Origin: an uncultured Armatimonadales bacterium | GTDB lineage: Bacteria > Armatimonadota > Armatimonadia > Armatimonadales > Capsulimonadaceae | NCBI GenBank assembly: GCA_964247915.1 | Contig: CAXTWM010000001.1 | Span: forward strand, 1-44,546 | Reading direction: 5' to 3' | DNA: 44,546 nt | The notes under the pieces: generated by a model | Databases searched by the model: none | Told to the model about the DNA's origin: nothing | Seen by the model: the letters and a program-made list of their open reading frames with translations, nothing else | Position numbers and translations under genes: made by a program | Part shown: one piece after another, positions 1-44,546 of the stretch | How the letters are laid out: each line of letters starts with the position of its first letter | How positions within the stretch are numbered: position 1 is the first letter of the stretch

Positions 1-108
1 GCTGGGACGTGGGGACCCGAGGCCGCCGACGCCCTCCTCGCCCGGACGGGCCACGCCTGGAAGAGCGGCAGCGCCCCCGCCCCCTTCTATCTGACGGAGC
101 AGGAGTGA
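1..108 (+). CDS. 3' end of unidentified gene (partial, continues left of window)
   Basis: Frame 1 is open from base 1 to TGA at 106-108 (...APAPFYLTEQE*). Third positions are G/C-rich like the host-type DNA. Only 35 aa are visible and no motif is recognisable. Confidence 0.3.
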   Translation, partial: AGTWGPEAADALLARTGHAWKSGSAPAPFYLTEQE

Positions 109-119
109 AGCCCTGTTGC

Positions 120-959
120 TTAAGAATCTATTTCTGGAGATCGCAAAAGCCAGTATAAGGCCCTTTGCAGGCCTGTGGGCGATTTTTGAGATAGCTTCTT
201 GAACGTTTGCAGGATGTGTCTTTTTAGCTCAACGAACTCCTGAGACGTTGTAAAGTCTATGCTTCGGGGACGTGGTAAGGTTACCCTAATATCTTCTTGA
301 ACCCGACCTGGGCGTGCTGAGAGGATGAACAGCCGATCCGCAAGTAATATGGCCTCATCAATATCATGGGTCACAAAAACGATTGTTCGATGCGAGCGAT
401 CCCAGATTTCAAGTAATAGTTCCTGCATGGTGATCTTCGTTTGAGCATCTAATGAGCCAAACGGTTCATCCATTAGCATCACCGCCGGGTCATTCGCGAG
501 TGCTCTGGCGATGCCCACTCGTTGCTTCATGCCTCCAGACAGAGTAGCGGAATAATTATCTTCAAAGCCATTCAATCCCACACGTTTGATAAGTGCTTCT
601 GCAATAATTCGGCGTTCATCCTTTGATACACCCATCATTTTGGGGCCAAACTCTACATTTTTACGCACCGTCTTCCAGGGGAAGACGGCATGTTCTTGGA
701 ACACAACTCCTATTTGGGGATCAGGTCCTTTTAGGGCTAGGTCATCCACCAGTATTTCTCCAGATGTAGCTTTGAGAAATCCGCCTAATAGATTCAACAA
801 GGTTGATTTGCCGCACCCCGTCGGCCCCAAGATACAAACAAACTCACCTGGAAAAATCGTGAAGCTAACATCATTGAGAGCGAGAAGGGGCTTCCTTCCA
901 GGATAGCTATACGTCATACTGGTTACTTCGATTTTACCTTTGACGGCCATGTCCCTCAT
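120..959 (-). CDS. ABC transporter ATP-binding protein, NitT/TauT (nitrate/sulfonate/taurine-like) family
   Basis: Walker A GPTGCGKST, signature LSGGMKQRV, Walker B MLMDEPFGSLD and H-loop VTHD are present, with an SsuB/TauB-like overall pattern. ATG at 959 (alternative ATG at 950). Confidence 0.9.
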   Translation of the reverse strand: MRDMAVKGKIEVTSMTYSYPGRKPLLALNDVSFTIFPGEFVCILGPTGCGKSTLLNLLGGFLKATSGEILVDDLALKGPDPQIGVVFQEHAVFPWKTVRKNVEFGPKMMGVSKDERRIIAEALIKRVGLNGFEDNYSATLSGGMKQRVGIARALANDPAVMLMDEPFGSLDAQTKITMQELLLEIWDRSHRTIVFVTHDIDEAILLADRLFILSARPGRVQEDIRVTLPRPRSIDFTTSQEFVELKRHILQTFKKLSQKSPTGLQRALYWLLRSPEIDS

Positions 960-963
960 ACAA

Positions 964-1743
964 TCAGTACTTACTCGCAGAGTTCCACGGGAAGAGTAAA
1001 GAAGTCAATTTTGTGAAGATCGCATCTGCCGAGGCTCCGAGAAGGCCAAGAACAACCAAATCTACCATCATTTTGTCAACTCTGAAATCCGCATCAGCCT
1101 CCGAAATACGATAACCAACACCAGCCGAAGCTCCCGTCATTTCAGCCGCAACCAAGACCGTAAAGGCTACCGAGATACTAAGGCGCGCTCCCGCTATGAT
1201 AAAGGGCGTGGCAGATGGCAATACTACCTCAAATAGAACATCCTTGTTTTTTGCTCCCATGCTTTTCGCTGCCCAGATGTAAACCTGGTCAACATGACCT
1301 ACTCCGAGATGTGTATTGATCCAAATGGGAAAGAAGGCGGCCCAGGCGATCAAAAAGATTTTTGGCGTCTCTCCTAACCCAAACCAGACAATCGTTAAGG
1401 ATATGAATGCGATGGCAGGAATAGGACGGAAAAGGTTTATGATGCGCCCCAGTGTCACGCTGAAAAAGTGGATGCGCCCCGTTAGGCACCCAATTATAAT
1501 GCCCAGCGTCGTGCCAATCGCATAACCTAATGCGACTCGTTGAAAACTTGCCGCAATGTCTGCGCTAAGTTGATGCAACTTAAGCATGGCTAAAAAAGTT
1601 AAGAATAATTGACTGGGGCATGGATAAAGACTAGTGTTAAAGTGGCCGATGCGAGCGATTAACTCCCAGGAAAGTAAAAGAAGCAGCAACGATGCTAAAG
1701 TTAAAACGTAGTCAAAGTTCTTGCCTCTGAGTTTGTCTAGCAT
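964..1743 (-). CDS. ABC transporter permease, NitT/TauT family
   Basis: Multi-TM ORF with an EAA-type loop (AAKSMGAKNKDVLFEVVLPSATPFIIAG). The track start at 1749 is TTG; the first ATG is at 1743. It lies 5 nt upstream of the ATPase gene. Confidence 0.85.
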   Translation of the reverse strand: MLDKLRGKNFDYVLTLASLLLLLLSWELIARIGHFNTSLYPCPSQLFLTFLAMLKLHQLSADIAASFQRVALGYAIGTTLGIIIGCLTGRIHFFSVTLGRIINLFRPIPAIAFISLTIVWFGLGETPKIFLIAWAAFFPIWINTHLGVGHVDQVYIWAAKSMGAKNKDVLFEVVLPSATPFIIAGARLSISVAFTVLVAAEMTGASAGVGYRISEADADFRVDKMMVDLVVLGLLGASADAIFTKLTSLLFPWNSASKY

Positions 1744-1780
1744 TATCAAATTTTACAGCGTTCAATCCATGTAGCCGAAG

Positions 1781-2980
1781 CTATCCAGTTGGTGGCGCGG
1801 GGTCTGTCGGTGGCGCGGGGTCTGTCGGTGGCGCGGGGTCTGTCGGTGGCACGGAGGCTGTGAGCGGTAATAGAACCTGCTCATGCTGTGCTAAATAATA
1901 TGGATGAATAAGCATCCTAAAGAACTCAATCTCTTCGTGATCCGTCAGAGCACGTCCACCGGCAAGAACAACTTTATTCTCTAATAAATCTTCATGATAG
2001 GAAATCACCGCAGAATGATTATCAGCGATAATTATTCCAAGTGGAGGAATCCCTGAAGTTGAAAATTTGGGATTGTAGTTGCATTTCTTGTCAGCAAGGT
2101 ACTTTGCCACGCAGCCTTCATTCCAAGAATGAAAGAATACATGTTTATAAGCATTAGGGGTTTGCTGTCGTCCTTCTTCCACCTGCTTTTTCTTCTTGTC
2201 TAAATGCTCCTCAATGTCTTCCACCGCTTGTTTATACACACCTTCGGGATTCTCGCGCGAATCGAAGGGGATATGTTTCCCTAAAGCATTAGCCTTTAGA
2301 TCGTGAAATGCTTCTGAGTCTGTTTTAGAGCACAAAGCAATTCTAACTTTATATTCGGGATTTGTTCTAGCATGGCCTAACAATTCATCCAACTTACGAC
2401 TCAGAACTATCCCATACCGATCTAGAAGCAAACGATTGTTGTCTCTGATAGCCGATGCGTAACCGATGCTGGGTGTTAATGAGATAAATATTAACTCCTT
2501 GTTGGCCTTTCGTATTACATCAATAGCTTCCCTCATAACAGAAACTTCATCATTCAGCGATCTGCGTAGGGTGAAGAGAACGGAAATCGAAAGCGCCAAA
2601 CCCACGATGGAGATTGTGCCGAAGACAATACTGAGGGACGTACCCACATCAGATGTTAGTTTCACCCGAAGCGGCCCGTGTAGCGGCCAGATTACAATTG
2701 CCCCAATAGCAAGGACAAACAGACATGGCAGAATGATTGCTATCCAATACCTACGCTTGGGATCTGGGATTGGCTGCCTCGTCTTATATTGCCAAAAACC
2801 CACTACCAGCAACCAAAAAAATATAAGTAACAAGATCACGGAAGCAAAAACGACATCGGACTCACATGTCCAAAACACAAAGAAAGGAGCTAACACAGTG
2901 ATGAGTATGAAGAACAGCCAAATTGCTCTTCTCCAAGTAAACTCTTTGATTGACAGCCAACGCGACACTTTATTAGGCAT
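1781..2980 (-). CDS. Unknown membrane protein (about 4 N-terminal TM helices, ~250-aa soluble domain, C-terminal PPTDPA x3 tail)
   Basis: 399-aa ORF with ATG at 2980, lying between the SBP and permease genes of the ABC operon. It has hydrophobic stretches in the first ~150 aa. I recognise no catalytic motif. Confidence 0.6.
   Translation of the reverse strand: MPNKVSRWLSIKEFTWRRAIWLFFILITVLAPFFVFWTCESDVVFASVILLLIFFWLLVVGFWQYKTRQPIPDPKRRYWIAIILPCLFVLAIGAIVIWPLHGPLRVKLTSDVGTSLSIVFGTISIVGLALSISVLFTLRRSLNDEVSVMREAIDVIRKANKELIFISLTPSIGYASAIRDNNRLLLDRYGIVLSRKLDELLGHARTNPEYKVRIALCSKTDSEAFHDLKANALGKHIPFDSRENPEGVYKQAVEDIEEHLDKKKKQVEEGRQQTPNAYKHVFFHSWNEGCVAKYLADKKCNYNPKFSTSGIPPLGIIIADNHSAVISYHEDLLENKVVLAGGRALTDHEEIEFFRMLIHPYYLAQHEQVLLPLTASVPPTDPAPPTDPAPPTDPAPPTG
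1791..1854. repeat. Perfect 18-bp tandem repeat GGTGGCGCGGGGTCTGTC x3 plus a 10-bp partial copy
   Basis: Read directly: identical copies at 1791-1808, 1809-1826 and 1827-1844, then ggtggcacgg. On the minus strand it encodes (PPTDPA)n at the C-terminus of the 1781-2980 ORF. The unit is very GC-rich inside an AT-rich gene. Confidence 0.95.
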
Positions 2981-2989
2981 GTTGTTAAT

Positions 2990-3970
2990 CTATTTGTGGT
3001 TCAAGCCATCCAGCGGCTCATCAAGAATGAAATCCTTATAGTTGGGCAGCACTGCATTTTGCGGTGCAATGTTGTTCGCCTTCGCCCAGCGACCTTCATC
3101 TTGCAGAGAGGTCAGAAGGGATGGGTTAAGGACAACCTCATAGTTGTAGTTGTCCCACAGGCGAGTGAGCACTTCCGGTTCCATACCGCTATCCCTGGCA
3201 ACGATTTGAATAGCTTCTGCTCGGTTAGTTTTCATGAACATTTCCGATTTCATAAGGGAAGCAAGAAGGTTTTTCAACGCCGCTGGGTTAGATTTAGCGA
3301 AGTCACGGGAGACGACCACGTTGAACTTAGGTTGGTAAGTATTTTTGCTGGAAATAATAGTGACTTTGTTACCTAATGCCTTCTGAGCACGATAAGCAAA
3401 AGGTTCCCAGCAGAAGAATCCATCAACATCGCCGTGTGCCAGTGCCGCAACCATGTCGGGCGGACGTAGATTTACGACCTTAACGTCTGTGATATCTAAC
3501 CCTTTAGCACGGAGGTAGGAATACATCCAGTAATCTCCAGAAGTCCCGTGCGCGACGGCTAAAGTTTTACCTTTCAGGCTAGGAGTACCGTTCAGGATTG
3601 CTTTCTTCGCAAGCACAAGTTTAAGTGGGGACTCGGTCACTGTTGCGATTATGTAGAAGTTTTGGTTCTGAAACGCCGCCAAAGCCAAAGGAGTTTCTGC
3701 CACCATCGCAACGGGTGCTTTTCCTCCTAGCAGAGCATCCAAAGCGAGCCTCCCTGATGCGAAAGGCACAAGCTTAGCATTAAGCCCCGCCTGAGAGAGA
3801 AAGCCTTTATCGTTGGCAACGAACAGAGGCCCGCCATCAGGTCCCGTTGATGAGGCGATGGTCAGACTTGTGGCTGTTGGAGGATGCTCATGCGTACCAT
3901 GACATCCGTATGTGCCAGCAAGAACGAGGGGCATGACTAATGCCATAAAGATGGTTCGGATTATCTTCAT
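2990..3970 (-). CDS. ABC transporter substrate-binding protein (NMT1/SsuA-like), probable lipoprotein
   Basis: 326 aa with a signal peptide ending ...LVLAGTYGC. It has an SsuA/NMT1-type periplasmic binding pattern (GKTLAVAHGTSGDYW, DGFFCWEPF). It is the first gene of the low-GC operon. Confidence 0.85.
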   Translation of the reverse strand: MKIIRTIFMALVMPLVLAGTYGCHGTHEHPPTATSLTIASSTGPDGGPLFVANDKGFLSQAGLNAKLVPFASGRLALDALLGGKAPVAMVAETPLALAAFQNQNFYIIATVTESPLKLVLAKKAILNGTPSLKGKTLAVAHGTSGDYWMYSYLRAKGLDITDVKVVNLRPPDMVAALAHGDVDGFFCWEPFAYRAQKALGNKVTIISSKNTYQPKFNVVVSRDFAKSNPAALKNLLASLMKSEMFMKTNRAEAIQIVARDSGMEPEVLTRLWDNYNYEVVLNPSLLTSLQDEGRWAKANNIAPQNAVLPNYKDFILDEPLDGLNHK

Positions 3971-4038
3971 TCTATCTCTTGTAAGGACGCGGGTTTGTTA
4001 CCAGGCGCAAGTTTCAGTATGGCCGCCGTTAGTACCCT

Positions 4039-4047
4039 ATAATACCA
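4039..4047 (-). promoter_or_regulatory. Candidate extended -10 (TGGTATTAT) for the low-GC ABC operon
   Basis: The minus strand reads TGGTATTAT about 70 nt upstream of the SBP ATG at 3970, in an AT-rich spacer. I found no convincing -35. Confidence 0.3.
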
Positions 4048-4128
4048 TACAAAGCATAGGTACATACATTCTTTGAACAACTTTTTTGAACTTTTGTTGA
4101 CATCAAACGGACGACCGCTTTTGTCGGA

Positions 4129-4157
4129 TTGACAACCCTAAGACGACGTGTTATCAT
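4129..4157 (+). promoter_or_regulatory. Candidate sigma70-type promoter TTGACA-N17-TATCAT facing the cupin operon
   Basis: TTGACA at 4129-4134, a 17-nt spacer, then TATCAT at 4152-4157. It sits at the right edge of the low-GC island. A second TTGACA lies at 4097-4102. Confidence 0.35.
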
Positions 4158-4222
4158 GCTTAACGTTGCTCTTGCCATGCTGGCGAGAAGGCGGTGTGAT
4201 GGCGCAGCAGTACGGATAGGTC

Positions 4223-4477
4223 CACGAGCAGTGGAACCCGGAGATCAAGCTGCGTCAGGCGGCGGTCGAGCGGCTGGCGGCGGAATATCACGCTCCGGTC
4301 CTGCATTTCCAGAAGATGTTCGACGGGGCCATTACATACTCAAAGCAGCCGGCGACTTTTTGGGTCTGGAACGGCATCCACCCCAATTGCGTGGGGCATC
4401 AACTCACAGCGGATGAGTGGCTGCGGATGGTCAACCGATTTCACCCCGGCCGGACGGTGCGGAAGGAGTCAAAATGA
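4223..4477 (+). pseudogene. 5'-truncated remnant of an SGNH/GDSL hydrolase gene
   Basis: The frame with codons starting at 4223 reads HEQWNPEIKLRQAAVERLAAEYHAPVLHFQKMFDGAITYSKQPATFWVWNGIHPNCVGHQLTADEWLRMV...ESK*. This is the C-terminal block V (DGIHP..GH) of SGNH hydrolases. An in-frame TAG at 4217-4219 and AT-rich non-coding DNA lie just upstream, so about 120 N-terminal residues are missing. Its TGA overlaps the cupin ATG (ATGA). Confidence 0.5.
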
Positions 4478-4929
4478 CCATCGCAGACCTGGCCGAGATC
4501 GCGGGGCGCGTCTACCCCTCCCGGCGGCGGACGCAGAACCTCGTCGGCGGCGCGTCGCCGATCCAGGCCGAGAGCTTCAGCCTGGGCTTCGTCACGCTGG
4601 AGCCGGACGGCGGGCAGGTGCCGTGGCACAACCAGGATCAGGAGGAGGTCTACTTCGTACTGGAAGGGACGGGGGAGATGTGTCTGGGCGTGGAACGCCA
4701 AACCGTCACATCCGGTCAGGCCGTCTTCATCCCGCCCGGCGTCTTCCACCAGATGACGAATTTGGGGCCGACGCCCCTCCGAATGCTGTATTGTTACGGC
4801 CCCGCCGGGGACGTGGCCCACTGGCGGCAGGAACTCGACGGCACCCTGCCGAAAGAGGGCGTGGACGCCCCGCCCCTGCCCGCAGGCGCGCGGCCCCAGC
4901 ACACGCAGACGTTCCCAAAGGAGGGCTAG
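4474..4929 (+). CDS. Cupin-domain protein
   Basis: Cupin_2 motifs (PWHNQDQEEVYFVLEGTGEM...AVFIPPGVFHQMTN). The ATG at 4474 is preceded by AAGGAG. The upstream part of the track ORF (4417-4473) is the SGNH remnant region. Confidence 0.8.
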   Translation: MTIADLAEIAGRVYPSRRRTQNLVGGASPIQAESFSLGFVTLEPDGGQVPWHNQDQEEVYFVLEGTGEMCLGVERQTVTSGQAVFIPPGVFHQMTNLGPTPLRMLYCYGPAGDVAHWRQELDGTLPKEGVDAPPLPAGARPQHTQTFPKEG

Positions 4930-4935
4930 TCACTC

Positions 4936-6105
4936 ATGTCCACGGACACACCCGGCGTGACAAACATCGGGGTCATCATGAACGGCGTCACGGGCCGCAT
5001 GGGGACGAACCAGCACCTCCTGCGCTCGGTCGCCGCCATCCGCCAGGCGGGCGGCCTCCGCGTCGGCGACGCCCAGGTCATCATGCCGGAGCCTCTGTTG
5101 GTCGGGCGCAATGCCGCCAAGCTGGAGCGGCTGGCGCGCGAGGCCGGCGGCGTCGCCTGGACGACCGACCTGGACGCCGCCCTGTCCGACCCGGACAACT
5201 CGGTCTACTTCGACGCCCAACTGACCAACCTGCGCGTCCCCGCCGTCGAGAAGGCCGTCGCGGCGGGCAAGCACGTCTACTGCGAGAAGCCCACCGCCAC
5301 CAGCACGGCGGACGCCTATCGTCTTTACAAATTAGCAAAAGAAGCGGGAATCAAGCACGGCGTCGTGCAGGACAAGCTCTGGCTGCCCGGCCTCCGCAAG
5401 CTGAAACTGCTGATCGAGACCGGCTTCTTCGGCGAAATCCTGTCCGTCCGGGGCGAGTTCGGCTACTGGGTGTTCACGGGCGAAGACTCCATCCCGCCGC
5501 AGCGCCCGTCCTGGAACTACAAAAAAGAGGAAGGGGGCGGCATCATCGTGGACATGCTCTGCCACTGGCGATACGTCCTGGATGACCTATTTGGGCCGGT
5601 GCAGAGCGTTTCCTGTCTCGGCGCCACCCACGTCAAGGGGCGCCGGGACGAGCAGGGCCGGCCTTACACCTGTACCGCCGACGACTCGGCCTACGCCACG
5701 TTCCAGCTTGCGGGCGGCATCGTCGCCCACTTCAACTCCTCCTGGTGTGTCCGCGTAGGCCGGGACGACCTGCTGACGCTTCAGGTAGACGGCACCAAAG
5801 GGTCCGCCGTCGCCGGGCTGCGCGACTGCGTCATCCAGCCCTACGCCGCCACGCCGCGCCCCGTCTGGAACCCGGACATAGAAAGCCCGATCAACTACAA
5901 AGCGGGCTGGGAGCGGATGCCCGCCAACCAGGTCTTTGACAACGCCTTCAAAGCCGAATGGGAGCTGTTCCTGCGTCACGTCGTCGAGGGCGGCCCCTTC
6001 CCCTGGGACCTGTTGGCCGGGGCACGCGGCGTCCAACTGGCCGAAGCGGGCATCGAGTCCTGGCACAAGCGCGCCTGGGTGGACCTGACGGACCTACCCG
6101 CTTAG
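4936..6105 (+). CDS. Gfo/Idh/MocA-family NAD(P)-dependent oxidoreductase
   Basis: N-terminal Rossmann segment (IGVIMNGVTGRMG), the conserved YCEKP motif, and a C-terminal alpha/beta dimerisation domain. 389 aa. Confidence 0.9.
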   Translation: MSTDTPGVTNIGVIMNGVTGRMGTNQHLLRSVAAIRQAGGLRVGDAQVIMPEPLLVGRNAAKLERLAREAGGVAWTTDLDAALSDPDNSVYFDAQLTNLRVPAVEKAVAAGKHVYCEKPTATSTADAYRLYKLAKEAGIKHGVVQDKLWLPGLRKLKLLIETGFFGEILSVRGEFGYWVFTGEDSIPPQRPSWNYKKEEGGGIIVDMLCHWRYVLDDLFGPVQSVSCLGATHVKGRRDEQGRPYTCTADDSAYATFQLAGGIVAHFNSSWCVRVGRDDLLTLQVDGTKGSAVAGLRDCVIQPYAATPRPVWNPDIESPINYKAGWERMPANQVFDNAFKAEWELFLRHVVEGGPFPWDLLAGARGVQLAEAGIESWHKRAWVDLTDLPA

Positions 6106-6115
6106 AAGGTGCTAT

Positions 6116-6565
6116 ATGAGTTTAGGCGTCCATGTTTACTATCTTGACGAGTCCGGCCAAGAACAGGGGCTTCACAGTGTTGATTGGAAATCCGCTCAGG
6201 GACGCTGGAAAGCCCAAGGGCTATCGCCAGCGGAAATGAACGCTGAGGGTTCTCGTCTCCTCAAAGAGCATGAGCATTGGCGGACGCTTGCAGGGCCTGA
6301 AAAGTGGCGGACCGAGATATATGGATCACCTGTTGCCCGTTCTCTAGGGCTGACGCTACTCCCCACGCTCGCTGAGACGGACATTTACGCTGAAGGGGAG
6401 GACCTGGAGGTATTGGGACGTGAGATTGAAACGCTGATTCAGAACATCAGCCTCATAGCCCCGGACCGAGAAGATCAATGGAAACATGCCTTGGAACGTT
6501 TCCAAAACATCGCGAATGCCGTTGTGGAAGCCAAAGCTCTCAACGGCAGGGTTGTCATCTGGTAG
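6116..6565 (+). CDS. Hypothetical protein (149 aa), visibly lower GC than flanking genes
   Basis: ATG at 6116 with GAAGGTG upstream. It fits between operon genes with 10-nt and 5-nt gaps. It has no TM segment and no motif I recognise. Confidence 0.55.
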   Translation: MSLGVHVYYLDESGQEQGLHSVDWKSAQGRWKAQGLSPAEMNAEGSRLLKEHEHWRTLAGPEKWRTEIYGSPVARSLGLTLLPTLAETDIYAEGEDLEVLGREIETLIQNISLIAPDREDQWKHALERFQNIANAVVEAKALNGRVVIW

Positions 6566-6570
6566 AAAAA

Positions 6571-7512
6571 ATGAACCTCACGGATATACACGCGCGCCGC
6601 AAGCCAGGGCGCAAAGTCACCGGCATGGCCGCCGTGCTGCTGCCGTTCACCGAGCGCGGCGGCATCGCCGAGGACGCCTTCGCGGCCTGCCTACAAGACA
6701 CGGTGGCGGCGGGCCTGACGCCCGCCGTCAACATGGACACGGGCTATGTCAATCTGCTGACCGATGGGGAGAAGGCGCGCGTTCTGGCGCTGACCCGGCA
6801 GGCATTGAGCGGCGCTCCCTTTGTCGCGGGCGCGTACATCGAGGGGCAGGACGGGGAGGTGACGGACCTGTACCGGCGCGAGATCGCCCGCATCACCGAG
6901 CATGGCGGCACACCCATCTTCTGCCAGACCGCCCGCCTCCACGATGTCCCCCCGTCAAAGGTCGTGGACACCTACGCTGCCGCCTCGGCGGGGGTGGAAA
7001 CGGTGTACGCCTTTGAGCTGGGCAAGATGTTCGCCCCGAACGGCGAAATCTGGTCGGACGACGTGTTTGCGGGCCTGCTGCAAGTGCCGCAGATCAAGGG
7101 CATGAAGCATTCCAGCCTGGACCGCGTGCGCGAGATCGAGCGGCTGGCGACGCGCGACCGCCTCCGGCCCGACTTCCAGATCTTCACCGGCAACGACCTG
7201 GGCATTGACATGATCGAGTACGGCAGCGACTACCTGCTGGGCCTGGCGGCGTTTGCGCCCGCCAAGTTCGCCGAGCGGGATCGGCTGTGGGCTGCCCAGG
7301 ATACGAGTTATCTTGCCCTCGCCGACGCCTTGCAGTTTCTCGGCAACATCGCCTTCCGCCCACCCGTCCCCGCCTACAAGCACTCGGCGGCCATCTTCCT
7401 GCACCTGACGGGTAAAATTCCCACCGACCGGACGCACCCCCGCGCCCCAGAGCGCCCGCCCTGGGAGCGCGAACTGCTGACCTCCTGCGCCCAGCGCCTT
7501 GGACTGCTTTAG
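6571..7512 (+). CDS. Dihydrodipicolinate synthase/N-acetylneuraminate lyase (DapA) superfamily protein
   Basis: From the ATG at 6571: MNLTDIHARRK...GMAAVLLPFTERGGIAEDAFAACLQDTVAAGLTPAVNMDTG. This is the TIM-barrel class I aldolase family pattern. The track ORF start at 6478 overlaps the previous gene. Confidence 0.75.
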   Translation: MNLTDIHARRKPGRKVTGMAAVLLPFTERGGIAEDAFAACLQDTVAAGLTPAVNMDTGYVNLLTDGEKARVLALTRQALSGAPFVAGAYIEGQDGEVTDLYRREIARITEHGGTPIFCQTARLHDVPPSKVVDTYAAASAGVETVYAFELGKMFAPNGEIWSDDVFAGLLQVPQIKGMKHSSLDRVREIERLATRDRLRPDFQIFTGNDLGIDMIEYGSDYLLGLAAFAPAKFAERDRLWAAQDTSYLALADALQFLGNIAFRPPVPAYKHSAAIFLHLTGKIPTDRTHPRAPERPPWERELLTSCAQRLGLL

Positions 7513-7555
7513 TTCGTATGTTGAACGGTTAGCTTGGATGTGAAAGGCGAGTGCT

Positions 7556-7966
7556 ATGTCGGATGGTCGCGAGGGGGAGCCTTCACGCACACGATATTCT
7601 TTTAATGCTCGCACTTTCGTAGCGCGAGCGCGACCCAAGATCGTGTCGGAGAAGCCCGACAAAGTGGGCGTCATCCTCACGGGGATGGTCTGGCTGCTGC
7701 TGATGTCGGCCTCCCTGTCAGTCGGAATGTGCGTCGGGCTATTTGTCTCCTACTTTGCGCCCCTGTGGGTAGCAATCGCGGCTTGCCTGGTAGCGTCTGT
7801 GATCACAGGAGTATTACTAGGTCGCTCGCTTGAGGGGGAAGCAATAGGCATAATTGTGGCGTTGCTGGTCGTGATTTTGACGGCCTTTATTTTGTTTCCA
7901 ACAATTATGAAAGTACGAGCTAACGTACTCCGGGTTCAGGCGCACCAACACCAGGGGACGCACTGA
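7556..7966 (+). CDS. Hypothetical small membrane protein (3-4 TM)
   Basis: 136-aa ORF in an AT-richer patch, with AAAGG upstream of the ATG at 7556 and long hydrophobic runs. No homology is recognisable. Confidence 0.45.
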   Translation: MSDGREGEPSRTRYSFNARTFVARARPKIVSEKPDKVGVILTGMVWLLLMSASLSVGMCVGLFVSYFAPLWVAIAACLVASVITGVLLGRSLEGEAIGIIVALLVVILTAFILFPTIMKVRANVLRVQAHQHQGTH

Positions 7967-8001
7967 AGCGTTACCTAACGTATCACCGTAAACGCTTGCT
8001 T

Positions 8002-10317
8002 CTATGGCTTGATCCGTGCCGCGAGGGTGACGGAACCCGCCGTCAGGCCGGGGGCGGAGGCGGTCAGCGTGATCTGGCCCGATGACGCGGTGGCTTTCAG
8101 GATGGCGACACACTGGCCCCCGAAGGCGTGGCGCTGGGCGGCCTGGAACGGCTCGTGGCTGCCCAAGTCGCCGTTGTCTACGGCGGCAATGGAGGCTGGA
8201 CCGCTGAGTCCGAATGTGATGAGGTCGGCGGCATCGGGGATCGGCACTCCGGCGGCATCGGTGACGGTGGCGCGGACGTAAGCCACATCGTCCCAGCTTG
8301 GCGCAAGCGCGTCCCGGTCGGAACTGAGGACGATCTTGGCCGACGGCCCCGCCGTGTGCAGCTCGTCGGTGGCGACGACCTCCGCCCCGTTACGACCGAA
8401 GGCCCGCAACGTGCCCGGCTCGTAGGGGACGCGCCAGATGCGTGGGGAGGCGTCGGCGGGCAGCGGCAAGGAACCGAGCGAGCGCCCGTTCAGCGTCAGC
8501 TCGACCTGGGCGCAGTTGCTATAAACCTCGACATTCTCCGTGTGTGGCGTCAGGTCATGGGGAGTCCAGTCACAGAAGGCTTGCGCGCGGCGGGCCAGCG
8601 GCGTGAAGCCAGGGTCGGCGGGCGTGACGGCGGCGGGGGAAACGCGGCGGGTGATTCTCACCATCGGGGCGTAGCTCCACCAGCTTTGCCGCTGGAAGGC
8701 CAGCGGGCGCGGCGCGTTCGTCCGGTCGAACAGGCCCGACCCCGCCCCGACGGTGGGCCAGGCGCGGGCTTCCCCTAAATAGTCAACCCCCGTCCACAAA
8801 AACTGACCGCTGTAGGGCGGGTTGTCGCGCACGGCCAGCCAGGAAGTGCGATCGTGGCCGTTTTCGGTCCCGATGATGCGGCGCGACGGCTTGGCGGCGT
8901 GGGCGGCTAGAAGCTCCTGGTCGCGGTAGTTCGTGCCGAGGACGTCCAGCATGTCGGCCAGGCCGTTGTCGTAGTCGTGGCTGACGTTGGGCCGGAACAG
9001 GGCCTGCGTGACCGGACGGGTGGGGTCGTACCGGTGGTAGACGGCCAGCAGCGAGGCCAGAATCGGCTTGGCGACGGCAGGGTTGGGCGTGTCGTGGATC
9101 TCGTTGCCCGCGCTGTAAAGGATTATGGAGGGGTGATTGCGGTCGCGCAGGACGCTGTCGCGGGTGTCCGCCGCCGCCCACTGCTTGAAGTAGAGGTGGT
9201 AGTCGTAAGGGGTCTTGGCGACCATCCAGCAGTCGAAGCCTTCATCCATGACCAGAAACCCCATCCGGTCGCACAGGTCCAGGAACTCCGGGGCGGGGGG
9301 GTTATGGCTGGTGCGGATCGCGTTGCAGCCGACCTGTTTGAGCAGGGCGAGCCGGCGCTCCCAGACACCCAGCGGAACGGCTACGCCCAGGCCGCCCGCG
9401 TCGCCGTGCAGGCAGACGCCCTTGATCTTGAGGGACTTGCCGTTGAGCCGGAAGCCGGTCGCGGGATCAAATTCAAACGCGCGGATGCCGAAGGGCGTGG
9501 TCTCGTCATCAGTCGTCGTCCCCGCTGCGCGCACGCGCGTCACGGCCTGATACAGCAGGGGATGGTCCAGGTCCCAGATCTTGGGCGAGGGGACGGCGAT
9601 GTCCGCCCCGAACTCCGCCGCGCCGCCAGCGGGGACGACGCGCGGCGGGGTCTGCACGGCTCCAGCCGCATGGCCGTCCGGGGCCAGGAGGCTGATCTGG
9701 AGGGCGACAGGACGGGGCGCCGCCGAGTCGTTGACGACCGCGCTCTGGACGTGGACCACGGCGCGGGCGGGTGTGACCTGGGGCGTGGTCACGAACGTGG
9801 ACCAGTGGCCCAGGTGAACGGGGTCCGTGACGACGAGCCGGACGTGGCGGTAGATGCCCGACCCGGCGTACCAGCGCGAGGCGGGCTGGAGCGAGGTGTC
9901 CGCCCGCACCGCCAGCAGGTTGGTCTGCCCGGCCCCGAAGCGCAGGTGCCCGGTCAGATCATAGCGGAAGCCGACGTAGCCGTTGGGCCGATGGCCCAGG
10001 TGGAAGCCGTTGACCCAGACGTCGCTGTTCGCCATGACGCCGTCGAAGTCCACGAAGACGCGCTGCCCAGCGTCTGAAGCGGGCAGGGCGAAACGCTTGC
10101 GATACCAGCCGACCCCGGTGGGCAGGAACGCGCCCGCCCCGCCTGCGGGCGCGTTCCGGTCGAACAGCCCTTCGATGCTCCAGTCGTGGGGCAGGGACAG
10201 CGGACGCCAGGCCGCGTCATTGAAGCCGGGCTGTTCGGCCCCCGGCGCGTCGGCTTTGAGGAACCGCCAGCCCGCATCAAACGGGGCCGTGACACGCGCG
10301 GACGCGGCGCGTGACAT
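8002..10317 (-). CDS. Glycoside hydrolase family 2 (beta-galactosidase/beta-glucuronidase-like)
   Basis: Sugar-binding domain FDAGWRF...WRPLSLPHDWSIEG, TIM-barrel NAIRTSHNPPAPEFLDLCDRMGFLVMDE, and acid/base region NHPSIILYSAGNE. The start is uncertain. ATG 10317 is the conservative choice. TTG 10341 or CTG 10353 would add an L-rich signal-like leader. ATG 10503 lies inside the upstream terminator hairpin. Confidence 0.85.
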   Translation of the reverse strand: MSRAASARVTAPFDAGWRFLKADAPGAEQPGFNDAAWRPLSLPHDWSIEGLFDRNAPAGGAGAFLPTGVGWYRKRFALPASDAGQRVFVDFDGVMANSDVWVNGFHLGHRPNGYVGFRYDLTGHLRFGAGQTNLLAVRADTSLQPASRWYAGSGIYRHVRLVVTDPVHLGHWSTFVTTPQVTPARAVVHVQSAVVNDSAAPRPVALQISLLAPDGHAAGAVQTPPRVVPAGGAAEFGADIAVPSPKIWDLDHPLLYQAVTRVRAAGTTTDDETTPFGIRAFEFDPATGFRLNGKSLKIKGVCLHGDAGGLGVAVPLGVWERRLALLKQVGCNAIRTSHNPPAPEFLDLCDRMGFLVMDEGFDCWMVAKTPYDYHLYFKQWAAADTRDSVLRDRNHPSIILYSAGNEIHDTPNPAVAKPILASLLAVYHRYDPTRPVTQALFRPNVSHDYDNGLADMLDVLGTNYRDQELLAAHAAKPSRRIIGTENGHDRTSWLAVRDNPPYSGQFLWTGVDYLGEARAWPTVGAGSGLFDRTNAPRPLAFQRQSWWSYAPMVRITRRVSPAAVTPADPGFTPLARRAQAFCDWTPHDLTPHTENVEVYSNCAQVELTLNGRSLGSLPLPADASPRIWRVPYEPGTLRAFGRNGAEVVATDELHTAGPSAKIVLSSDRDALAPSWDDVAYVRATVTDAAGVPIPDAADLITFGLSGPASIAAVDNGDLGSHEPFQAAQRHAFGGQCVAILKATASSGQITLTASAPGLTAGSVTLAARIKP

Positions 10318-10378
10318 TCCCAGGATGGACGCCAGCAGCAACAGGAGAAGCAGGAGGCCGGTGCCTCGCCTCTTCTCT

Positions 10379-10480
10379 CCGGATTGAAATCCGGGTCTTC
10401 GGCAGACCGATTGTCCGCCTTCGCGGACACAGGAAAGACAGCGGGCGGCTCGTCTTCTGTCCACGCAGGTGGACACCTGC
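10379..10480 (-). other. Cluster of four further GC-rich stem-loops in the PL4-GH2 spacer
   Basis: Read directly: ccggat-tgaa-atccgg (10379-10394), ggtct-tcggc-agacc (10394-10408), gtccgc-cttc-gcggac (10413-10428), gcaggt-ggac-acctgc (10465-10480). Confidence 0.5.
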
Positions 10481-10490
10481 TTTATCAAAG

Positions 10491-10510
10491 CCCCGGAATT
10501 CATTCCGGGG
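10491..10510 (-). terminator. Stem-loop terminator candidate after the PL4 lyase gene
   Basis: CCCCGGAA-ttca-TTCCGGGG gives an 8-bp stem and 4-nt loop, 40 nt downstream of the stop at 10550. On the minus strand it is followed by CTTTGATAAAG, which is only moderately T-rich. Confidence 0.55.
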
Positions 10511-10549
10511 GACTGGGGCGGCAGGCCTAGCAACGTCTTTTTCAACCCG

Positions 10550-12481
10550 TCACCGCGCGTCCTTCCCGGCAGTCGCCGTGTCATCCAGTTCCAGGCGCAG
10601 ATAGTCATATTCCACGCCGCTCATCACGCCGCCGGGGGGAATCGTCAGCGTGAGGACGTTCGTCCCAGCCTTCATCAGTCCGGCGTCAAACGCGACGTCC
10701 CGCTCCCGCCAGTACCCCCGGATCGCGTCGCGCCGGATGGTCGCCGTGTCCGGCAGCGGGCCGGTATCCCCGGCGGGCTGGTCGTTGACCGCCACCGCGA
10801 TGCGCCGGGCGCTGGACCCGGCCAGGGCCAGTCGGAGGGTGGCCCGCCCCTGCGGCGCGGCGGGGAGGGCGAACGTCACCGACCAGGTCGTCGCCGGCCC
10901 CGACCCGCTCCCCGTTTGGTCCTGTGCGCGCGGCACCTGGGCGTAGTTCCAGTCCTTATGGTAGTCGCTCTTGCCGACGACATAATGGACATCGTTGGGG
11001 AAGTCCTTCGGGTACTGCAAATAAAGGCCCCATTGGTTGTAATGGTCGCCGTGCAGGAACTCCTTCGCCGTGCGGTCGGGGACGCCGATGTCCCAGAGCT
11101 GACGGCCATGACGGACGGGCGTCCACGTCAGCCGCCCCAGGTCCAGCGACTGCCCGGCGGCCACGGTGATGTCGGCTTGGGCGTATTCGCCCAGCACGCC
11201 GTTGGCGATGGCGTGGAGGGTGTAGGCACCGGGCCGGACATTGGGAATGGTGAAGCGGCCCTGCGCGTCGCCCCGAACCCAAAACTCGTAATGTTTCGCG
11301 TCTAGCTGCCAGTCCACCGGCTCGCTGCCCGGCGGCGTGTAATCCGGGTGTGCCAGCCCGACGAGGAGATGAGTCATCTTTGCATTTGGGGCCTGCGGGT
11401 CGGCCAGCACAACCTGGCCGCTGACGGTCCCGCGCGCCTCCTTGTGGGGGTAGTCCACGCCCGACACCCAGGCGTAGGGCCACGCCTTTGCTTCCCGCCC
11501 GGCTTGGGCGAGCGCGTCTCTCCACAGGGCGTCCGGGGTGGGGCCGGAGTTGCAGAGAAGCAGGAACGGACCGATCACCTTACTCCACTCCTCCCCCTGG
11601 GCCATGACGCACGAGCTGCCGCCGTAGTGGCTCCCGCGCCAGTAGTTCAGCAGGGTGGGGGCGGCGTGCGCGGTCAGGCTGTCCGTGAACGTCGCGTCGC
11701 GGTGGGCGGACAGCTCCAGCTTGGTCGGCCCGCCGCTGAGGTATTCGTCGGAGGGGTTGACGATCCAGAAGCCGATGTGCCTCTGGGTGCTTGACCAGCC
11801 ATAGGCGGGCGTGTCGAACTGGACGGCGGAGTAGTCGTACTTGTGCTCGACCTGCCCCTTCAGGATGCCCGTCGTCATGCGCCGCGCTTCCTTCATGTTC
11901 AGCCGCGTGCCGTGGTCCCAATCGTAGGCCGTAATCATCTTCAGGTTCCGGTCGGCGTCTACGGTCATCCAGTCGAACACGTCGTCGTTGAGCTTGACGG
12001 CGTAGCGGGCCTCGCCGATGGAGGTTGCGGGGTAGCCCGGCTTGTGGTCGAGGATCGAGTAGGTGTACAAGCCGGAACTGCCTCGGTCCAGGGCGTAGCG
12101 TACTTCAAGGTCTGCCACGACGCTGCCGCCGGGGCCGCTGCCCATCGCGCGCCCGCCGGAGACGCCTCGGACGGAGACTTCGCCCCGCAGGCCGCCGTTG
12201 GCTTGGGGGGAGATCGTGACGGCGTCGGTCACGTCCGGCCCCGAAGGCGTGTGGGACCAGTAGCCCGTGGCGATGGTCTCGATGCCCCGGTAGATCAGGG
12301 AGCGGAGCCGACCCGAACCCTTGTCTATTTGGGCCGTGACGATCCCGTTGGAGAGCGTGTAAACGCCGCCCGCGTCCGTGACCGTCACCGGCAGGTCGGC
12401 GGCGGACACGCGGCCCGCCCCCAGGACGAGGGCAGCCAGGGCCAGCGTTGCCCGAACACCTTTTGCGAAGCTATTGCTCAT
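10550..12481 (-). CDS. Rhamnogalacturonan endolyase, PL4-like
   Basis: Signal peptide, then RhgB_N-like VTDAGGVYTLSNGIVTAQIDKGSGRLRSLIYRGIE. The later FN3/CBM-like domains are typical of PL4 lyases (...RFTIPNVRPGAYTLHAIANG...). The true ATG is at 12481 (track start 12484 is TTG) and overlaps the upstream stop as TGATG. Confidence 0.75.
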   Translation of the reverse strand: MSNSFAKGVRATLALAALVLGAGRVSAADLPVTVTDAGGVYTLSNGIVTAQIDKGSGRLRSLIYRGIETIATGYWSHTPSGPDVTDAVTISPQANGGLRGEVSVRGVSGGRAMGSGPGGSVVADLEVRYALDRGSSGLYTYSILDHKPGYPATSIGEARYAVKLNDDVFDWMTVDADRNLKMITAYDWDHGTRLNMKEARRMTTGILKGQVEHKYDYSAVQFDTPAYGWSSTQRHIGFWIVNPSDEYLSGGPTKLELSAHRDATFTDSLTAHAAPTLLNYWRGSHYGGSSCVMAQGEEWSKVIGPFLLLCNSGPTPDALWRDALAQAGREAKAWPYAWVSGVDYPHKEARGTVSGQVVLADPQAPNAKMTHLLVGLAHPDYTPPGSEPVDWQLDAKHYEFWVRGDAQGRFTIPNVRPGAYTLHAIANGVLGEYAQADITVAAGQSLDLGRLTWTPVRHGRQLWDIGVPDRTAKEFLHGDHYNQWGLYLQYPKDFPNDVHYVVGKSDYHKDWNYAQVPRAQDQTGSGSGPATTWSVTFALPAAPQGRATLRLALAGSSARRIAVAVNDQPAGDTGPLPDTATIRRDAIRGYWRERDVAFDAGLMKAGTNVLTLTIPPGGVMSGVEYDYLRLELDDTATAGKDAR

Positions 12482-15081
12482 CAAGTTCTCCTCAGCGGCA
12501 GGAGCCGCACCGGGCCGAGCAGCCCGGACGGGCGCACCGGCCAGCCGGAAGCGTCAAACGGCTTGTAATGGATGTCCACGAAGTTGATCTCGCGGAAGAC
12601 CTTCCACGGCTGCCCGCGCCGGTCCATGTCACGAATTCGGTTGGCGGCGAGGTTCGTCACCTCGATTTCAAGTACGTTGCCTGTGGGGCGTAGAGGGCCG
12701 AGGCGGACCTGGAACGGCGGCGCGATGAGTGTTCCGACCGGCTCCCCGTTGAGAAACACACGGGCGCTCTCGCCCACGCGCCCCAAGTCTATCTGCCACT
12801 CGTCCGCCGCCGTCGCGGGAGCGTCAAAGGCGAGGCGGTAGCGGGCCGTGCCCGCGAACCGCTCCGCCGCCTCCCCGCGCTCCGTCCAGGAAGCGAGGGT
12901 GTCCGTCGCGAACGGCGGCGGCAGGGCGGGGCCGCCTTCCACGAACTCGACTTCCCAGGCCCCTGTCAGCGGGATCGGCTCCCCGGCAGGCTCCGTGTAG
13001 CCCCACGTCTGCCCATTCGCGTCCCGGTCGGAGAAAGTCCGCAGGAACACGGATGCGCCCGGCGGCAGTTGCAGGAAGACCTGGGGCGGCCCGCCCCCGA
13101 CAGGGCGAACGGCGGCCCCGCCCGTCTCCCCGGCCATGGCGTCCATCAGGACCGCCGACTGGAAAGGCGTGGCGAAACCGACCCAGCCGTCCAGCGGTTC
13201 CTGTCCCGCGTTGACGATGAAGTAAGTATGCCCCTCGGCGTGTCGCCGGCGGATGCACTGCACCCCCGCATGGTCCGTCAGCGCCTCGCGGCGCACCCGC
13301 GCCTGTGTCAGCAGCGGCTCGGAATCGGGACCGACCCGGAACCGTTCCGATCCGGGTGACGCGAGCAACGCTTGAAAGCGCTCGCGCCGATGGACAAGGT
13401 CGCCGAGGCCGGGAACGTCCGAGGGCAGATTGCCCTCAAAGATCACGGGAGCGCCGCGCTCGGCCAGGTCGGTCAAGGCTTGCAGCGTATCATGCGGCAT
13501 GAAGGTACAGGGAGGAACCACGATTGCCTTGTAATGCCCGCCGGGCATCTGAATGCCGCCCTCCGAGGCTTGCGCCAGGCGCAGCTGCCGGTCCGAAACG
13601 TAATCGAAGGCGAAGCCGCGATCCCACAAGCGCTGCGCCGTCGCTCCGACCGGCTCGCCTGTCAGCCACTTGCCGTTGATCTCCAACATGAACACGTCAG
13701 GCTTCGACTGCCACAGGTCGTGGAGCGGCCAGTAAAGGAGCACGTCATTGTCCGGCTCGCCGGACTGGAGCAGGGATTGGCAGCGGGCGAGGTAGGCGTT
13801 CAAGGTGGGGAAGTCGCGCCAGAGGGGGTCCTGCGGCGCAAACGTCGTGGAGGCATAGAACAGCCAGCCGGGCCAGGCGGCGTCGGCGGGCGAGTAGGCG
13901 GTGCCGTGGTAGAAGAGGTGGTTGATCCCCGCCAGCAGAAGCCCGTCCAGCGCGGCCTTGGCCTGTGCGAGACTGACCGTGAAGTGTTCCCCCAGCCAGG
14001 TGCAGCTCTCGGAGGAGGTCAGCGGGCGCCCCAGGACGTGGGCGGGCGAGGACGCGAACTTGTTGGCGCGCGGGTCGCCCGGCCCGCCGAATATCTCCGT
14101 TTCGGGGATGTCCGCCGTGCCGTACAGGTCCAGCAGGTTGCCCGGCGAGCCGTGCGCCTGGTTGCGGCTCAGGCTGCCCTTGCCGTGTGCCCACTCGGTC
14201 CAGGTCTCGGTGAAGCTCTCCCGCAGCACGTCGGAGACCGTCTCGCGGTAGTCGGTCTTGACCCGCGCGTTTTCCTCCGGCCCGGCGTCCCCGGCCAGGG
14301 CGGGCAGGCGGTCGCTGAGGTCATACCCGCGCCGCGCCCGGAACTCGGCCAGCAGGGCGGGGGACCAATCGGCGAGGTATTCAAACGAATCGTGGAACTG
14401 GCAGCGGATCAGGCCCGGCGGCAGGCCGCGCAGGGCGTCGTCGAACCAGCGCAGATAGTGCAGGAGTGATTGGCGCGAGAACGGGTTGATGCACTTCCCC
14501 TCGCCCCCCGGCGCGGCGCGTTTGACCCGCCTCCCCGCCCAGTTCTGCCGGACACCGTAGAGCATCCACGCGCCCGGCGGCACGGCCCAGGTCAGCGTAC
14601 CGTCCCGCGTGATCTTGTCGAGGAGGTGGACGACCTCGCCTCGGTCGGAGACGGCGGCCAGCGCCTGCGGCCGTGTGCCGCCGGACGACCATTCCAGCGT
14701 CTTCCCGCCCGTCAGCGGCGTCTTTTCCAACACCAGCTTGTCTTCCGCATCTTCGTCCGTCACGTCCGGGCCGCCGAAGGGCCAGCCCGTGCCGGTCACC
14801 ATGTCCACGCCCAGGTCTAAACGCCGGGCTTCGGCCAGCGTGTGCCGGAGCATTTCCAGCCAGCGCGGCGACAGAAACGGGATGTCCCGCGCTTCCTGCC
14901 CCTGAACGCCGTAGATGGGCGTGATCTCCACGCCGCCCAGGCCCGCCCGCCGGTATTCCTCCAGCAGCCGCGTGATGTTGTCCTTGTCCACGGCGCTGCC
15001 GAGCCACCACCAGCGCGTCCAGGGGCGCATCGTCCGCGTGATCTCGGGCCAGCGCTGTTCGTCTGGGGGTTCAGTTGCCAT
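12481..15081 (-). CDS. GH106-like glycoside hydrolase (putative alpha-L-rhamnosidase)
   Basis: N-terminal MRPWTRWWWLGSAVDKDNITRLLEEYRRAGLGGVEITPIYG and C-terminal LNGEPVGTLIAPPFQVRLGPLRPTGNVLEIEVTNLAANRIRD match the pattern I associate with GH106. The ATG at 15081 overlaps the upstream stop by 11 nt. The track start at 15168 lies inside the previous gene. Confidence 0.65.
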   Translation of the reverse strand: MATEPPDEQRWPEITRTMRPWTRWWWLGSAVDKDNITRLLEEYRRAGLGGVEITPIYGVQGQEARDIPFLSPRWLEMLRHTLAEARRLDLGVDMVTGTGWPFGGPDVTDEDAEDKLVLEKTPLTGGKTLEWSSGGTRPQALAAVSDRGEVVHLLDKITRDGTLTWAVPPGAWMLYGVRQNWAGRRVKRAAPGGEGKCINPFSRQSLLHYLRWFDDALRGLPPGLIRCQFHDSFEYLADWSPALLAEFRARRGYDLSDRLPALAGDAGPEENARVKTDYRETVSDVLRESFTETWTEWAHGKGSLSRNQAHGSPGNLLDLYGTADIPETEIFGGPGDPRANKFASSPAHVLGRPLTSSESCTWLGEHFTVSLAQAKAALDGLLLAGINHLFYHGTAYSPADAAWPGWLFYASTTFAPQDPLWRDFPTLNAYLARCQSLLQSGEPDNDVLLYWPLHDLWQSKPDVFMLEINGKWLTGEPVGATAQRLWDRGFAFDYVSDRQLRLAQASEGGIQMPGGHYKAIVVPPCTFMPHDTLQALTDLAERGAPVIFEGNLPSDVPGLGDLVHRRERFQALLASPGSERFRVGPDSEPLLTQARVRREALTDHAGVQCIRRRHAEGHTYFIVNAGQEPLDGWVGFATPFQSAVLMDAMAGETGGAAVRPVGGGPPQVFLQLPPGASVFLRTFSDRDANGQTWGYTEPAGEPIPLTGAWEVEFVEGGPALPPPFATDTLASWTERGEAAERFAGTARYRLAFDAPATAADEWQIDLGRVGESARVFLNGEPVGTLIAPPFQVRLGPLRPTGNVLEIEVTNLAANRIRDMDRRGQPWKVFREINFVDIHYKPFDASGWPVRPSGLLGPVRLLPLRRT

Positions 15082-17164
15082 AGGGCTTGGTCGCCGTGGC
15101 CGCCAGGCTGGCGGGCAGGTGCCAGGCGTCTGCCGGGTCGGGATGCGCGGGGTCAAAGGCCGGAACATCGGGCGTCAGGTACTTCGCCAGCCCCAGATGG
15201 TCCGCCTTGATGCCCTCCACGACGCACTTGGCAAGCTGGTAGGCGCCGTAAGCGTTGAAGTGCGTGTCGTCCTTCAGTTCCTTGACCTGCCCTGGGAACG
15301 TCCCGGCGGGGTAGTGGACGAAGGCTTTCAGCGTCCCCTGCGGTCCCATCGCTTCAAACAGAGTCTTGCTCATCGCGTTGAGGTCAACCAGCGGCACGTT
15401 CTCCTCCTTCGCCGTCCGGCGCACGGCCTCGGGGTAGTCGCCCAGCGTGTTGACGATCTTGCCGCCCGCGTCGAAGCGGCGGCGGTTCATGGGCGTCACC
15501 AGAACGGGCAGCCCGCCGCGCCTGCGCGCTTCGGCGACGAACCGCTTCAGGTCGGTGGCATAGGTGGTGAACGCGCCGACGCCGTCCCCGTGCTCCTTCT
15601 GGTCGTTGTGCCCGAACTGGATGAACAGGTAGTCTCCGGCCTTCATCGTACTCAGGACCTTGTCCAGACGGCCCGCGCCCAGGAAGCTCCGTAGGCTCTC
15701 GCCCGACTCGGCGTTGTTGGCGACCGCCGCGCCCGGCCCGAAGAACCAGGGCAGCGTCTGCCCCCAGGCGCACCAGGGTTCCTCGGTCTGGTCGGTGACG
15801 GTGGAGTCGCCCGCCAGGTAGACAGTGACCGCGTCGGGGGCCGGTGTGATCTCCAGGGTCTCCAGTGCCGGGTGCGCGTTGCTGAACTCCAGCGTCAGCC
15901 GGTCGTCCCAATCGCGGTCGAGCGGCGGCCCGGCTTCGCGGGACTTCAAACGGACACGGCCGCCGCCCGCGATCTGGGGCGTGCGGACATTGACCGTGAA
16001 CGTCTTCGTGACGGCCTGGCCGGGCGTGGTTTCCACTTTTTCCAGCATCAGCCGCCGCGCTTCGGCCTTGACGGTGGTTGTCGAGGCGCTGGCGGAGTCG
16101 CCTAGCCCCACCGTCACGTTGTAATCGCCCTCCGGGAGCGCGACCGAAAAAAGGAACGGCCTGTCACTTGTGACCGCGCCTCCGGTCGCCGTCACCGCCG
16201 GGCCGGGTTCAAACCCGTAGCCGCGCTCAGGGGTGTAGGCGGTCGCCGGCGTCACCGGGAGGAAGCCGGGCGCGGCGGGCGCGGACCCGAACGCGAACTT
16301 GAAGCTGCCCTTGCCCGCCGTGGCCGCGAGCGCGACAGCGGGTGCGACGGCGGGCGCGGCGGCGGCCAATGCGGGCGTCGGTGCCGGATTCGCAAGGAAG
16401 GCGCACAGCGGGCACGCCTTCAGCCCTTTCAGGCCCTCGACGACGGACGCGGCGTTGAGTTCCGCCCCTGGGGGGGAGGTGTGAGTGTGGTCGCCGGGAA
16501 AATACGCCTTCACCTTGTCCGCCCCCAGGGCGTCATACTTGTCCGCGATGATGGTGTTCAGGTCAACGAAGGACGCGCCCGCCGCTTTCGCCGCCTGGGA
16601 GGCCCACAGGCCGTAATCGCCGCCACTGCGGGCGACCTTGCCCTCCGGCGTCCAGATGTTGCGCGGGATGGGCGACAGGACGATGGCGGCGGCCCCTTTG
16701 GATTTGGCGTCCGCTACGTATTTTCGCAAGTACCAGCCGTAGGTGTGGACCGTCTCCGGGAGGCCCGTCTTGGGGTTCACGACGGACTGCGTTTCCTCCC
16801 CCACGCCCTTCAGCGATGCGCGGTAGCTGGTCTTGACCGAGCCGCCGTCGTTGTGGCCGAACTGCATCAGGACGAAATCGCCGGGCTTCATGCCCGCCAA
16901 CGCCTTGTCCCACAGGCCCTCCGTCAGAAACGTCCGGCTGCTGCGCCCGCCCAGCGCGTCGTTCTGGACGGCGATCTTGGTCTTGTCGAAGTAGGCGGAG
17001 ATCGGGTCTCCCCAGCCTTCCAGCCCCGCCGTGTGGTTCTTGACGGTGGAGTCGCCGATGATGAACAGCGTCGGCAGGGGCGCGCTATGGGCTGTCCGCG
17101 CGGGGGCGAGGAGTGCCGTCAGCAGGAGCAGGCCGGCGAGGAGCGGGACGAGATGCATCTTCAT
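15071..17164 (-). CDS. Tandem-domain rhamnogalacturonan acetylesterase (two CE12/SGNH domains)
   Basis: There are two complete SGNH modules. The first is LFIIGDSTV...ALGGRSS...FGHNDGG...GDHTH. The second is VYLAGDSTV...AESGESL...FGHNDQK...DDTHF. A ~200-aa beta-rich spacer separates them. The signal peptide starts at ATG 17164 (track start 17185 is GTG). Confidence 0.8.
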   Translation of the reverse strand: MKMHLVPLLAGLLLLTALLAPARTAHSAPLPTLFIIGDSTVKNHTAGLEGWGDPISAYFDKTKIAVQNDALGGRSSRTFLTEGLWDKALAGMKPGDFVLMQFGHNDGGSVKTSYRASLKGVGEETQSVVNPKTGLPETVHTYGWYLRKYVADAKSKGAAAIVLSPIPRNIWTPEGKVARSGGDYGLWASQAAKAAGASFVDLNTIIADKYDALGADKVKAYFPGDHTHTSPPGAELNAASVVEGLKGLKACPLCAFLANPAPTPALAAAAPAVAPAVALAATAGKGSFKFAFGSAPAAPGFLPVTPATAYTPERGYGFEPGPAVTATGGAVTSDRPFLFSVALPEGDYNVTVGLGDSASASTTTVKAEARRLMLEKVETTPGQAVTKTFTVNVRTPQIAGGGRVRLKSREAGPPLDRDWDDRLTLEFSNAHPALETLEITPAPDAVTVYLAGDSTVTDQTEEPWCAWGQTLPWFFGPGAAVANNAESGESLRSFLGAGRLDKVLSTMKAGDYLFIQFGHNDQKEHGDGVGAFTTYATDLKRFVAEARRRGGLPVLVTPMNRRRFDAGGKIVNTLGDYPEAVRRTAKEENVPLVDLNAMSKTLFEAMGPQGTLKAFVHYPAGTFPGQVKELKDDTHFNAYGAYQLAKCVVEGIKADHLGLAKYLTPDVPAFDPAHPDPADAWHLPASLAATATKPYGN

Positions 17165-17181
17165 GGTGTGAATGGAGCCTT

Positions 17182-18246
17182 TCACGGGTTTCTGGCTGAC
17201 GAAGGAGCCACGCTCTCGCGCGCCGCCATCTCCCCCCGGATCACGACGGTCTGCGGCGGCCCCTGGCTGCCCGCCAGCCGGTCGAGCAGCAGGGCGACGA
17301 CCGCCTGCGCGATCTTCCGCGCCGGGTGCGAGACCGAGGTGAGCGGCACGGGGCAGAGGGCGGCGATGGGCTGGTCGTCGTGCCCGACGACGCTCACGTC
17401 CTGGGGGATACGCACCCCGGCGCGCATCACCTCCACCATGAACGCCAGCGCGACGTAATCATTGACGATGCACAGGCCCGTGGGGCGGTCGGCCATGCCC
17501 AGAAACTGCCGCGCCATCTCCGCCCCGCCCCGCTCATAGGCGGCCGTGCGGAAACACCATTCCGGGCGGACCCTGACGTCAAACTCTTCCAGGGCGCGGG
17601 CGAACCCGCGCAGGCGGAACGACTGCGGGCCGTCGGCGTGGCCCGAAAGCCAGGGGGCCGTGTTGGACATGCCGATTCCCAGCCGGCGGTGTCCGCGCTC
17701 CAGCAGGTGACGGGCCGCCCGATAGGCGTTGTCCTCCCGGTCGAAGACGACCTGGTCGCACGAGAGGGGCACGGGGACGTCATAGCTGACGACGATGCCG
17801 CCGGACTTCTGGTACGCTTCCAGTTCCCCAAAGACGCTGGGGTCCAGCATGGAGGCGGCACAGATGATCGCCTGGGGACGCTGCCGGCAGAGGTTCTTGA
17901 GCAGGGCGGCCTGGGAGGTGTCCGCCCCGTCGGCCGGCTCCGGGCAGGTGTAGATCGGGGTCTCGAAGGAGCGCGCGCTCATCTCCTTCTGAATCATCAG
18001 TATCTTTTCGGTGGCGAGGCCGACGTCAAGAACCCCGCTGAAGATGCATACGGTCGGGTTGCGGTGCCCGTTGGCGAGGCGCTGGGCCAGCGGGTTCGGC
18101 TCATAGCCGAGTTCCTGGGTGGCCGCGAGGACGCGGGCGCGGGTCCCGGCGGAGATGTTGCCCTTGCCGGACAGCGCTAGGGACACGGTGGACTTGTGCA
18201 TTCCCAGCGCCATCGCTACATCTTGGATCGTCGCTGGCTTTCTCAT
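17182..18246 (-). CDS. LacI-family transcriptional regulator
   Basis: From the ATG at 18246: MRKPATIQDVAMALGMHKSTVSLALSGKGNISAGTRARV (HTH), followed by a periplasmic-binding-fold sugar sensor domain. The stop overlaps the CE12 reading frame. Confidence 0.9.
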   Translation of the reverse strand: MRKPATIQDVAMALGMHKSTVSLALSGKGNISAGTRARVLAATQELGYEPNPLAQRLANGHRNPTVCIFSGVLDVGLATEKILMIQKEMSARSFETPIYTCPEPADGADTSQAALLKNLCRQRPQAIICAASMLDPSVFGELEAYQKSGGIVVSYDVPVPLSCDQVVFDREDNAYRAARHLLERGHRRLGIGMSNTAPWLSGHADGPQSFRLRGFARALEEFDVRVRPEWCFRTAAYERGGAEMARQFLGMADRPTGLCIVNDYVALAFMVEVMRAGVRIPQDVSVVGHDDQPIAALCPVPLTSVSHPARKIAQAVVALLLDRLAGSQGPPQTVVIRGEMAARESVAPSSARNP

Positions 18247-18249
18247 ATC

Positions 18250-18263
18250 GTAAACCGGTTTAC
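18250..18263. promoter_or_regulatory. Perfect 14-bp palindrome GTAAACCGGTTTAC, candidate LacI-family operator
   Basis: Read directly. It lies 4 nt upstream of the lacI-family ATG. It resembles the generic LacI/GalR operator half-site TGTAAACG/CGTTTACA. An additional half-site, TTGTAAACGG, is at 18293-18302. Confidence 0.5.
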
Positions 18264-18361
18264 AGCCTATTATAGCACGGCACGTTCTGTTTGTAAACGG
18301 CCCCCCTGCCTTCCCCCGCGCGCCCGAGGAGGTTCCGCGTGGGGCGTGCCTTGACGGCATG

Positions 18362-18370
18362 TGATACAAT
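18362..18370 (+). promoter_or_regulatory. Candidate extended -10 (TGATACAAT) for ppk2
   Basis: TGATACAAT lies 22 nt upstream of the ATG at 18392. A G-rich SD-like GGGGGA sits in between. Confidence 0.3.
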
Positions 18371-18391
18371 GGGGCAGGGGGATACGCGACC

Positions 18392-19288
18392 ATGAGCCTT
18401 GCGACCAAACTGGACAAAGAACAGAAGATCAATCTGAACGACTACGCGCCCGACGACAAGGGCGACGAGGACAAGGACGCGAGCGCCGCCGCGCTCGCCA
18501 AGCTGGGGGAGGAACTGTCGGGCCTCCAGGAATGGCTCTATGCCGCCCAGAGCCACAGCGTCCTGATCGTGCTGCAAGGGCTGGACACGTCCGGCAAGGA
18601 CGGCACCATCGCCCATGTGATGGCGAGCATGAACCCGCAGGGCTGCGACGTCGCCTCCTTCAAGGTGCCGACCCCGCTGGAAGCCGCCCATGACTTCCTG
18701 TGGCGCGTCCACCAGCGGACGCCCGCGAAGGGCATGATGACCATCTTCAACCGCTCGCATTATGAAGACGTGCTCGTGACGCGCGTCCACAAGATGGTGA
18801 CGGACGACGTCATCAAGAAGCGCTACGCGCACATCAAGAACTTCGAGCAGGAGCTGGCGGACAACAACACGATCATCCTCAAATTCTTCCTGCACATCAG
18901 CAAGGACGAGCAGAAGGCGCGGCTGGAAGCGCGGGAGCAGGACGAGGAGAAGGCGTGGAAGCTGTCGCCGGGCGACTGGGAGGAGCGCCGGTTCTGGGAC
19001 GCCTACACGGGCGCTTACGAGGACGCCCTGGGCGCGACGGCCACCAAGTCCGCGCCGTGGTACATCGTCCCCGCCGACCGCAAGTGGTTCCGCAACCTGG
19101 CGATCGCGACCGCGCTGGTGGAGACGCTGCGCCCCTACAAGAAGGATTGGGAGGAGACGCTGAAAAAGCTGGGCGAGGAGCGCAAGGCGGAACTGACCGA
19201 GATGCGCCGGACGGAGGGGGCGAGCGGCAAAGACGCCAAGCGCAAATCCGGCGGCTCGAATCCGGGCACGACGCACGAGACGTCTTAA
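18392..19288 (+). CDS. ppk2: Polyphosphate kinase 2 family protein (polyphosphate:nucleotide phosphotransferase)
   Basis: PPK2 P-loop region VLIVLQGLDTSGKDGT and lid region FNRSHYEDVLVTRVH. At 298 aa it has single-domain PPK2 size. Confidence 0.9.
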   Translation: MSLATKLDKEQKINLNDYAPDDKGDEDKDASAAALAKLGEELSGLQEWLYAAQSHSVLIVLQGLDTSGKDGTIAHVMASMNPQGCDVASFKVPTPLEAAHDFLWRVHQRTPAKGMMTIFNRSHYEDVLVTRVHKMVTDDVIKKRYAHIKNFEQELADNNTIILKFFLHISKDEQKARLEAREQDEEKAWKLSPGDWEERRFWDAYTGAYEDALGATATKSAPWYIVPADRKWFRNLAIATALVETLRPYKKDWEETLKKLGEERKAELTEMRRTEGASGKDAKRKSGGSNPGTTHETS

Positions 19289-19290
19289 AA

Positions 19291-19322
19291 GAATGGCGGG
19301 CGGAATTCTCCGCCCGCCATTC
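19291..19322. terminator. Bidirectional stem-loop terminator between convergent genes
   Basis: GAATGGCGGGCGGA-attc-TCCGCCCGCCATTC gives a 14-bp perfect stem. The preceding AAAA supplies a U-tract for the minus-strand transcript. Confidence 0.7.
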
Positions 19323-19340
19323 CCCTTGCCTCCCCCATCA

Positions 19341-21662
19341 TCAGGGGCCGGAAGGCGGCGGCGGGTTGCCCTGCGGCGTCACCAGCTTCAAGCCAGCCGT
19401 CGGCAGCATCGCCCCGAGGAGGATGCGGTCGGTGGCCCCACCGGCGGGGGGCAGACTCAGCAGCACCGAGTCCGCCGGGAAGGTCTGCATGGCCTGCGGC
19501 AGCAAGGGCAGCAGGGAAGCCGCTTCCGCGAGCTGCGCCGGGGTGAGGGCCGAGACGGGTAGACGCCCCGCCAGCAGCGCCGCCCGCCCCATGTCGTCCA
19601 GGCTCCCGTACAGATTTATCGTGTGTGGATATCCCTTCAGCGTGAGGACGGTCATCGAGAACGGCGGCATCCGGGTCGTGAGCGTGAATTCATCAAAGCC
19701 GGGGGGCAGCATCGCCCCCCCCGGCTGCGGGACGCGGTGCTTTAGCTTCTCGAACAGCTTGGCCTCCGTGGCGTCGTTCTGCGGGGCCAGGTCCTTCTCC
19801 TCCGGCTGGAACAGCGCCAGGCCGTTGCGGATCTGCCAGGGCGTCAGCGCGCCGGACACCTCCGCCGCCCAGTCACAATCCTGTTTCATCGCCGCCATCC
19901 GCTCCTCCGGCGTCTGCGGGACGACCGGAACCGCCGCCTGGGCCGCCGCCTCCTGCCGCCGCGCCTGGAGCAGGCGGGCGAACCAGCGGCGCAGGAGGGG
20001 CTGGGGCACTTCCAGGCTGTCGTCGCGATACCAGCGGTTGTTGCGGACCAGGACGATGCCGTCCGCGTCCCGTTCCCAGCTCACATCGCGCTTGGCCGCC
20101 ATCTCATCCAGCTCGGTCGCCAGCGGGCGGCGTAGCGGCAGCTTCCTCTGCTCCGGGGGCATCTCGTAGCCGCTGCGCGAGAGGCTGTCGCAGTGATAGT
20201 CGCAGTAATAGTCGCTGACGTACTCCATGTGGCCCTGCTCGCCCAGCCAGTCCGTCTGCGCCGCCCGGCTGATCACGATCGGCTGCGGGCGGCCATCGTC
20301 GCGCGGCAGCTTGGGCAGGGTGTTAGGCCAGACGCGCCCGCGCTGGTAGTCGGCGAGCTGCCTCCACTCGGGAGGGGCGGCCTGGCCCATGCCGTACACC
20401 TCGTAGATCAGCTCCTTCTGAATGTCCAAAGCGGCATCGCCTTTTGCCAGAAAGCGGTTGGCAAGCTGCTTCCAGTGCGGCCCGGTCATCCCGCCGCCGT
20501 AAACAAAGTCGGCGAGCCGCGACTGGTCCAGCATCAGGACCGGCAGGCTCAGGAGCTGGGGGAGATTTAGCTGCAACGACGTGTTGAGCGACGGCGGGCC
20601 GTTGAAGGGCGTCGCCGTCACCCCAACCCCGTAATTTCGGAACAGGAAGTAGACCTTGCTGGGGTCCAGCGCCGCCAAGCCCTGCTGCGCCTGCTGGGCG
20701 TACTTCTGAAAAGCTGGTGGGAGCGGGGCCAGGTGGTTGGTGATGTTGTCTTGCAGTGCCGCCTTGAACTTCTCCTGCGTCTCCGGCGACATCTGGGACA
20801 GCCAGCCGACCGCGCCGAACTGCTCCCCGCCGCTCCCGTATCCCACATGCCCGACCTCATAGAAGGCAGTCTCCTCCATGTCGGCGGCGATCTGCTCTTT
20901 CAGCGCCGGGGGCAACGCGACGAAGAAGTCGTGCTGGTTCGCTATCTCCTCCTCGATGGCATGATTCGACGGCTCCGGCTCCGGGTCGTCCGCCTGGCGT
21001 CGGCGCGCTTTCGTTTGCATGGCGGCCAGCACCGCCTGCCGCTGGGCCGCAAGCGCCTTCTCGCGCTCGCCCAGGAACAGGCGCCACCACTCGGAGCGGG
21101 TGATGACGGCCTTGTCCGTCAGCGACAAGTTGTAGCCTTCCTTGGTGCGGGTCCACGTCCCCGGCAACATCTCGGCCAGGGCAGTCATCAGGGTCCGCAA
21201 GGGGCGGCGGTTCAGCCGTATCTGGAGCTTAAGGCTCTCGCAGTTGTGGGAGGCGGTCAGGACCAGCTTGTCCGGGTCCGGCTTGGCGTCCGCGCTCGCT
21301 TTCGCATCGGTGCTCGGCTTGGCGTCGGCGCTCTTGTTGACGCTCGGCTTAGCCTGGGTGCTTTCCTTTTGCAGCACCTCGTCGAGTGGGACGCTGATGA
21401 CGTCCAGGGTGACGGGGCAGTCCAGGCGCTTGTCGGCGTCCAGCATCCGCTTCTGGGCCAGGGCCTCCTTCGGGCTGAGGGCGAGGGACGGTCCCGCATC
21501 AGAAGATGGCACGGCGGGTGCGGCGGCAGGCGGCGGGACGGCGGGCTTCTGGGCGGCGGGCTTCTGGGCGAGGGCGTGGCCGGGCAGGGCGGCGAGGAGA
21601 AGAAGGGCCGCCGCCTGCCGGCAAGGCCGGAGGATGGGGCGCGGGGATGACAGTCTGTTCAC
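19341..21662 (-). CDS. Large orphan secreted protein (773 aa)
   Basis: GTG at 21662 is preceded by GGAGG and a 6-nt spacer. The signal-like N-terminus is VNRLSSPRPILRPCRQAAALLLLAALPGHALA. It contains a low-complexity DAKP/SADAK run, and codon third positions are GC-rich throughout. I recognise no catalytic family. Confidence 0.6.
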   Translation of the reverse strand: MNRLSSPRPILRPCRQAAALLLLAALPGHALAQKPAAQKPAVPPPAAAPAVPSSDAGPSLALSPKEALAQKRMLDADKRLDCPVTLDVISVPLDEVLQKESTQAKPSVNKSADAKPSTDAKASADAKPDPDKLVLTASHNCESLKLQIRLNRRPLRTLMTALAEMLPGTWTRTKEGYNLSLTDKAVITRSEWWRLFLGEREKALAAQRQAVLAAMQTKARRRQADDPEPEPSNHAIEEEIANQHDFFVALPPALKEQIAADMEETAFYEVGHVGYGSGGEQFGAVGWLSQMSPETQEKFKAALQDNITNHLAPLPPAFQKYAQQAQQGLAALDPSKVYFLFRNYGVGVTATPFNGPPSLNTSLQLNLPQLLSLPVLMLDQSRLADFVYGGGMTGPHWKQLANRFLAKGDAALDIQKELIYEVYGMGQAAPPEWRQLADYQRGRVWPNTLPKLPRDDGRPQPIVISRAAQTDWLGEQGHMEYVSDYYCDYHCDSLSRSGYEMPPEQRKLPLRRPLATELDEMAAKRDVSWERDADGIVLVRNNRWYRDDSLEVPQPLLRRWFARLLQARRQEAAAQAAVPVVPQTPEERMAAMKQDCDWAAEVSGALTPWQIRNGLALFQPEEKDLAPQNDATEAKLFEKLKHRVPQPGGAMLPPGFDEFTLTTRMPPFSMTVLTLKGYPHTINLYGSLDDMGRAALLAGRLPVSALTPAQLAEAASLLPLLPQAMQTFPADSVLLSLPPAGGATDRILLGAMLPTAGLKLVTPQGNPPPPSGP

Positions 21663-21818
21663 GGGCGAACCTCCTGACAAGATCGAGCAGAACGGCACAC
21701 CGGGCGGAGTCGAGGGACGTCGCTTCGCCTCCGGCCTGCTGATGCTATTATACGACAATGCAAGCAAAAATACAAGCGGGGACGGAGATACTTTCCGGGG
21801 CATCCTGCATGGCACTAA

Positions 21819-21852
21819 TTCGGAGGGTGGAAAACTTTCGGAGGGTAGAAAA
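21819..21852. repeat. Two 16-bp direct repeats TTCGGAGGGT(G/A)GAAAA with an 18-bp period
   Basis: Read directly at 21819-21834 and 21837-21852. They lie between the upstream terminator and the putative promoter region of the 19341-21662 gene. Confidence 0.8.
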
Positions 21853-21875
21853 ATGGGGCGCGATAAATCGCGCCC
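21849..21875 (-). terminator. Rho-independent terminator after the GtaA-like gene
   Basis: The minus strand reads GGGCGCGAT-tt-ATCGCGCCC followed by CATTTTTC. It lies 31 nt downstream of the stop at 21906. Confidence 0.65.
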
Positions 21876-21905
21876 TTACTCGGTGACTTCTTTTGCACAC
21901 ACCTA

Positions 21906-23930
21906 CTACGCAGCGGGCTGGGCGCGGGTGGCCCACTTCTGCCAGACCGCCGGGTCTTTGAGCAGCGGGAGGTACAGGCCGCCGACGACCGAGCGGGCCT
22001 GGAAGCCGGCCTTCTTGCCGTCCGTGGTCCAGTACCAGTCGGTCAGCGGGACGCGGGTGGGGGTCTCGTCGGCCCAGGCGTAGAGCGGCTCGGTCAGGGC
22101 GGCGAAGTCGGCCGGGTCCTCGGCCAGTGTCGCCGTCCAGACGATCCAGTCCAGCTTGGTGTACTCGCTACGGCTGTCGAGCGGCAGGCCGTAGGTGTTC
22201 TGCTTTGTTTTGTAGTAGGCGACCTCGCGGCGGGCGACGTCCGGCGAAAACAGGTTCAGGCCGAGCAGGGCGTCCCAGACGAGGTTGTACTTCTGGCTCC
22301 AGGTGCCGGGCTTGTCGAAGGCGAGCCGGAAGTGGTCGCCGTCGTCGGCCATGTGCGTCCACTCGTCCGCCATCGCCTGCGCGGTTTGGCGATACGCTGC
22401 CGCGTCTTCGGCCCGGCCCGTCTTCTCGCACAGAACGGCGAAGCCGCCCAGGCCCATGATCGCCTTGAGCGACAGGTTGACGTTGTGGGCGAGGTGCCCG
22501 GCGAAGTCGTCGGTGCATAACTGGTTCTCGGGGTTCAGGCCCTTGTCCCGCAGGTAGGTGGCCCACTCCGCCAGCACGGGCCAGTACCTCTCGGCGTACC
22601 GCGTGTGGCCGTCAATCTGAGTCAGGGCGGTCATGAGGATCAGCATGTTGCCGCACTCCTCGACCGGCATCTGGTCGTCCTCGCTCCGCTCGCCGCCGCC
22701 GTAGACCTGGCCGTTGCAGAGCGGGTAGGTGCCCAGGTCGTGCGGCGCGAACGGGAAGCGCCAGTGGGACGTGTTCGCGTAGTCCAGGATGGGCGTCAGC
22801 ATGGCCCGGAGCAGGTCCGGGTTGAGGAGCAGGAAGAACGGCGCGGACGGATAGGTCACGTCCACGGTCGCGATGCAGCCGTTCGAAAAATTCTCTTTGG
22901 ACAGGAACAGGGGCGTGCCGTCGAAGTCCACGGCCAGCTTGTGCGCGGCGATGCACTGCCGGAAGGCAAGGGCGCACAGCGCGGCGAACTTCTCCCCGCC
23001 AGCGCGCCGGAGGTCGGCGGCGATCTCGGCGTCGAAGGCCGCGCAGCGAGCGGTCAGGCCGGAATAGTCGCGCTCTGCCGCCTGAAGCAGCTCGGCGATG
23101 CCCCACCCGTCACGCCGCCAGTAGGGGCGGATCTTGCGGTAGAAGTACTCGATGGAGAAGACGTCGTCGTAGGCCAGCAGGACGTGGCGCGAGACGGGCA
23201 CGTCCCCGACCGCGCCGAGCGGCAGGGCGCAGGCCAGGACGGGCCAGCCGTCGTGGGCGGGGCGCGGGGCGGCGATCAGGTCGGCGTCCGGCAACGTCCC
23301 CGTCTGCAAGAACGCCTGGCGTCCCGGATCGGCCTCGATCAAGGCCGTCGCGCCCCCCGCCTCCTGCGGCACGGCGAGGTAGACGTAGCCCCAGTCAATC
23401 CGCAGGTTGTCGCCTGCCGTCTCCAGGATCGGCTGGCGGGCGGACCCCATCCGCAGCACGTCCATGCCGGGCTGGCGGTAGCGGGACGAGACGACCGCCT
23501 GGTCGGCGGTGTTGACGACCCACTCCCCCTGGACGTGCAGGTAGACGGAAACGTCGTGCGCCGCGCCGTCGGTCGCGCGCGCCTCCCAGGTGATGTAGGT
23601 CACGGGCCGGGCCAGGACGTCCAGGTCGTGGGGCAGCAGCGGCGACAGGAAGGTCAGGGTCAGGCGGACGCCGCCGGCCTCGAATCCGTAGGTCGTGCGC
23701 GTCGCCGTCACTTCGAGGCTCGTTTGCGGCATCGCGTCAGTGCCGCGCGGGAACGTGCCGATGCAGCGGAAGGTCCGGCCGTCAATGCGGGCCAGCCCGC
23801 ACAGGCCGTAGTTGGTGCCGGTCCAGTGCCGGACCTCGGTCTCGGTCAGCTCGTCCGAGACGGACCAGGCGCTGAAATAAGGGTCGTGCGTGACGAGCGG
23901 GACGGCGGGCGGGCGAAACGGCTGGGTCAT
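21906..23930 (-). CDS. DUF4964/DUF5127/DUF4965/DUF1793 protein (GtaA glutaminase-like, putative six-hairpin glycosidase)
   Basis: The N-terminus PPAVPLVTHDPYFSAWS is typical of this family, and the 674-aa length fits. GGAG lies upstream of the ATG at 23930. Substrate is unknown. Confidence 0.7.
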   Translation of the reverse strand: MTQPFRPPAVPLVTHDPYFSAWSVSDELTETEVRHWTGTNYGLCGLARIDGRTFRCIGTFPRGTDAMPQTSLEVTATRTTYGFEAGGVRLTLTFLSPLLPHDLDVLARPVTYITWEARATDGAAHDVSVYLHVQGEWVVNTADQAVVSSRYRQPGMDVLRMGSARQPILETAGDNLRIDWGYVYLAVPQEAGGATALIEADPGRQAFLQTGTLPDADLIAAPRPAHDGWPVLACALPLGAVGDVPVSRHVLLAYDDVFSIEYFYRKIRPYWRRDGWGIAELLQAAERDYSGLTARCAAFDAEIAADLRRAGGEKFAALCALAFRQCIAAHKLAVDFDGTPLFLSKENFSNGCIATVDVTYPSAPFFLLLNPDLLRAMLTPILDYANTSHWRFPFAPHDLGTYPLCNGQVYGGGERSEDDQMPVEECGNMLILMTALTQIDGHTRYAERYWPVLAEWATYLRDKGLNPENQLCTDDFAGHLAHNVNLSLKAIMGLGGFAVLCEKTGRAEDAAAYRQTAQAMADEWTHMADDGDHFRLAFDKPGTWSQKYNLVWDALLGLNLFSPDVARREVAYYKTKQNTYGLPLDSRSEYTKLDWIVWTATLAEDPADFAALTEPLYAWADETPTRVPLTDWYWTTDGKKAGFQARSVVGGLYLPLLKDPAVWQKWATRAQPAA

Positions 23931-23982
23931 GGGGCACTCCGGGGATGGTCGTTGGGGTTTAGTATACCCCGGCGGTGAAGAA

Positions 23983-26900
23983 TCAAGCGGCCAGTGCGGG
24001 CAGCGAGCGCCCGTCGGGTTTCGCCATCAGGGACAGGAACGCCCCGACCACCTGCGGGTCGAAGTGGGTCCCGGCCAGGCCGTGGATGTGGTCGAGGACG
24101 CGCCCCCGATCCCACGCTTTGCGGTAGGGGCGGTCCGAGCGCAGCGCGTCCCACACGTCCACGACCGCGAACAGGCGGGCGGCGAGCGGGATCTGCTCCC
24201 CCCGCAGGCACTGCGGGTAGCCGGTGCCGTCCCACTTCTCGTGGTGGCAGAAGGGGATGTCCAGCGAGGGCCGCAGGAAGGCGACCGGCTCCAATATCTC
24301 GTGCGCCAGGGACGGGTGGCGGCGCATCATCTCCCACTCGCCGTCGTCGAGCGGGCCGGGCTTGAGCAGGACGCGGTCGGGGACGCCCATTTTGCCGATG
24401 TCGTGGAGCAGCGCCCCGCGACGCACATGGACCAGCTCCTCTCCGTCCAGGCCGACGGCGCATGCCAGCCGCAGGGTCAGCTCGGTCACGCGCCGGGAGT
24501 GGCCCTCCGTCTCGTGGTCGCGGCAGTCCAGGGCGCGCGACCAGCCCTCGATCGTCGCGTCATAAGCCTCCGTCAGCTCGGCGTTGAGCCTGCGGATCTG
24601 TTCTTCGGCCCGCCTGCGGTCCGTGACATCCTGGAAGGTCCCCAGGATGCCCATGACACGCCCCTGGGAGTCGTGCAGGGGGACCTTGTTTGTTTCCAGC
24701 CACTTCTCGCGGCCGTCGGCCTGCCGCTGTGTTTCCAGGAGGTGCAGCCGGGGCGTGTTTTCCCGCATCACGTCGCGGTCTATGGCCCGGTAGAACTCGG
24801 CCTCCTCCGTCGTCCACGGCAGATCGAAATCCGTCTTGCCGACGATCTCGTCGGGGTGCGCCAGGCCCGCCCCGCGCGCGAAGTTCTGGTTGCAGCCCAG
24901 ATAGACGGAGTCCTGGTCCTTCCAGAAGATGAACTGCGGGATGTTGTCCATGATCAGCCGGCGCATGTCGTTGGTCGCCCGGACCTGCTCTTCCGCGCGC
25001 AGCCGCTCGGTCACGTCGCGGATCAGCACCTGCCCCGCCGGCCTGCCCTGGTAGGTGATGCTCGTGCTGACGGCCTCAACATCTATCACCCGCCCGTCCA
25101 GCCGGACGTACTGCTGGAGCGCTAGGGCGCTCGGCTTCCCCTCCTGCTGGCTGAGGCGCGCGCGCTCCTTCGTCAGCGCGTGGCAGTCCGGGTGGACGAG
25201 ATCGAAGATCAGCCGCCCCAGCAGGTCTTCGGGGCCGGCGGCGGCGAACAGAGTCACCGCCGCCGCATTGACGTAGACGATCCGGTCGTCGCTGTAGACG
25301 GCGATGGCCTCGGGGGAGTGCTCCACCAGCGAGCGGTAGCGCTGCTCACTCTCGGCCAGCGACGCCTGCTGCCGCCGGCTCTCGGTGATGTCCCGCCCCG
25401 TCCCGGTCAGGCCGATGACCCGCCCGCCCGAGTCCCGCAGGGGGACGCCCTGGAAGTGATGGGGGACGGGGGTGTCCCCGTTGCCGAGGAGGCTCCCCTC
25501 GACCTCGGCGTATCCCTCCTGGAACGCCTGCGCGATGGCCTGGGCGATTCGGCCCTGGTCCGATGCGGGGAACAGCTCGATGCTGGGCTTGTCCTGTAGC
25601 TGCGCGGCGGAAAGGCCGGTCATGGTCTCCATCTTCCGATTCCACTGCACCAGGCGGCCGCGCAGGTCCAGCCGGAAGATGATGTCCGGCACGGTCTCCA
25701 TGATGTTCTCGCGCTCCTGGAGCGCGTGGGCGAGCTGCGCCTGCGTCTGCTGCCGCTCGGCGACCTCCGCCGTCAGCGCCCCGTTCGCCTCGGCGAGCGC
25801 CGCCGTCCTCTCCCGGACGCGCTCTTCCAGCTCTTCGTGCGCCCGGCGCAGTTCTTCGTGCGCCCGGCGCAGCGCCTCCTCCGCCTCTTTGCGGGCGGTG
25901 ATGTCCTCGACGGAGCCTTCGTAGAAGAGCGGCCTGCCCTCGGCGTCGCGGACGAGGTGGGCGTTCTCGCGCACGAGGATCTTCTGTCCGTCGCACCGCT
26001 CCCAGGCCGCTTCCAGGCCGCGCAGTTCGCCCGCCGCTTCCAGACGGGCTTTGAAGTCGGCGCGCTCATAGGTGGCTTCCGTTCCGTCGGCCTCCAGGTT
26101 GCGCGCCGCCAGTTGCTCCAGGCTGTCATAGCCGAGCATTTCGAGAAGGGCGGGGTTGGCGAGCAGGATGCGCCCGTCCGGCGTGGTGCGGTAGATGCCG
26201 TGCGTGGCGTTCTCGAAGAGCAGGCGGTACTGCTCCTCCCGGTCGCGCAGGGTCTTCTCGGCCTGCTTGCGCTCGCTGATGTCGCGCAGGGTGGCGGTGA
26301 AGAGAGGCGGCCCGCCTTCCAGTCGGATCGTGGTAATCGCCAGTTCGACGGGCAGTTCTGAGCCATCCGCCCGCACCGCGCTGATCTCGATGCGCTTGTC
26401 CAGGACAGGCCCGTCGCCCGTCGCCATGTAATGAGCCAGCCCGCGCCGGTGTGCTCCCCGCAAAGCAGGGGGGACGATCAGGTCTGCCAGGTCGCGCCCC
26501 AGAACTTCGTCCCGGCTGTAGCCGAAGGTCGCTTCCGAGGAAGGGTTCCATTCCAGGACTCGGCCTTGACTGTCAATCGTAATGACGCAGTCCAGTGCGG
26601 AGTGGAGGATGGCAGTCTTGAGTGCCTCGCCGTCGCGCCGTTCCCGTTCCGCCCTCTCGCGTTCGGCGAGCTGGCGGCGCAGCTCCAGGCGGGCGATGAC
26701 CTGGCGGGACAGTGCTCCCAGCGCGCGCTCCTGCTCCGCCGTCAGGGTGCGCGCCACGCGGTCAATGACGCACAGCGTCCCCAGCGCCTGGCCGCTGGCG
26801 GTGAGCAGCGGGGCGCCCGCATAGAACCGGATGTCCGGCTCGCCCGTGACGAGCGGGTTGTCGGCGAACCGCCGATCGGCCTGGGCATCGGGGACCGTGA

Positions 26901-27159
26901 AGACGCCGGACCCGTGGATCGCGTGCGCGCAGAACGCCTGGTCGCGCGGCGTCTCGGCGGCGTCCAGCCCGACCTTCGACTTGAACCACTGGCGGTCGGC
27001 GTCAATCAGACTGATGAGGGCGATGGGCGTCCCGCAGATGTGGGCGGCGAGGCCGGTGAAATCGTCGAAGTCGGCTTCGGCGGCGGTGTCCAGTATCTGA
27101 TAACCGCGCAGCGCCCGGAGCCGGGCGTCTTCATTATCGGGCAGAGGGGCTTGCATCAT
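23983..27159 (-). CDS. Multidomain sensor: GAF, about five PAS domains, HD-GYP phosphodiesterase domain
   Basis: N-terminal [21 protein letters not shown] with a GAF domain, then repeated PAS cores. The C-terminus has HSRRV...[12 protein letters not shown]...[11 protein letters not shown]...[16 protein letters not shown]. The start is ATG 27159 or 27156 (alternative 27195). The track start at 27318 overlaps the divergent gene. Confidence 0.85.
25833..25872. repeat. 21-bp tandem duplication inside the sensor gene, encoding RRAHEEL twice
   Basis: cttcgtgcgcccggcgcag occurs at 25833-25851 and again at 25854-25872, a 21-nt period. The protein reads ...[22 protein letters not shown]... Confidence 0.9.
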
Positions 27160-27260
27160 GTCTCGACGTTCTAACGGCAGGCAATCTTTGCCCATATCTT
27201 CGGCAGATACCGCCCGAACATTCAGGTCCCTTTTCGGCACACCTATGACACGCCCGCGCG

Positions 27261-27290
27261 TTGACACCGGCCCCGCCAATCGGCTATACT
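27261..27290 (+). promoter_or_regulatory. Candidate sigma70-type promoter TTGACA-N18-TATACT for the acyl-CoA dehydrogenase gene
   Basis: TTGACA at 27261-27266, an 18-nt spacer, then TATACT at 27285-27290. It lies 27 nt upstream of the ATG at 27317, with GAAAGGGA in between. Confidence 0.45.
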
Positions 27291-27316
27291 GGGGGGCAGA
27301 AAGGGACCACCCACTC

Positions 27317-28483
27317 ATGGTTCTGACCTGGGATCAAGACCCACGGGAGCTGTACCCCGGCATCCAGATCGGCGACGCCGTCCAGCGGCTCGTCGGCGGG
27401 GAGCTGACCGTCCACACCGAGGAGGCCCGGCCCAACGAGGGCGAGTTCCCCGAGGCCAACATCCGCCGCCTGGCCGCGCGGGGGCTTCTGGGCATGAAGA
27501 CGCCGCCGCAGTACGGCGGGCTGGGGCTGGATACGCTCAACGTCACCTACGCCGTCGAGCAGATCGCCCGGATCGCGCCCGCGACCGCCTTCGTCCTCCT
27601 GCTGCACACCCTCACCGCCAACCGCATCGCCGGGGCGGGGACCGAGGCGCAGAAGCGCCGCTACCTCCCGCAAATCTCGTGCGAGGCCCTGGGCGCGTCG
27701 GCCTGGTCCGAGAGCGGAGTCGGGGCGGACAAGAGCGTCCTCAACACCAAAGCCTACCGGGAGGACGGTATCTGGCACCTGAGCGGCCAGAAGGCGTTCT
27801 GCACCGGCGCGGGCCACGCGGCCGTCTACATGGTAATGACGGACACGACCGAAGGCAAAGGCTTCTTCCTGGTTCCGGCCGACAACCCCGGCCTGCGGAT
27901 CGGCGAGCCGATGGACTCGATGGGGTTGCAGGGGACGCACAGCGGCGTAGTCGGGCTGGACGATGCCCTGGTGCCCGACGCGGACCGGGTGGGGGAGCCG
28001 GGCCGCATCGGCCCGATCATCAACCTGGACATGCAATCCGGCCTGCACTCGGGCATCGTCGCCACGGGCATCGCCCTGGGGACGTTCGGGCGGCTGCTGG
28101 ACATCGTCAAGGCCAACAACTCCTTTGAAAAGTATGAGAGCGTCCGCGTCCGCGTCTCGCAGCTCGCGTCCCTGCTCAGTGTGATGCGGACCCACGTCTA
28201 CGCGCTGGCGCAGATGGCCTCGCTGCCCGACGACTCGCGCCCGCCGGTCGAGGCGGCGACCATGACCGCCAAGCTGTTCCTGTCGGAGAGCGCCTTGCAG
28301 ATGACCACGGACGCCATCGCCATCGCGGGCAAGGCGGGGTATCTGCGCGAGAACGGCCTGGAGCGCCTGCACCGGGACGCCCTGGGCATCGTCATCGCCG
28401 CCCCCATCAACGGGCAGGTGCTCGGCTCCATCGGCGAGTCGCTCCGCCAGGCAGATCGGTCCTCGCACTTGTACAAGGTGTAG
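27317..28483 (+). CDS. Acyl-CoA dehydrogenase family protein
   Basis: 388 aa from the ATG at 27317. ACAD-type N-terminal, middle and C-terminal pattern ([49 protein letters not shown]). Confidence 0.85.
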
Positions 28484-28534
28484 CCTGCCGTGGTGAACCC
28501 ACCTCCTTGTTTCCTCGTTCCTCGGTCACAGGGG

Positions 28535-28616
28535 TCCTCCCGGAACGGGAGGACGGAGAGTGTAAGCCTGTTCTTCTCCTGCCCTTCCCGTTTCGGGAGG
28601 GGAAGGCGCTTGCGCC
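28535..28616 (+). terminator. Three consecutive stem-loops downstream of the acyl-CoA dehydrogenase gene
   Basis: tcctcccg-gaa-cgggagga (28535-28553), cccttcccg-ttt-cgggagggg (28582-28602, with one G-U pair), ggcgc-tt-gcgcc (28605-28616). There is no clear U-tract. Confidence 0.45.
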
Positions 28617-28629
28617 GGGGTGGGTTCTG

Positions 28630-29463
28630 ATGGACCTCGCCGCGCACCCCCAGGCCGTGTTCGTGACGGCGACGATCCATCTGACCGGCGGGCGCGGCGG
28701 GCTGCTCGGGGGGCGGGGGCCGTCCAAGACCGCTTCGGGCGACCTGCCCGCCCCCGCGCCGGGATTCGTTCTGTGGCGGGTCATCGAGCGCGTTGCCGTC
28801 GAGAGGCAGTTGGAGCGGCGCGAAATCCTGCCCGCAACTGACGGCCAAAACGTCACCTACTCCTACACCGTCAAGGGCGGCGGGGGCGGCCTGTTCCCGA
28901 TTGACGAGGCCGGGCATTTTGAAGCGGAACTTGTCGCCGTTTACGCCCCGCCGTCGTTCCTGACCGAAGTGGGCCAGGTGGAGATCATTTCGACCTCGGT
29001 GCCGTCCGAGGGGGCCAGGGGAACGCCCGCCCCCGTGCGCCGGACGGCGTCGCCGTCTCCCGCGCAGCTCGAAGGGCGTCTGATTCGCGTCCCCGTGGAC
29101 GGCGACCGCCGGGTCTGGTTCGTCGAGAGCGGCGTCAAGCGCCTACTGTCCTCGCCCACCTGTGGCCGCCTGCGCTTCGGCGACGGCTGGCAGCGGCTGG
29201 TCCAGCCCCTGCCGTCGCCGGAAGACTCGGGCATCGTCCCGGACGGCCCGCCGCTGACGCTGGCCGAGGCCGCCGAAGGCAAGCTGGTCTACTCCTGGCC
29301 CCAGCCGGAGACGTACTGGGTACAAGGGGGCAGGAAGCGCCGCATTGACGACGATGCGGCGGTAAGAGATCGCTTCGGCGAGCACTGGCGGATCAAGCTG
29401 ATCCACCTGCGCCCGGCAGATTTGGCGGAGATAGAGTCGGAAGGAGAGGTAGCTGATGAGTAA
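28630..29463 (+). CDS. Hypothetical protein with two C-terminal ~45-aa internal repeats
   Basis: GC3-rich ORF. I prefer the ATG at 28630 because 28507-28629 is occupied by hairpins. The repeats are GRLIRVPVDGDRRVWFVESGVKRLLSSPTCGRLRFGDGWQRLV and GKLVYSWPQPETYWVQGGRKRRIDDDAAVRDRFGEHWRIKLI. Confidence 0.5.
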   Translation: MDLAAHPQAVFVTATIHLTGGRGGLLGGRGPSKTASGDLPAPAPGFVLWRVIERVAVERQLERREILPATDGQNVTYSYTVKGGGGGLFPIDEAGHFEAELVAVYAPPSFLTEVGQVEIISTSVPSEGARGTPAPVRRTASPSPAQLEGRLIRVPVDGDRRVWFVESGVKRLLSSPTCGRLRFGDGWQRLVQPLPSPEDSGIVPDGPPLTLAEAAEGKLVYSWPQPETYWVQGGRKRRIDDDAAVRDRFGEHWRIKLIHLRPADLAEIESEGEVADE

Positions 29464-29695
29464 ACTCGCTAAATACGGATGCTGCTTTTCAGGCTCGTTC
29501 ATAGGTGGCCTTTTCGTCCAGCCACTTCTTTCCACTTGGCACCAATTCGGAACCGACTGGCCGCGGCTGATGTGTTTCAACGCATTGGTAGGCATGGCCG
29601 TGTCCGCTCACTGGCTTCTCATCTCCGAACGGTTTGAACGAGCACGGAGACAGCGAAGTCATCCCTCCCTCGGTCCGGGCCAGCGACAAGCATAA
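29456..29695 (+). CDS. Small hypothetical protein (79 aa, hydrophobic)
   Basis: The ATG overlaps the previous stop by 8 nt, and its TAA directly abuts the kdsB ATG (TAAATG). It sits in an AT-richer patch. It could equally be a non-coding spacer. Confidence 0.3.
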   Translation: MSKLAKYGCCFSGSFIGGLFVQPLLSTWHQFGTDWPRLMCFNALVGMAVSAHWLLISERFERARRQRSHPSLGPGQRQA

Positions 29696-30439
29696 ATGGC
29701 AAACAACCTGAAAATCATGGGCGTCATCCCCGCGCGGTTCAACTCGTCCCGGCTGCCGGGGAAGGCGCTGCGGGAGATCGCGGGCCGACCGATGATCCAC
29801 TGGGTCTACCTGAACGCCAAGCGCTCGCCCCTCCTGACCGACCTGGCCGTGGCGACCGACAGCCCCGAAATCCAGGCGTCCTGCGAGGCGGCGGGCATCC
29901 CCGTCGTCCTGACCGGCGAGCATCCGTCCGGCACGGACCGGGTGCATGAGGTCCTGACGCGGACTCAGGCGGACATCTACGTCAACATCCAGGGCGACGA
30001 ACCGACCCTGCGGCCCGACCATCTGGAGCTGATGCTCGCGCCGTTCACCGACGGCAGCGGGGCGCGGGTGACGACGCTCAAAGTCGCGGTCCAGCCCGCC
30101 GAGGCCGCCGACCCGAACAACGTCAAAGTCGTCACGGCGGATAACGGCAGCGCGCTCTACTTCTCGCGCTACCCCGTCCCCTACGACCGCGCCGGGACGG
30201 GCCGCGTGCAGCACTTCAAGCACATCGGCCTGTACGCCTACACGCGCGAGGCTTTGGACCTGTACCACCGCCTGCCGCAGTCGTCCCTGGAGCTGTCCGA
30301 GAGCCTGGACCAGCTCCGGTTCTTGCAGAACGGCCTCCCCATCTTGGTCGCCGAGACGCCGCACGACACCGTGGGCGTGGACACCGAGGCCGACCTGGAG
30401 CGCGTCATCGCCATGTTCAGCATGACGAACAGCGCCTAA
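29696..30439 (+). CDS. kdsB: 3-deoxy-manno-octulosonate cytidylyltransferase (CMP-Kdo synthetase)
   Basis: GVIPARFNSSRLPGKAL, HPSGTDRV and VNIQGDEP motifs. 247 aa. Confidence 0.9.
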   Translation: MANNLKIMGVIPARFNSSRLPGKALREIAGRPMIHWVYLNAKRSPLLTDLAVATDSPEIQASCEAAGIPVVLTGEHPSGTDRVHEVLTRTQADIYVNIQGDEPTLRPDHLELMLAPFTDGSGARVTTLKVAVQPAEAADPNNVKVVTADNGSALYFSRYPVPYDRAGTGRVQHFKHIGLYAYTREALDLYHRLPQSSLELSESLDQLRFLQNGLPILVAETPHDTVGVDTEADLERVIAMFSMTNSA

Positions 30440-30443
30440 CCTT

Positions 30444-31781
30444 ATGTACTCCCTTTACAGCTTCTTGTTCGGCTCCTGGGTCTTCCTGATGACCCCCTAC
30501 TTCCTGTACCGCGCCTGGAAGCACCAGAAGTACCTGCCCGCGCTGCGCCAACGGCTCGGCTCCCTGCCGGACACCCTCAAGGCCGACGGTCGCCCAACGG
30601 TTTGGATACACTCCTGCTCCGTCGGCGAGACCCTGAGCGTCCAGCCGCTCGCCCACGCCCTGTCCCAGCGGTTCCCCCAGGCCCGCTTTGTCTTCAGCAC
30701 CATCACCAAGACCGGCCAGGCCATCGCCCAGGAGCGGTTCGCCAAGTATGGGGAGGGGAACACGTTCTATTTCCCCATTGACCTCGCCTCCATCGCGGAC
30801 AAAGTCCTGGACACGATCCGCCCCCAACTCTTCATCACGATTGACACCGAGATCTGGCCCAACGTCCTACACGAGACGCGAAAGCGCGGCGTTCCCATAG
30901 TCATGGTCAACGGGCGCATTTCGGCCCAGTCGTTCCAGTATTACCGCTGGCTCCAGCCGCTCCTGGGGCCGGTCTTTCAGAACTATTCGCTTCTGATGAT
31001 GAAGTCGCGTGAGGACGCCGACCGCTTGCAGCGCATGGGCGCCCCGCCGAGCAAGCTGCGCGTCAGCGGCAACATCAAGTACGACCGCAACCTGGTGGAG
31101 AAAGAAGTCACCGAGGCGCAGGCGTCGGCGCTCGACCACTCGCTCGCCCTGACGGCGGGGAATGCCCCGCTGATCGTCGCCGGCAGCGTCCACGAGGGGG
31201 AGGAGCAGACTGTGCTCGACACCCTGCGCCGCATCCGGCAGGCGCCGGGCCTGGAAAACACGCGCCTCCTCCTCGTCCCGCGCCACCCCGAACGGTTCAC
31301 GCCGGTTGCCCAACTCGCCGAGCGGCAGGGCTGGCGCGTCAAGCGCCGCTCGGACCCCGCGCCGGGCGACCCGGCCGATGACGTGCTGATCGGGGACACC
31401 CTGGGCGAACTCGCCACGGCGTACCAGTTCGCCACCGTCGTGTTCGTCGGCGGCACGCTCATTCCTCACGGCGGTCAGAGCATCATGGAACCGGCGGTTT
31501 ATGGCAAGCCCATCGTCGTCGGCCCCTCCATGAAGAACTTCCCGCAGATCATTGACGACTTCATCGAAAGGGGCGGCATCGCCCAGATTTCGGCGGATGA
31601 AAGCGATAAAGAGGCGCAGACGCAGCAGTTGACGGATGCCTTCGTGCGCCTGCTCCGAGACGCCGACGCGCGGGAGACGATGGGGCAAGCCGCTTACTCG
31701 GTCTTTGAGGGCAGCCAGGGAGCAACGCAGTATACTGTAGACCACATCGCCGCGATCTTCGAGGAGGCGCTATCCAAATGA
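30444..31781 (+). CDS. waaA: 3-deoxy-D-manno-octulosonic acid (Kdo) transferase
   Basis: N-terminal membrane anchor, the WIHSCSVGE motif, and the C-terminal GGTLIPHGGQSIMEPA motif. 445 aa. Confidence 0.9.
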   Translation: MYSLYSFLFGSWVFLMTPYFLYRAWKHQKYLPALRQRLGSLPDTLKADGRPTVWIHSCSVGETLSVQPLAHALSQRFPQARFVFSTITKTGQAIAQERFAKYGEGNTFYFPIDLASIADKVLDTIRPQLFITIDTEIWPNVLHETRKRGVPIVMVNGRISAQSFQYYRWLQPLLGPVFQNYSLLMMKSREDADRLQRMGAPPSKLRVSGNIKYDRNLVEKEVTEAQASALDHSLALTAGNAPLIVAGSVHEGEEQTVLDTLRRIRQAPGLENTRLLLVPRHPERFTPVAQLAERQGWRVKRRSDPAPGDPADDVLIGDTLGELATAYQFATVVFVGGTLIPHGGQSIMEPAVYGKPIVVGPSMKNFPQIIDDFIERGGIAQISADESDKEAQTQQLTDAFVRLLRDADARETMGQAAYSVFEGSQGATQYTVDHIAAIFEEALSK

Positions 31782-32851
31782 GCGAAATCCTCGGCCGCCT
31801 CCGCGTCCGCGAAACCCACGGCATCCGGCGGTTCCTGTACCCGCTGTCGGCGTATGTCGCACTCCCGCCTGATACACCCCTTCAGGGCCTTCGGCTGTCC
31901 GACGGAGAGAGCGACGTTCCGCTGCAAGCGACCCACACCGGCTCGTTCCGCTTGGACTTCGCGCTTTCGCTTGATCCCAATGCCGAGCGCGAATTGATCC
32001 TGACGGAAGGCCGATCCACTGCGTCACTCGACGACCCGCTCTGCCTGACAAAAGACAACAAAAGCAGGCTGCTCATCAACCAGCAGAAGCAGTTTCAGAT
32101 CAGCCTGCACTACGATGGGACAATTCGCGAGGTCGTCTACGACGGCGTTCCGTTGTTGAAGGAGCGCTTGCGTATTTCCCGCAACGGCGAACTGCCGGAA
32201 GAAGACGGAGACCTGTTTTACAACGCGGCCCCCGACTTCTCGACCCTGAGTGCATGGACGGGCGGCTCGCGCCATTATCCCGACGACACGGTCTGTGGCA
32301 CACACACGGAAATTACGGCCTGTAAGTCCTGGGCGGCTGTCACCCACGAAATACGAGAACCGAAAGCACAGGATGAAGTTGTCTTCACCCTGCCCCTGGC
32401 GATCACTTCTCCTACGCTCACCTGTGACTTCGGCGTGGGCGGTTATGTCTTCGGCAAGTTGGACGGGAAGGCACCGGAGATCGTGTGGCGGACGGAGTTC
32501 GGGGATGCGCCCCATGCCCGGTGGTCAATTGCCACGGCAGGGCGGACGGATTATATCGGGGACGTAGCGACCGCCGAGGAGTTCCTGCCGCAGCGGTGGT
32601 TCCACCTGATAGACAGCGACAAGGCGGTGGCCGTAGCGGTCACCCAGGTGCCGCCGGACTGCCGGGACATGGCGGTGCGGCTGACACATGAAGGGGACGT
32701 GTCCATTGCTTTCAAGCTAGGCGACACGATTACCGGCCCTGCCGCGTTCGGCGTCTGCTACCACTTCCTGAACGACGTGCCCGCCATTGCCGCCGCGACC
32801 AACCCGCAGTCCATCCTGCTGCCGCCGGTCGTGGACGTGCTGCCGGTTTAG
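31778..32851 (+). CDS. Hypothetical protein (357 aa) translationally coupled to waaA
   Basis: ATGA overlap with the waaA stop. The ORF is GC3-rich, has no TM or signal sequence, and has no motif I recognise. Confidence 0.6.
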   Translation: MSEILGRLRVRETHGIRRFLYPLSAYVALPPDTPLQGLRLSDGESDVPLQATHTGSFRLDFALSLDPNAERELILTEGRSTASLDDPLCLTKDNKSRLLINQQKQFQISLHYDGTIREVVYDGVPLLKERLRISRNGELPEEDGDLFYNAAPDFSTLSAWTGGSRHYPDDTVCGTHTEITACKSWAAVTHEIREPKAQDEVVFTLPLAITSPTLTCDFGVGGYVFGKLDGKAPEIVWRTEFGDAPHARWSIATAGRTDYIGDVATAEEFLPQRWFHLIDSDKAVAVAVTQVPPDCRDMAVRLTHEGDVSIAFKLGDTITGPAAFGVCYHFLNDVPAIAAATNPQSILLPPVVDVLPV

Positions 32852-32863
32852 AACCAGTAGACA

Positions 32864-32886
32864 ACCCGGCCCTGAAGGGCCGGGCT
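32864..32886 (+). terminator. GC-rich hairpin CCCGGCCC-tgaa-GGGCCGGG after the kdsB-waaA operon
   Basis: An 8-bp stem with a tetraloop, 13 nt after the stop at 32851. No U-tract. It is related in inverted form to the hairpin at 32971-32993. Confidence 0.5.
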
Positions 32887-32970
32887 ACCCGGAAGGGCCC
32901 CCCCCACCGGGGGGAAGGGGAATGCCCACAGTCACTTGTCCTCAGCCCCGAAGGGGCGGCCCATCCGAGT

Positions 32971-32993
32971 AGGCCCGGCCTTCAGGCCGGGTT
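32971..32993. repeat. Hairpin CCCGGCC-ttca-GGCCGGG, an inverted near-copy of the 32864-32886 element
   Basis: Read directly. The loop TTCA is the reverse complement of TGAA in the first hairpin, and the stems differ by one C:G pair. Confidence 0.6.
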
Positions 32994-33019
32994 AGGCTCA
33001 CTCCAGGAGAAAAACTCCC

Positions 33020-34270
33020 ATGCCCAAACCTATCCGCCTCATGCACTTCGGCGACGTCCACTTCGGCGTCGAGAACTATGGCCGGTTCGACCCGCAGACC
33101 GGCCTGCCCTCCCGGCTCGTGGACTTCCGCAACGCCCTGTCGGAAGCCATCACCATTGCACTGGAGGCCGAGGTCGAGCTGGCCGTCTTCGCCGGGGATG
33201 CCTACAAAACGCGCGACCCGAACCAGACCCACCAGCGCGAGTTCGCCCAGTGCCTCGCTCGGCTGACGCGGGCGGGCGTACCCGTCGTCATGCTGGCGGG
33301 AAACCACGACATCCCGAACACGAAAGGCCGGGCCAACGCCATCGAGATCTTTGGCGAACTGGCGGGGGAGCGGCTGCGCGTTTTCGACCACCCGGACACA
33401 GCGATCTTGGAGACCAAGAACGGGGCGCGCGTCCAGATCGCCGCCATGCCGTACCTCATCAAGAGCCTCGTCCTGTCCCGCGAGGAGAACAAAGACCAGG
33501 GCGTCCAGGGGACCACGCAGCTCATCGTGGACCGGTACACGGCGGGCATCAATGGCCTGGCCGCCCTGTGCGACCCCGACCTGCCGACGATCTTGATGGG
33601 GCATTTCTCGGTCGCCAACGCCAAACTCAGCGCCAACCAGGTCGGCTACCTGACCAATGAGCCGGAAGTTCCATTGTCCGTGCTGACCCAGGCGCCGTTT
33701 GATTACGTCGCCCTGGGCCACATCCACCGCTACCAGGATTTGCACAAAGGCCGGCAGCCGCCCGTCGTCTACAGCGGCAGCATCGAGCGCATTGACTTCG
33801 GGGAGCGGTCCGAGGAGAAGGGCTTTGCCCTGGTGGACCTGGCGAAAAGGGCGAGCGAGGTCAAGCACGTCCGGGTCAAGACGCGGCCCTTCGTCGAGAT
33901 CGAGGTGGACGCGACCGAGGCGGGCGACGACCCGACTGAGACGATCTTAGCGGCCATCAAGAAGCAGCCCATCGAGGACGCCATCGTCAAGATGGCCTAC
34001 AAGATCAAGTCCGAGCAGCAGGCGGCCCTGCGCGAGACCGACATCCGCGCCGCCCTGAACCCCAGCTTCCTGACCGTCTCCATTCATAAAGAGGTCGTCC
34101 GCGACACCGATGCCGTCCGCTCCAAGCTGCTCACCGAAACGCTCGACCCCCTGGGCGCCCTCGCCATCTACTGCGAGACGCGGGAAACGCTGCGCCCGCG
34201 TAAGGAAGAACTCGTCGCCCGCGCCGAGCCGCTGCTGCGCGAACTCGAAGCCGAAGAGGCGCTGAAATAA
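33020..34270 (+). CDS. sbcD: Mre11/SbcD-family nuclease (exonuclease SbcCD subunit D)
   Basis: Calcineurin-like phosphoesterase motifs HFGDVHFG, GDAYKTRDP, LAGNHD, MGHFSV and ALGHIH. AGGAGA lies upstream of the ATG at 33020. Confidence 0.85.
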   Translation: MPKPIRLMHFGDVHFGVENYGRFDPQTGLPSRLVDFRNALSEAITIALEAEVELAVFAGDAYKTRDPNQTHQREFAQCLARLTRAGVPVVMLAGNHDIPNTKGRANAIEIFGELAGERLRVFDHPDTAILETKNGARVQIAAMPYLIKSLVLSREENKDQGVQGTTQLIVDRYTAGINGLAALCDPDLPTILMGHFSVANAKLSANQVGYLTNEPEVPLSVLTQAPFDYVALGHIHRYQDLHKGRQPPVVYSGSIERIDFGERSEEKGFALVDLAKRASEVKHVRVKTRPFVEIEVDATEAGDDPTETILAAIKKQPIEDAIVKMAYKIKSEQQAALRETDIRAALNPSFLTVSIHKEVVRDTDAVRSKLLTETLDPLGALAIYCETRETLRPRKEELVARAEPLLRELEAEEALK

Positions 34271-34272
34271 AA

Positions 34273-34298
34273 AGGGGCGCGGCCCCTGCCGCGCCCCT
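34273..34298. terminator. Bidirectional terminator between sbcD and leuD
   Basis: AGGGGCGCGG-cccctg-CCGCGCCCCT gives a 10-bp stem. AATAAAA lies on one side and CTCTTGCTT on the other. Confidence 0.7.
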
Positions 34299-34318
34299 CT
34301 TGCTTCCAGCGGTAGCCG

Positions 34319-34933
34319 TTATGCTGCCGCCGCGCCGCACGCCCACGCGGGCCGCTTCGCTTCATACGCCGTGATGTCCGGCTCGTGTTGCAAGGTCAGT
34401 CCGATGTCGTCCAGGCCGTTCAGCAGGCAGTAGCGGCGGAACGAGTCCACCTCGAACGGCATTGAGAAGCCTTGAGTGTCCGACACAGTCAGGTTCTCTA
34501 GGTCCACCGTCATCTGGTAGCCCGGCGTCTTCGCCCGCGCCAAGAGCATCGTGATGGTTTCCTCCGGCAGCGTGACCGGCAGCATCCCGTTCTTGAAGCA
34601 GTTGTTGTAAAAGATGTCCGCATAGGACGGCGCCAGGATCGCCCGGAACCCATAGTCCTCCAGCGCCCACGGCGCGTGCTCGCGCGACGACCCGCAGCCG
34701 AAGTTCTTGCCGGTGATGAGAATCGTCGCGCCCTGATACTGCGGCTGGTTCAGCTCAAACTCTGGGTTCGTCGTCTCGCCGTCGCCCTCGTAGCGCCAGT
34801 CGAAGAACAGGAACCGCCCAAAGCCCGTGCGCTCGATGCGCTTCAGGAACTGCTTCGGGATGATCTGGTCGGTGTCCGCGTTGACCCGGTCCAGCGGGGC
34901 CGCGAGGCCGGTCAATTTCGTGAATGGTTCCAT
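34319..34933 (-). CDS. leuD: 3-isopropylmalate dehydratase small subunit
   Basis: From the ATG at 34933: [33 protein letters not shown]...[17 protein letters not shown]. Confidence 0.9.
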
Positions 34934-34943
34934 GTTACGACGG

Positions 34944-35564
34944 TTACTCCTGTGAAAATATGTTGCCCACCGGCACGAGGAGGCCGGGGAAGACTCGGGA
35001 CGCGGCAGTGTCACCCTGCCCGTAAACATTCGCACTGTCGCCTTGCTCCGCCGAGAGGCGCATGACCTCAACCGTCTGGTCGCCGGACCGGACGATCCAG
35101 ACTTCCCGCACGTCCACCGCCCGATAGTCCGCGACCTTCGCGGCCAGCACGGAGGCCGTGTCGGACGGCGAGACGATCTCCACCACTAGCTCCGGCGCGG
35201 GCGACAGCGGGGCGTACTCGTCCGAAGGCGCATTCTGCCCCAAGCGCTCACGGCTGATGAACAGCAGGTCCGGCTGGCGGCTGCGGAGTGGCTGATAGGT
35301 AATCTCCACGTCGCAGGGAGCGATGACGGCCTCCCCTCGTCCCGACGCCTGCTCATAATCCTGAAAGCGGCGGAGGAGACGGCCGAGTATCCGCTGATGT
35401 CTGCGTGTCGGGCTGGGCAACAGATTGTCTCCATACAAACGATAGACCTTCCATCCGTCGAGGATGTCATAGCGAGCCATCTCCTCCGGCCCGCTGATGT
35501 ATTCCTCGTAGGTCATCGGGCGCGTGATGCCCGGAACGTCCGCTTTCGGCTCGGCAACGGCCAT
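34944..35564 (-). CDS. Uma2-family (DUF820) putative endonuclease
   Basis: [21 protein letters not shown]...RHQRILGRL...[12 protein letters not shown]...[16 protein letters not shown]. The ATG at 35564 is preceded by AAGGAGAAGG. Its GC is host-like. Confidence 0.8.
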
Positions 35565-35572
35565 CTGCCTTC

Positions 35573-35591
35573 TCCTTTCAGTTCTTCTCCC
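35573..35591. repeat. Left copy of direct repeat TCCTTTCAGTTCTTCTCCC (orphan copy of the leuC 3' end)
   Basis: The 12-bp core AGTTCTTCTCCC (35580-35591) is identical to 36746-36757. On the minus strand it reads ...GAG AAG AAC TGA (E-K-N-stop), mirroring the real leuC terminus. Confidence 0.7.
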
Positions 35592-35610
35592 TGCCCACAA
35601 TGCTTATGTG

Positions 35611-36282
35611 CTACTTCAGCCCTTTGACTTCAGCCAGAATGCTTTTCGTGATGCGGGTTGACCTGTCTAATAAATCCGCGTCTACCGATCCGGCGAAGCC
35701 ATGCACTGCGGTGTTTCGGACCGGCAGCAATTGGCTCAGAATGTCGCAATCTTCCGGGTCCATAAGACCATAGGCAACGCCTTGTTTGATGATTGCCGCC
35801 GGTGCGTTGTTGATAAAGCTGGCCGGAATGCGCTCCAGCCCGATCCGAAGGCTTGCTTCTAATGCTGACCAGAGCAGGATGACCGCTGCCGGTGAGTCGC
35901 CAATGGAAGCCAGATACTTGCTGTTATTGATGCGCTCTTCGATCTTCTGGATTGGAATTGTAGGCTGCTTTGACTCGGCTGAAAGCGTCCCATTTTCGGG
36001 CGTCTCCGGGGAGTTACTAAGAACTAGTTCCAGCCTCCAACCGGGGTGGCGCTCTACGGACTTTGCTAATTCTTCTAGAGTTCGGGACCGTGCGACCTGG
36101 CCGTAAGATTGCACTTCTACAACAACGGCCTCTGCCCCATTCTTAGCTAAAAGATCGGGCTTGAAGCCCTGTAGAAACTCCGGGAGCTGTCCGGCATCGG
36201 GTTCCTCCACGACCTGATAGCCGCGCTGCCTGTACCGATGCGCTATGGCAGCGACGCGCTCCTGATGAAATGCCGTTTGCAT
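35611..36282 (-). CDS. Two-domain protein: N-terminal PD-(D/E)xK-like nuclease fold, C-terminal HEPN-like domain (Rx4H)
   Basis: The N-terminus YQVVEEPD...FKPDLLAKNGAEAVVVEVQS follows the E...PD...ExK pattern, with Q in the K position. The C-terminus is helical with LLWSALEASLR and LPVRNTAVHGF, which fits the HEPN R-x4-6-H signature. 223 aa, low GC. Confidence 0.5.
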   Translation of the reverse strand: MQTAFHQERVAAIAHRYRQRGYQVVEEPDAGQLPEFLQGFKPDLLAKNGAEAVVVEVQSYGQVARSRTLEELAKSVERHPGWRLELVLSNSPETPENGTLSAESKQPTIPIQKIEERINNSKYLASIGDSPAAVILLWSALEASLRIGLERIPASFINNAPAAIIKQGVAYGLMDPEDCDILSQLLPVRNTAVHGFAGSVDADLLDRSTRITKSILAEVKGLK

Positions 36283-36319
36283 GCTTGCTGCTCCTGTTCA
36301 GGACTCAAGACGTTGTATG

Positions 36320-36706
36320 CTATTCCCACTGGACGAGGACGTGCAGGAAGTCGCTTTTTGATCGGAAGGCAGATGCCAGCACGGAAAAACTAATCTCGAT
36401 CACCGCTTCAGGACTCAGAACATCAATTTTCCGGCAGGTGACACTGACCACCTGCTTGTCATCAGCGTAGACAAGCCCCTTTAACTGATCCAGGACCGGC
36501 TTAATGATGTTATCCACATCCATGAGGTCTGATGTGTAGAAGTATGTGAGTATCACGCCGACGGGAGCAGTGAGCGGGGGGTTGTTTCCAGGCCAGCGAT
36601 TAACAGCAGCCCGTCTCAGATCCCGTTTATAGTTCTCGATGCGGCTTCTGTTCTGCGTTTGCACCGTGCAAGGAACCCCAAGACGTACAAACTCAAATGT
36701 CAGCAT
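36320..36706 (-). CDS. RusA-like Holliday-junction resolvase family protein
   Basis: SDLMDVDNIIKPVLDQLKGLVYADDKQVV matches the RusA core D-x-D-N-x2-K-x3-D-x-L...DD-x-Q-V-V (E. coli RusA: [26 protein letters not shown]). The size (128 aa) and the N-terminal beta-strand pattern (FEFVRLGVP) also fit. Confidence 0.65.
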   Translation of the reverse strand: MLTFEFVRLGVPCTVQTQNRSRIENYKRDLRRAAVNRWPGNNPPLTAPVGVILTYFYTSDLMDVDNIIKPVLDQLKGLVYADDKQVVSVTCRKIDVLSPEAVIEISFSVLASAFRSKSDFLHVLVQWE

Positions 36707-36740
36707 GGTGTGGCTGCTCTATTCGCCTTGCTGCGTTGTG

Positions 36741-36757
36741 TCCTTAGTTCTTCTCCC
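36741..36757. repeat. Right copy of direct repeat TCCTTAGTTCTTCTCCC (contains the genuine leuC stop codon)
   Basis: The minus strand reads ...GAG TGG GAG AAG AAC TAA GGA. It matches 35573-35591 apart from a 2-nt indel. Confidence 0.7.
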
Positions 36758-38150
36758 ACTCCCGGATGTCCACGAGATGACCCTCGATGGCGGCGGCGGC
36801 GGCCATCTGGGGGCTAACGAGGTGGGTGCGCCCGCCCTTGCCCTGGCGGCCCTCAAAGTTGCGGTTGGAGGTGGACGCGCAGCGCTCACCGGGCTGCAAG
36901 ATGTCCGGGTTCATGCCCAGGCACATGGAGCAGCCGGCCTCGCGCCAGTCAAAGCCCGCGTCTTTGAAGACCCGGTCCAGGCCCTCGGCCTCGGCCTGGA
37001 GCTTGACCTGGACGGAGCCGGGGACGACCAGGGCGCGCAGGCCCGCGCGGACCGTGTGGCCCTTCAGGACGGACGCGGCGGCGCGCAGGTCCTCGATGCG
37101 CCCATTCGTACAGGAGCCGATGAAGACGGTATCGAGTTCGATCCCGCGAATCGGGACGCCCGCGTCCAGCCCCATGTACTCCAAAGCGCGCTCGGCGGCC
37201 CGGCGGTCGGCGGGGTCGGCGTAGTCGTCGGGGGAGGGGACCGCCGCCGTGATCGGGACGACCATGCCGGGGCTGGTGCCCCACGAGACGTGCGGGGCGA
37301 TCTCGCTCGCGTCCAACTCGACCACGGTGTCATAGGACGCGCCTGCGTCGGTCGGCAGTTCGCGCCAGGCGGCGACGGCCTCCTCCCAGGCATCGCCCGC
37401 CGGGGCGGACGGCTTGCCCTGGATGTAGGCGAACGTCTTCTCGTCCGGGGCAATCATGCCCGCCCGCGCGCCCGCCTCGATGCTCATGTTGCAGACCGTC
37501 ATCCGGCCCTCCATCGAGAGCGACCGGATGGCTTCGCCGGTGTATTCCACGACATAGCCCGTGGCGCCGTCGGTTCCGATCTTGCCGATGATGGCGAGGA
37601 CCATGTCTTTGGCCGTCACCCCCAGGCCGAGCGACCCGTTGACGCGGATCTCCATCGTCCTGGGCCGCGACTGCGGCAGGCACTGGGTCGCCAGGACGTG
37701 CTCCACCTCGCTCGTCCCGATGCCGAAGGCCAGCGCGCCGAACGCGCCGTGCGTGCTGGTGTGGCTGTCGCCGCACACGATGGTCATGCCGGGCTGGGTC
37801 AGGCCGAGTTCCGGGCCGATGACGTGGACAATGCCCTGGCGCTGGGAATGGATGTCGTAGAGCGTGACACCGAACTCGCGGCAGTTCTCCGACAGCGCCT
37901 CCATCTGCTTTTTGGAGATCTGGTCCACGATGGGCAGCGAGCGGTCCGTCGTCGGGACGTTGTGGTCCATCGTGGCGACGGTCAGGTCGGGCCGGCGCAC
38001 CTTGCGCCCGGTCAGCCGCAGGCCCTCGAACGCCTGCGGCGAGGTCACCTCATGGACCAGGTGCAGGTCCACATACAGCAGTGCGGGCTGGCCCGCCTCT
38101 TCGCCGACGACGTGGGCGTCCCAGATCTTCTCGAACATTGTTTTGGGCAT
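36744..38150 (-). CDS. leuC: 3-isopropylmalate dehydratase large subunit
   Basis: Aconitase-family motifs [25 protein letters not shown] and CSMCLGMN. 468 aa. Confidence 0.95.
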
Positions 38151-38163
38151 GAAATCTATCTCC

Positions 38164-38982
38164 TCAGAAAGTCAGCGTCTGGTCAACGCGCATCACGGTC
38201 ATCTGCGCCTTTGACCCGTTCCTCTTCAGGGCGTCGCCGAACTCGGCGGGCGTCCCCGTCAGAATGGGGAAGGTGCCGTAGTGCATGGGGATGACGACGC
38301 GCGGGCCGACGGTCTTCACGGCGTCGGCGGCGCGGACCGGCCCCATCGTGTAGTGGTCGCCGATGCAGCACAGCATGACGTCTATCTTGTGCGCCCTGGG
38401 GATCAGCGCCATGTCGGCGAACTCATCCGTGTCGCCCGTGTCATAGATCGTCGGACCGCCCGCGACCGTGATGACAAACCCGCCGGGGTTGCCGCCGTTG
38501 TGCGGGTTCGTGTCCGCACTGCCGGGAGGGGGCGAGACCGCCGATGAGTGGACGGCGGGGACGAACAGCACCTTGACCTCGCCGCTGAGCAAGGACAATT
38601 CGCCGCCGAAGTTCCCCTGCGTGTCCATGCCCGCCTGCGCCTTCGGGTAGCCGCCGTAGGCGACTAGGGCGTCGGCGAGGTCCCCCGTCGCGACCAGCTT
38701 GGCCCCGGTCTTGTTGGCGATGGCGACCGAGTCGCCGACGTGATCAAAATGGCCGTGCGTGATCAGAATGAGGTCGGCCCGTGTGATCGCGGCGAGGTCT
38801 GAGGCCCCGTTCTTGTTGGCCGGGTTGGTGATCCAGGGGTCCAGCAGGACGACCTTGCCGGAGGGCGTCGTGATCTTGAAGGCCGAGTGGCCGTACCAGG
38901 TGAGCTGAGTCGGAGCGGCCTGGACGGCGGAGGCAGCCAGCAGGGACAGCAGCAGGGTGAAAGCAAGGAAACGTGCGCGCAT
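38164..38982 (-). CDS. Metallo-beta-lactamase-fold hydrolase with signal peptide
   Basis: From the ATG at 38982: [22 protein letters not shown], then WYGHSAFKI...[13 protein letters not shown]. The track ORF extends further upstream without support. Confidence 0.8.
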
Positions 38983-39035
38983 TAGGGTGAATGCCTTTCT
39001 AAAACTCCCGCTATTATACCCGCTCACGGTATCTC

Positions 39036-39833
39036 TCATGGTTTCACGGCCTTCAGCGCGACGCGCTGCCAGGTGAAGACGGTCTCGCCGTCTGCCTGCG
39101 TCCCGATTTGGAACGCCGACTTCGCGCTCTGGGGCGCGTCGGCAAAACGGCGGCGGACTTCCTCGCCCTGGCCGGGCGTGCAGCCCGCTTTGGTGATCCA
39201 GTCGGAGAGGGGGATGGTGATGCCGCCCCCGCCGCTGCCGCACTCGCTCACGGTCAGCCCCACTGCCTCGGTCATCGCCCGCCACTCGCTCGGCGTGTGA
39301 TTGCGGACGTGGGACGGGTCGCGGACGGCCTCGACCTCGTTCTGCCACTGCGCCGCTTCGGGCGCGTCGTCGGGAACGGTCGTGTCCACCAGGGCGAGCC
39401 GACCGCCCGGTTTCAGGACGCGGGCCGCTTCCGCCAGGAACTTTTCGATGTCCAGGAAGTGATGCGGCGCGATCCGGCAGGTCACGATGTCAAAACTGCC
39501 GTCCGCGAACGGCAGCGACTCCGCTGCGCCTTCCTGGAAGACGGCGTTGGCGATTCGGCGTTCTCCTGCCTGCCGACGCGCCTGCTCCAGCATTCCCGAA
39601 GAAACGTCCAGCCCGATCACGGTCCCGACGTGCGGGGCGAAGGCGAGGGCCGTGAAGCCCGTGCCGGTCGCCACATCCAGCACGAAGTCCCCGGCGCGCG
39701 GGGCGGCGTGATCGAGCAGCCAGCCCAGCGTTTCCTCGCTCCAGGTGTTCCACTGCCGGTCGTAATGCGCGGCCTGCCTGTCGAACTGTTCTTTCGCCGA
39801 GCGCGCGGGCGCCGTCGTCATGGTATCGCTCAT
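39036..39833 (-). CDS. Class I SAM-dependent methyltransferase
   Basis: Motif I VLDVATGTGFTA, and post-I/II ...GLDVSSGML...FDIVTCRIAPHHF (Methyltransf_11-like). Confidence 0.85.
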   Translation of the reverse strand: MSDTMTTAPARSAKEQFDRQAAHYDRQWNTWSEETLGWLLDHAAPRAGDFVLDVATGTGFTALAFAPHVGTVIGLDVSSGMLEQARRQAGERRIANAVFQEGAAESLPFADGSFDIVTCRIAPHHFLDIEKFLAEAARVLKPGGRLALVDTTVPDDAPEAAQWQNEVEAVRDPSHVRNHTPSEWRAMTEAVGLTVSECGSGGGGITIPLSDWITKAGCTPGQGEEVRRRFADAPQSAKSAFQIGTQADGETVFTWQRVALKAVKP

Positions 39834-39864
39834 GTCAGCCTCCTGAACTCGGTCGTGATATGGC

Positions 39865-39879
39865 TATTATGCGCTATAA
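39865..39879. promoter_or_regulatory. Inverted repeat ATTAT-N5-ATAAT (LysR-type T-N11-A-like box) that includes a TATAAT hexamer
   Basis: Read directly in the 96-bp divergent spacer between the methyltransferase and LysR genes. Confidence 0.4.
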
Positions 39880-39929
39880 TCGCCTGTGTGTCCAATATAT
39901 CTTTGTCGCATGATCAAGAGGCCGTGGAT

Positions 39930-40826
39930 ATGGAACTGAGGCATCTGCGCTACTTCGTGGCCGTGGCCGAGGAACTGCATTTTGGCCGCGCCGCCGCGCG
40001 GCTGTTCATCGCCCAGCCGCCGCTCAGTCAGCAGATTCAGCAGCTAGAGCGCGAATTGGGCGTGACGCTGTTCGGGCGGACCAGCCGCCGGGTGCAGCTC
40101 ACCCCTGCCGGTGAGGTCTTTTTGGTGGGCGCTCGTCAGACGCTGGCGGCTCTCGACGCCGCCGTCCAATCCGCGCAGCGGGCGGCGCGCGGCGAGACCG
40201 GCTGGCTCGGCATCGGATTCGCCGCGTCGGCCACTTACGACCTGCTGCCCGCCACCCTGCACGACTTCCGGGCGCGGTTCCCCGACGTCCACCTGTCGCT
40301 GGTGGAACTTAACGCCGCCGAGCAGTCCGTCGCGCTGCGCGACCGCAGCATCCACGTCGGCTTCGCCCGGCCCCACGCGGAAGAGGCCGATGTTTCAGTC
40401 GAGGCCGTCCTGCGCGAGCCGTTCCTGGTGGCTCTGCCCGCCGCCCACCCGCTGGCATCCCAGCCGTCGTTGTCGCTGCCGATGCTGGCTGAAGAGCCGT
40501 TCGTCTCGTTCCCCGAACGGCCGCTGCCCTCCTACGCCCAGGCCGTCCGCGCGGTCTGTGAGGGGGCGGGGTTCGCGCCGCGCGTCGTCCAGGAGGTGCG
40601 CGAGATGCAGACGGCGATCAGCCTAGTGGCGGCGGGCCTGGGGATCGCCCTGCTGCCCGCCAGCGTCCAGCATCTGCACCGTGACGGCGTCGTCTACCGC
40701 CCCCTGCCGGACTCAGCCCCGCGCACAGAGCTAGCGGTGGTCTCGCGCAAAGAGGACGCCTCCCCCATCCTGCAAAACTTCCTCGCCATCGTCCGGGAGC
40801 AGGTCCGGCAGCGCGACGGCGGTTGA
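39930..40826 (+). CDS. LysR-family transcriptional regulator
   Basis: From the ATG at 39930: MELRHLRYFVAVAEELHFGRAAARLFIAQPPLSQQIQQLERELG (wHTH), followed by a LysR substrate-binding domain. AAGAGG lies upstream. Confidence 0.9.
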   Translation: MELRHLRYFVAVAEELHFGRAAARLFIAQPPLSQQIQQLERELGVTLFGRTSRRVQLTPAGEVFLVGARQTLAALDAAVQSAQRAARGETGWLGIGFAASATYDLLPATLHDFRARFPDVHLSLVELNAAEQSVALRDRSIHVGFARPHAEEADVSVEAVLREPFLVALPAAHPLASQPSLSLPMLAEEPFVSFPERPLPSYAQAVRAVCEGAGFAPRVVQEVREMQTAISLVAAGLGIALLPASVQHLHRDGVVYRPLPDSAPRTELAVVSRKEDASPILQNFLAIVREQVRQRDGG

Positions 40827-40851
40827 CACCCGCCCCGACCTGTGCCATACT
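40823..40851 (+). promoter_or_regulatory. Candidate promoter TTGACA-N17-CATACT for parDE
   Basis: TTGACA at 40823-40828 overlaps the lysR-family stop. CATACT is at 40846-40851, about 20 nt before the ATG at 40872. Confidence 0.35.
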
Positions 40852-40871
40852 AAATGAGGAGTGAACCGAAC

Positions 40872-41141
40872 ATGATGACCATTGCCTTGCCTTCGGAACT
40901 GGAAGAACTGGTGAACGCCAAAATTCAGAGCGGACAGTACCACTCCGCTGGTGAGGTCATCCGCGAAGGGCTGCGTCTGCTGGAAGAAAAAGACATGCTC
41001 CGGCAGATCAAGCTCGAACAACTCCGCAAAGACCTTGCGGTCGCGGTGGAAGCCGAGGAGCGGGGCGAAGTGGCTCCGCTGGACATAGAAGCCATCATCA
41101 GGGAAGGCAAGCGTCGCTTGGCAATGCGGGAGCCGAAGTAA
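40872..41141 (+). CDS. parD: ParD-family (COG3609/CC2985-type) antitoxin
   Basis: MMTIALPSELEELVNAKIQSGQYHSAGEVIREGLRLLEEK is a ribbon-helix-helix antitoxin pattern. AGGAG lies 10 nt upstream of the ATG at 40872. Confidence 0.8.
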   Translation: MMTIALPSELEELVNAKIQSGQYHSAGEVIREGLRLLEEKDMLRQIKLEQLRKDLAVAVEAEERGEVAPLDIEAIIREGKRRLAMREPK

Positions 41142-41431
41142 TGGCACAAGTGCAGCGGACGCGGCCGGCGGAAATAGACCTACTGGAGATCTGGACCTAC
41201 ATTGCGGAGGACAGTGCCGAGGCTGCGGAAGAAGTCCTGCGCTCCATCGCTCAGAAGTGCCGGGACTGCGCGGAATTTCCAGGCATGGGCCGCCGACGCG
41301 ATGAGCTTTCGCCCGGTCTGCGTAGCGTGGTTCAGGGAAGCTATATTATCTTCTATCGGCCTTTAGAAGATGGCATTCGTCTCATGCGCGTCGTTCATGG
41401 GGCGAGAGACCTGCCGAGCCTGTTTGACTGA
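41141..41431 (+). CDS. parE: RelE/ParE-family toxin
   Basis: The 96-aa protein shows ...DLLEIWTYIAEDS...FPGMGRRRDELSPGLRSVVQGSYIIFYRPLEDGIRLMRVVHGARD. Its start overlaps the parD stop (TAATG). Confidence 0.85.
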   Translation: MAQVQRTRPAEIDLLEIWTYIAEDSAEAAEEVLRSIAQKCRDCAEFPGMGRRRDELSPGLRSVVQGSYIIFYRPLEDGIRLMRVVHGARDLPSLFD

Positions 41432-41537
41432 AACCAGCCCCCAGTTCTGCCGCGCCTCTACACTGAGCAACATCAGTAAAATAGACGTGCCACTCGCATT
41501 GAATTTTCCCATCCTTGACCTAGGAGCGACCCCCCCT

Positions 41538-42689
41538 TTGAGCCTCACGACTTCCCCCGCATCCGAAACGGCGTCCACAGCCAGACCGCTGACCGTCCGC
41601 GAACTGACCGGCGAGGCGGACCACGCCGCCTGGAATGCCTTCGTGGGCCGCGTCCCCGAAGGGGATGTGCTCCAATCCTGGGAGTGGGGGGGCGTTAAGA
41701 GCGCCGACTGGACCCCGATCCGTCTGGGTCTCTTCCGAGGGGAACGACTGATTGGCGGCGCGGCCCTGCTGCGTCGCAAACTGCCCCTCGTCGGCCCGTT
41801 CTTTTATGCCCCGCGCGGCCCGCTGCTGGAAGACTGGACCGACGAGGCCGCGCTGTCCGCCCTGCTGGGCGTCATCCGTGACCGCGCGGCGCGAGACGGG
41901 GCCGCGTTCCTCAAGATTGACCCCGCTGTGCCGGTCGAGCGCGCGGACGTGACGGCCTTGCTGACGCGGCACGGCTTCGCGCCGCCGCCCGACTTCGACG
42001 TGCAGGGATTCGGCGGAACGCAGCCGCGTTGCGTCATGCAGCTCGACCTGGCGGGCCGGACGGAGGCCGATCTGCTGGCTTCGTTCAAGCCGCAGGTGCG
42101 CCGCAACATCAAGCTGGGACTGGAAAAGCACGGGGTCGAGGTTTTGACGGACCTGACGCGCGACGACCTGACCGTTTTCAACGACTTGATGCAGGTGACG
42201 GGCGCGCGCAACGGGTTCCGCCCGCGCCCGCTGTCTTACTTCCAGACCTTGTGGGACAACCTGGTTCCCGCCGGCATGGCGAGGCTGTTTATGACTCGCT
42301 ACCAGGGCCAAATCTTGTCGGGCGCGCTGTGTTTTATCATTGGTGATAAGGCGTGGTACGTCTACGGCGAATCCTCCAACGAGTGCAGGAACGTCATGCC
42401 CAACTACGCGATGCAGTGGGCCATGATCCGCTGGGCCAGGGAGGCGGGCTGCGTCTGGTACGACTTCCGGGGCGTCAGCCCCCGCCGCCGTCAGGAGGGC
42501 GAATCCGCCGCCGAGGTCGAAAAGGAAGACCACTTGCAGGGCTTGAACCGCTTTAAAGAGGGCTTCGGGACGCGCTACGTCGAGTACATCGGCGAGTTTG
42601 ATCTGGTCTACAACAGGGCGGCCTACTGGATCTACACCACGGGCAAGCCGACCGCGCAGAAGCTGGCCCGCAGGCTCAAGGGCGGCTAG
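41538..42689 (+). CDS. FemAB-family peptidyl/aminoacyl transferase (lipid II peptide-bridge type)
   Basis: The WEWGGVK...GAALLRRKLP..FFYAPRGP...FKPQVRRNIK...YVYGESSNE...PNYAMQWAMIRWA pattern is typical of FemX/FemAB. No ATG lies downstream of parE. TTG at 41538 (after GGAG) or GTG at 41487 is the likely start. Confidence 0.7.
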   Translation: MSLTTSPASETASTARPLTVRELTGEADHAAWNAFVGRVPEGDVLQSWEWGGVKSADWTPIRLGLFRGERLIGGAALLRRKLPLVGPFFYAPRGPLLEDWTDEAALSALLGVIRDRAARDGAAFLKIDPAVPVERADVTALLTRHGFAPPPDFDVQGFGGTQPRCVMQLDLAGRTEADLLASFKPQVRRNIKLGLEKHGVEVLTDLTRDDLTVFNDLMQVTGARNGFRPRPLSYFQTLWDNLVPAGMARLFMTRYQGQILSGALCFIIGDKAWYVYGESSNECRNVMPNYAMQWAMIRWAREAGCVWYDFRGVSPRRRQEGESAAEVEKEDHLQGLNRFKEGFGTRYVEYIGEFDLVYNRAAYWIYTTGKPTAQKLARRLKGG

Positions 42690-42731
42690 ACGCGCCTGCA
42701 AAATTACCGGGGGTCTGCCGACAATGGGGGC

Positions 42732-44252
42732 ATGGATTCTTCGCGCCGCCCATTCCTCCTCGGCCTGCTGCTGGCCCTCGCCTGCGTCGCCGTCTTCGGC
42801 GAGATCGGGCGGCACGGCTTTGTGCGCTGGGACGATGAGATCAATGTCTACCGGAACCCGTATCTGAACCCGGTGACGCCGGCCCACCTGGCGCATTTCT
42901 GGACCGGGACCGGCATGGGCAAGGCGGCGGACACGGTGTACCGGCCCCTGGTCTACAGCGTCTATGCCCTGATCGCTCCGGGGGCGGCGACCGCGCCGTA
43001 CCTGACCGATGGGCAGGGGGCGGGGCTGGGCGCCCGGCCCTTTCATGCGGTCAGCCTGCTGGTGCATGTCCTGAACGTCCTGCTCGTCTTCGGGCTGCTG
43101 CGCCGGTTGGTGAAGAACGAGTGGGCGGCGTCGGCGGGGGCGGCCCTGTTCGCGCTCCACCCCCTGCAAGTGGAGGCCGTCGCCTGGGTGTCGGGGCTGA
43201 CCGACCTGCTGGGCGCGTTCTTCTCGCTGCTGGCTCTGTCTGCCTTTTTGCGCTTCCGCGAGGCGGGGCAAGGAATGGGGCAGTGGAAATGGTACGCCCT
43301 GGCGACGGTCTGGTTTGCGCTGGCCCTGCTGTCGAAGCCGTCTGCGGTCGTCCTGCCGCTGCTGGCGCTGATTTTAGATTGCTGGATCATGGGTCGCCCG
43401 TGGCCCGAGAGCGTCAGGCCTTTGATGGGCTGGCTGCCGCTCGTTCTGGTGAGCGTCCTCCTTGCCCACCACGCCGAGCCGGTCCTGATGTCCGGCGTGG
43501 TGACGCCCTGGTGGACGCGGCCTTTGATCGCCGGGGATGCTCTGGCCCTTTCGGCCCGGCATCTAGTATGGCCGATCGGATTGGGGATTGACTACGGCCG
43601 CAGCCCCGGCGTCGCCCTGGCGGACCGCGCCTGGCTGTGGTCGCTGATCGCTCTCGCGTTGGGCGTCTGCGTGTGGCACTTTCGCCGCCGCTATCCGTGG
43701 CTGACGGCGGGCGCATCATTCTTCGCCGCCGCCCTGCTGCCGACGCTGGGGCTGATCCCGTTCCGGTTCCAGACGTTCTCGACGGTCGCGGATCGGTACT
43801 CGTACCTGGCCCTGCTGGGGCCGTCGCTGGCCCTGGCCTGGGGCCTGACTCGTCTGCCCCACCGCCTGCCTACGCGGGCGCGGCTGGCCGTGGGGAACCT
43901 CTGTGCCGTCGTCCTGCTCCTGATGGGCCTGCTCAGCGCGGCTCAGGTGACCTACTGGCGCAGCAGCGTCGCCCTGTTCGGCCGTGCGCTGGCCGTCAAC
44001 CCGCGAAGCTGGATGGCCCACATCAATCTGGGTGGCATCCTCGCCGACAGCGGACGCCGGGACGAGGCGGTCGCCCAGTACAAACAGGCGATGCGTCTCA
44101 AGCCCGACGATGCGGCGCGCGACGCCTACACGGACGGGGTCGCCCTGGTCCGCCAGGGGCGGAAGTCCGAGGCCGCCGCCGCGTTCAGGCAGGCGCTGGA
44201 CTACCGGCCTGATTTCGCCCCGGCGCGGGAAGCGCTGCGGGCGCTCGACTAG
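42732..44252 (+). CDS. Polytopic membrane protein with C-terminal TPR repeats (GT-C/PMT_2/TMTC-like putative glycosyltransferase)
   Basis: The N-terminal motif FVRWDDEINVYRNPYL is followed by about 9-10 TM segments. The C-terminal TPR units include AHINLGGILADSGRRDEAVAQYKQAMRLKPDD and EAAAAFRQALDYRPDF. Confidence 0.65.
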   Translation: MDSSRRPFLLGLLLALACVAVFGEIGRHGFVRWDDEINVYRNPYLNPVTPAHLAHFWTGTGMGKAADTVYRPLVYSVYALIAPGAATAPYLTDGQGAGLGARPFHAVSLLVHVLNVLLVFGLLRRLVKNEWAASAGAALFALHPLQVEAVAWVSGLTDLLGAFFSLLALSAFLRFREAGQGMGQWKWYALATVWFALALLSKPSAVVLPLLALILDCWIMGRPWPESVRPLMGWLPLVLVSVLLAHHAEPVLMSGVVTPWWTRPLIAGDALALSARHLVWPIGLGIDYGRSPGVALADRAWLWSLIALALGVCVWHFRRRYPWLTAGASFFAAALLPTLGLIPFRFQTFSTVADRYSYLALLGPSLALAWGLTRLPHRLPTRARLAVGNLCAVVLLLMGLLSAAQVTYWRSSVALFGRALAVNPRSWMAHINLGGILADSGRRDEAVAQYKQAMRLKPDDAARDAYTDGVALVRQGRKSEAAAAFRQALDYRPDFAPAREALRALD

Positions 44253-44290
44253 GCGAGGGAACGCCCCTGTTTCTGAGAGGATGAACGTCT

Positions 44291-44546
44291 ATGCCTCGCC
44301 CCACTTTTGCCCTCGCCGGGCTGCTGTTCCTGTTCGCGTTTTCCGCACCCTCGGCCCACGCCGAGAAGAATCTGAAGCGCCCGCCGGGCACGACGCGCTA
44401 CGCGGTCATGCTTCAGCAGTTGCAGGCGCTCCGGGAGTACGACAAGGCCCACGCGCACCGGATGACGCTTTCCAGCCTGGGCCGCTCCGTCAAAGGCCGT
44501 AACCTATGGATGGTGACGCTCTCGGCCCCCCCCGCCCCTATTACCG
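44291..44546 (+). CDS. 5' part of a secreted protein, possibly an M14 zinc carboxypeptidase (partial, runs off window)
   Basis: The frame is open from the ATG at 44291 to the window end, so it is absent from the track (no stop). It has a signal peptide MPRPTFALAGLLFLFAFSAPSAHA. The following ...LSSLGRSVKGRNLWMVTLS resembles the start of M14 domains. Confidence 0.4.
   Translation, partial: MPRPTFALAGLLFLFAFSAPSAHAEKNLKRPPGTTRYAVMLQQLQALREYDKAHAHRMTLSSLGRSVKGRNLWMVTLSAPPAPIT

Follow-up and report, generated by a model that had tools for sequence, protein, structure and literature searches.

In the Rhs/CDI orphan arrays and the T6SS clusters of V. cholerae, incoming cargo lands beside a conserved upstream gene that supplies the homology for anchoring, while the old 3′ end and the older cargo are kept downstream; these arrays grow without a dedicated recombinase, and the tree of their cargo is discordant with that of the host (PMC5361080). 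Such anchoring and displacement has been proposed to proceed by homology-facilitated illegitimate recombination (HFIR) in the V. cholerae T6SS effector-immunity arrays and the Rhs loci, and the measurements that exist show HFIR to be a rare event (PMC5361080). The slot between leuC and leuD of an uncultured Armatimonadales bacterium appears to resemble these arrays in its anchor, its displaced remnants, its growth, its lack of a dedicated recombinase and its discordant cargo. In contrast to them, the anchor here is a housekeeping gene, leuC, rather than a toxin gene, the cargo consists of nuclease/HEPN genes rather than effector-immunity pairs, and the whole array is enclosed by the leuCD operon, where it precedes leuD.

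Islands at the 3′ ends of tRNA, tmRNA and protein genes offer a further likeness, in that foreign DNA of distinct composition is flanked by a direct repeat of the 3′ end of an intact target; unlike those islands, the leuC locus has no integrase, its repeat varies in length, and the insert comprises ~1.15 kb and two genes. The RusA of lambdoid prophages (PF05866), a Holliday-junction resolvase, shares with the first cassette gene the profile match, the catalytic Asp residues and a Lys, whereas the cassette RusA stands outside a phage context, bears an extra C-terminal segment and is obligately paired with AHJR-HEPN. This partner resembles the HepT/MntA type VII TA systems in its predicted HEPN fold, its Rx4-6H motif and its placement in a small two-gene operon, and HepT toxins are the best structural matches of its HEPN domain. 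It differs from them in lacking an adjacent MNT nucleotidyltransferase, in having a RusA-family partner, and in the fusion of HEPN to an Hjc-like nuclease. The third gene is a clear member of the Uma2 family (PF05685), predicted PD-(D/E)xK nucleases; compared with that family generally, it occurs here in 0, 1 or 2 tandem copies across relatives, each preceded by a remnant of the leuC tail. The reading that we favour as the probable one is that cargo was captured in an old event by recombination for which the conserved tail of leuC supplied the homology, and that the RusA/AHJR-HEPN pair is a conflict-type module.

Organization and composition of the leuC-leuD stretch

The window, that is, the whole stretch of 44,546 nucleotides (44.5 kb) that was analysed, carries on its minus strand the order leuC, RusA-like, AHJR-HEPN, Uma2 and leuD. 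The initial annotation had described three additional minus-strand genes splitting leuC from leuD and had called them a RusA-like gene, a nuclease-HEPN fusion and a Uma2 gene; the open reading frames and Pfam matches bear out this order, and the domain calls proved right in view of the Pfam profiles and the HEPN and Hjc folds retrieved with Foldseek. The gene leuC (36744-38150) encodes the large subunit of 3-isopropylmalate dehydratase (PF00330, 620.8 bits), and its product shares 80-97% amino acid identity with the LeuC of relatives. It is followed by the cassette, whose first gene (36320-36706, 128 aa, PF05866) encodes a predicted RusA-family endonuclease and whose second (35611-36282, 223 aa) encodes the AHJR-HEPN fusion. 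Next come leuC′, a degraded copy of the 3′ end of leuC recognized by alignment with relatives (about 35578-35603, ending in E-K-N-TGA), and, after its stop codon and before Uma2, the RBS AAGGAGAAGG at 35568-35577, presumed to be the former leuC-Uma2 junction. The Uma2 gene, here Uma2b (34944-35564, 206 aa; PF05685, E 1.6e-26), and leuD, for the small subunit (34319-34933; PF00694, E 1.3e-40), complete the series, all on the minus strand. The gene leuD lies 10 nt downstream of Uma2, and its RBS likely sits within the Uma2 3′ end.

A pattern scan detected no promoter-like site between leuC and leuD. Terminator-like patterns gave three matches, two overlapping ones at 34272/34273-34287 and a third within the AHJR-HEPN gene (36157-36169). 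Shuffled sequences predict 2.8 matches, which puts the count at chance level, and the minus-strand hairpin at 34273-34287, after leuD, is the sole non-coding one in the leuC-leuD stretch. Given this hairpin position and the lack of promoter-like sites, the five genes leuC, RusA, AHJR-HEPN, Uma2 and leuD look co-transcribed.

The cassette stands out in base composition. GC content is 0.51-0.57 over ~35570-36740 compared with 0.63-0.75 in the flanks, which agrees with the AT-richer two-gene block of ~1.15 kb reported from the first inspection. At third codon positions, both the RusA-like and AHJR-HEPN genes have a GC content (GC3) of 0.60 (0.605 for RusA), as opposed to 0.93 for leuC, 0.88 for leuD and 0.82-0.94 for most window genes. 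Low values recur in every relative, where the cargo shows a GC3 of 0.47-0.61 against 0.77-0.93 for leuC/leuD.

The duplicated 3′ end of leuC

An imperfect direct repeat had been placed at both composition boundaries, and its positions were confirmed exactly: TCCTTTCAGTTCTTCTCCC at 35573-35591 and TCCTTAGTTCTTCTCCC at 36741-36757. The two copies register in a repeat finder as a 27-nt pair with 74% identity and a spacing of 1166 bp. Its exact 12-mer core, AGTTCTTCTCCC, whose leuC′ copy lies at 35580-35591, occurs only twice in the 44.5 kb, where shuffles predict 0.01 occurrences, in keeping with the earlier view that it was improbable by chance; a 14-mer search allowing up to 2 mismatches returned the same two sites. 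Since the window holds just these two copies, the repeat is not a generic gene-end/RBS motif, the recurrence of which at many loci would have spoken against the earlier proposal.

Close relatives were reached via protein homologues, and their loci carry labels such as L081, L082 and L096. In L082, leuC′ measures 81-88 nt, directly follows the AHJR stop and occupies a position homologous to that of the window's copy; its last 36 nt match the leuC tail of the same locus at 35/36. Copies of 21-29 nt stand upstream of Uma2b in L110, L081 and L096, with two copies each in L081 and L096. A unit of the form leuC′-TGA-RAGGAGCAGGC-ATGGCCGT precedes the Uma2 genes of L081, L082, L096 and L110. Across the clade, leuC′ therefore ranges in length from 21 to 88 nt, and the source of the duplicated tail in the window is the last ~14-88 nt of leuC (36744-36830, minus strand). 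A 9-nt deletion in the window's leuC′ is common to L081 and L096, which makes the event old, older than the split from those two. The L082 leuC′ is closer to an L096-type leuC tail than to its own leuC, which suggests that this copy derived from another lineage.

The repeat is, on this comparative sequence evidence, a genuine though eroded duplicate of the leuC 3′ end. A chance or generic stop-RBS motif beside low-GC genes of ordinary vertical inheritance could be argued from the shortness of the window's copy (12 nt exact) and from the presence of cargo in all relatives. The confinement of the 12-mer to the two boundaries and the disagreement between the cassette and host trees speak against such a coincidence, and the ~80-nt copy at the homologous position in L082, together with the leuC′ alignment across relatives, refutes it; its likelihood is vanishingly small. 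Over 10-16 nt the Uma2 start, CAGATGGCCGTTGCCG, also resembles leuC codons -65 to -50; this match lacks collinearity with the tail copy and was taken as chance.

The lack of any integrase, transposase or terminal inverted repeats, as first observed, holds for the window and all related loci: gene content revealed no integrase in any of more than 10 loci and no transposase, and inverted repeats flanking the block were likewise absent both here and from every related locus. A transposon was rejected for want of a transposase and of boundary inverted repeats. Direct repeats of a gene 3′ end around foreign DNA are typical of integrase islands, and under site-specific integration the leuC tail would be an attB and the repeats attL and attR, with the integrase acting in trans or lost (for example, along with a decayed RusA prophage). 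RusA is common in phages, and PHROG RusA-like families match the cassette RusA (E 3e-14). Besides the missing integrase, the variation in duplicate length, from 21 to 81-88 nt and 36 nt beside other cargo in the Dehalococcoidia locus L063, argues against this route. A tblastn search of 50,697 phage records with the window protein and a distant homologue retrieved no AHJR-HEPN relative, a pattern-limited IMG/VR scan gave no match either, and the RusA-like protein had one marginal match in the same 50,697 records. Moreover, wherever it occurs outside leuC-leuD, the pair forms a free-standing unit of two genes. No other phage genes are nearby. Integration of this kind is highly unlikely; a prophage remnant was discarded because AHJR-HEPN had no relative in the phage records searched and because an integrase and other nearby phage genes are lacking. 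Of the original interpretation as a target duplication or att-type scar, the duplication, which is one of the leuC 3′ end, is borne out by the copies in relatives, while an integrase-made att scar is improbable because the duplicated length varies and what the copies have in common is no more than coding sequence of leuC.

A polymorphic slot for small cassettes

The nearest species-representative genome in a LeuC scan is an 80%-identical Chthonomonadaceae MAG, in which leuC is not followed by leuD. Cargo lies between leuC and leuD in every related Armatimonadota-like contig examined. Empty sites had been suggested as a comparison; among the related loci examined in the clade, neither a truly empty leuC-leuD site nor a leuC-Uma2-leuD site was found. 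The insertion event is for this reason reconstructed rather than observed, whereas the anatomy of the locus, the duplication, the polymorphism, the linkage of the genes, the purifying selection and the conservation of catalytic motifs are seen directly. An insertion recent or private to the window genome is contradicted by the cargo of all relatives and by the leuC′ deletion common to L081 and L096. The initial annotation had set against its own proposal a situation in which close relatives all carry the same two genes with host-like composition and no empty sites; the absence of empty sites was indeed found, but the composition is foreign and the cargo differs among relatives.

Cargo types in the slot comprise RusA plus AHJR-HEPN, RusA plus a HEPN-only gene, and SMI1_KNR4 plus a HEPN-like gene. 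The last, in L109, is the only alternative cargo state in the clade and is accompanied by Uma2b; SMI1_KNR4 is an immunity-protein family. In L084 and L086, RusA-AHJR abuts leuD, without Uma2 and without leuC′, while L083 has Uma2 genes and no recognizable leuC′. In L110 and L095, the nuclease (AHJR) domain has been lost along with the Rx4H motif of HEPN. A number of the relatives are represented by long-read assemblies of 4x coverage, L082 and L095 among them, so that some of the pseudogene calls (L082 RusA, L095) may be assembly errors.

Host and cargo histories disagree. Between the window and L082, nucleotide identity is 91.3% for leuC, 78.5% for RusA, 79.2% for AHJR and 73.2% for Uma2b; between the window and L110, it is 91.1% for leuC and 63.3% for RusA. 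The cassette tree is at odds with the host (leuC/leuD) tree, in which L084 and L086 branch deeper and L109 is sister to L084. By its sequence, the two-gene block is compositionally foreign and has clearly passed between lineages. The best explanation is that the leuC-leuD gap of this Armatimonadota-like lineage has been a long-standing polymorphic slot for small nuclease/toxin-type genes.

The order of arrivals can be read in two directions. The reverse polarity would make RusA-AHJR the old resident, with leuC′-Uma2 imported later from a relative of leuC-Uma2-leuD arrangement by an event anchored on leuD and closed by an illegitimate joint immediately past the stop codon of AHJR, so that the repeat would be the scar of Uma2 arrival. 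The deeper-branching L084 and L086, with RusA-AHJR beside leuD, give this reading its weight, although loss of Uma2 from L084 is equally parsimonious because its sister L109 has Uma2b. It is also consistent with the constant company of a Uma2 gene and the leuC′-RBS-ATGGCCGT unit, found twice in L081 and L096, with the resemblance of the L082 leuC′ to another lineage's tail, and with Uma2b-like proteins being far commoner than close AHJR relatives (291 homologues at E<=1e-40 versus 18). The two leuC′ copies, however, are more simply explained by stacking from the leuC side, and L063, where the foreign hicBA separates leuC from leuC′ and the latter adjoins leuD, displays the geometry of a cassette that arrived last. 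Uma2 as the later arrival is rather unlikely, though possible.

Under capture at the leuC tail, the favoured reading, incoming DNA would use the conserved leuC sequence as its anchor at one joint and be joined within the tail of the resident leuC at the other, by HFIR or, equivalently, by a single crossover of a circle bearing a leuC tail. The gene itself would stay intact, while the old leuC tail and the older cargo (Uma2) would be pushed downstream, and no element-encoded recombinase would be required. Recombination in the flanking sequence would since have exchanged cassettes among lineages. Displaced 3′ anchor fragments are kept downstream of the cargo in the window, L081, L082, L096 and L110, and in the independent L063.

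This last locus, from an unrelated Dehalococcoidia MAG, reads leuC, hicB, hicA (a pseudogene), a 36-nt leuC′ (35/36) and leuD, and is by its sequence an independent case of a cassette bounded by a leuC-tail duplication. A leuC-leuD gap longer than 300 bp was present in 13 of the 79 species sampled, at least five of which hold TA- or nuclease-type genes. In these other phyla, the cargo includes Uma2 (three times), PIN with DUF2281, MNT with HepT, DUF4258 with an MqsA-like gene, and HicBA; no leuC-tail or other flanking repeats were detected at these gap insertions except in L063.

The RusA and AHJR-HEPN pair

The cassette RusA matches PF05866 at 51.8 bits (cut-off 22.8; E 1.6e-13). Residues D63, D65, N66, K69, D82 and D83 are invariant in the RusA-family alignment and were compared with the catalytic D70, D72, K76 and D91 of E. 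coli RusA, to which the cassette protein is only ~24% identical. A single-sequence PDB search with the RusA-like protein gave nothing useful. These features predict a structure-specific endonuclease.

The N-terminal domain of the fusion matches PF18743 over residues 4-119 (94.3 bits, cut-off 26.1). In its AlphaFold2 model (pLDDT 78.7), Foldseek relates this domain to the Hjc structures 4tkd, 1ob8 and 2wiz (target TM-score ~0.43-0.49), and the best PDB matches are HEPN/HepT proteins (2hsb, 7bxo, 5yep) with target TM-scores of 0.53-0.69 and probability 1.0, their E-values being weak (3.5e-3 to 1e-2). In the nuclease motif, D43 and E56 are conserved, and the Lys position of the family consensus is occupied by Gln (Q58) here and in most clade members. 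The HEPN Rx4-6H motif, R189-NTAV-H194-G195, is invariant or nearly so in two alignments, and R146 also lies in this domain. The C-terminal half alone has no Pfam match, the window's cassette proteins have none in NCBIfam, and no HepT match exceeds the threshold in Pfam/NCBIfam; some relatives show weak sub-threshold HepT-like, RiboL-PSP or MtlR matches for the HEPN half. The model thus predicts an Hjc-like PD-(D/E)xK nuclease domain joined to a C-terminal HEPN domain.

An exact-protein look-up of both cassette proteins returned no match, yet at E<=1e-30 full-length relatives of AHJR-HEPN form at least 554 clusters (50% identity), and both active-site motifs are conserved across the family. The gene immediately upstream of AHJR-HEPN is RusA in 11 of 13 metagenome loci and in five of five plasmids (25-47% identity), and a RusA-family partner was seen in each context sampled. 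The proposed search for the pair elsewhere therefore revealed a widespread unit in several phyla, including cyanobacteria-like contigs, soil contigs and five alphaproteobacterial plasmids (Agrobacterium, Rhizobium, Azospirillum). Purifying selection acts on both genes, with dN/dS of 0.06-0.12 for RusA and 0.10-0.24 for AHJR-HEPN (0.06-0.24 for the pair). From this distribution, the pair appears to be a functional accessory module found in several phyla.

The literature searched contains no description of the RusA/AHJR-HEPN pair and no published function. PADLOC-DB v2.0.0 has no match for the RusA-like and AHJR-HEPN proteins of the window, L087 or pTi, which sustains the earlier suggestion that the pair is undescribed as defence; only Uma2 matches PADLOC here, through the candidate PDC-S03 (Uma2b, E 3.7e-24). 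The SMI1_KNR4 of the slot, the AbiEii and IS5 neighbours in Rhizobium, this PDC-S03 match and the cargo of the leuC-leuD gap in other phyla were counted as conflict-type context.

The pair may instead serve as a repair accessory that processes Holliday junctions or stalled forks, its position in leuCD being incidental. The intact RusA catalytic residues, the Hjc-like fold, the strong purifying selection and the pTi neighbours LigD, ImuA and PolY, a Y-family polymerase among repair genes, are compatible with such a role. An RNase domain of HEPN type is unusual in repair, however, and the pair is patchy and replaceable, given SMI1_KNR4 in L109 and the AHJR and Rx4H losses in L110/L095. Its persistently foreign composition, its discordance with the host tree and the AbiEii toxin and IS5 neighbours in Rhizobium T136 likewise weigh against a repair function, which we regard as unlikely. 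A conflict system, whether for defence or of addiction type, is plausible, and we infer one in which the two junction-nuclease folds would recognise or cut branched DNA while the HEPN domain would be the RNase effector.

It is conceivable, though extremely unlikely, that RusA and AHJR-HEPN form a recombinase-free, self-promoting cassette that, once copies of a conserved gene tail flank it, excises and integrates by short-homology single crossovers. Its own two Holliday-junction-resolvase-type nucleases would resolve the crossovers and the HEPN RNase would enforce retention. If true, this would be a new kind of mobile element, a parasite of the homologous recombination of its host that acts where essential genes end.

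Capture at the leuC tail, as favoured here, would provide a natural example of recombinase-free acquisition at the 3′ end of a housekeeping gene, with a parallel in another phylum. The pair is widespread, tightly linked and apparently unstudied, and its culturable alphaproteobacterial hosts allow direct testing. In the Armatimonadales genome, leuD appears reliant on read-through of three nuclease genes, an arrangement that could stabilise the cargo or, alternatively, tie it to the regulation of the leucine operon. More broadly, the findings suggest that gaps within operons, that between leuC and leuD being one, repeatedly serve as niches for cassettes of toxin and nuclease genes.

The leuC-leuD interval and its repeat

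On the minus strand of the window, leuC (36744-38150) is followed by a 128-aa RusA-family gene (36320-36706; PF05866, E 1.6e-13), the 223-aa AHJR-HEPN gene (35611-36282), a Uma2 gene (34944-35564; PF05685) and leuD (34319-34933). The N-terminal 119 residues of the 223-aa protein match PF18743 at 94.3 bits, the AHJR-like family with an archaeal-Holliday-junction-resolvase-like restriction-endonuclease fold. GC content falls to 0.51-0.57 over ~35570-36740 between flanks of 0.63-0.75, and GC3 is 0.60 in both cassette genes (RusA-like and AHJR-HEPN), against 0.93 in leuC, 0.88 in leuD and 0.82-0.94 in most window genes. Promoter-like sites are absent from the leuC-leuD stretch, and its only terminator-like hairpin outside coding sequence lies 3' of leuD, a layout pointing to likely co-transcription of all five genes.

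The 12-mer AGTTCTTCTCCC occurs window-wide only at 35580 and 36746, against an expectation of 0.01, and a 14-mer search allowing two mismatches returned the same two sites across the whole window. A generic stop-codon or RBS motif recurring at many loci is thereby ruled out. Gene order, GC drop and GC3 thus confirm the initial annotation in its view that a low-GC cassette splits leuC from leuD; its repeat coordinates hold, as does its judgement that the repeat is unlikely to be due to chance.

Other segments of the window also depart in composition. A minus-strand block at 120-3970 (ABC ATPase, permease, a 399-aa protein without a Pfam match, and an NMT1-type binding protein) has GC3 of 0.43-0.50 amid genes of 0.82-0.94 and was probably acquired as well. 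On the plus strand, a ParD antitoxin/ParE toxin pair (95 and 96 aa; 40854-41431) has GC3 of 0.65-0.69, below the surrounding genes, and a 136-aa ORF without a Pfam match (7556-7966) has GC3 of 0.62 among high-GC3 genes.

Duplicated leuC tails and cargo turnover

Related contigs, reached through homologues of the 223-aa protein and Uma2 and designated here by L-numbers, share the flanking genes of the window (LysR, methyltransferase, metallo-beta-lactamase, leuC ... leuD, metallophosphoesterase), and their LeuC is 87-97% identical to that of the window. In L082, an 81-88-nt copy of the leuC 3' end directly follows the AHJR stop codon; its final 36 nt match the L082 leuC tail at 35/36 positions, with substitutions and a 7-nt deletion farther upstream. 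Shorter tail copies lie directly upstream of the window-type Uma2 gene, Uma2b (29 nt in L093 and L096, at least 15 nt in L081, 21 nt in L110). An additional decayed copy follows AHJR in L081, L093 and L096, and the tail copy of the window (leuC', ~35578-35603) has a 9-nt deletion in common with it. This common deletion, together with the relatives' tail copies, indicates that the window repeat is what erosion has left of a genuine duplication of the leuC tail, older than the separation of these lineages. In L081 and L096, two Uma2 paralogues (48% identical) each follow a leuC'-TGA-RBS-ATGGCCGT unit, and the window arrangement would derive most simply from such a two-unit state by deletion between the repeated units. 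In L093 (3855-4258) and L096, a 404-bp non-coding insert with about five tandem copies of a ~17-nt unit, GAAGGAAATTGCCATAA, separates leuC from RusA; in this lineage the leuC end EKN* has become ENR*.

The initial annotation proposed a search for empty sites in related genomes; every relative found carries cargo in the slot, of differing type and always with lower GC3 (0.47-0.61) than leuC and leuD (0.77-0.93). RusA and AHJR-HEPN occupy it in the window, L081, L082, L083, L084, L086, L093 and L096. In L110 (5178-5959), L111, L112 and L095 (5324-5982), RusA is accompanied by a protein of 127-130 aa that matches the fusion over its HEPN half alone and no longer contains Rx4H; in L095, a 4x assembly, RusA is truncated too. 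That this variant recurs in contigs of several independent samples suggests a stable HEPN partner without catalytic activity. In L109, a 4.1-Mb circular genome, SMI1_KNR4 (196 aa) and a 110-aa HEPN-like protein replace the pair (5060-5996), and apparently the same SMI1-like gene (N-terminus MGPLEWKA) lies between two Uma2 genes in L083 (11340-11926), split into 86-aa and 111-aa ORFs. Uma2 is absent from L084 and L086 and present in one or two copies elsewhere. About 2 kb upstream of leuC, L095 also carries an OLD-like AAA_15/AAA_21-TOPRIM nuclease gene (18-1688) adjoining the LysR gene.

These cargo types are interleaved over the leuC and leuD trees, which group the window with L082, L110, L095 and L096, followed by L083, then L109 with L084, then L086. 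Nucleotide identity between the window and L082 is 91.3% in leuC and 89.7% in leuD, against 78.5% in RusA, 79.2% in AHJR and 73.2% in Uma2b; for L110 it is 91.1% in leuC and 63.3% in RusA, and for L096 ~85-89% throughout. The leuC' of L082 is closer to the L096-type leuC tail than to its own, which, together with the incongruent identities, indicates exchange of the interval among lineages by recombination.

Other leuCD junctions and a proposed mode of capture

Across 79 other species from a LeuC scan, the leuC-leuD gap is under 100 bp in most and exceeds 300 bp in 13. Several of these 13 gaps hold toxin-antitoxin (TA) or nuclease genes: three tandem Uma2 (L043), DUF2281 with PIN (L056), MNT with HepT (L057), DUF4258 with an MqsA-like gene (L070) and HicB (L063). 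Genes of these two classes recur at the leuCD junction. A weak Tse2-like match was also seen among gap loci including L051. The Dehalococcoidia MAG L063 has a hicB-hicA cassette (1432-1985; hicA with an in-frame stop) lying between two direct copies of a 36-nt stretch of leuC tail, identical at 35/36 positions; the downstream copy abuts the leuD RBS, and L063 is the only one of these gaps with such bounding repeats. Finding this anatomy in an unrelated phylum, and around unrelated cargo, favours a mechanism that does not depend on the cargo.

Two further loci showed other features. The L012 gap (9637-10150) contains a ~283-295-bp tandem duplication, and a 19-nt exact match, ATGAACCCGGACATCATCC, joins leuC to its cytochrome-c-like gap gene (16 nt with one mismatch in L008), possibly by chance. 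In L001 (8001-13000), a Chthonomonadaceae MAG and the nearest species-representative genome (LeuC 80%), no leuD lies within 8 kb after leuC, downstream of which is an opposite-strand 136-aa ORF.

The geometry comprises an intact anchor gene, new cargo, a displaced anchor-gene tail of variable length and older cargo, with no recombinase. It is that expected from homology-facilitated illegitimate recombination, which would place one joint within leuC homology and the second in the leuC tail already resident at the locus; an equivalent product would result if a circle bearing a leuC tail integrated by a single crossover. This scheme has been proposed to explain the orphan immunity arrays of V. 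cholerae T6SS clusters as well as C-terminal displacement at Rhs loci (PMC5361080). Capture here would probably be of this known anchor-and-displacement kind; unlike in those arrays, the anchor is a housekeeping gene, leuC, and the cargo an uncharacterised HEPN-containing gene pair. The opposite polarity, in which a leuC'-Uma2 unit anchored on leuD was imported into a locus already holding the cassette, is possible because RusA-AHJR abuts leuD in L084 and L086, without Uma2 or leuC'; we consider it the less likely order. The L063 geometry and the stacked leuC' copies of L081 and L096 favour the newest cargo lying beside leuC.

Integrases, transposases and flanking inverted repeats are absent from the window and every related locus examined, as the initial annotation had noted for the cassette. 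Of its proposed target duplication or att-type scar, both duplication and mobility are borne out, but the event is old and requires no integrase-type scar. The suggested defence role is a candidate function, and the interpretation as a whole is partly supported.

The RusA-like and AHJR-HEPN pair

In alignments, the catalytic Asp, Asn and Lys of a reference taken to be E. coli RusA are retained in the RusA-like protein, and the 223-aa protein conserves PD-(D/E)xK residues D43 and E56. The motif Lys (family consensus VEVK) is Gln at codon 58 of the window's 223-aa protein (36109-36111) and in most clade members, a change that may alter DNase activity. The C-terminal half has an invariant R146 and the motif R189-x4-H194-G195. 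An AlphaFold2 model (pLDDT 78.7) resembles Hjc in its N-terminal domain and HEPN/HepT in its C-terminal domain, with match probabilities of 1.0 yet E-values of just ~3.5e-3 to 3e-2. Both genes are under purifying selection (dN/dS 0.06-0.24), and the two-domain family is large, with 554 clusters at E<=1e-30 whose proteins nearly all measure 215-230 aa.

RusA-like lies directly upstream of AHJR-HEPN, frequently overlapping it, and the two genes are strictly linked. They stay together in cyanobacteria-like contigs (36-40% identity), in all five alphaproteobacterial plasmids (Agrobacterium pTi, three Rhizobium, Azospirillum) and in 11 of 13 metagenome loci with differing flanks and GC of 52-67%. 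On the three annotated plasmids, the NCBI label of the upstream gene is 'RusA family crossover junction endodeoxyribonuclease'. The AHJR-HEPN family matches nothing in PADLOC, PHROG or NCBIfam, and the literature search found no paper on it; no relative appeared in the phage collection or in a pattern-limited IMG/VR scan.

The patchy, replaceable distribution and foreign composition of the pair, its conflict-type company (Uma2, SMI1_KNR4, TA genes) and its conserved catalytic motifs lead us to favour, tentatively, an accessory conflict module. Both junction-nuclease folds would serve to bind or cleave branched DNA, such as phage replication or recombination intermediates, and the HEPN domain would act as an RNase effector. 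The neighbours of the pair are mixed: a DUF6088+AbiEii toxin pair, IS5 and an ATP-binding protein on pT136b of Rhizobium sp. T136 (L114), and LigD, ImuA and a Y-family polymerase (PolY) on pTi_CFBP2177 (L113). A role as a repair or recombination accessory, the main rival to the conflict module, seems unlikely. The hosts of L113 and L114 are culturable, making the pair testable there.

Follow-up and report, generated by a model that had tools for sequence, protein, structure and literature searches.

The window, by which we mean the whole stretch of 44,546 nt that was analysed, comes from a Capsulimonadaceae-like genome and holds the chromosomal leuC-leuD locus. Five genes run in the same direction from leuC to leuD, separated by intergenic gaps of 37, 37, 46 (10 from an alternative TTG start) and 13 nt (Table 1). 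In syntenic loci the leuC and leuD genes match the Pfam families Aconitase and LeuD, respectively. The gene under study encodes a fusion of two domains. It starts with ATG and has an AGGAG sequence 9 nt upstream, and all peptides quoted in a first-pass annotation of this DNA are present in its translation. One further terminator-like site was detected between leuC and leuD, inside the fusion gene (36169-36157, minus strand).

Table 1. Positions of the genes and features discussed, in window coordinates.
Feature	Position	Strand	Remarks
leuC, 3-isopropylmalate dehydratase large subunit	36744..38150	-	First gene of the unit that carries the module; ORF, 87-91% identical to relatives
RusA-family Holliday junction resolvase, 128 aa	36320..36706	-	Directly upstream of fusion gene; Pfam, PHROG, AF2
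AHJR-like REase/HEPN fusion, 223 aa	35611..36282	-	Stop codon included; ORF list, Pfam, AF2
Hjc-like PD-(D/E)xK domain, residues 1-90	36013..36282	-	Helix, three strands, helix, strand
E56-V-Q58, nuclease ExK position with Q for K	36109..36117	-	Translation; aligned to Sso Hjc E55-M-K57
Linker, residues 91-110	35953..36012	-	Disordered, fast-evolving
HEPN helical bundle, residues 111-223	35614..35952	-	E142, R146, R189-N-T-A-V-H194-G195; Foldseek, conservation
RNTAVH, R-x4-H motif (R189, H194)	35701..35718	-	Translation; conservation
Uma2-family (DUF820) putative endonuclease	34944..35564	-	Downstream of fusion gene; PF05685, E 1.9e-26; PADLOC candidate PDC-S03
leuD, small subunit	34319..34930	-	Last gene of the unit
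Terminator-like hairpin and T-run after leuD	34273..34287	-	Sole convincing terminator-like site from leuC to leuD

The start of the Uma2 gene was chosen as an ATG with an AAGGAG ribosome-binding site. This gene is absent from two related loci (L001 and L002) and outside the window's clade. We considered it as a third component of the module and rejected this because it is missing from most loci; it is a lineage-specific addition in the gap between leuC and leuD. SMI1_KNR4-like genes also occupy this gap, as does Uma2, which counts in favor of a role of the RusA gene and the fusion gene in biological conflict. A 27-nt direct repeat (35565-35591 and 36731-36757) was considered as the target-site duplication of a cassette and hence as the module boundary. 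We rejected this because three related loci (L001, L002 and L008) lack the repeat and its core duplicates the 3' end of leuC just before uma2. We interpret the repeat as a remnant left by insertion of Uma2 or as chance.

The N-terminal half of the fusion protein had been assigned to the restriction-endonuclease fold and our searches bore this out. The protein matched the Pfam family AHJR-like (PF18743) over residues 4-119 with 94.3 bits (cut-off 26.1; E 5.1e-27). In the AF2 model, which has a mean pLDDT of 80, helices at residues 4-19 and 67-77 and strands at residues 23-26, 44-47, 52-59 and 82-89 form the alpha-beta-beta-beta-alpha-beta core of the Hjc type. Using Foldseek, we found that this half matches the Hjc structures 4tkd, 1ob9, 2eo0 and 2wiz with a probability of 0.99-1.0 and modest TM scores of 0.40-0.45. 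Comparison with Sulfolobus (Sso) Hjc by hhalign gave a probability of 88% and placed D42, E55 and K57 of Hjc opposite D43, E56 and Q58. Methods based on folds and on profile-profile comparison were needed because a single-sequence search of the PDB with the fusion protein returned no match and a profile search of the PDB returned only weak Hjc and HEPN matches.

The catalytic D...(D/E)-x-K triad is incomplete in the window's copy, where D43 and E56 are present and position 58 is Q, as the first-pass annotation had recognized from the letters. We compared this site among 146 diverse homologue representatives that are approximately 30% identical to the window's protein. Position 58 is K in 102 of these, R in 28 and Q in only 4, which makes Q58 a peculiarity of the window's clade. 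The glutamate proposed earlier as the first catalytic residue, E26/E27, could not be upheld. It is poorly conserved (E27 in 52/146) and the conserved acid of helix 1 in the family is at position 6, which is E in 97/146 (66%) and H in the window's copy. In the hhalign alignment E12 of Hjc falls opposite a hydrophobic column and not opposite this acid. In the window's copy, substitutions affect two of the four residues that usually make up the nuclease site, which counts against a role in conflict; the resulting combination H-D-E-Q is rare and occurs in 2 of the 146 representatives. Some PD-(D/E)xK enzymes, such as BglII (D84/E93/Q95), can catalyze with Q in place of the lysine. Judged from its residues, the catalytic competence of the window's nuclease site is doubtful; its membership of the fold stands.

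The predicted low-complexity linker between the two halves proved to be disordered, with a pLDDT below 50 for residues 91-106 in the AF2 model, and fast-evolving, with a pN of 0.40-0.52. The domains on either side of it are under purifying selection in the window's clade (pN 0.12-0.22 versus pS 0.55-0.93).

Residues 111-221 are all-helical in the AF2 model and the top 16 Foldseek matches of this half in the PDB are HEPN/HepT proteins. These include 2hsb, 4nqf, 7bxo, 5yep, 1o3u and 1wwp, with target-normalised TM scores of 0.5-0.71 and the best score for 2hsb. The first-pass annotation had made its reading of a HEPN RNase signature depend on the conservation of R and H in homologues. Both are conserved, with R189 present in 143 and H194 in 142 of the 146 representatives, together with E142 (146), R146 (140), N190 (123) and G195 (144). 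Such conservation across 146 representatives at this low identity means that the short R-x4-H motif does not match by chance. The E...R...R-N-x3-H-G site is fully intact in the window's copy. Position 196, two residues after the histidine, is F in the window's copy and F, Y or L in 76, 34 and 21 of the 146 representatives.

The suggested likeness to DUF4145-type HEPN domains was correct as to HEPN, but, compared with DUF4145, the HepT/DUF86 clade seems to be the closer relative of the domain. Among the 146 homologues, 30 match the HepT-like family of the HEPN clan in Pfam, 16 match HEPN_RiboL-PSP, 12 match DUF4145 and 6 match HEPN, and some homologues are named "YutE (UPF0331/DUF86 family)" by JGI. 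The window's own protein has no match to a HEPN-clan family or to DUF4145 (PF13643) in Pfam and a weak one to the NCBIfam model HepT_toxin (E 0.17; 11.7 bits, equivalog cut-off 60). The domain reading of the first-pass annotation is correct, given the AHJR-like match, the HEPN fold and the conservation of E142, R146, R189 and H194 at 96-100%.

The fusion protein belongs to a large and uniform bacterial family of approximately 220 aa that consists of an Hjc-like domain, a floppy linker and a HepT-like HEPN domain. We found 2,652 clusters at 50% identity, 534 of them with E <= 1e-30. The 18 close and about 2,650 distant clusters of homologues agree in length with the window's protein. Among the best 150 of the 2,652 clusters, 141 are full-length with 196-260 aa. 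All 146 representatives match PF18743 and 42 of them also match Hjc in Pfam. The fusion of an AHJR-like REase with a HEPN domain ("HEPN-M", DUF86/HepT clade) was noted by Anantharaman et al. 2013 (Biol Direct 8:15; PMC3710099), who gave neither a function nor a partner for it; RusA does not occur in the main text of that paper or in one text supplement. Public pipelines call the members "REase AHJR-like domain-containing protein" or "HepT-like ribonuclease domain-containing protein". No experimental work on the family was found in the literature, in which "AHJR-like" led to one paper, an unrelated one. Phage-borne homologues were sought with two divergent queries by tblastn in 50,697 phage genomes, with a pattern in IMG/VR and in the PHROG families, all without a match to the fusion family. 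BFVD gave partial matches to the nuclease half only. These results rule out a phage-borne module as the usual state.

The gene upstream had been called RusA-like and this was confirmed by both sequence family and fold. It matched Pfam RusA (PF05866; E 1.6e-13, 51.8 bits, cut-off 22.8) as well as PHROG RusA families. The AF2 model has a pLDDT of 87 and its top seven PDB matches are E. coli RusA structures (1q8r, 2h8e and 2h8c; E 1e-6, TM 0.65-0.79). The protein contains the motifs D63-V-D65-N-I-I-K69-P and Y80-A-D82-D83. In 22 relatives D63, N66, K69, D82 and D83 are invariant and D65 is nearly so, and the motif is kept across phyla. We take these residues to correspond to D70/D72/K76/D91 of E. 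coli RusA, in keeping with PDB entries for "RusA D70N".

The earlier note had asked whether a RusA-like gene always lies upstream of the homologues. A RusA gene with intact catalytic motifs was found immediately upstream of the fusion gene in 27/27 assessable loci, which span Armatimonadota, Cyanobacteria, a Poribacteria MAG, plasmids of Alphaproteobacteria and metagenomes. This includes the leuC-leuD loci (the window, L001, L002 and L008) and L004-7, Nostoc linckia (L011), Poribacteria (L012), L013, L014/15, an Agrobacterium pTi plasmid (L016), Azospirillum (L017), Rhizobium (L049) and L052/53. Many Nostoc genomes carry the pair. A search for related loci with alignment A1 returned only two Capsulimonadaceae MAGs. 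The metagenome loci were obtained with a degenerate DNA pattern for the peptide PGWRFELVV, which gave 28 loci; 19 were true members of the family and 15 were assessable, and all 15 have RusA upstream. In most phyla the two genes usually overlap by 1-4 nt (TAATG, TGATG and ATGA are common); in the window's clade they are separated by a 37-nt spacer with a ribosome-binding site. Pairwise distances among the RusA proteins and among the fusion proteins are correlated (r = 0.92). No RusA domain is fused to a family member in the nine over-length representatives (>260 aa) or in P0231 (303 aa); these ten longer proteins carry unrelated C-terminal extensions (sigma-54 activator, HTH). RusA and the fusion protein are encoded by an obligate, usually translationally coupled two-gene operon with the fusion gene second.

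This coupling, a widespread two-gene module, is what looks new. We found no relevant connection between RusA and HEPN in the open-access literature, and neither the fusion protein nor RusA matched PADLOC-DB v2.0.0 at E <= 1, the latter result counting against a role in conflict. The first-pass annotation did not know the arrangement as a named system. This holds for the RusA coupling, but the fusion itself is already known from the literature and Pfam, so that the coupling and not the fusion may be new.

The RusA gene and the fusion gene have long been resident inside the leuC-leuD operon of a Capsulimonadaceae-like chromosome. The pair has passed by vertical descent at a single locus through a family-level clade in which synonymous sites are saturated, which counts against a role in conflict. 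It evolves faster than its neighbors, as identity to relatives is 67-71% for the fusion protein and 69-82% for RusA versus 87-91% for LeuC. The GC content of the pair is 10-17 points below that of the flanking genes; both this and the faster evolution count for such a role. In sister lineages RusA is kept and the partner is reduced to a HEPN-only protein that lacks R-x4-H. In three such loci (L046-48) the partner has lost both the nuclease domain and the RNase motif and both genes are still under purifying selection; the pN/pS of the HEPN-only partners is about 0.4, uncorrected, and RusA beside them is intact. The loss of domain and motif counts for a role in conflict. The maintenance of the reduced partners suggests a function for which the RNase is dispensable, which counts against it.

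These losses at the same locus, together with the rarity of H6 and Q58 in the family, could mean that the window's copy is itself a decaying or inert relic on its way to the reduced, motif-less state of the sister lineages. We consider this very unlikely, because purifying selection on both of its domains is clear, its HEPN site is intact and, as mentioned above, Q is tolerated at the lysine position of some PD-(D/E)xK enzymes.

The arrangement of the genes also suggests a plain addiction pair, in which the HEPN RNase is a toxin and the RusA-fold protein encoded upstream, a proteic antitoxin, binds and neutralizes it, a layout analogous to HepT-MntA with a different antitoxin. The small upstream gene, the downstream toxin, the shared direction and the overlaps of 1-4 nt are classic for such pairs, and this pair has a lower GC content and interrupts an essential biosynthetic operon. 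The toxin motif decays in sister lineages in which the upstream gene persists. Toxicity has been proven for HepT-like HEPN proteins (PMC7641770, PMC3710099). Against this, a pure antitoxin needs no conserved set of catalytic Asp and Lys residues, and RusA keeps its catalytic residues everywhere, which counts against a conflict-type role more generally insofar as a mere antitoxin would not need them. Both genes should decay once the toxin is inactivated, yet both are under purifying selection. There is no MNT gene, the tyrosine that is AMPylated in HepT is F in the window's copy and variable in the family, and the over-length proteins described above include no fusion with RusA. We consider an addiction pair improbable.

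Most loci lie among housekeeping genes and not in defense islands, which counts against a role in conflict. A serious, if somewhat unlikely, rival is that the two proteins form a housekeeping complex for recombination or repair, with RusA as the resolvase and the Hjc-like/HEPN protein as an accessory or regulatory subunit. The Hjc-like domain would target junctions, forks or R-loops, and the HEPN domain would trim RNA-DNA hybrids at stalled forks or act chiefly as a dimeric scaffold for the binding of RusA. The RusA motifs are invariant from Armatimonadota to Alphaproteobacteria in a protein with the fold of E. coli RusA, and both domains of the partner come from folds that bind junctions or nucleic acids. 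Vertical retention in housekeeping neighborhoods has been long, as in the many Nostoc genomes, and on the Agrobacterium pTi plasmid the pair has the repair genes ligD, imuA and a Y-family polymerase as neighbors, which speaks for repair and against conflict. The HEPN-only partners maintained beside intact RusA fit a repair complex as well. By contrast, no feature of the family is more strongly conserved than the RNase motif (R189 and H194 at 97-98%, versus 66% for E6 and 70% for K58), and we know of no described bacterial repair pathway with a HEPN RNase. For a repair factor the family is patchily distributed (about 2,650 clusters in 1.8 billion representatives), and the faster evolution and lower GC content of the pair also argue against repair. 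On the Rhizobium plasmid pT136b the pair is surrounded by an AbiEii toxin pair, IS5 and a restriction endonuclease. This is the context of a defense or mobile-element island and counts for a role in conflict and against one in repair.

Prokaryotic HEPN domains are predicted to cause suicide or dormancy by RNA cleavage, often in "two-pronged" architectures (PMC3710099). We tentatively favor, with a probability of about 45%, an accessory conflict-type module (abortive-infection-like or toxin-antitoxin-like) that couples the binding of branched DNA to the cleavage of RNA, and we infer the following mechanism. The fusion protein would dimerize, as Hjc and HEPN domains both do, and two R-x4-H motifs would then form a composite, metal-independent RNase site. 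The Hjc-like domain would bind branched or duplex DNA; the window's copy, with H6 and Q58, probably binds DNA rather than cutting it. In a complex with dimeric RusA, the two junction-nuclease folds would recognize and process branched DNA such as intermediates of phage replication or recombination or damaged forks. This recognition would be coupled to HEPN cleavage of tRNA or mRNA, shutting down translation, and RusA would either act jointly on the DNA or restrain the RNase. Seen across both a conflict and a repair role, the pair, as a hitherto unrecognized system of broad phylogenetic range, might wire two Holliday-junction-nuclease folds to a HEPN RNase either as a new class of defense triggered by branched DNA or as the first bacterial complex for junction resolution and RNA cleavage in repair, for instance at R-loops or at collisions between transcription and replication. 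In this generalization, which we regard as somewhat unlikely, the HEPN scaffold would also be the subunit that binds RusA, and this would account for the HEPN-only partners without the motif.

Many toxin-antitoxin, abortive-infection and CRISPR-accessory systems use HEPN RNases as their effectors, and a central question is how each RNase gets switched on. Here a HEPN domain shares a polypeptide with a junction-resolvase-like domain, and its gene is tied, in at least four phyla, to that of a RusA predicted to be catalytically intact. This makes the pair a compact candidate (approximately 1.1 kb) for a device that would sense the structure of DNA and respond with RNA cleavage. If it acts in defense or as a toxin-antitoxin system, an active resolvase would be a new type of partner for HEPN modules; if it works in repair, a bacterial HEPN RNase would have an unusual housekeeping task. 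The sister lineages provide a deletion series, from the full fusion to a HEPN-only protein without R-x4-H and with RusA always kept, that amounts to a free genetic dissection. Members can be annotated as "RusA-associated AHJR-like/HEPN protein" instead of "hypothetical".

We compared the module with known systems. The window's protein is a member of the AHJR-like/HEPN fusions of Anantharaman et al. by its match to PF18743. The gene pair has the generic two-gene toxin-antitoxin layout, being small, co-directional and tightly coupled. Like HepT-MntA, the type VII toxin-antitoxin system, it has a HEPN fold, an R-x4-H motif and a two-gene operon, and the HepT structures 7bxo, 6m6w, 5yep and 7ae6 match it. 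Unlike HepT-MntA, its partner is RusA, it has an additional N-terminal nuclease-fold domain, and the tyrosine two residues after the histidine that MntA AMPylates is F here and is not conserved in the family. No gene for a nucleotidyltransferase (MNT) lies directly beside the pair in 12 loci with Pfam or record annotation (the 15 metagenome loci were scanned with the RusA and target-family profiles only). Membership of HepT-MntA was rejected given the lack of an MNT gene beside the pair in these 12 loci and of a conserved Tyr.

The N-terminal half resembles archaeal Hjc in its fold and in the order of its motifs. It differs in being bacterial, approximately 90 aa long and fused to HEPN, in having Q for K and in that the helix-1 glutamate of the family is out of register with E12 of Hjc. 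The upstream protein shares its fold, its Pfam and PHROG families and the motif D-x-D-N...K...D-D with RusA of E. coli and lambdoid prophages, but the RusA of the module is borne on chromosomes or plasmids instead of lying in a phage context and is obligatorily coupled to the gene for the HEPN fusion.

HEPN Abi proteins such as AbiD1, AbiJ and AbiA and the REase-HEPN fusions found in R-M contexts (DUF4145-REase, EC042_2821) likewise combine a HEPN RNase with a module that senses DNA or phage or cuts DNA. "Two-pronged" action has been proposed for HEPN domains joined to a DNA-directed module, and AbiD1 has a functional connection with a Holliday junction resolvase of phage origin (PMC3710099). 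The subfamilies of both HEPN and REase differ from those of the module, whose family has no R-M or methylase neighbor and is not in PADLOC.

The RloC/PrrC anticodon nucleases contain a HEPN-like RNase that is switched on by DNA-related signals. Their sensor is an ABC/Rad50-like ATPase and not a junction-nuclease fold, and homology to the module exists only at the level of the HEPN superfamily. This family, which appears in Table 1 of PMC3710099, may serve as a conceptual analogue of what we propose for the module, in which the state of DNA would be sensed and RNA would then be cut.

The fusion gene is third in a tight co-directional run of leuC, rusA, the fusion gene, uma2 and leuD, with intergenic gaps of 37, 37, 46 (10 from an alternative TTG start of uma2) and 13 nt. 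The reading frame and motifs quoted in the first-pass annotation were confirmed at exact coordinates, and translation of the sub-ranges reproduced the motifs. A 551-aa ORF antisense to leuC (36639-38294, + strand) is a high-GC shadow ORF and no gene, which also holds for several further long ORFs that overlap in the window. A 416-aa calcineurin-like metallophosphoesterase gene (33020-34270, + strand), convergent with leuD, is syntenic in all Capsulimonadaceae-type loci; from its N-terminal motif we would guess at an SbcD/Mre11-like candidate, probably unrelated to the RusA/fusion module. Ordinary signalling context is provided by a 1,111-aa multi-PAS/GAF protein with a C-terminal HD (HD_5) domain (23983-27318, - strand), which has a counterpart in the syntenic MAG locus L001.

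Features of the window and contents of related leuC-leuD loci
Feature	Position	Strand	Remark
Fusion gene, 223 aa	35611-36282	-	ATG start, AGGAG ahead of start
N-terminal 90 residues of fusion protein	36013-36282	-	translation
EVQ motif	36109-36117	-	translation
C-terminal domain	35614-35952	-	translation
RNTAVH motif	35701-35718	-	translation
leuC	36744-38150	-	first of five packed co-directional genes
rusA, 128-aa product	36320-36706	-	second of five, upstream of fusion gene
Uma2-family (DUF820) putative endonuclease gene	34944-35564	-	fourth of five
leuD	34319-34930	-	last of five
Terminator-like site after leuD	34287-34273	-	only convincing one in leuC-to-leuD stretch
HEPN-only ORF, L046	4399-4782
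HEPN-only ORF, L047	4375-4764
HEPN-only ORF, L048	4401-4796
leuC-leuD gap, L001 and L002			rusA + fusion only
leuC-leuD gap, window			rusA + fusion + one Uma2
leuC-leuD gap, L008			rusA + fusion + two Uma2 + two small ORFs
leuC-leuD gap, L046-L048			rusA + HEPN-only + Uma2, with or without SMI1_KNR4-like gene

The 128-aa upstream protein matched Pfam PF05866 (E 1.6e-13) and PHROG RusA families. The seven best PDB matches of its AF2 model (pLDDT 87) were all E. coli RusA (E 1e-6 to 3e-5, TM 0.65-0.79), and the motifs D-(V/I)-D-N-I-x-K-P and Y-x-D-D are invariant from Armatimonadota to Alphaproteobacteria. Thus, what had been called a RusA-like gene encodes a genuine RusA. To the earlier question of whether such a gene is always upstream the answer was yes: rusA immediately precedes the fusion gene in 27 of 27 loci with the upstream region on the contig, an opportunistic sample of ~2,650 clusters and no census. 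This order was seen in the window and three Capsulimonadaceae-type contigs, a cyanobacterial-type contig set, Nostoc linckia NIES-25, a Poribacteria MAG, three further metagenome contexts, and on the plasmids A. tumefaciens pTi_CFBP2177, Azospirillum lipoferum AZO_p4 and Rhizobium sp. T136 pT136b. In an unbiased scan of metagenomes for a DNA pattern, all 15 assessable loci had it; four more end at a contig edge. The rusA stop and fusion start codons typically overlap (TAATG, TGATG, ATGA), and the two proteins' pairwise distances are correlated (r = 0.92, 18 loci). In the metagenome locus L037, the rusA upstream of the fusion gene (320-726) is split into two overlapping ORFs, the result of a frameshift or of misassembly.

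Residues 4-119 of the fusion protein match Pfam PF18743 (REase_AHJR-like) far over threshold (E 5.1e-27). A profile of 146 homologues aligned to Sulfolobus Hjc (hmmsearch; hhalign probability 88%), placing D43, E56 and position 58 opposite Hjc D42, E55 and K57. In the AlphaFold model (mean pLDDT 80) this half follows the expected order of helix, three strands, helix and strand, and it retrieved Hjc crystal structures with Foldseek. The PF18743 match, the Hjc alignment and Q58 opposite K57 bear out the first-pass annotation of a PD-(D/E)xK-like domain with glutamine at the lysine position; the first catalytic acid proposed there (E26/E27) did not hold up, being poorly conserved among the 146 representatives. 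The family consensus is E6...D43...E56-x-K58, and of the 146 representatives 58 carry the complete E-D-E-K set and 17 carry E-D-E-R; the hhalign alignment to Hjc does not demonstrate E6 as the structural counterpart of Hjc E12. The window allele reads H6-D43-E56-Q58 (2/146), departing from consensus at two of four positions and lacking the catalytic lysine. BglII has glutamine at the position equivalent to 58. Given H6 and Q58, DNA cutting by the window copy is at most a candidate activity.

The target itself scored below threshold against the HepT_toxin model (E 0.17). The best 16 PDB matches of its model were HEPN/HepT proteins (including 2hsb, 4nqf, 7bxo, 6m6w, 1o3u, 1wol, 1wwp, 7ae6 and 5yep), with target-normalised TM up to 0.71 (Foldseek), and homologues scanned singly matched HepT-like (30/146), HEPN_RiboL-PSP (16/146), DUF4145 (12/146) and HEPN (6/146) profiles. 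Among the 146 representatives, which share only ~30% identity with the target, the arginine and histidine of RNTAVH, on which the HEPN proposal had been staked, are conserved (R189 in 143, H194 in 142), as are N190 (123), G195 (144), E142 (146) and R146 (140). Since these R, H and E residues are near-invariant while nuclease positions 6 and 58 vary more across the family, the RNase site is its best-conserved feature. Fold matches, homologue profiles and the conserved motif thus agree with the HEPN-like C-terminal half originally suggested; its subtype was revised, as the domain is nearer the HepT/DUF86 clade than DUF4145. By fold, profile and motif, the target belongs to the AHJR-like/HEPN family.

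A 20-residue linker, disordered in the AlphaFold model and evolving three times faster than either domain, joins the two halves. As the two domains have no defined orientation to each other in the AF2 fusion model, its pTM is moderate (0.51); E-values from Foldseek are modest for each half (1e-3 to 5e-2), yet consistent and backed by profile evidence. Both domains are under purifying selection in the clade (pN 0.12-0.22 vs pS 0.55-0.93, uncorrected and with synonymous sites saturated). With this selection and the intact HEPN site, it is very unlikely that the window copy is an inert relic.

A word-indexed search returned 18 relatives, of which 16 show 63-89% identity and two ~36%, and an exhaustive profile search returned 2,652 clusters (50% identity, E <= 1e-3), 534 of them with E <= 1e-30. 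The two-domain architecture is old and uniform, since 141 of the best 150 of these clusters are 196-260 aa long and matched end to end. Named members are mainly cyanobacterial (many Nostoc, Komarekiella, Chlorogloeopsis and Leptolyngbyaceae) plus one Poribacteria MAG; tblastn placed others on Agrobacterium, Rhizobium, Azospirillum and Methylobacterium replicons, and the nearest relatives of the target are Capsulimonadaceae MAGs (Armatimonadota). Searches of phage genomes, IMG/VR and PHROGs found zero copies. The AHJR-like REase and HEPN fusion is already in Table 1 of Anantharaman et al. (PMC3710099), and databases name members 'REase AHJR-like domain-containing protein' or 'HepT-like ribonuclease domain-containing protein'. 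Thus, the fused architecture is already known and the target is a new member of a catalogued yet uncharacterised family.

The pair lies at the same leuC-leuD position in Capsulimonadaceae relatives and is therefore vertically inherited (synonymous sites are saturated). It diverges faster than its neighbours (identities of 67-71% for the target and 69-82% for RusA vs 87-91% for LeuC and 86-89% for LeuD). GC is ~0.51-0.56 across rusA and the fusion gene, between leuC and uma2, vs 0.63-0.72 in the flanks; in every relative (window 35611-36706; L001, L002, L008, L046-L048) the pair lies 10-17 points under the flanking leu genes. Low expression, codon selection and recurrent replacement are possibilities for low GC despite long vertical inheritance. 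The gap also gathers Uma2, a second Uma2 and an SMI1_KNR4-like gene, all apparently transcribed with the leucine operon. The window Uma2 matches PADLOC candidate PDC-S03 (E 3e-24) and phrog_16228 (function unassigned; E 4e-18), and is a lineage-specific neighbour outside the conserved pair. Across the window (34319-38150, - strand), L001, L002, L008 and L046-L048, this position is a hotspot for small nuclease/conflict genes in the Armatimonadota clade. A repeat family, D1, occurs at 35565-35591 and 36731-36757, and 14 nt that duplicate the 3' end of leuC, stop included (GGGAGAAGAACTGA, minus strand), lie at 35578-35591, just upstream of the uma2 RBS/start. Absent from L001, L002 and L008, this copy may be a scar of uma2 insertion or chance (~0.2 such 12-mers expected in the region).

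Outside the clade the surroundings vary and are mostly housekeeping genes. Neighbours are ligD, imuA and a Y-family polymerase on pTi_CFBP2177, and an AbiEii toxin pair (DUF6088 and AbiEii toxin), IS5, an ATP-binding protein and a restriction endonuclease on pT136b. On both plasmids a convergent gene for a ~650-aa ATP-binding protein lies downstream of the pair, adjacent on pTi and past the IS5 transposase gene on pT136b.

Three more distant, sister-lineage contigs (L046-L048) have the layout leuC-rusA-X-uma2-leuD, where X, 127-131 aa long, matches the family profile in its HEPN half alone (E 1e-14 to 1e-17). X has lost the AHJR domain, its R-x4-H is deleted or replaced ('LLPV----AHGD', 'LLSLSTVDTD', 'FLQEYEEVAAGK'), and the adjacent RusA retains all motifs. 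The X genes are intact ORFs that evolve under purifying selection (uncorrected pN/pS ~0.4 vs ~0.2 for RusA) and look functional without predicted RNase or DNase activity; these loci are a natural reduction series of the module. The maintenance of motif-less HEPN partners, the universal conservation of RusA catalytic residues, the housekeeping contexts and the repair-gene neighbourhood on pTi would all suit a recombination/repair complex with RusA as the working enzyme and the fusion protein as its targeting or regulatory partner, the main rival, which we consider possible but less probable than the role we favour below. The gene layout also suits a simple toxin-antitoxin pair in which RusA is a passive antitoxin, but such a pair is improbable, because the RusA active site is conserved and both genes persist together once the RNase motif is lost.

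The module is a two-gene operon encoding a RusA that looks catalytically intact and an Hjc-like/HEPN fusion whose RNase site is intact. We infer that it has an accessory, conflict-type role (abortive infection or toxin-antitoxin-like), with a probability of about 0.45. This role is favoured because no family feature is more conserved than the RNase site, because the family has a patchy distribution, evolves fast and is low in GC, because it co-locates with other selfish nuclease genes, and because the module decays in some lineages. Hjc, RusA and HEPN proteins are all obligate dimers, making a 2:2 complex of RusA and the fusion protein plausible, and HEPN dimers build a composite metal-independent RNase site. 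In such a complex the Hjc-like domain (and RusA) would engage branched DNA while the HEPN dimer would cut RNA. The 2013 paper (PMC3710099) predicts that prokaryotic HEPN domains make suicidal or dormancy-inducing RNA cuts in such systems, which also favours a conflict-type role.

We found no open-access paper linking RusA with HEPN, though an earlier mention of the operon may still exist; RusA is absent from the main text and one supplement of PMC3710099, and no PADLOC model matched RusA or the fusion protein. The conserved rusA-fusion operon, not the fusion, is potentially a new element, and a HEPN RNase locked to an active-looking Holliday junction resolvase is a variant undescribed in the searched sources. 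Membership in HepT-MntA was ruled out: that system has an MNT gene and an AMPylated Tyr, whereas the RusA/fusion module has no MNT gene next to it in the 12 loci with Pfam or record annotation and the Tyr is unconserved.
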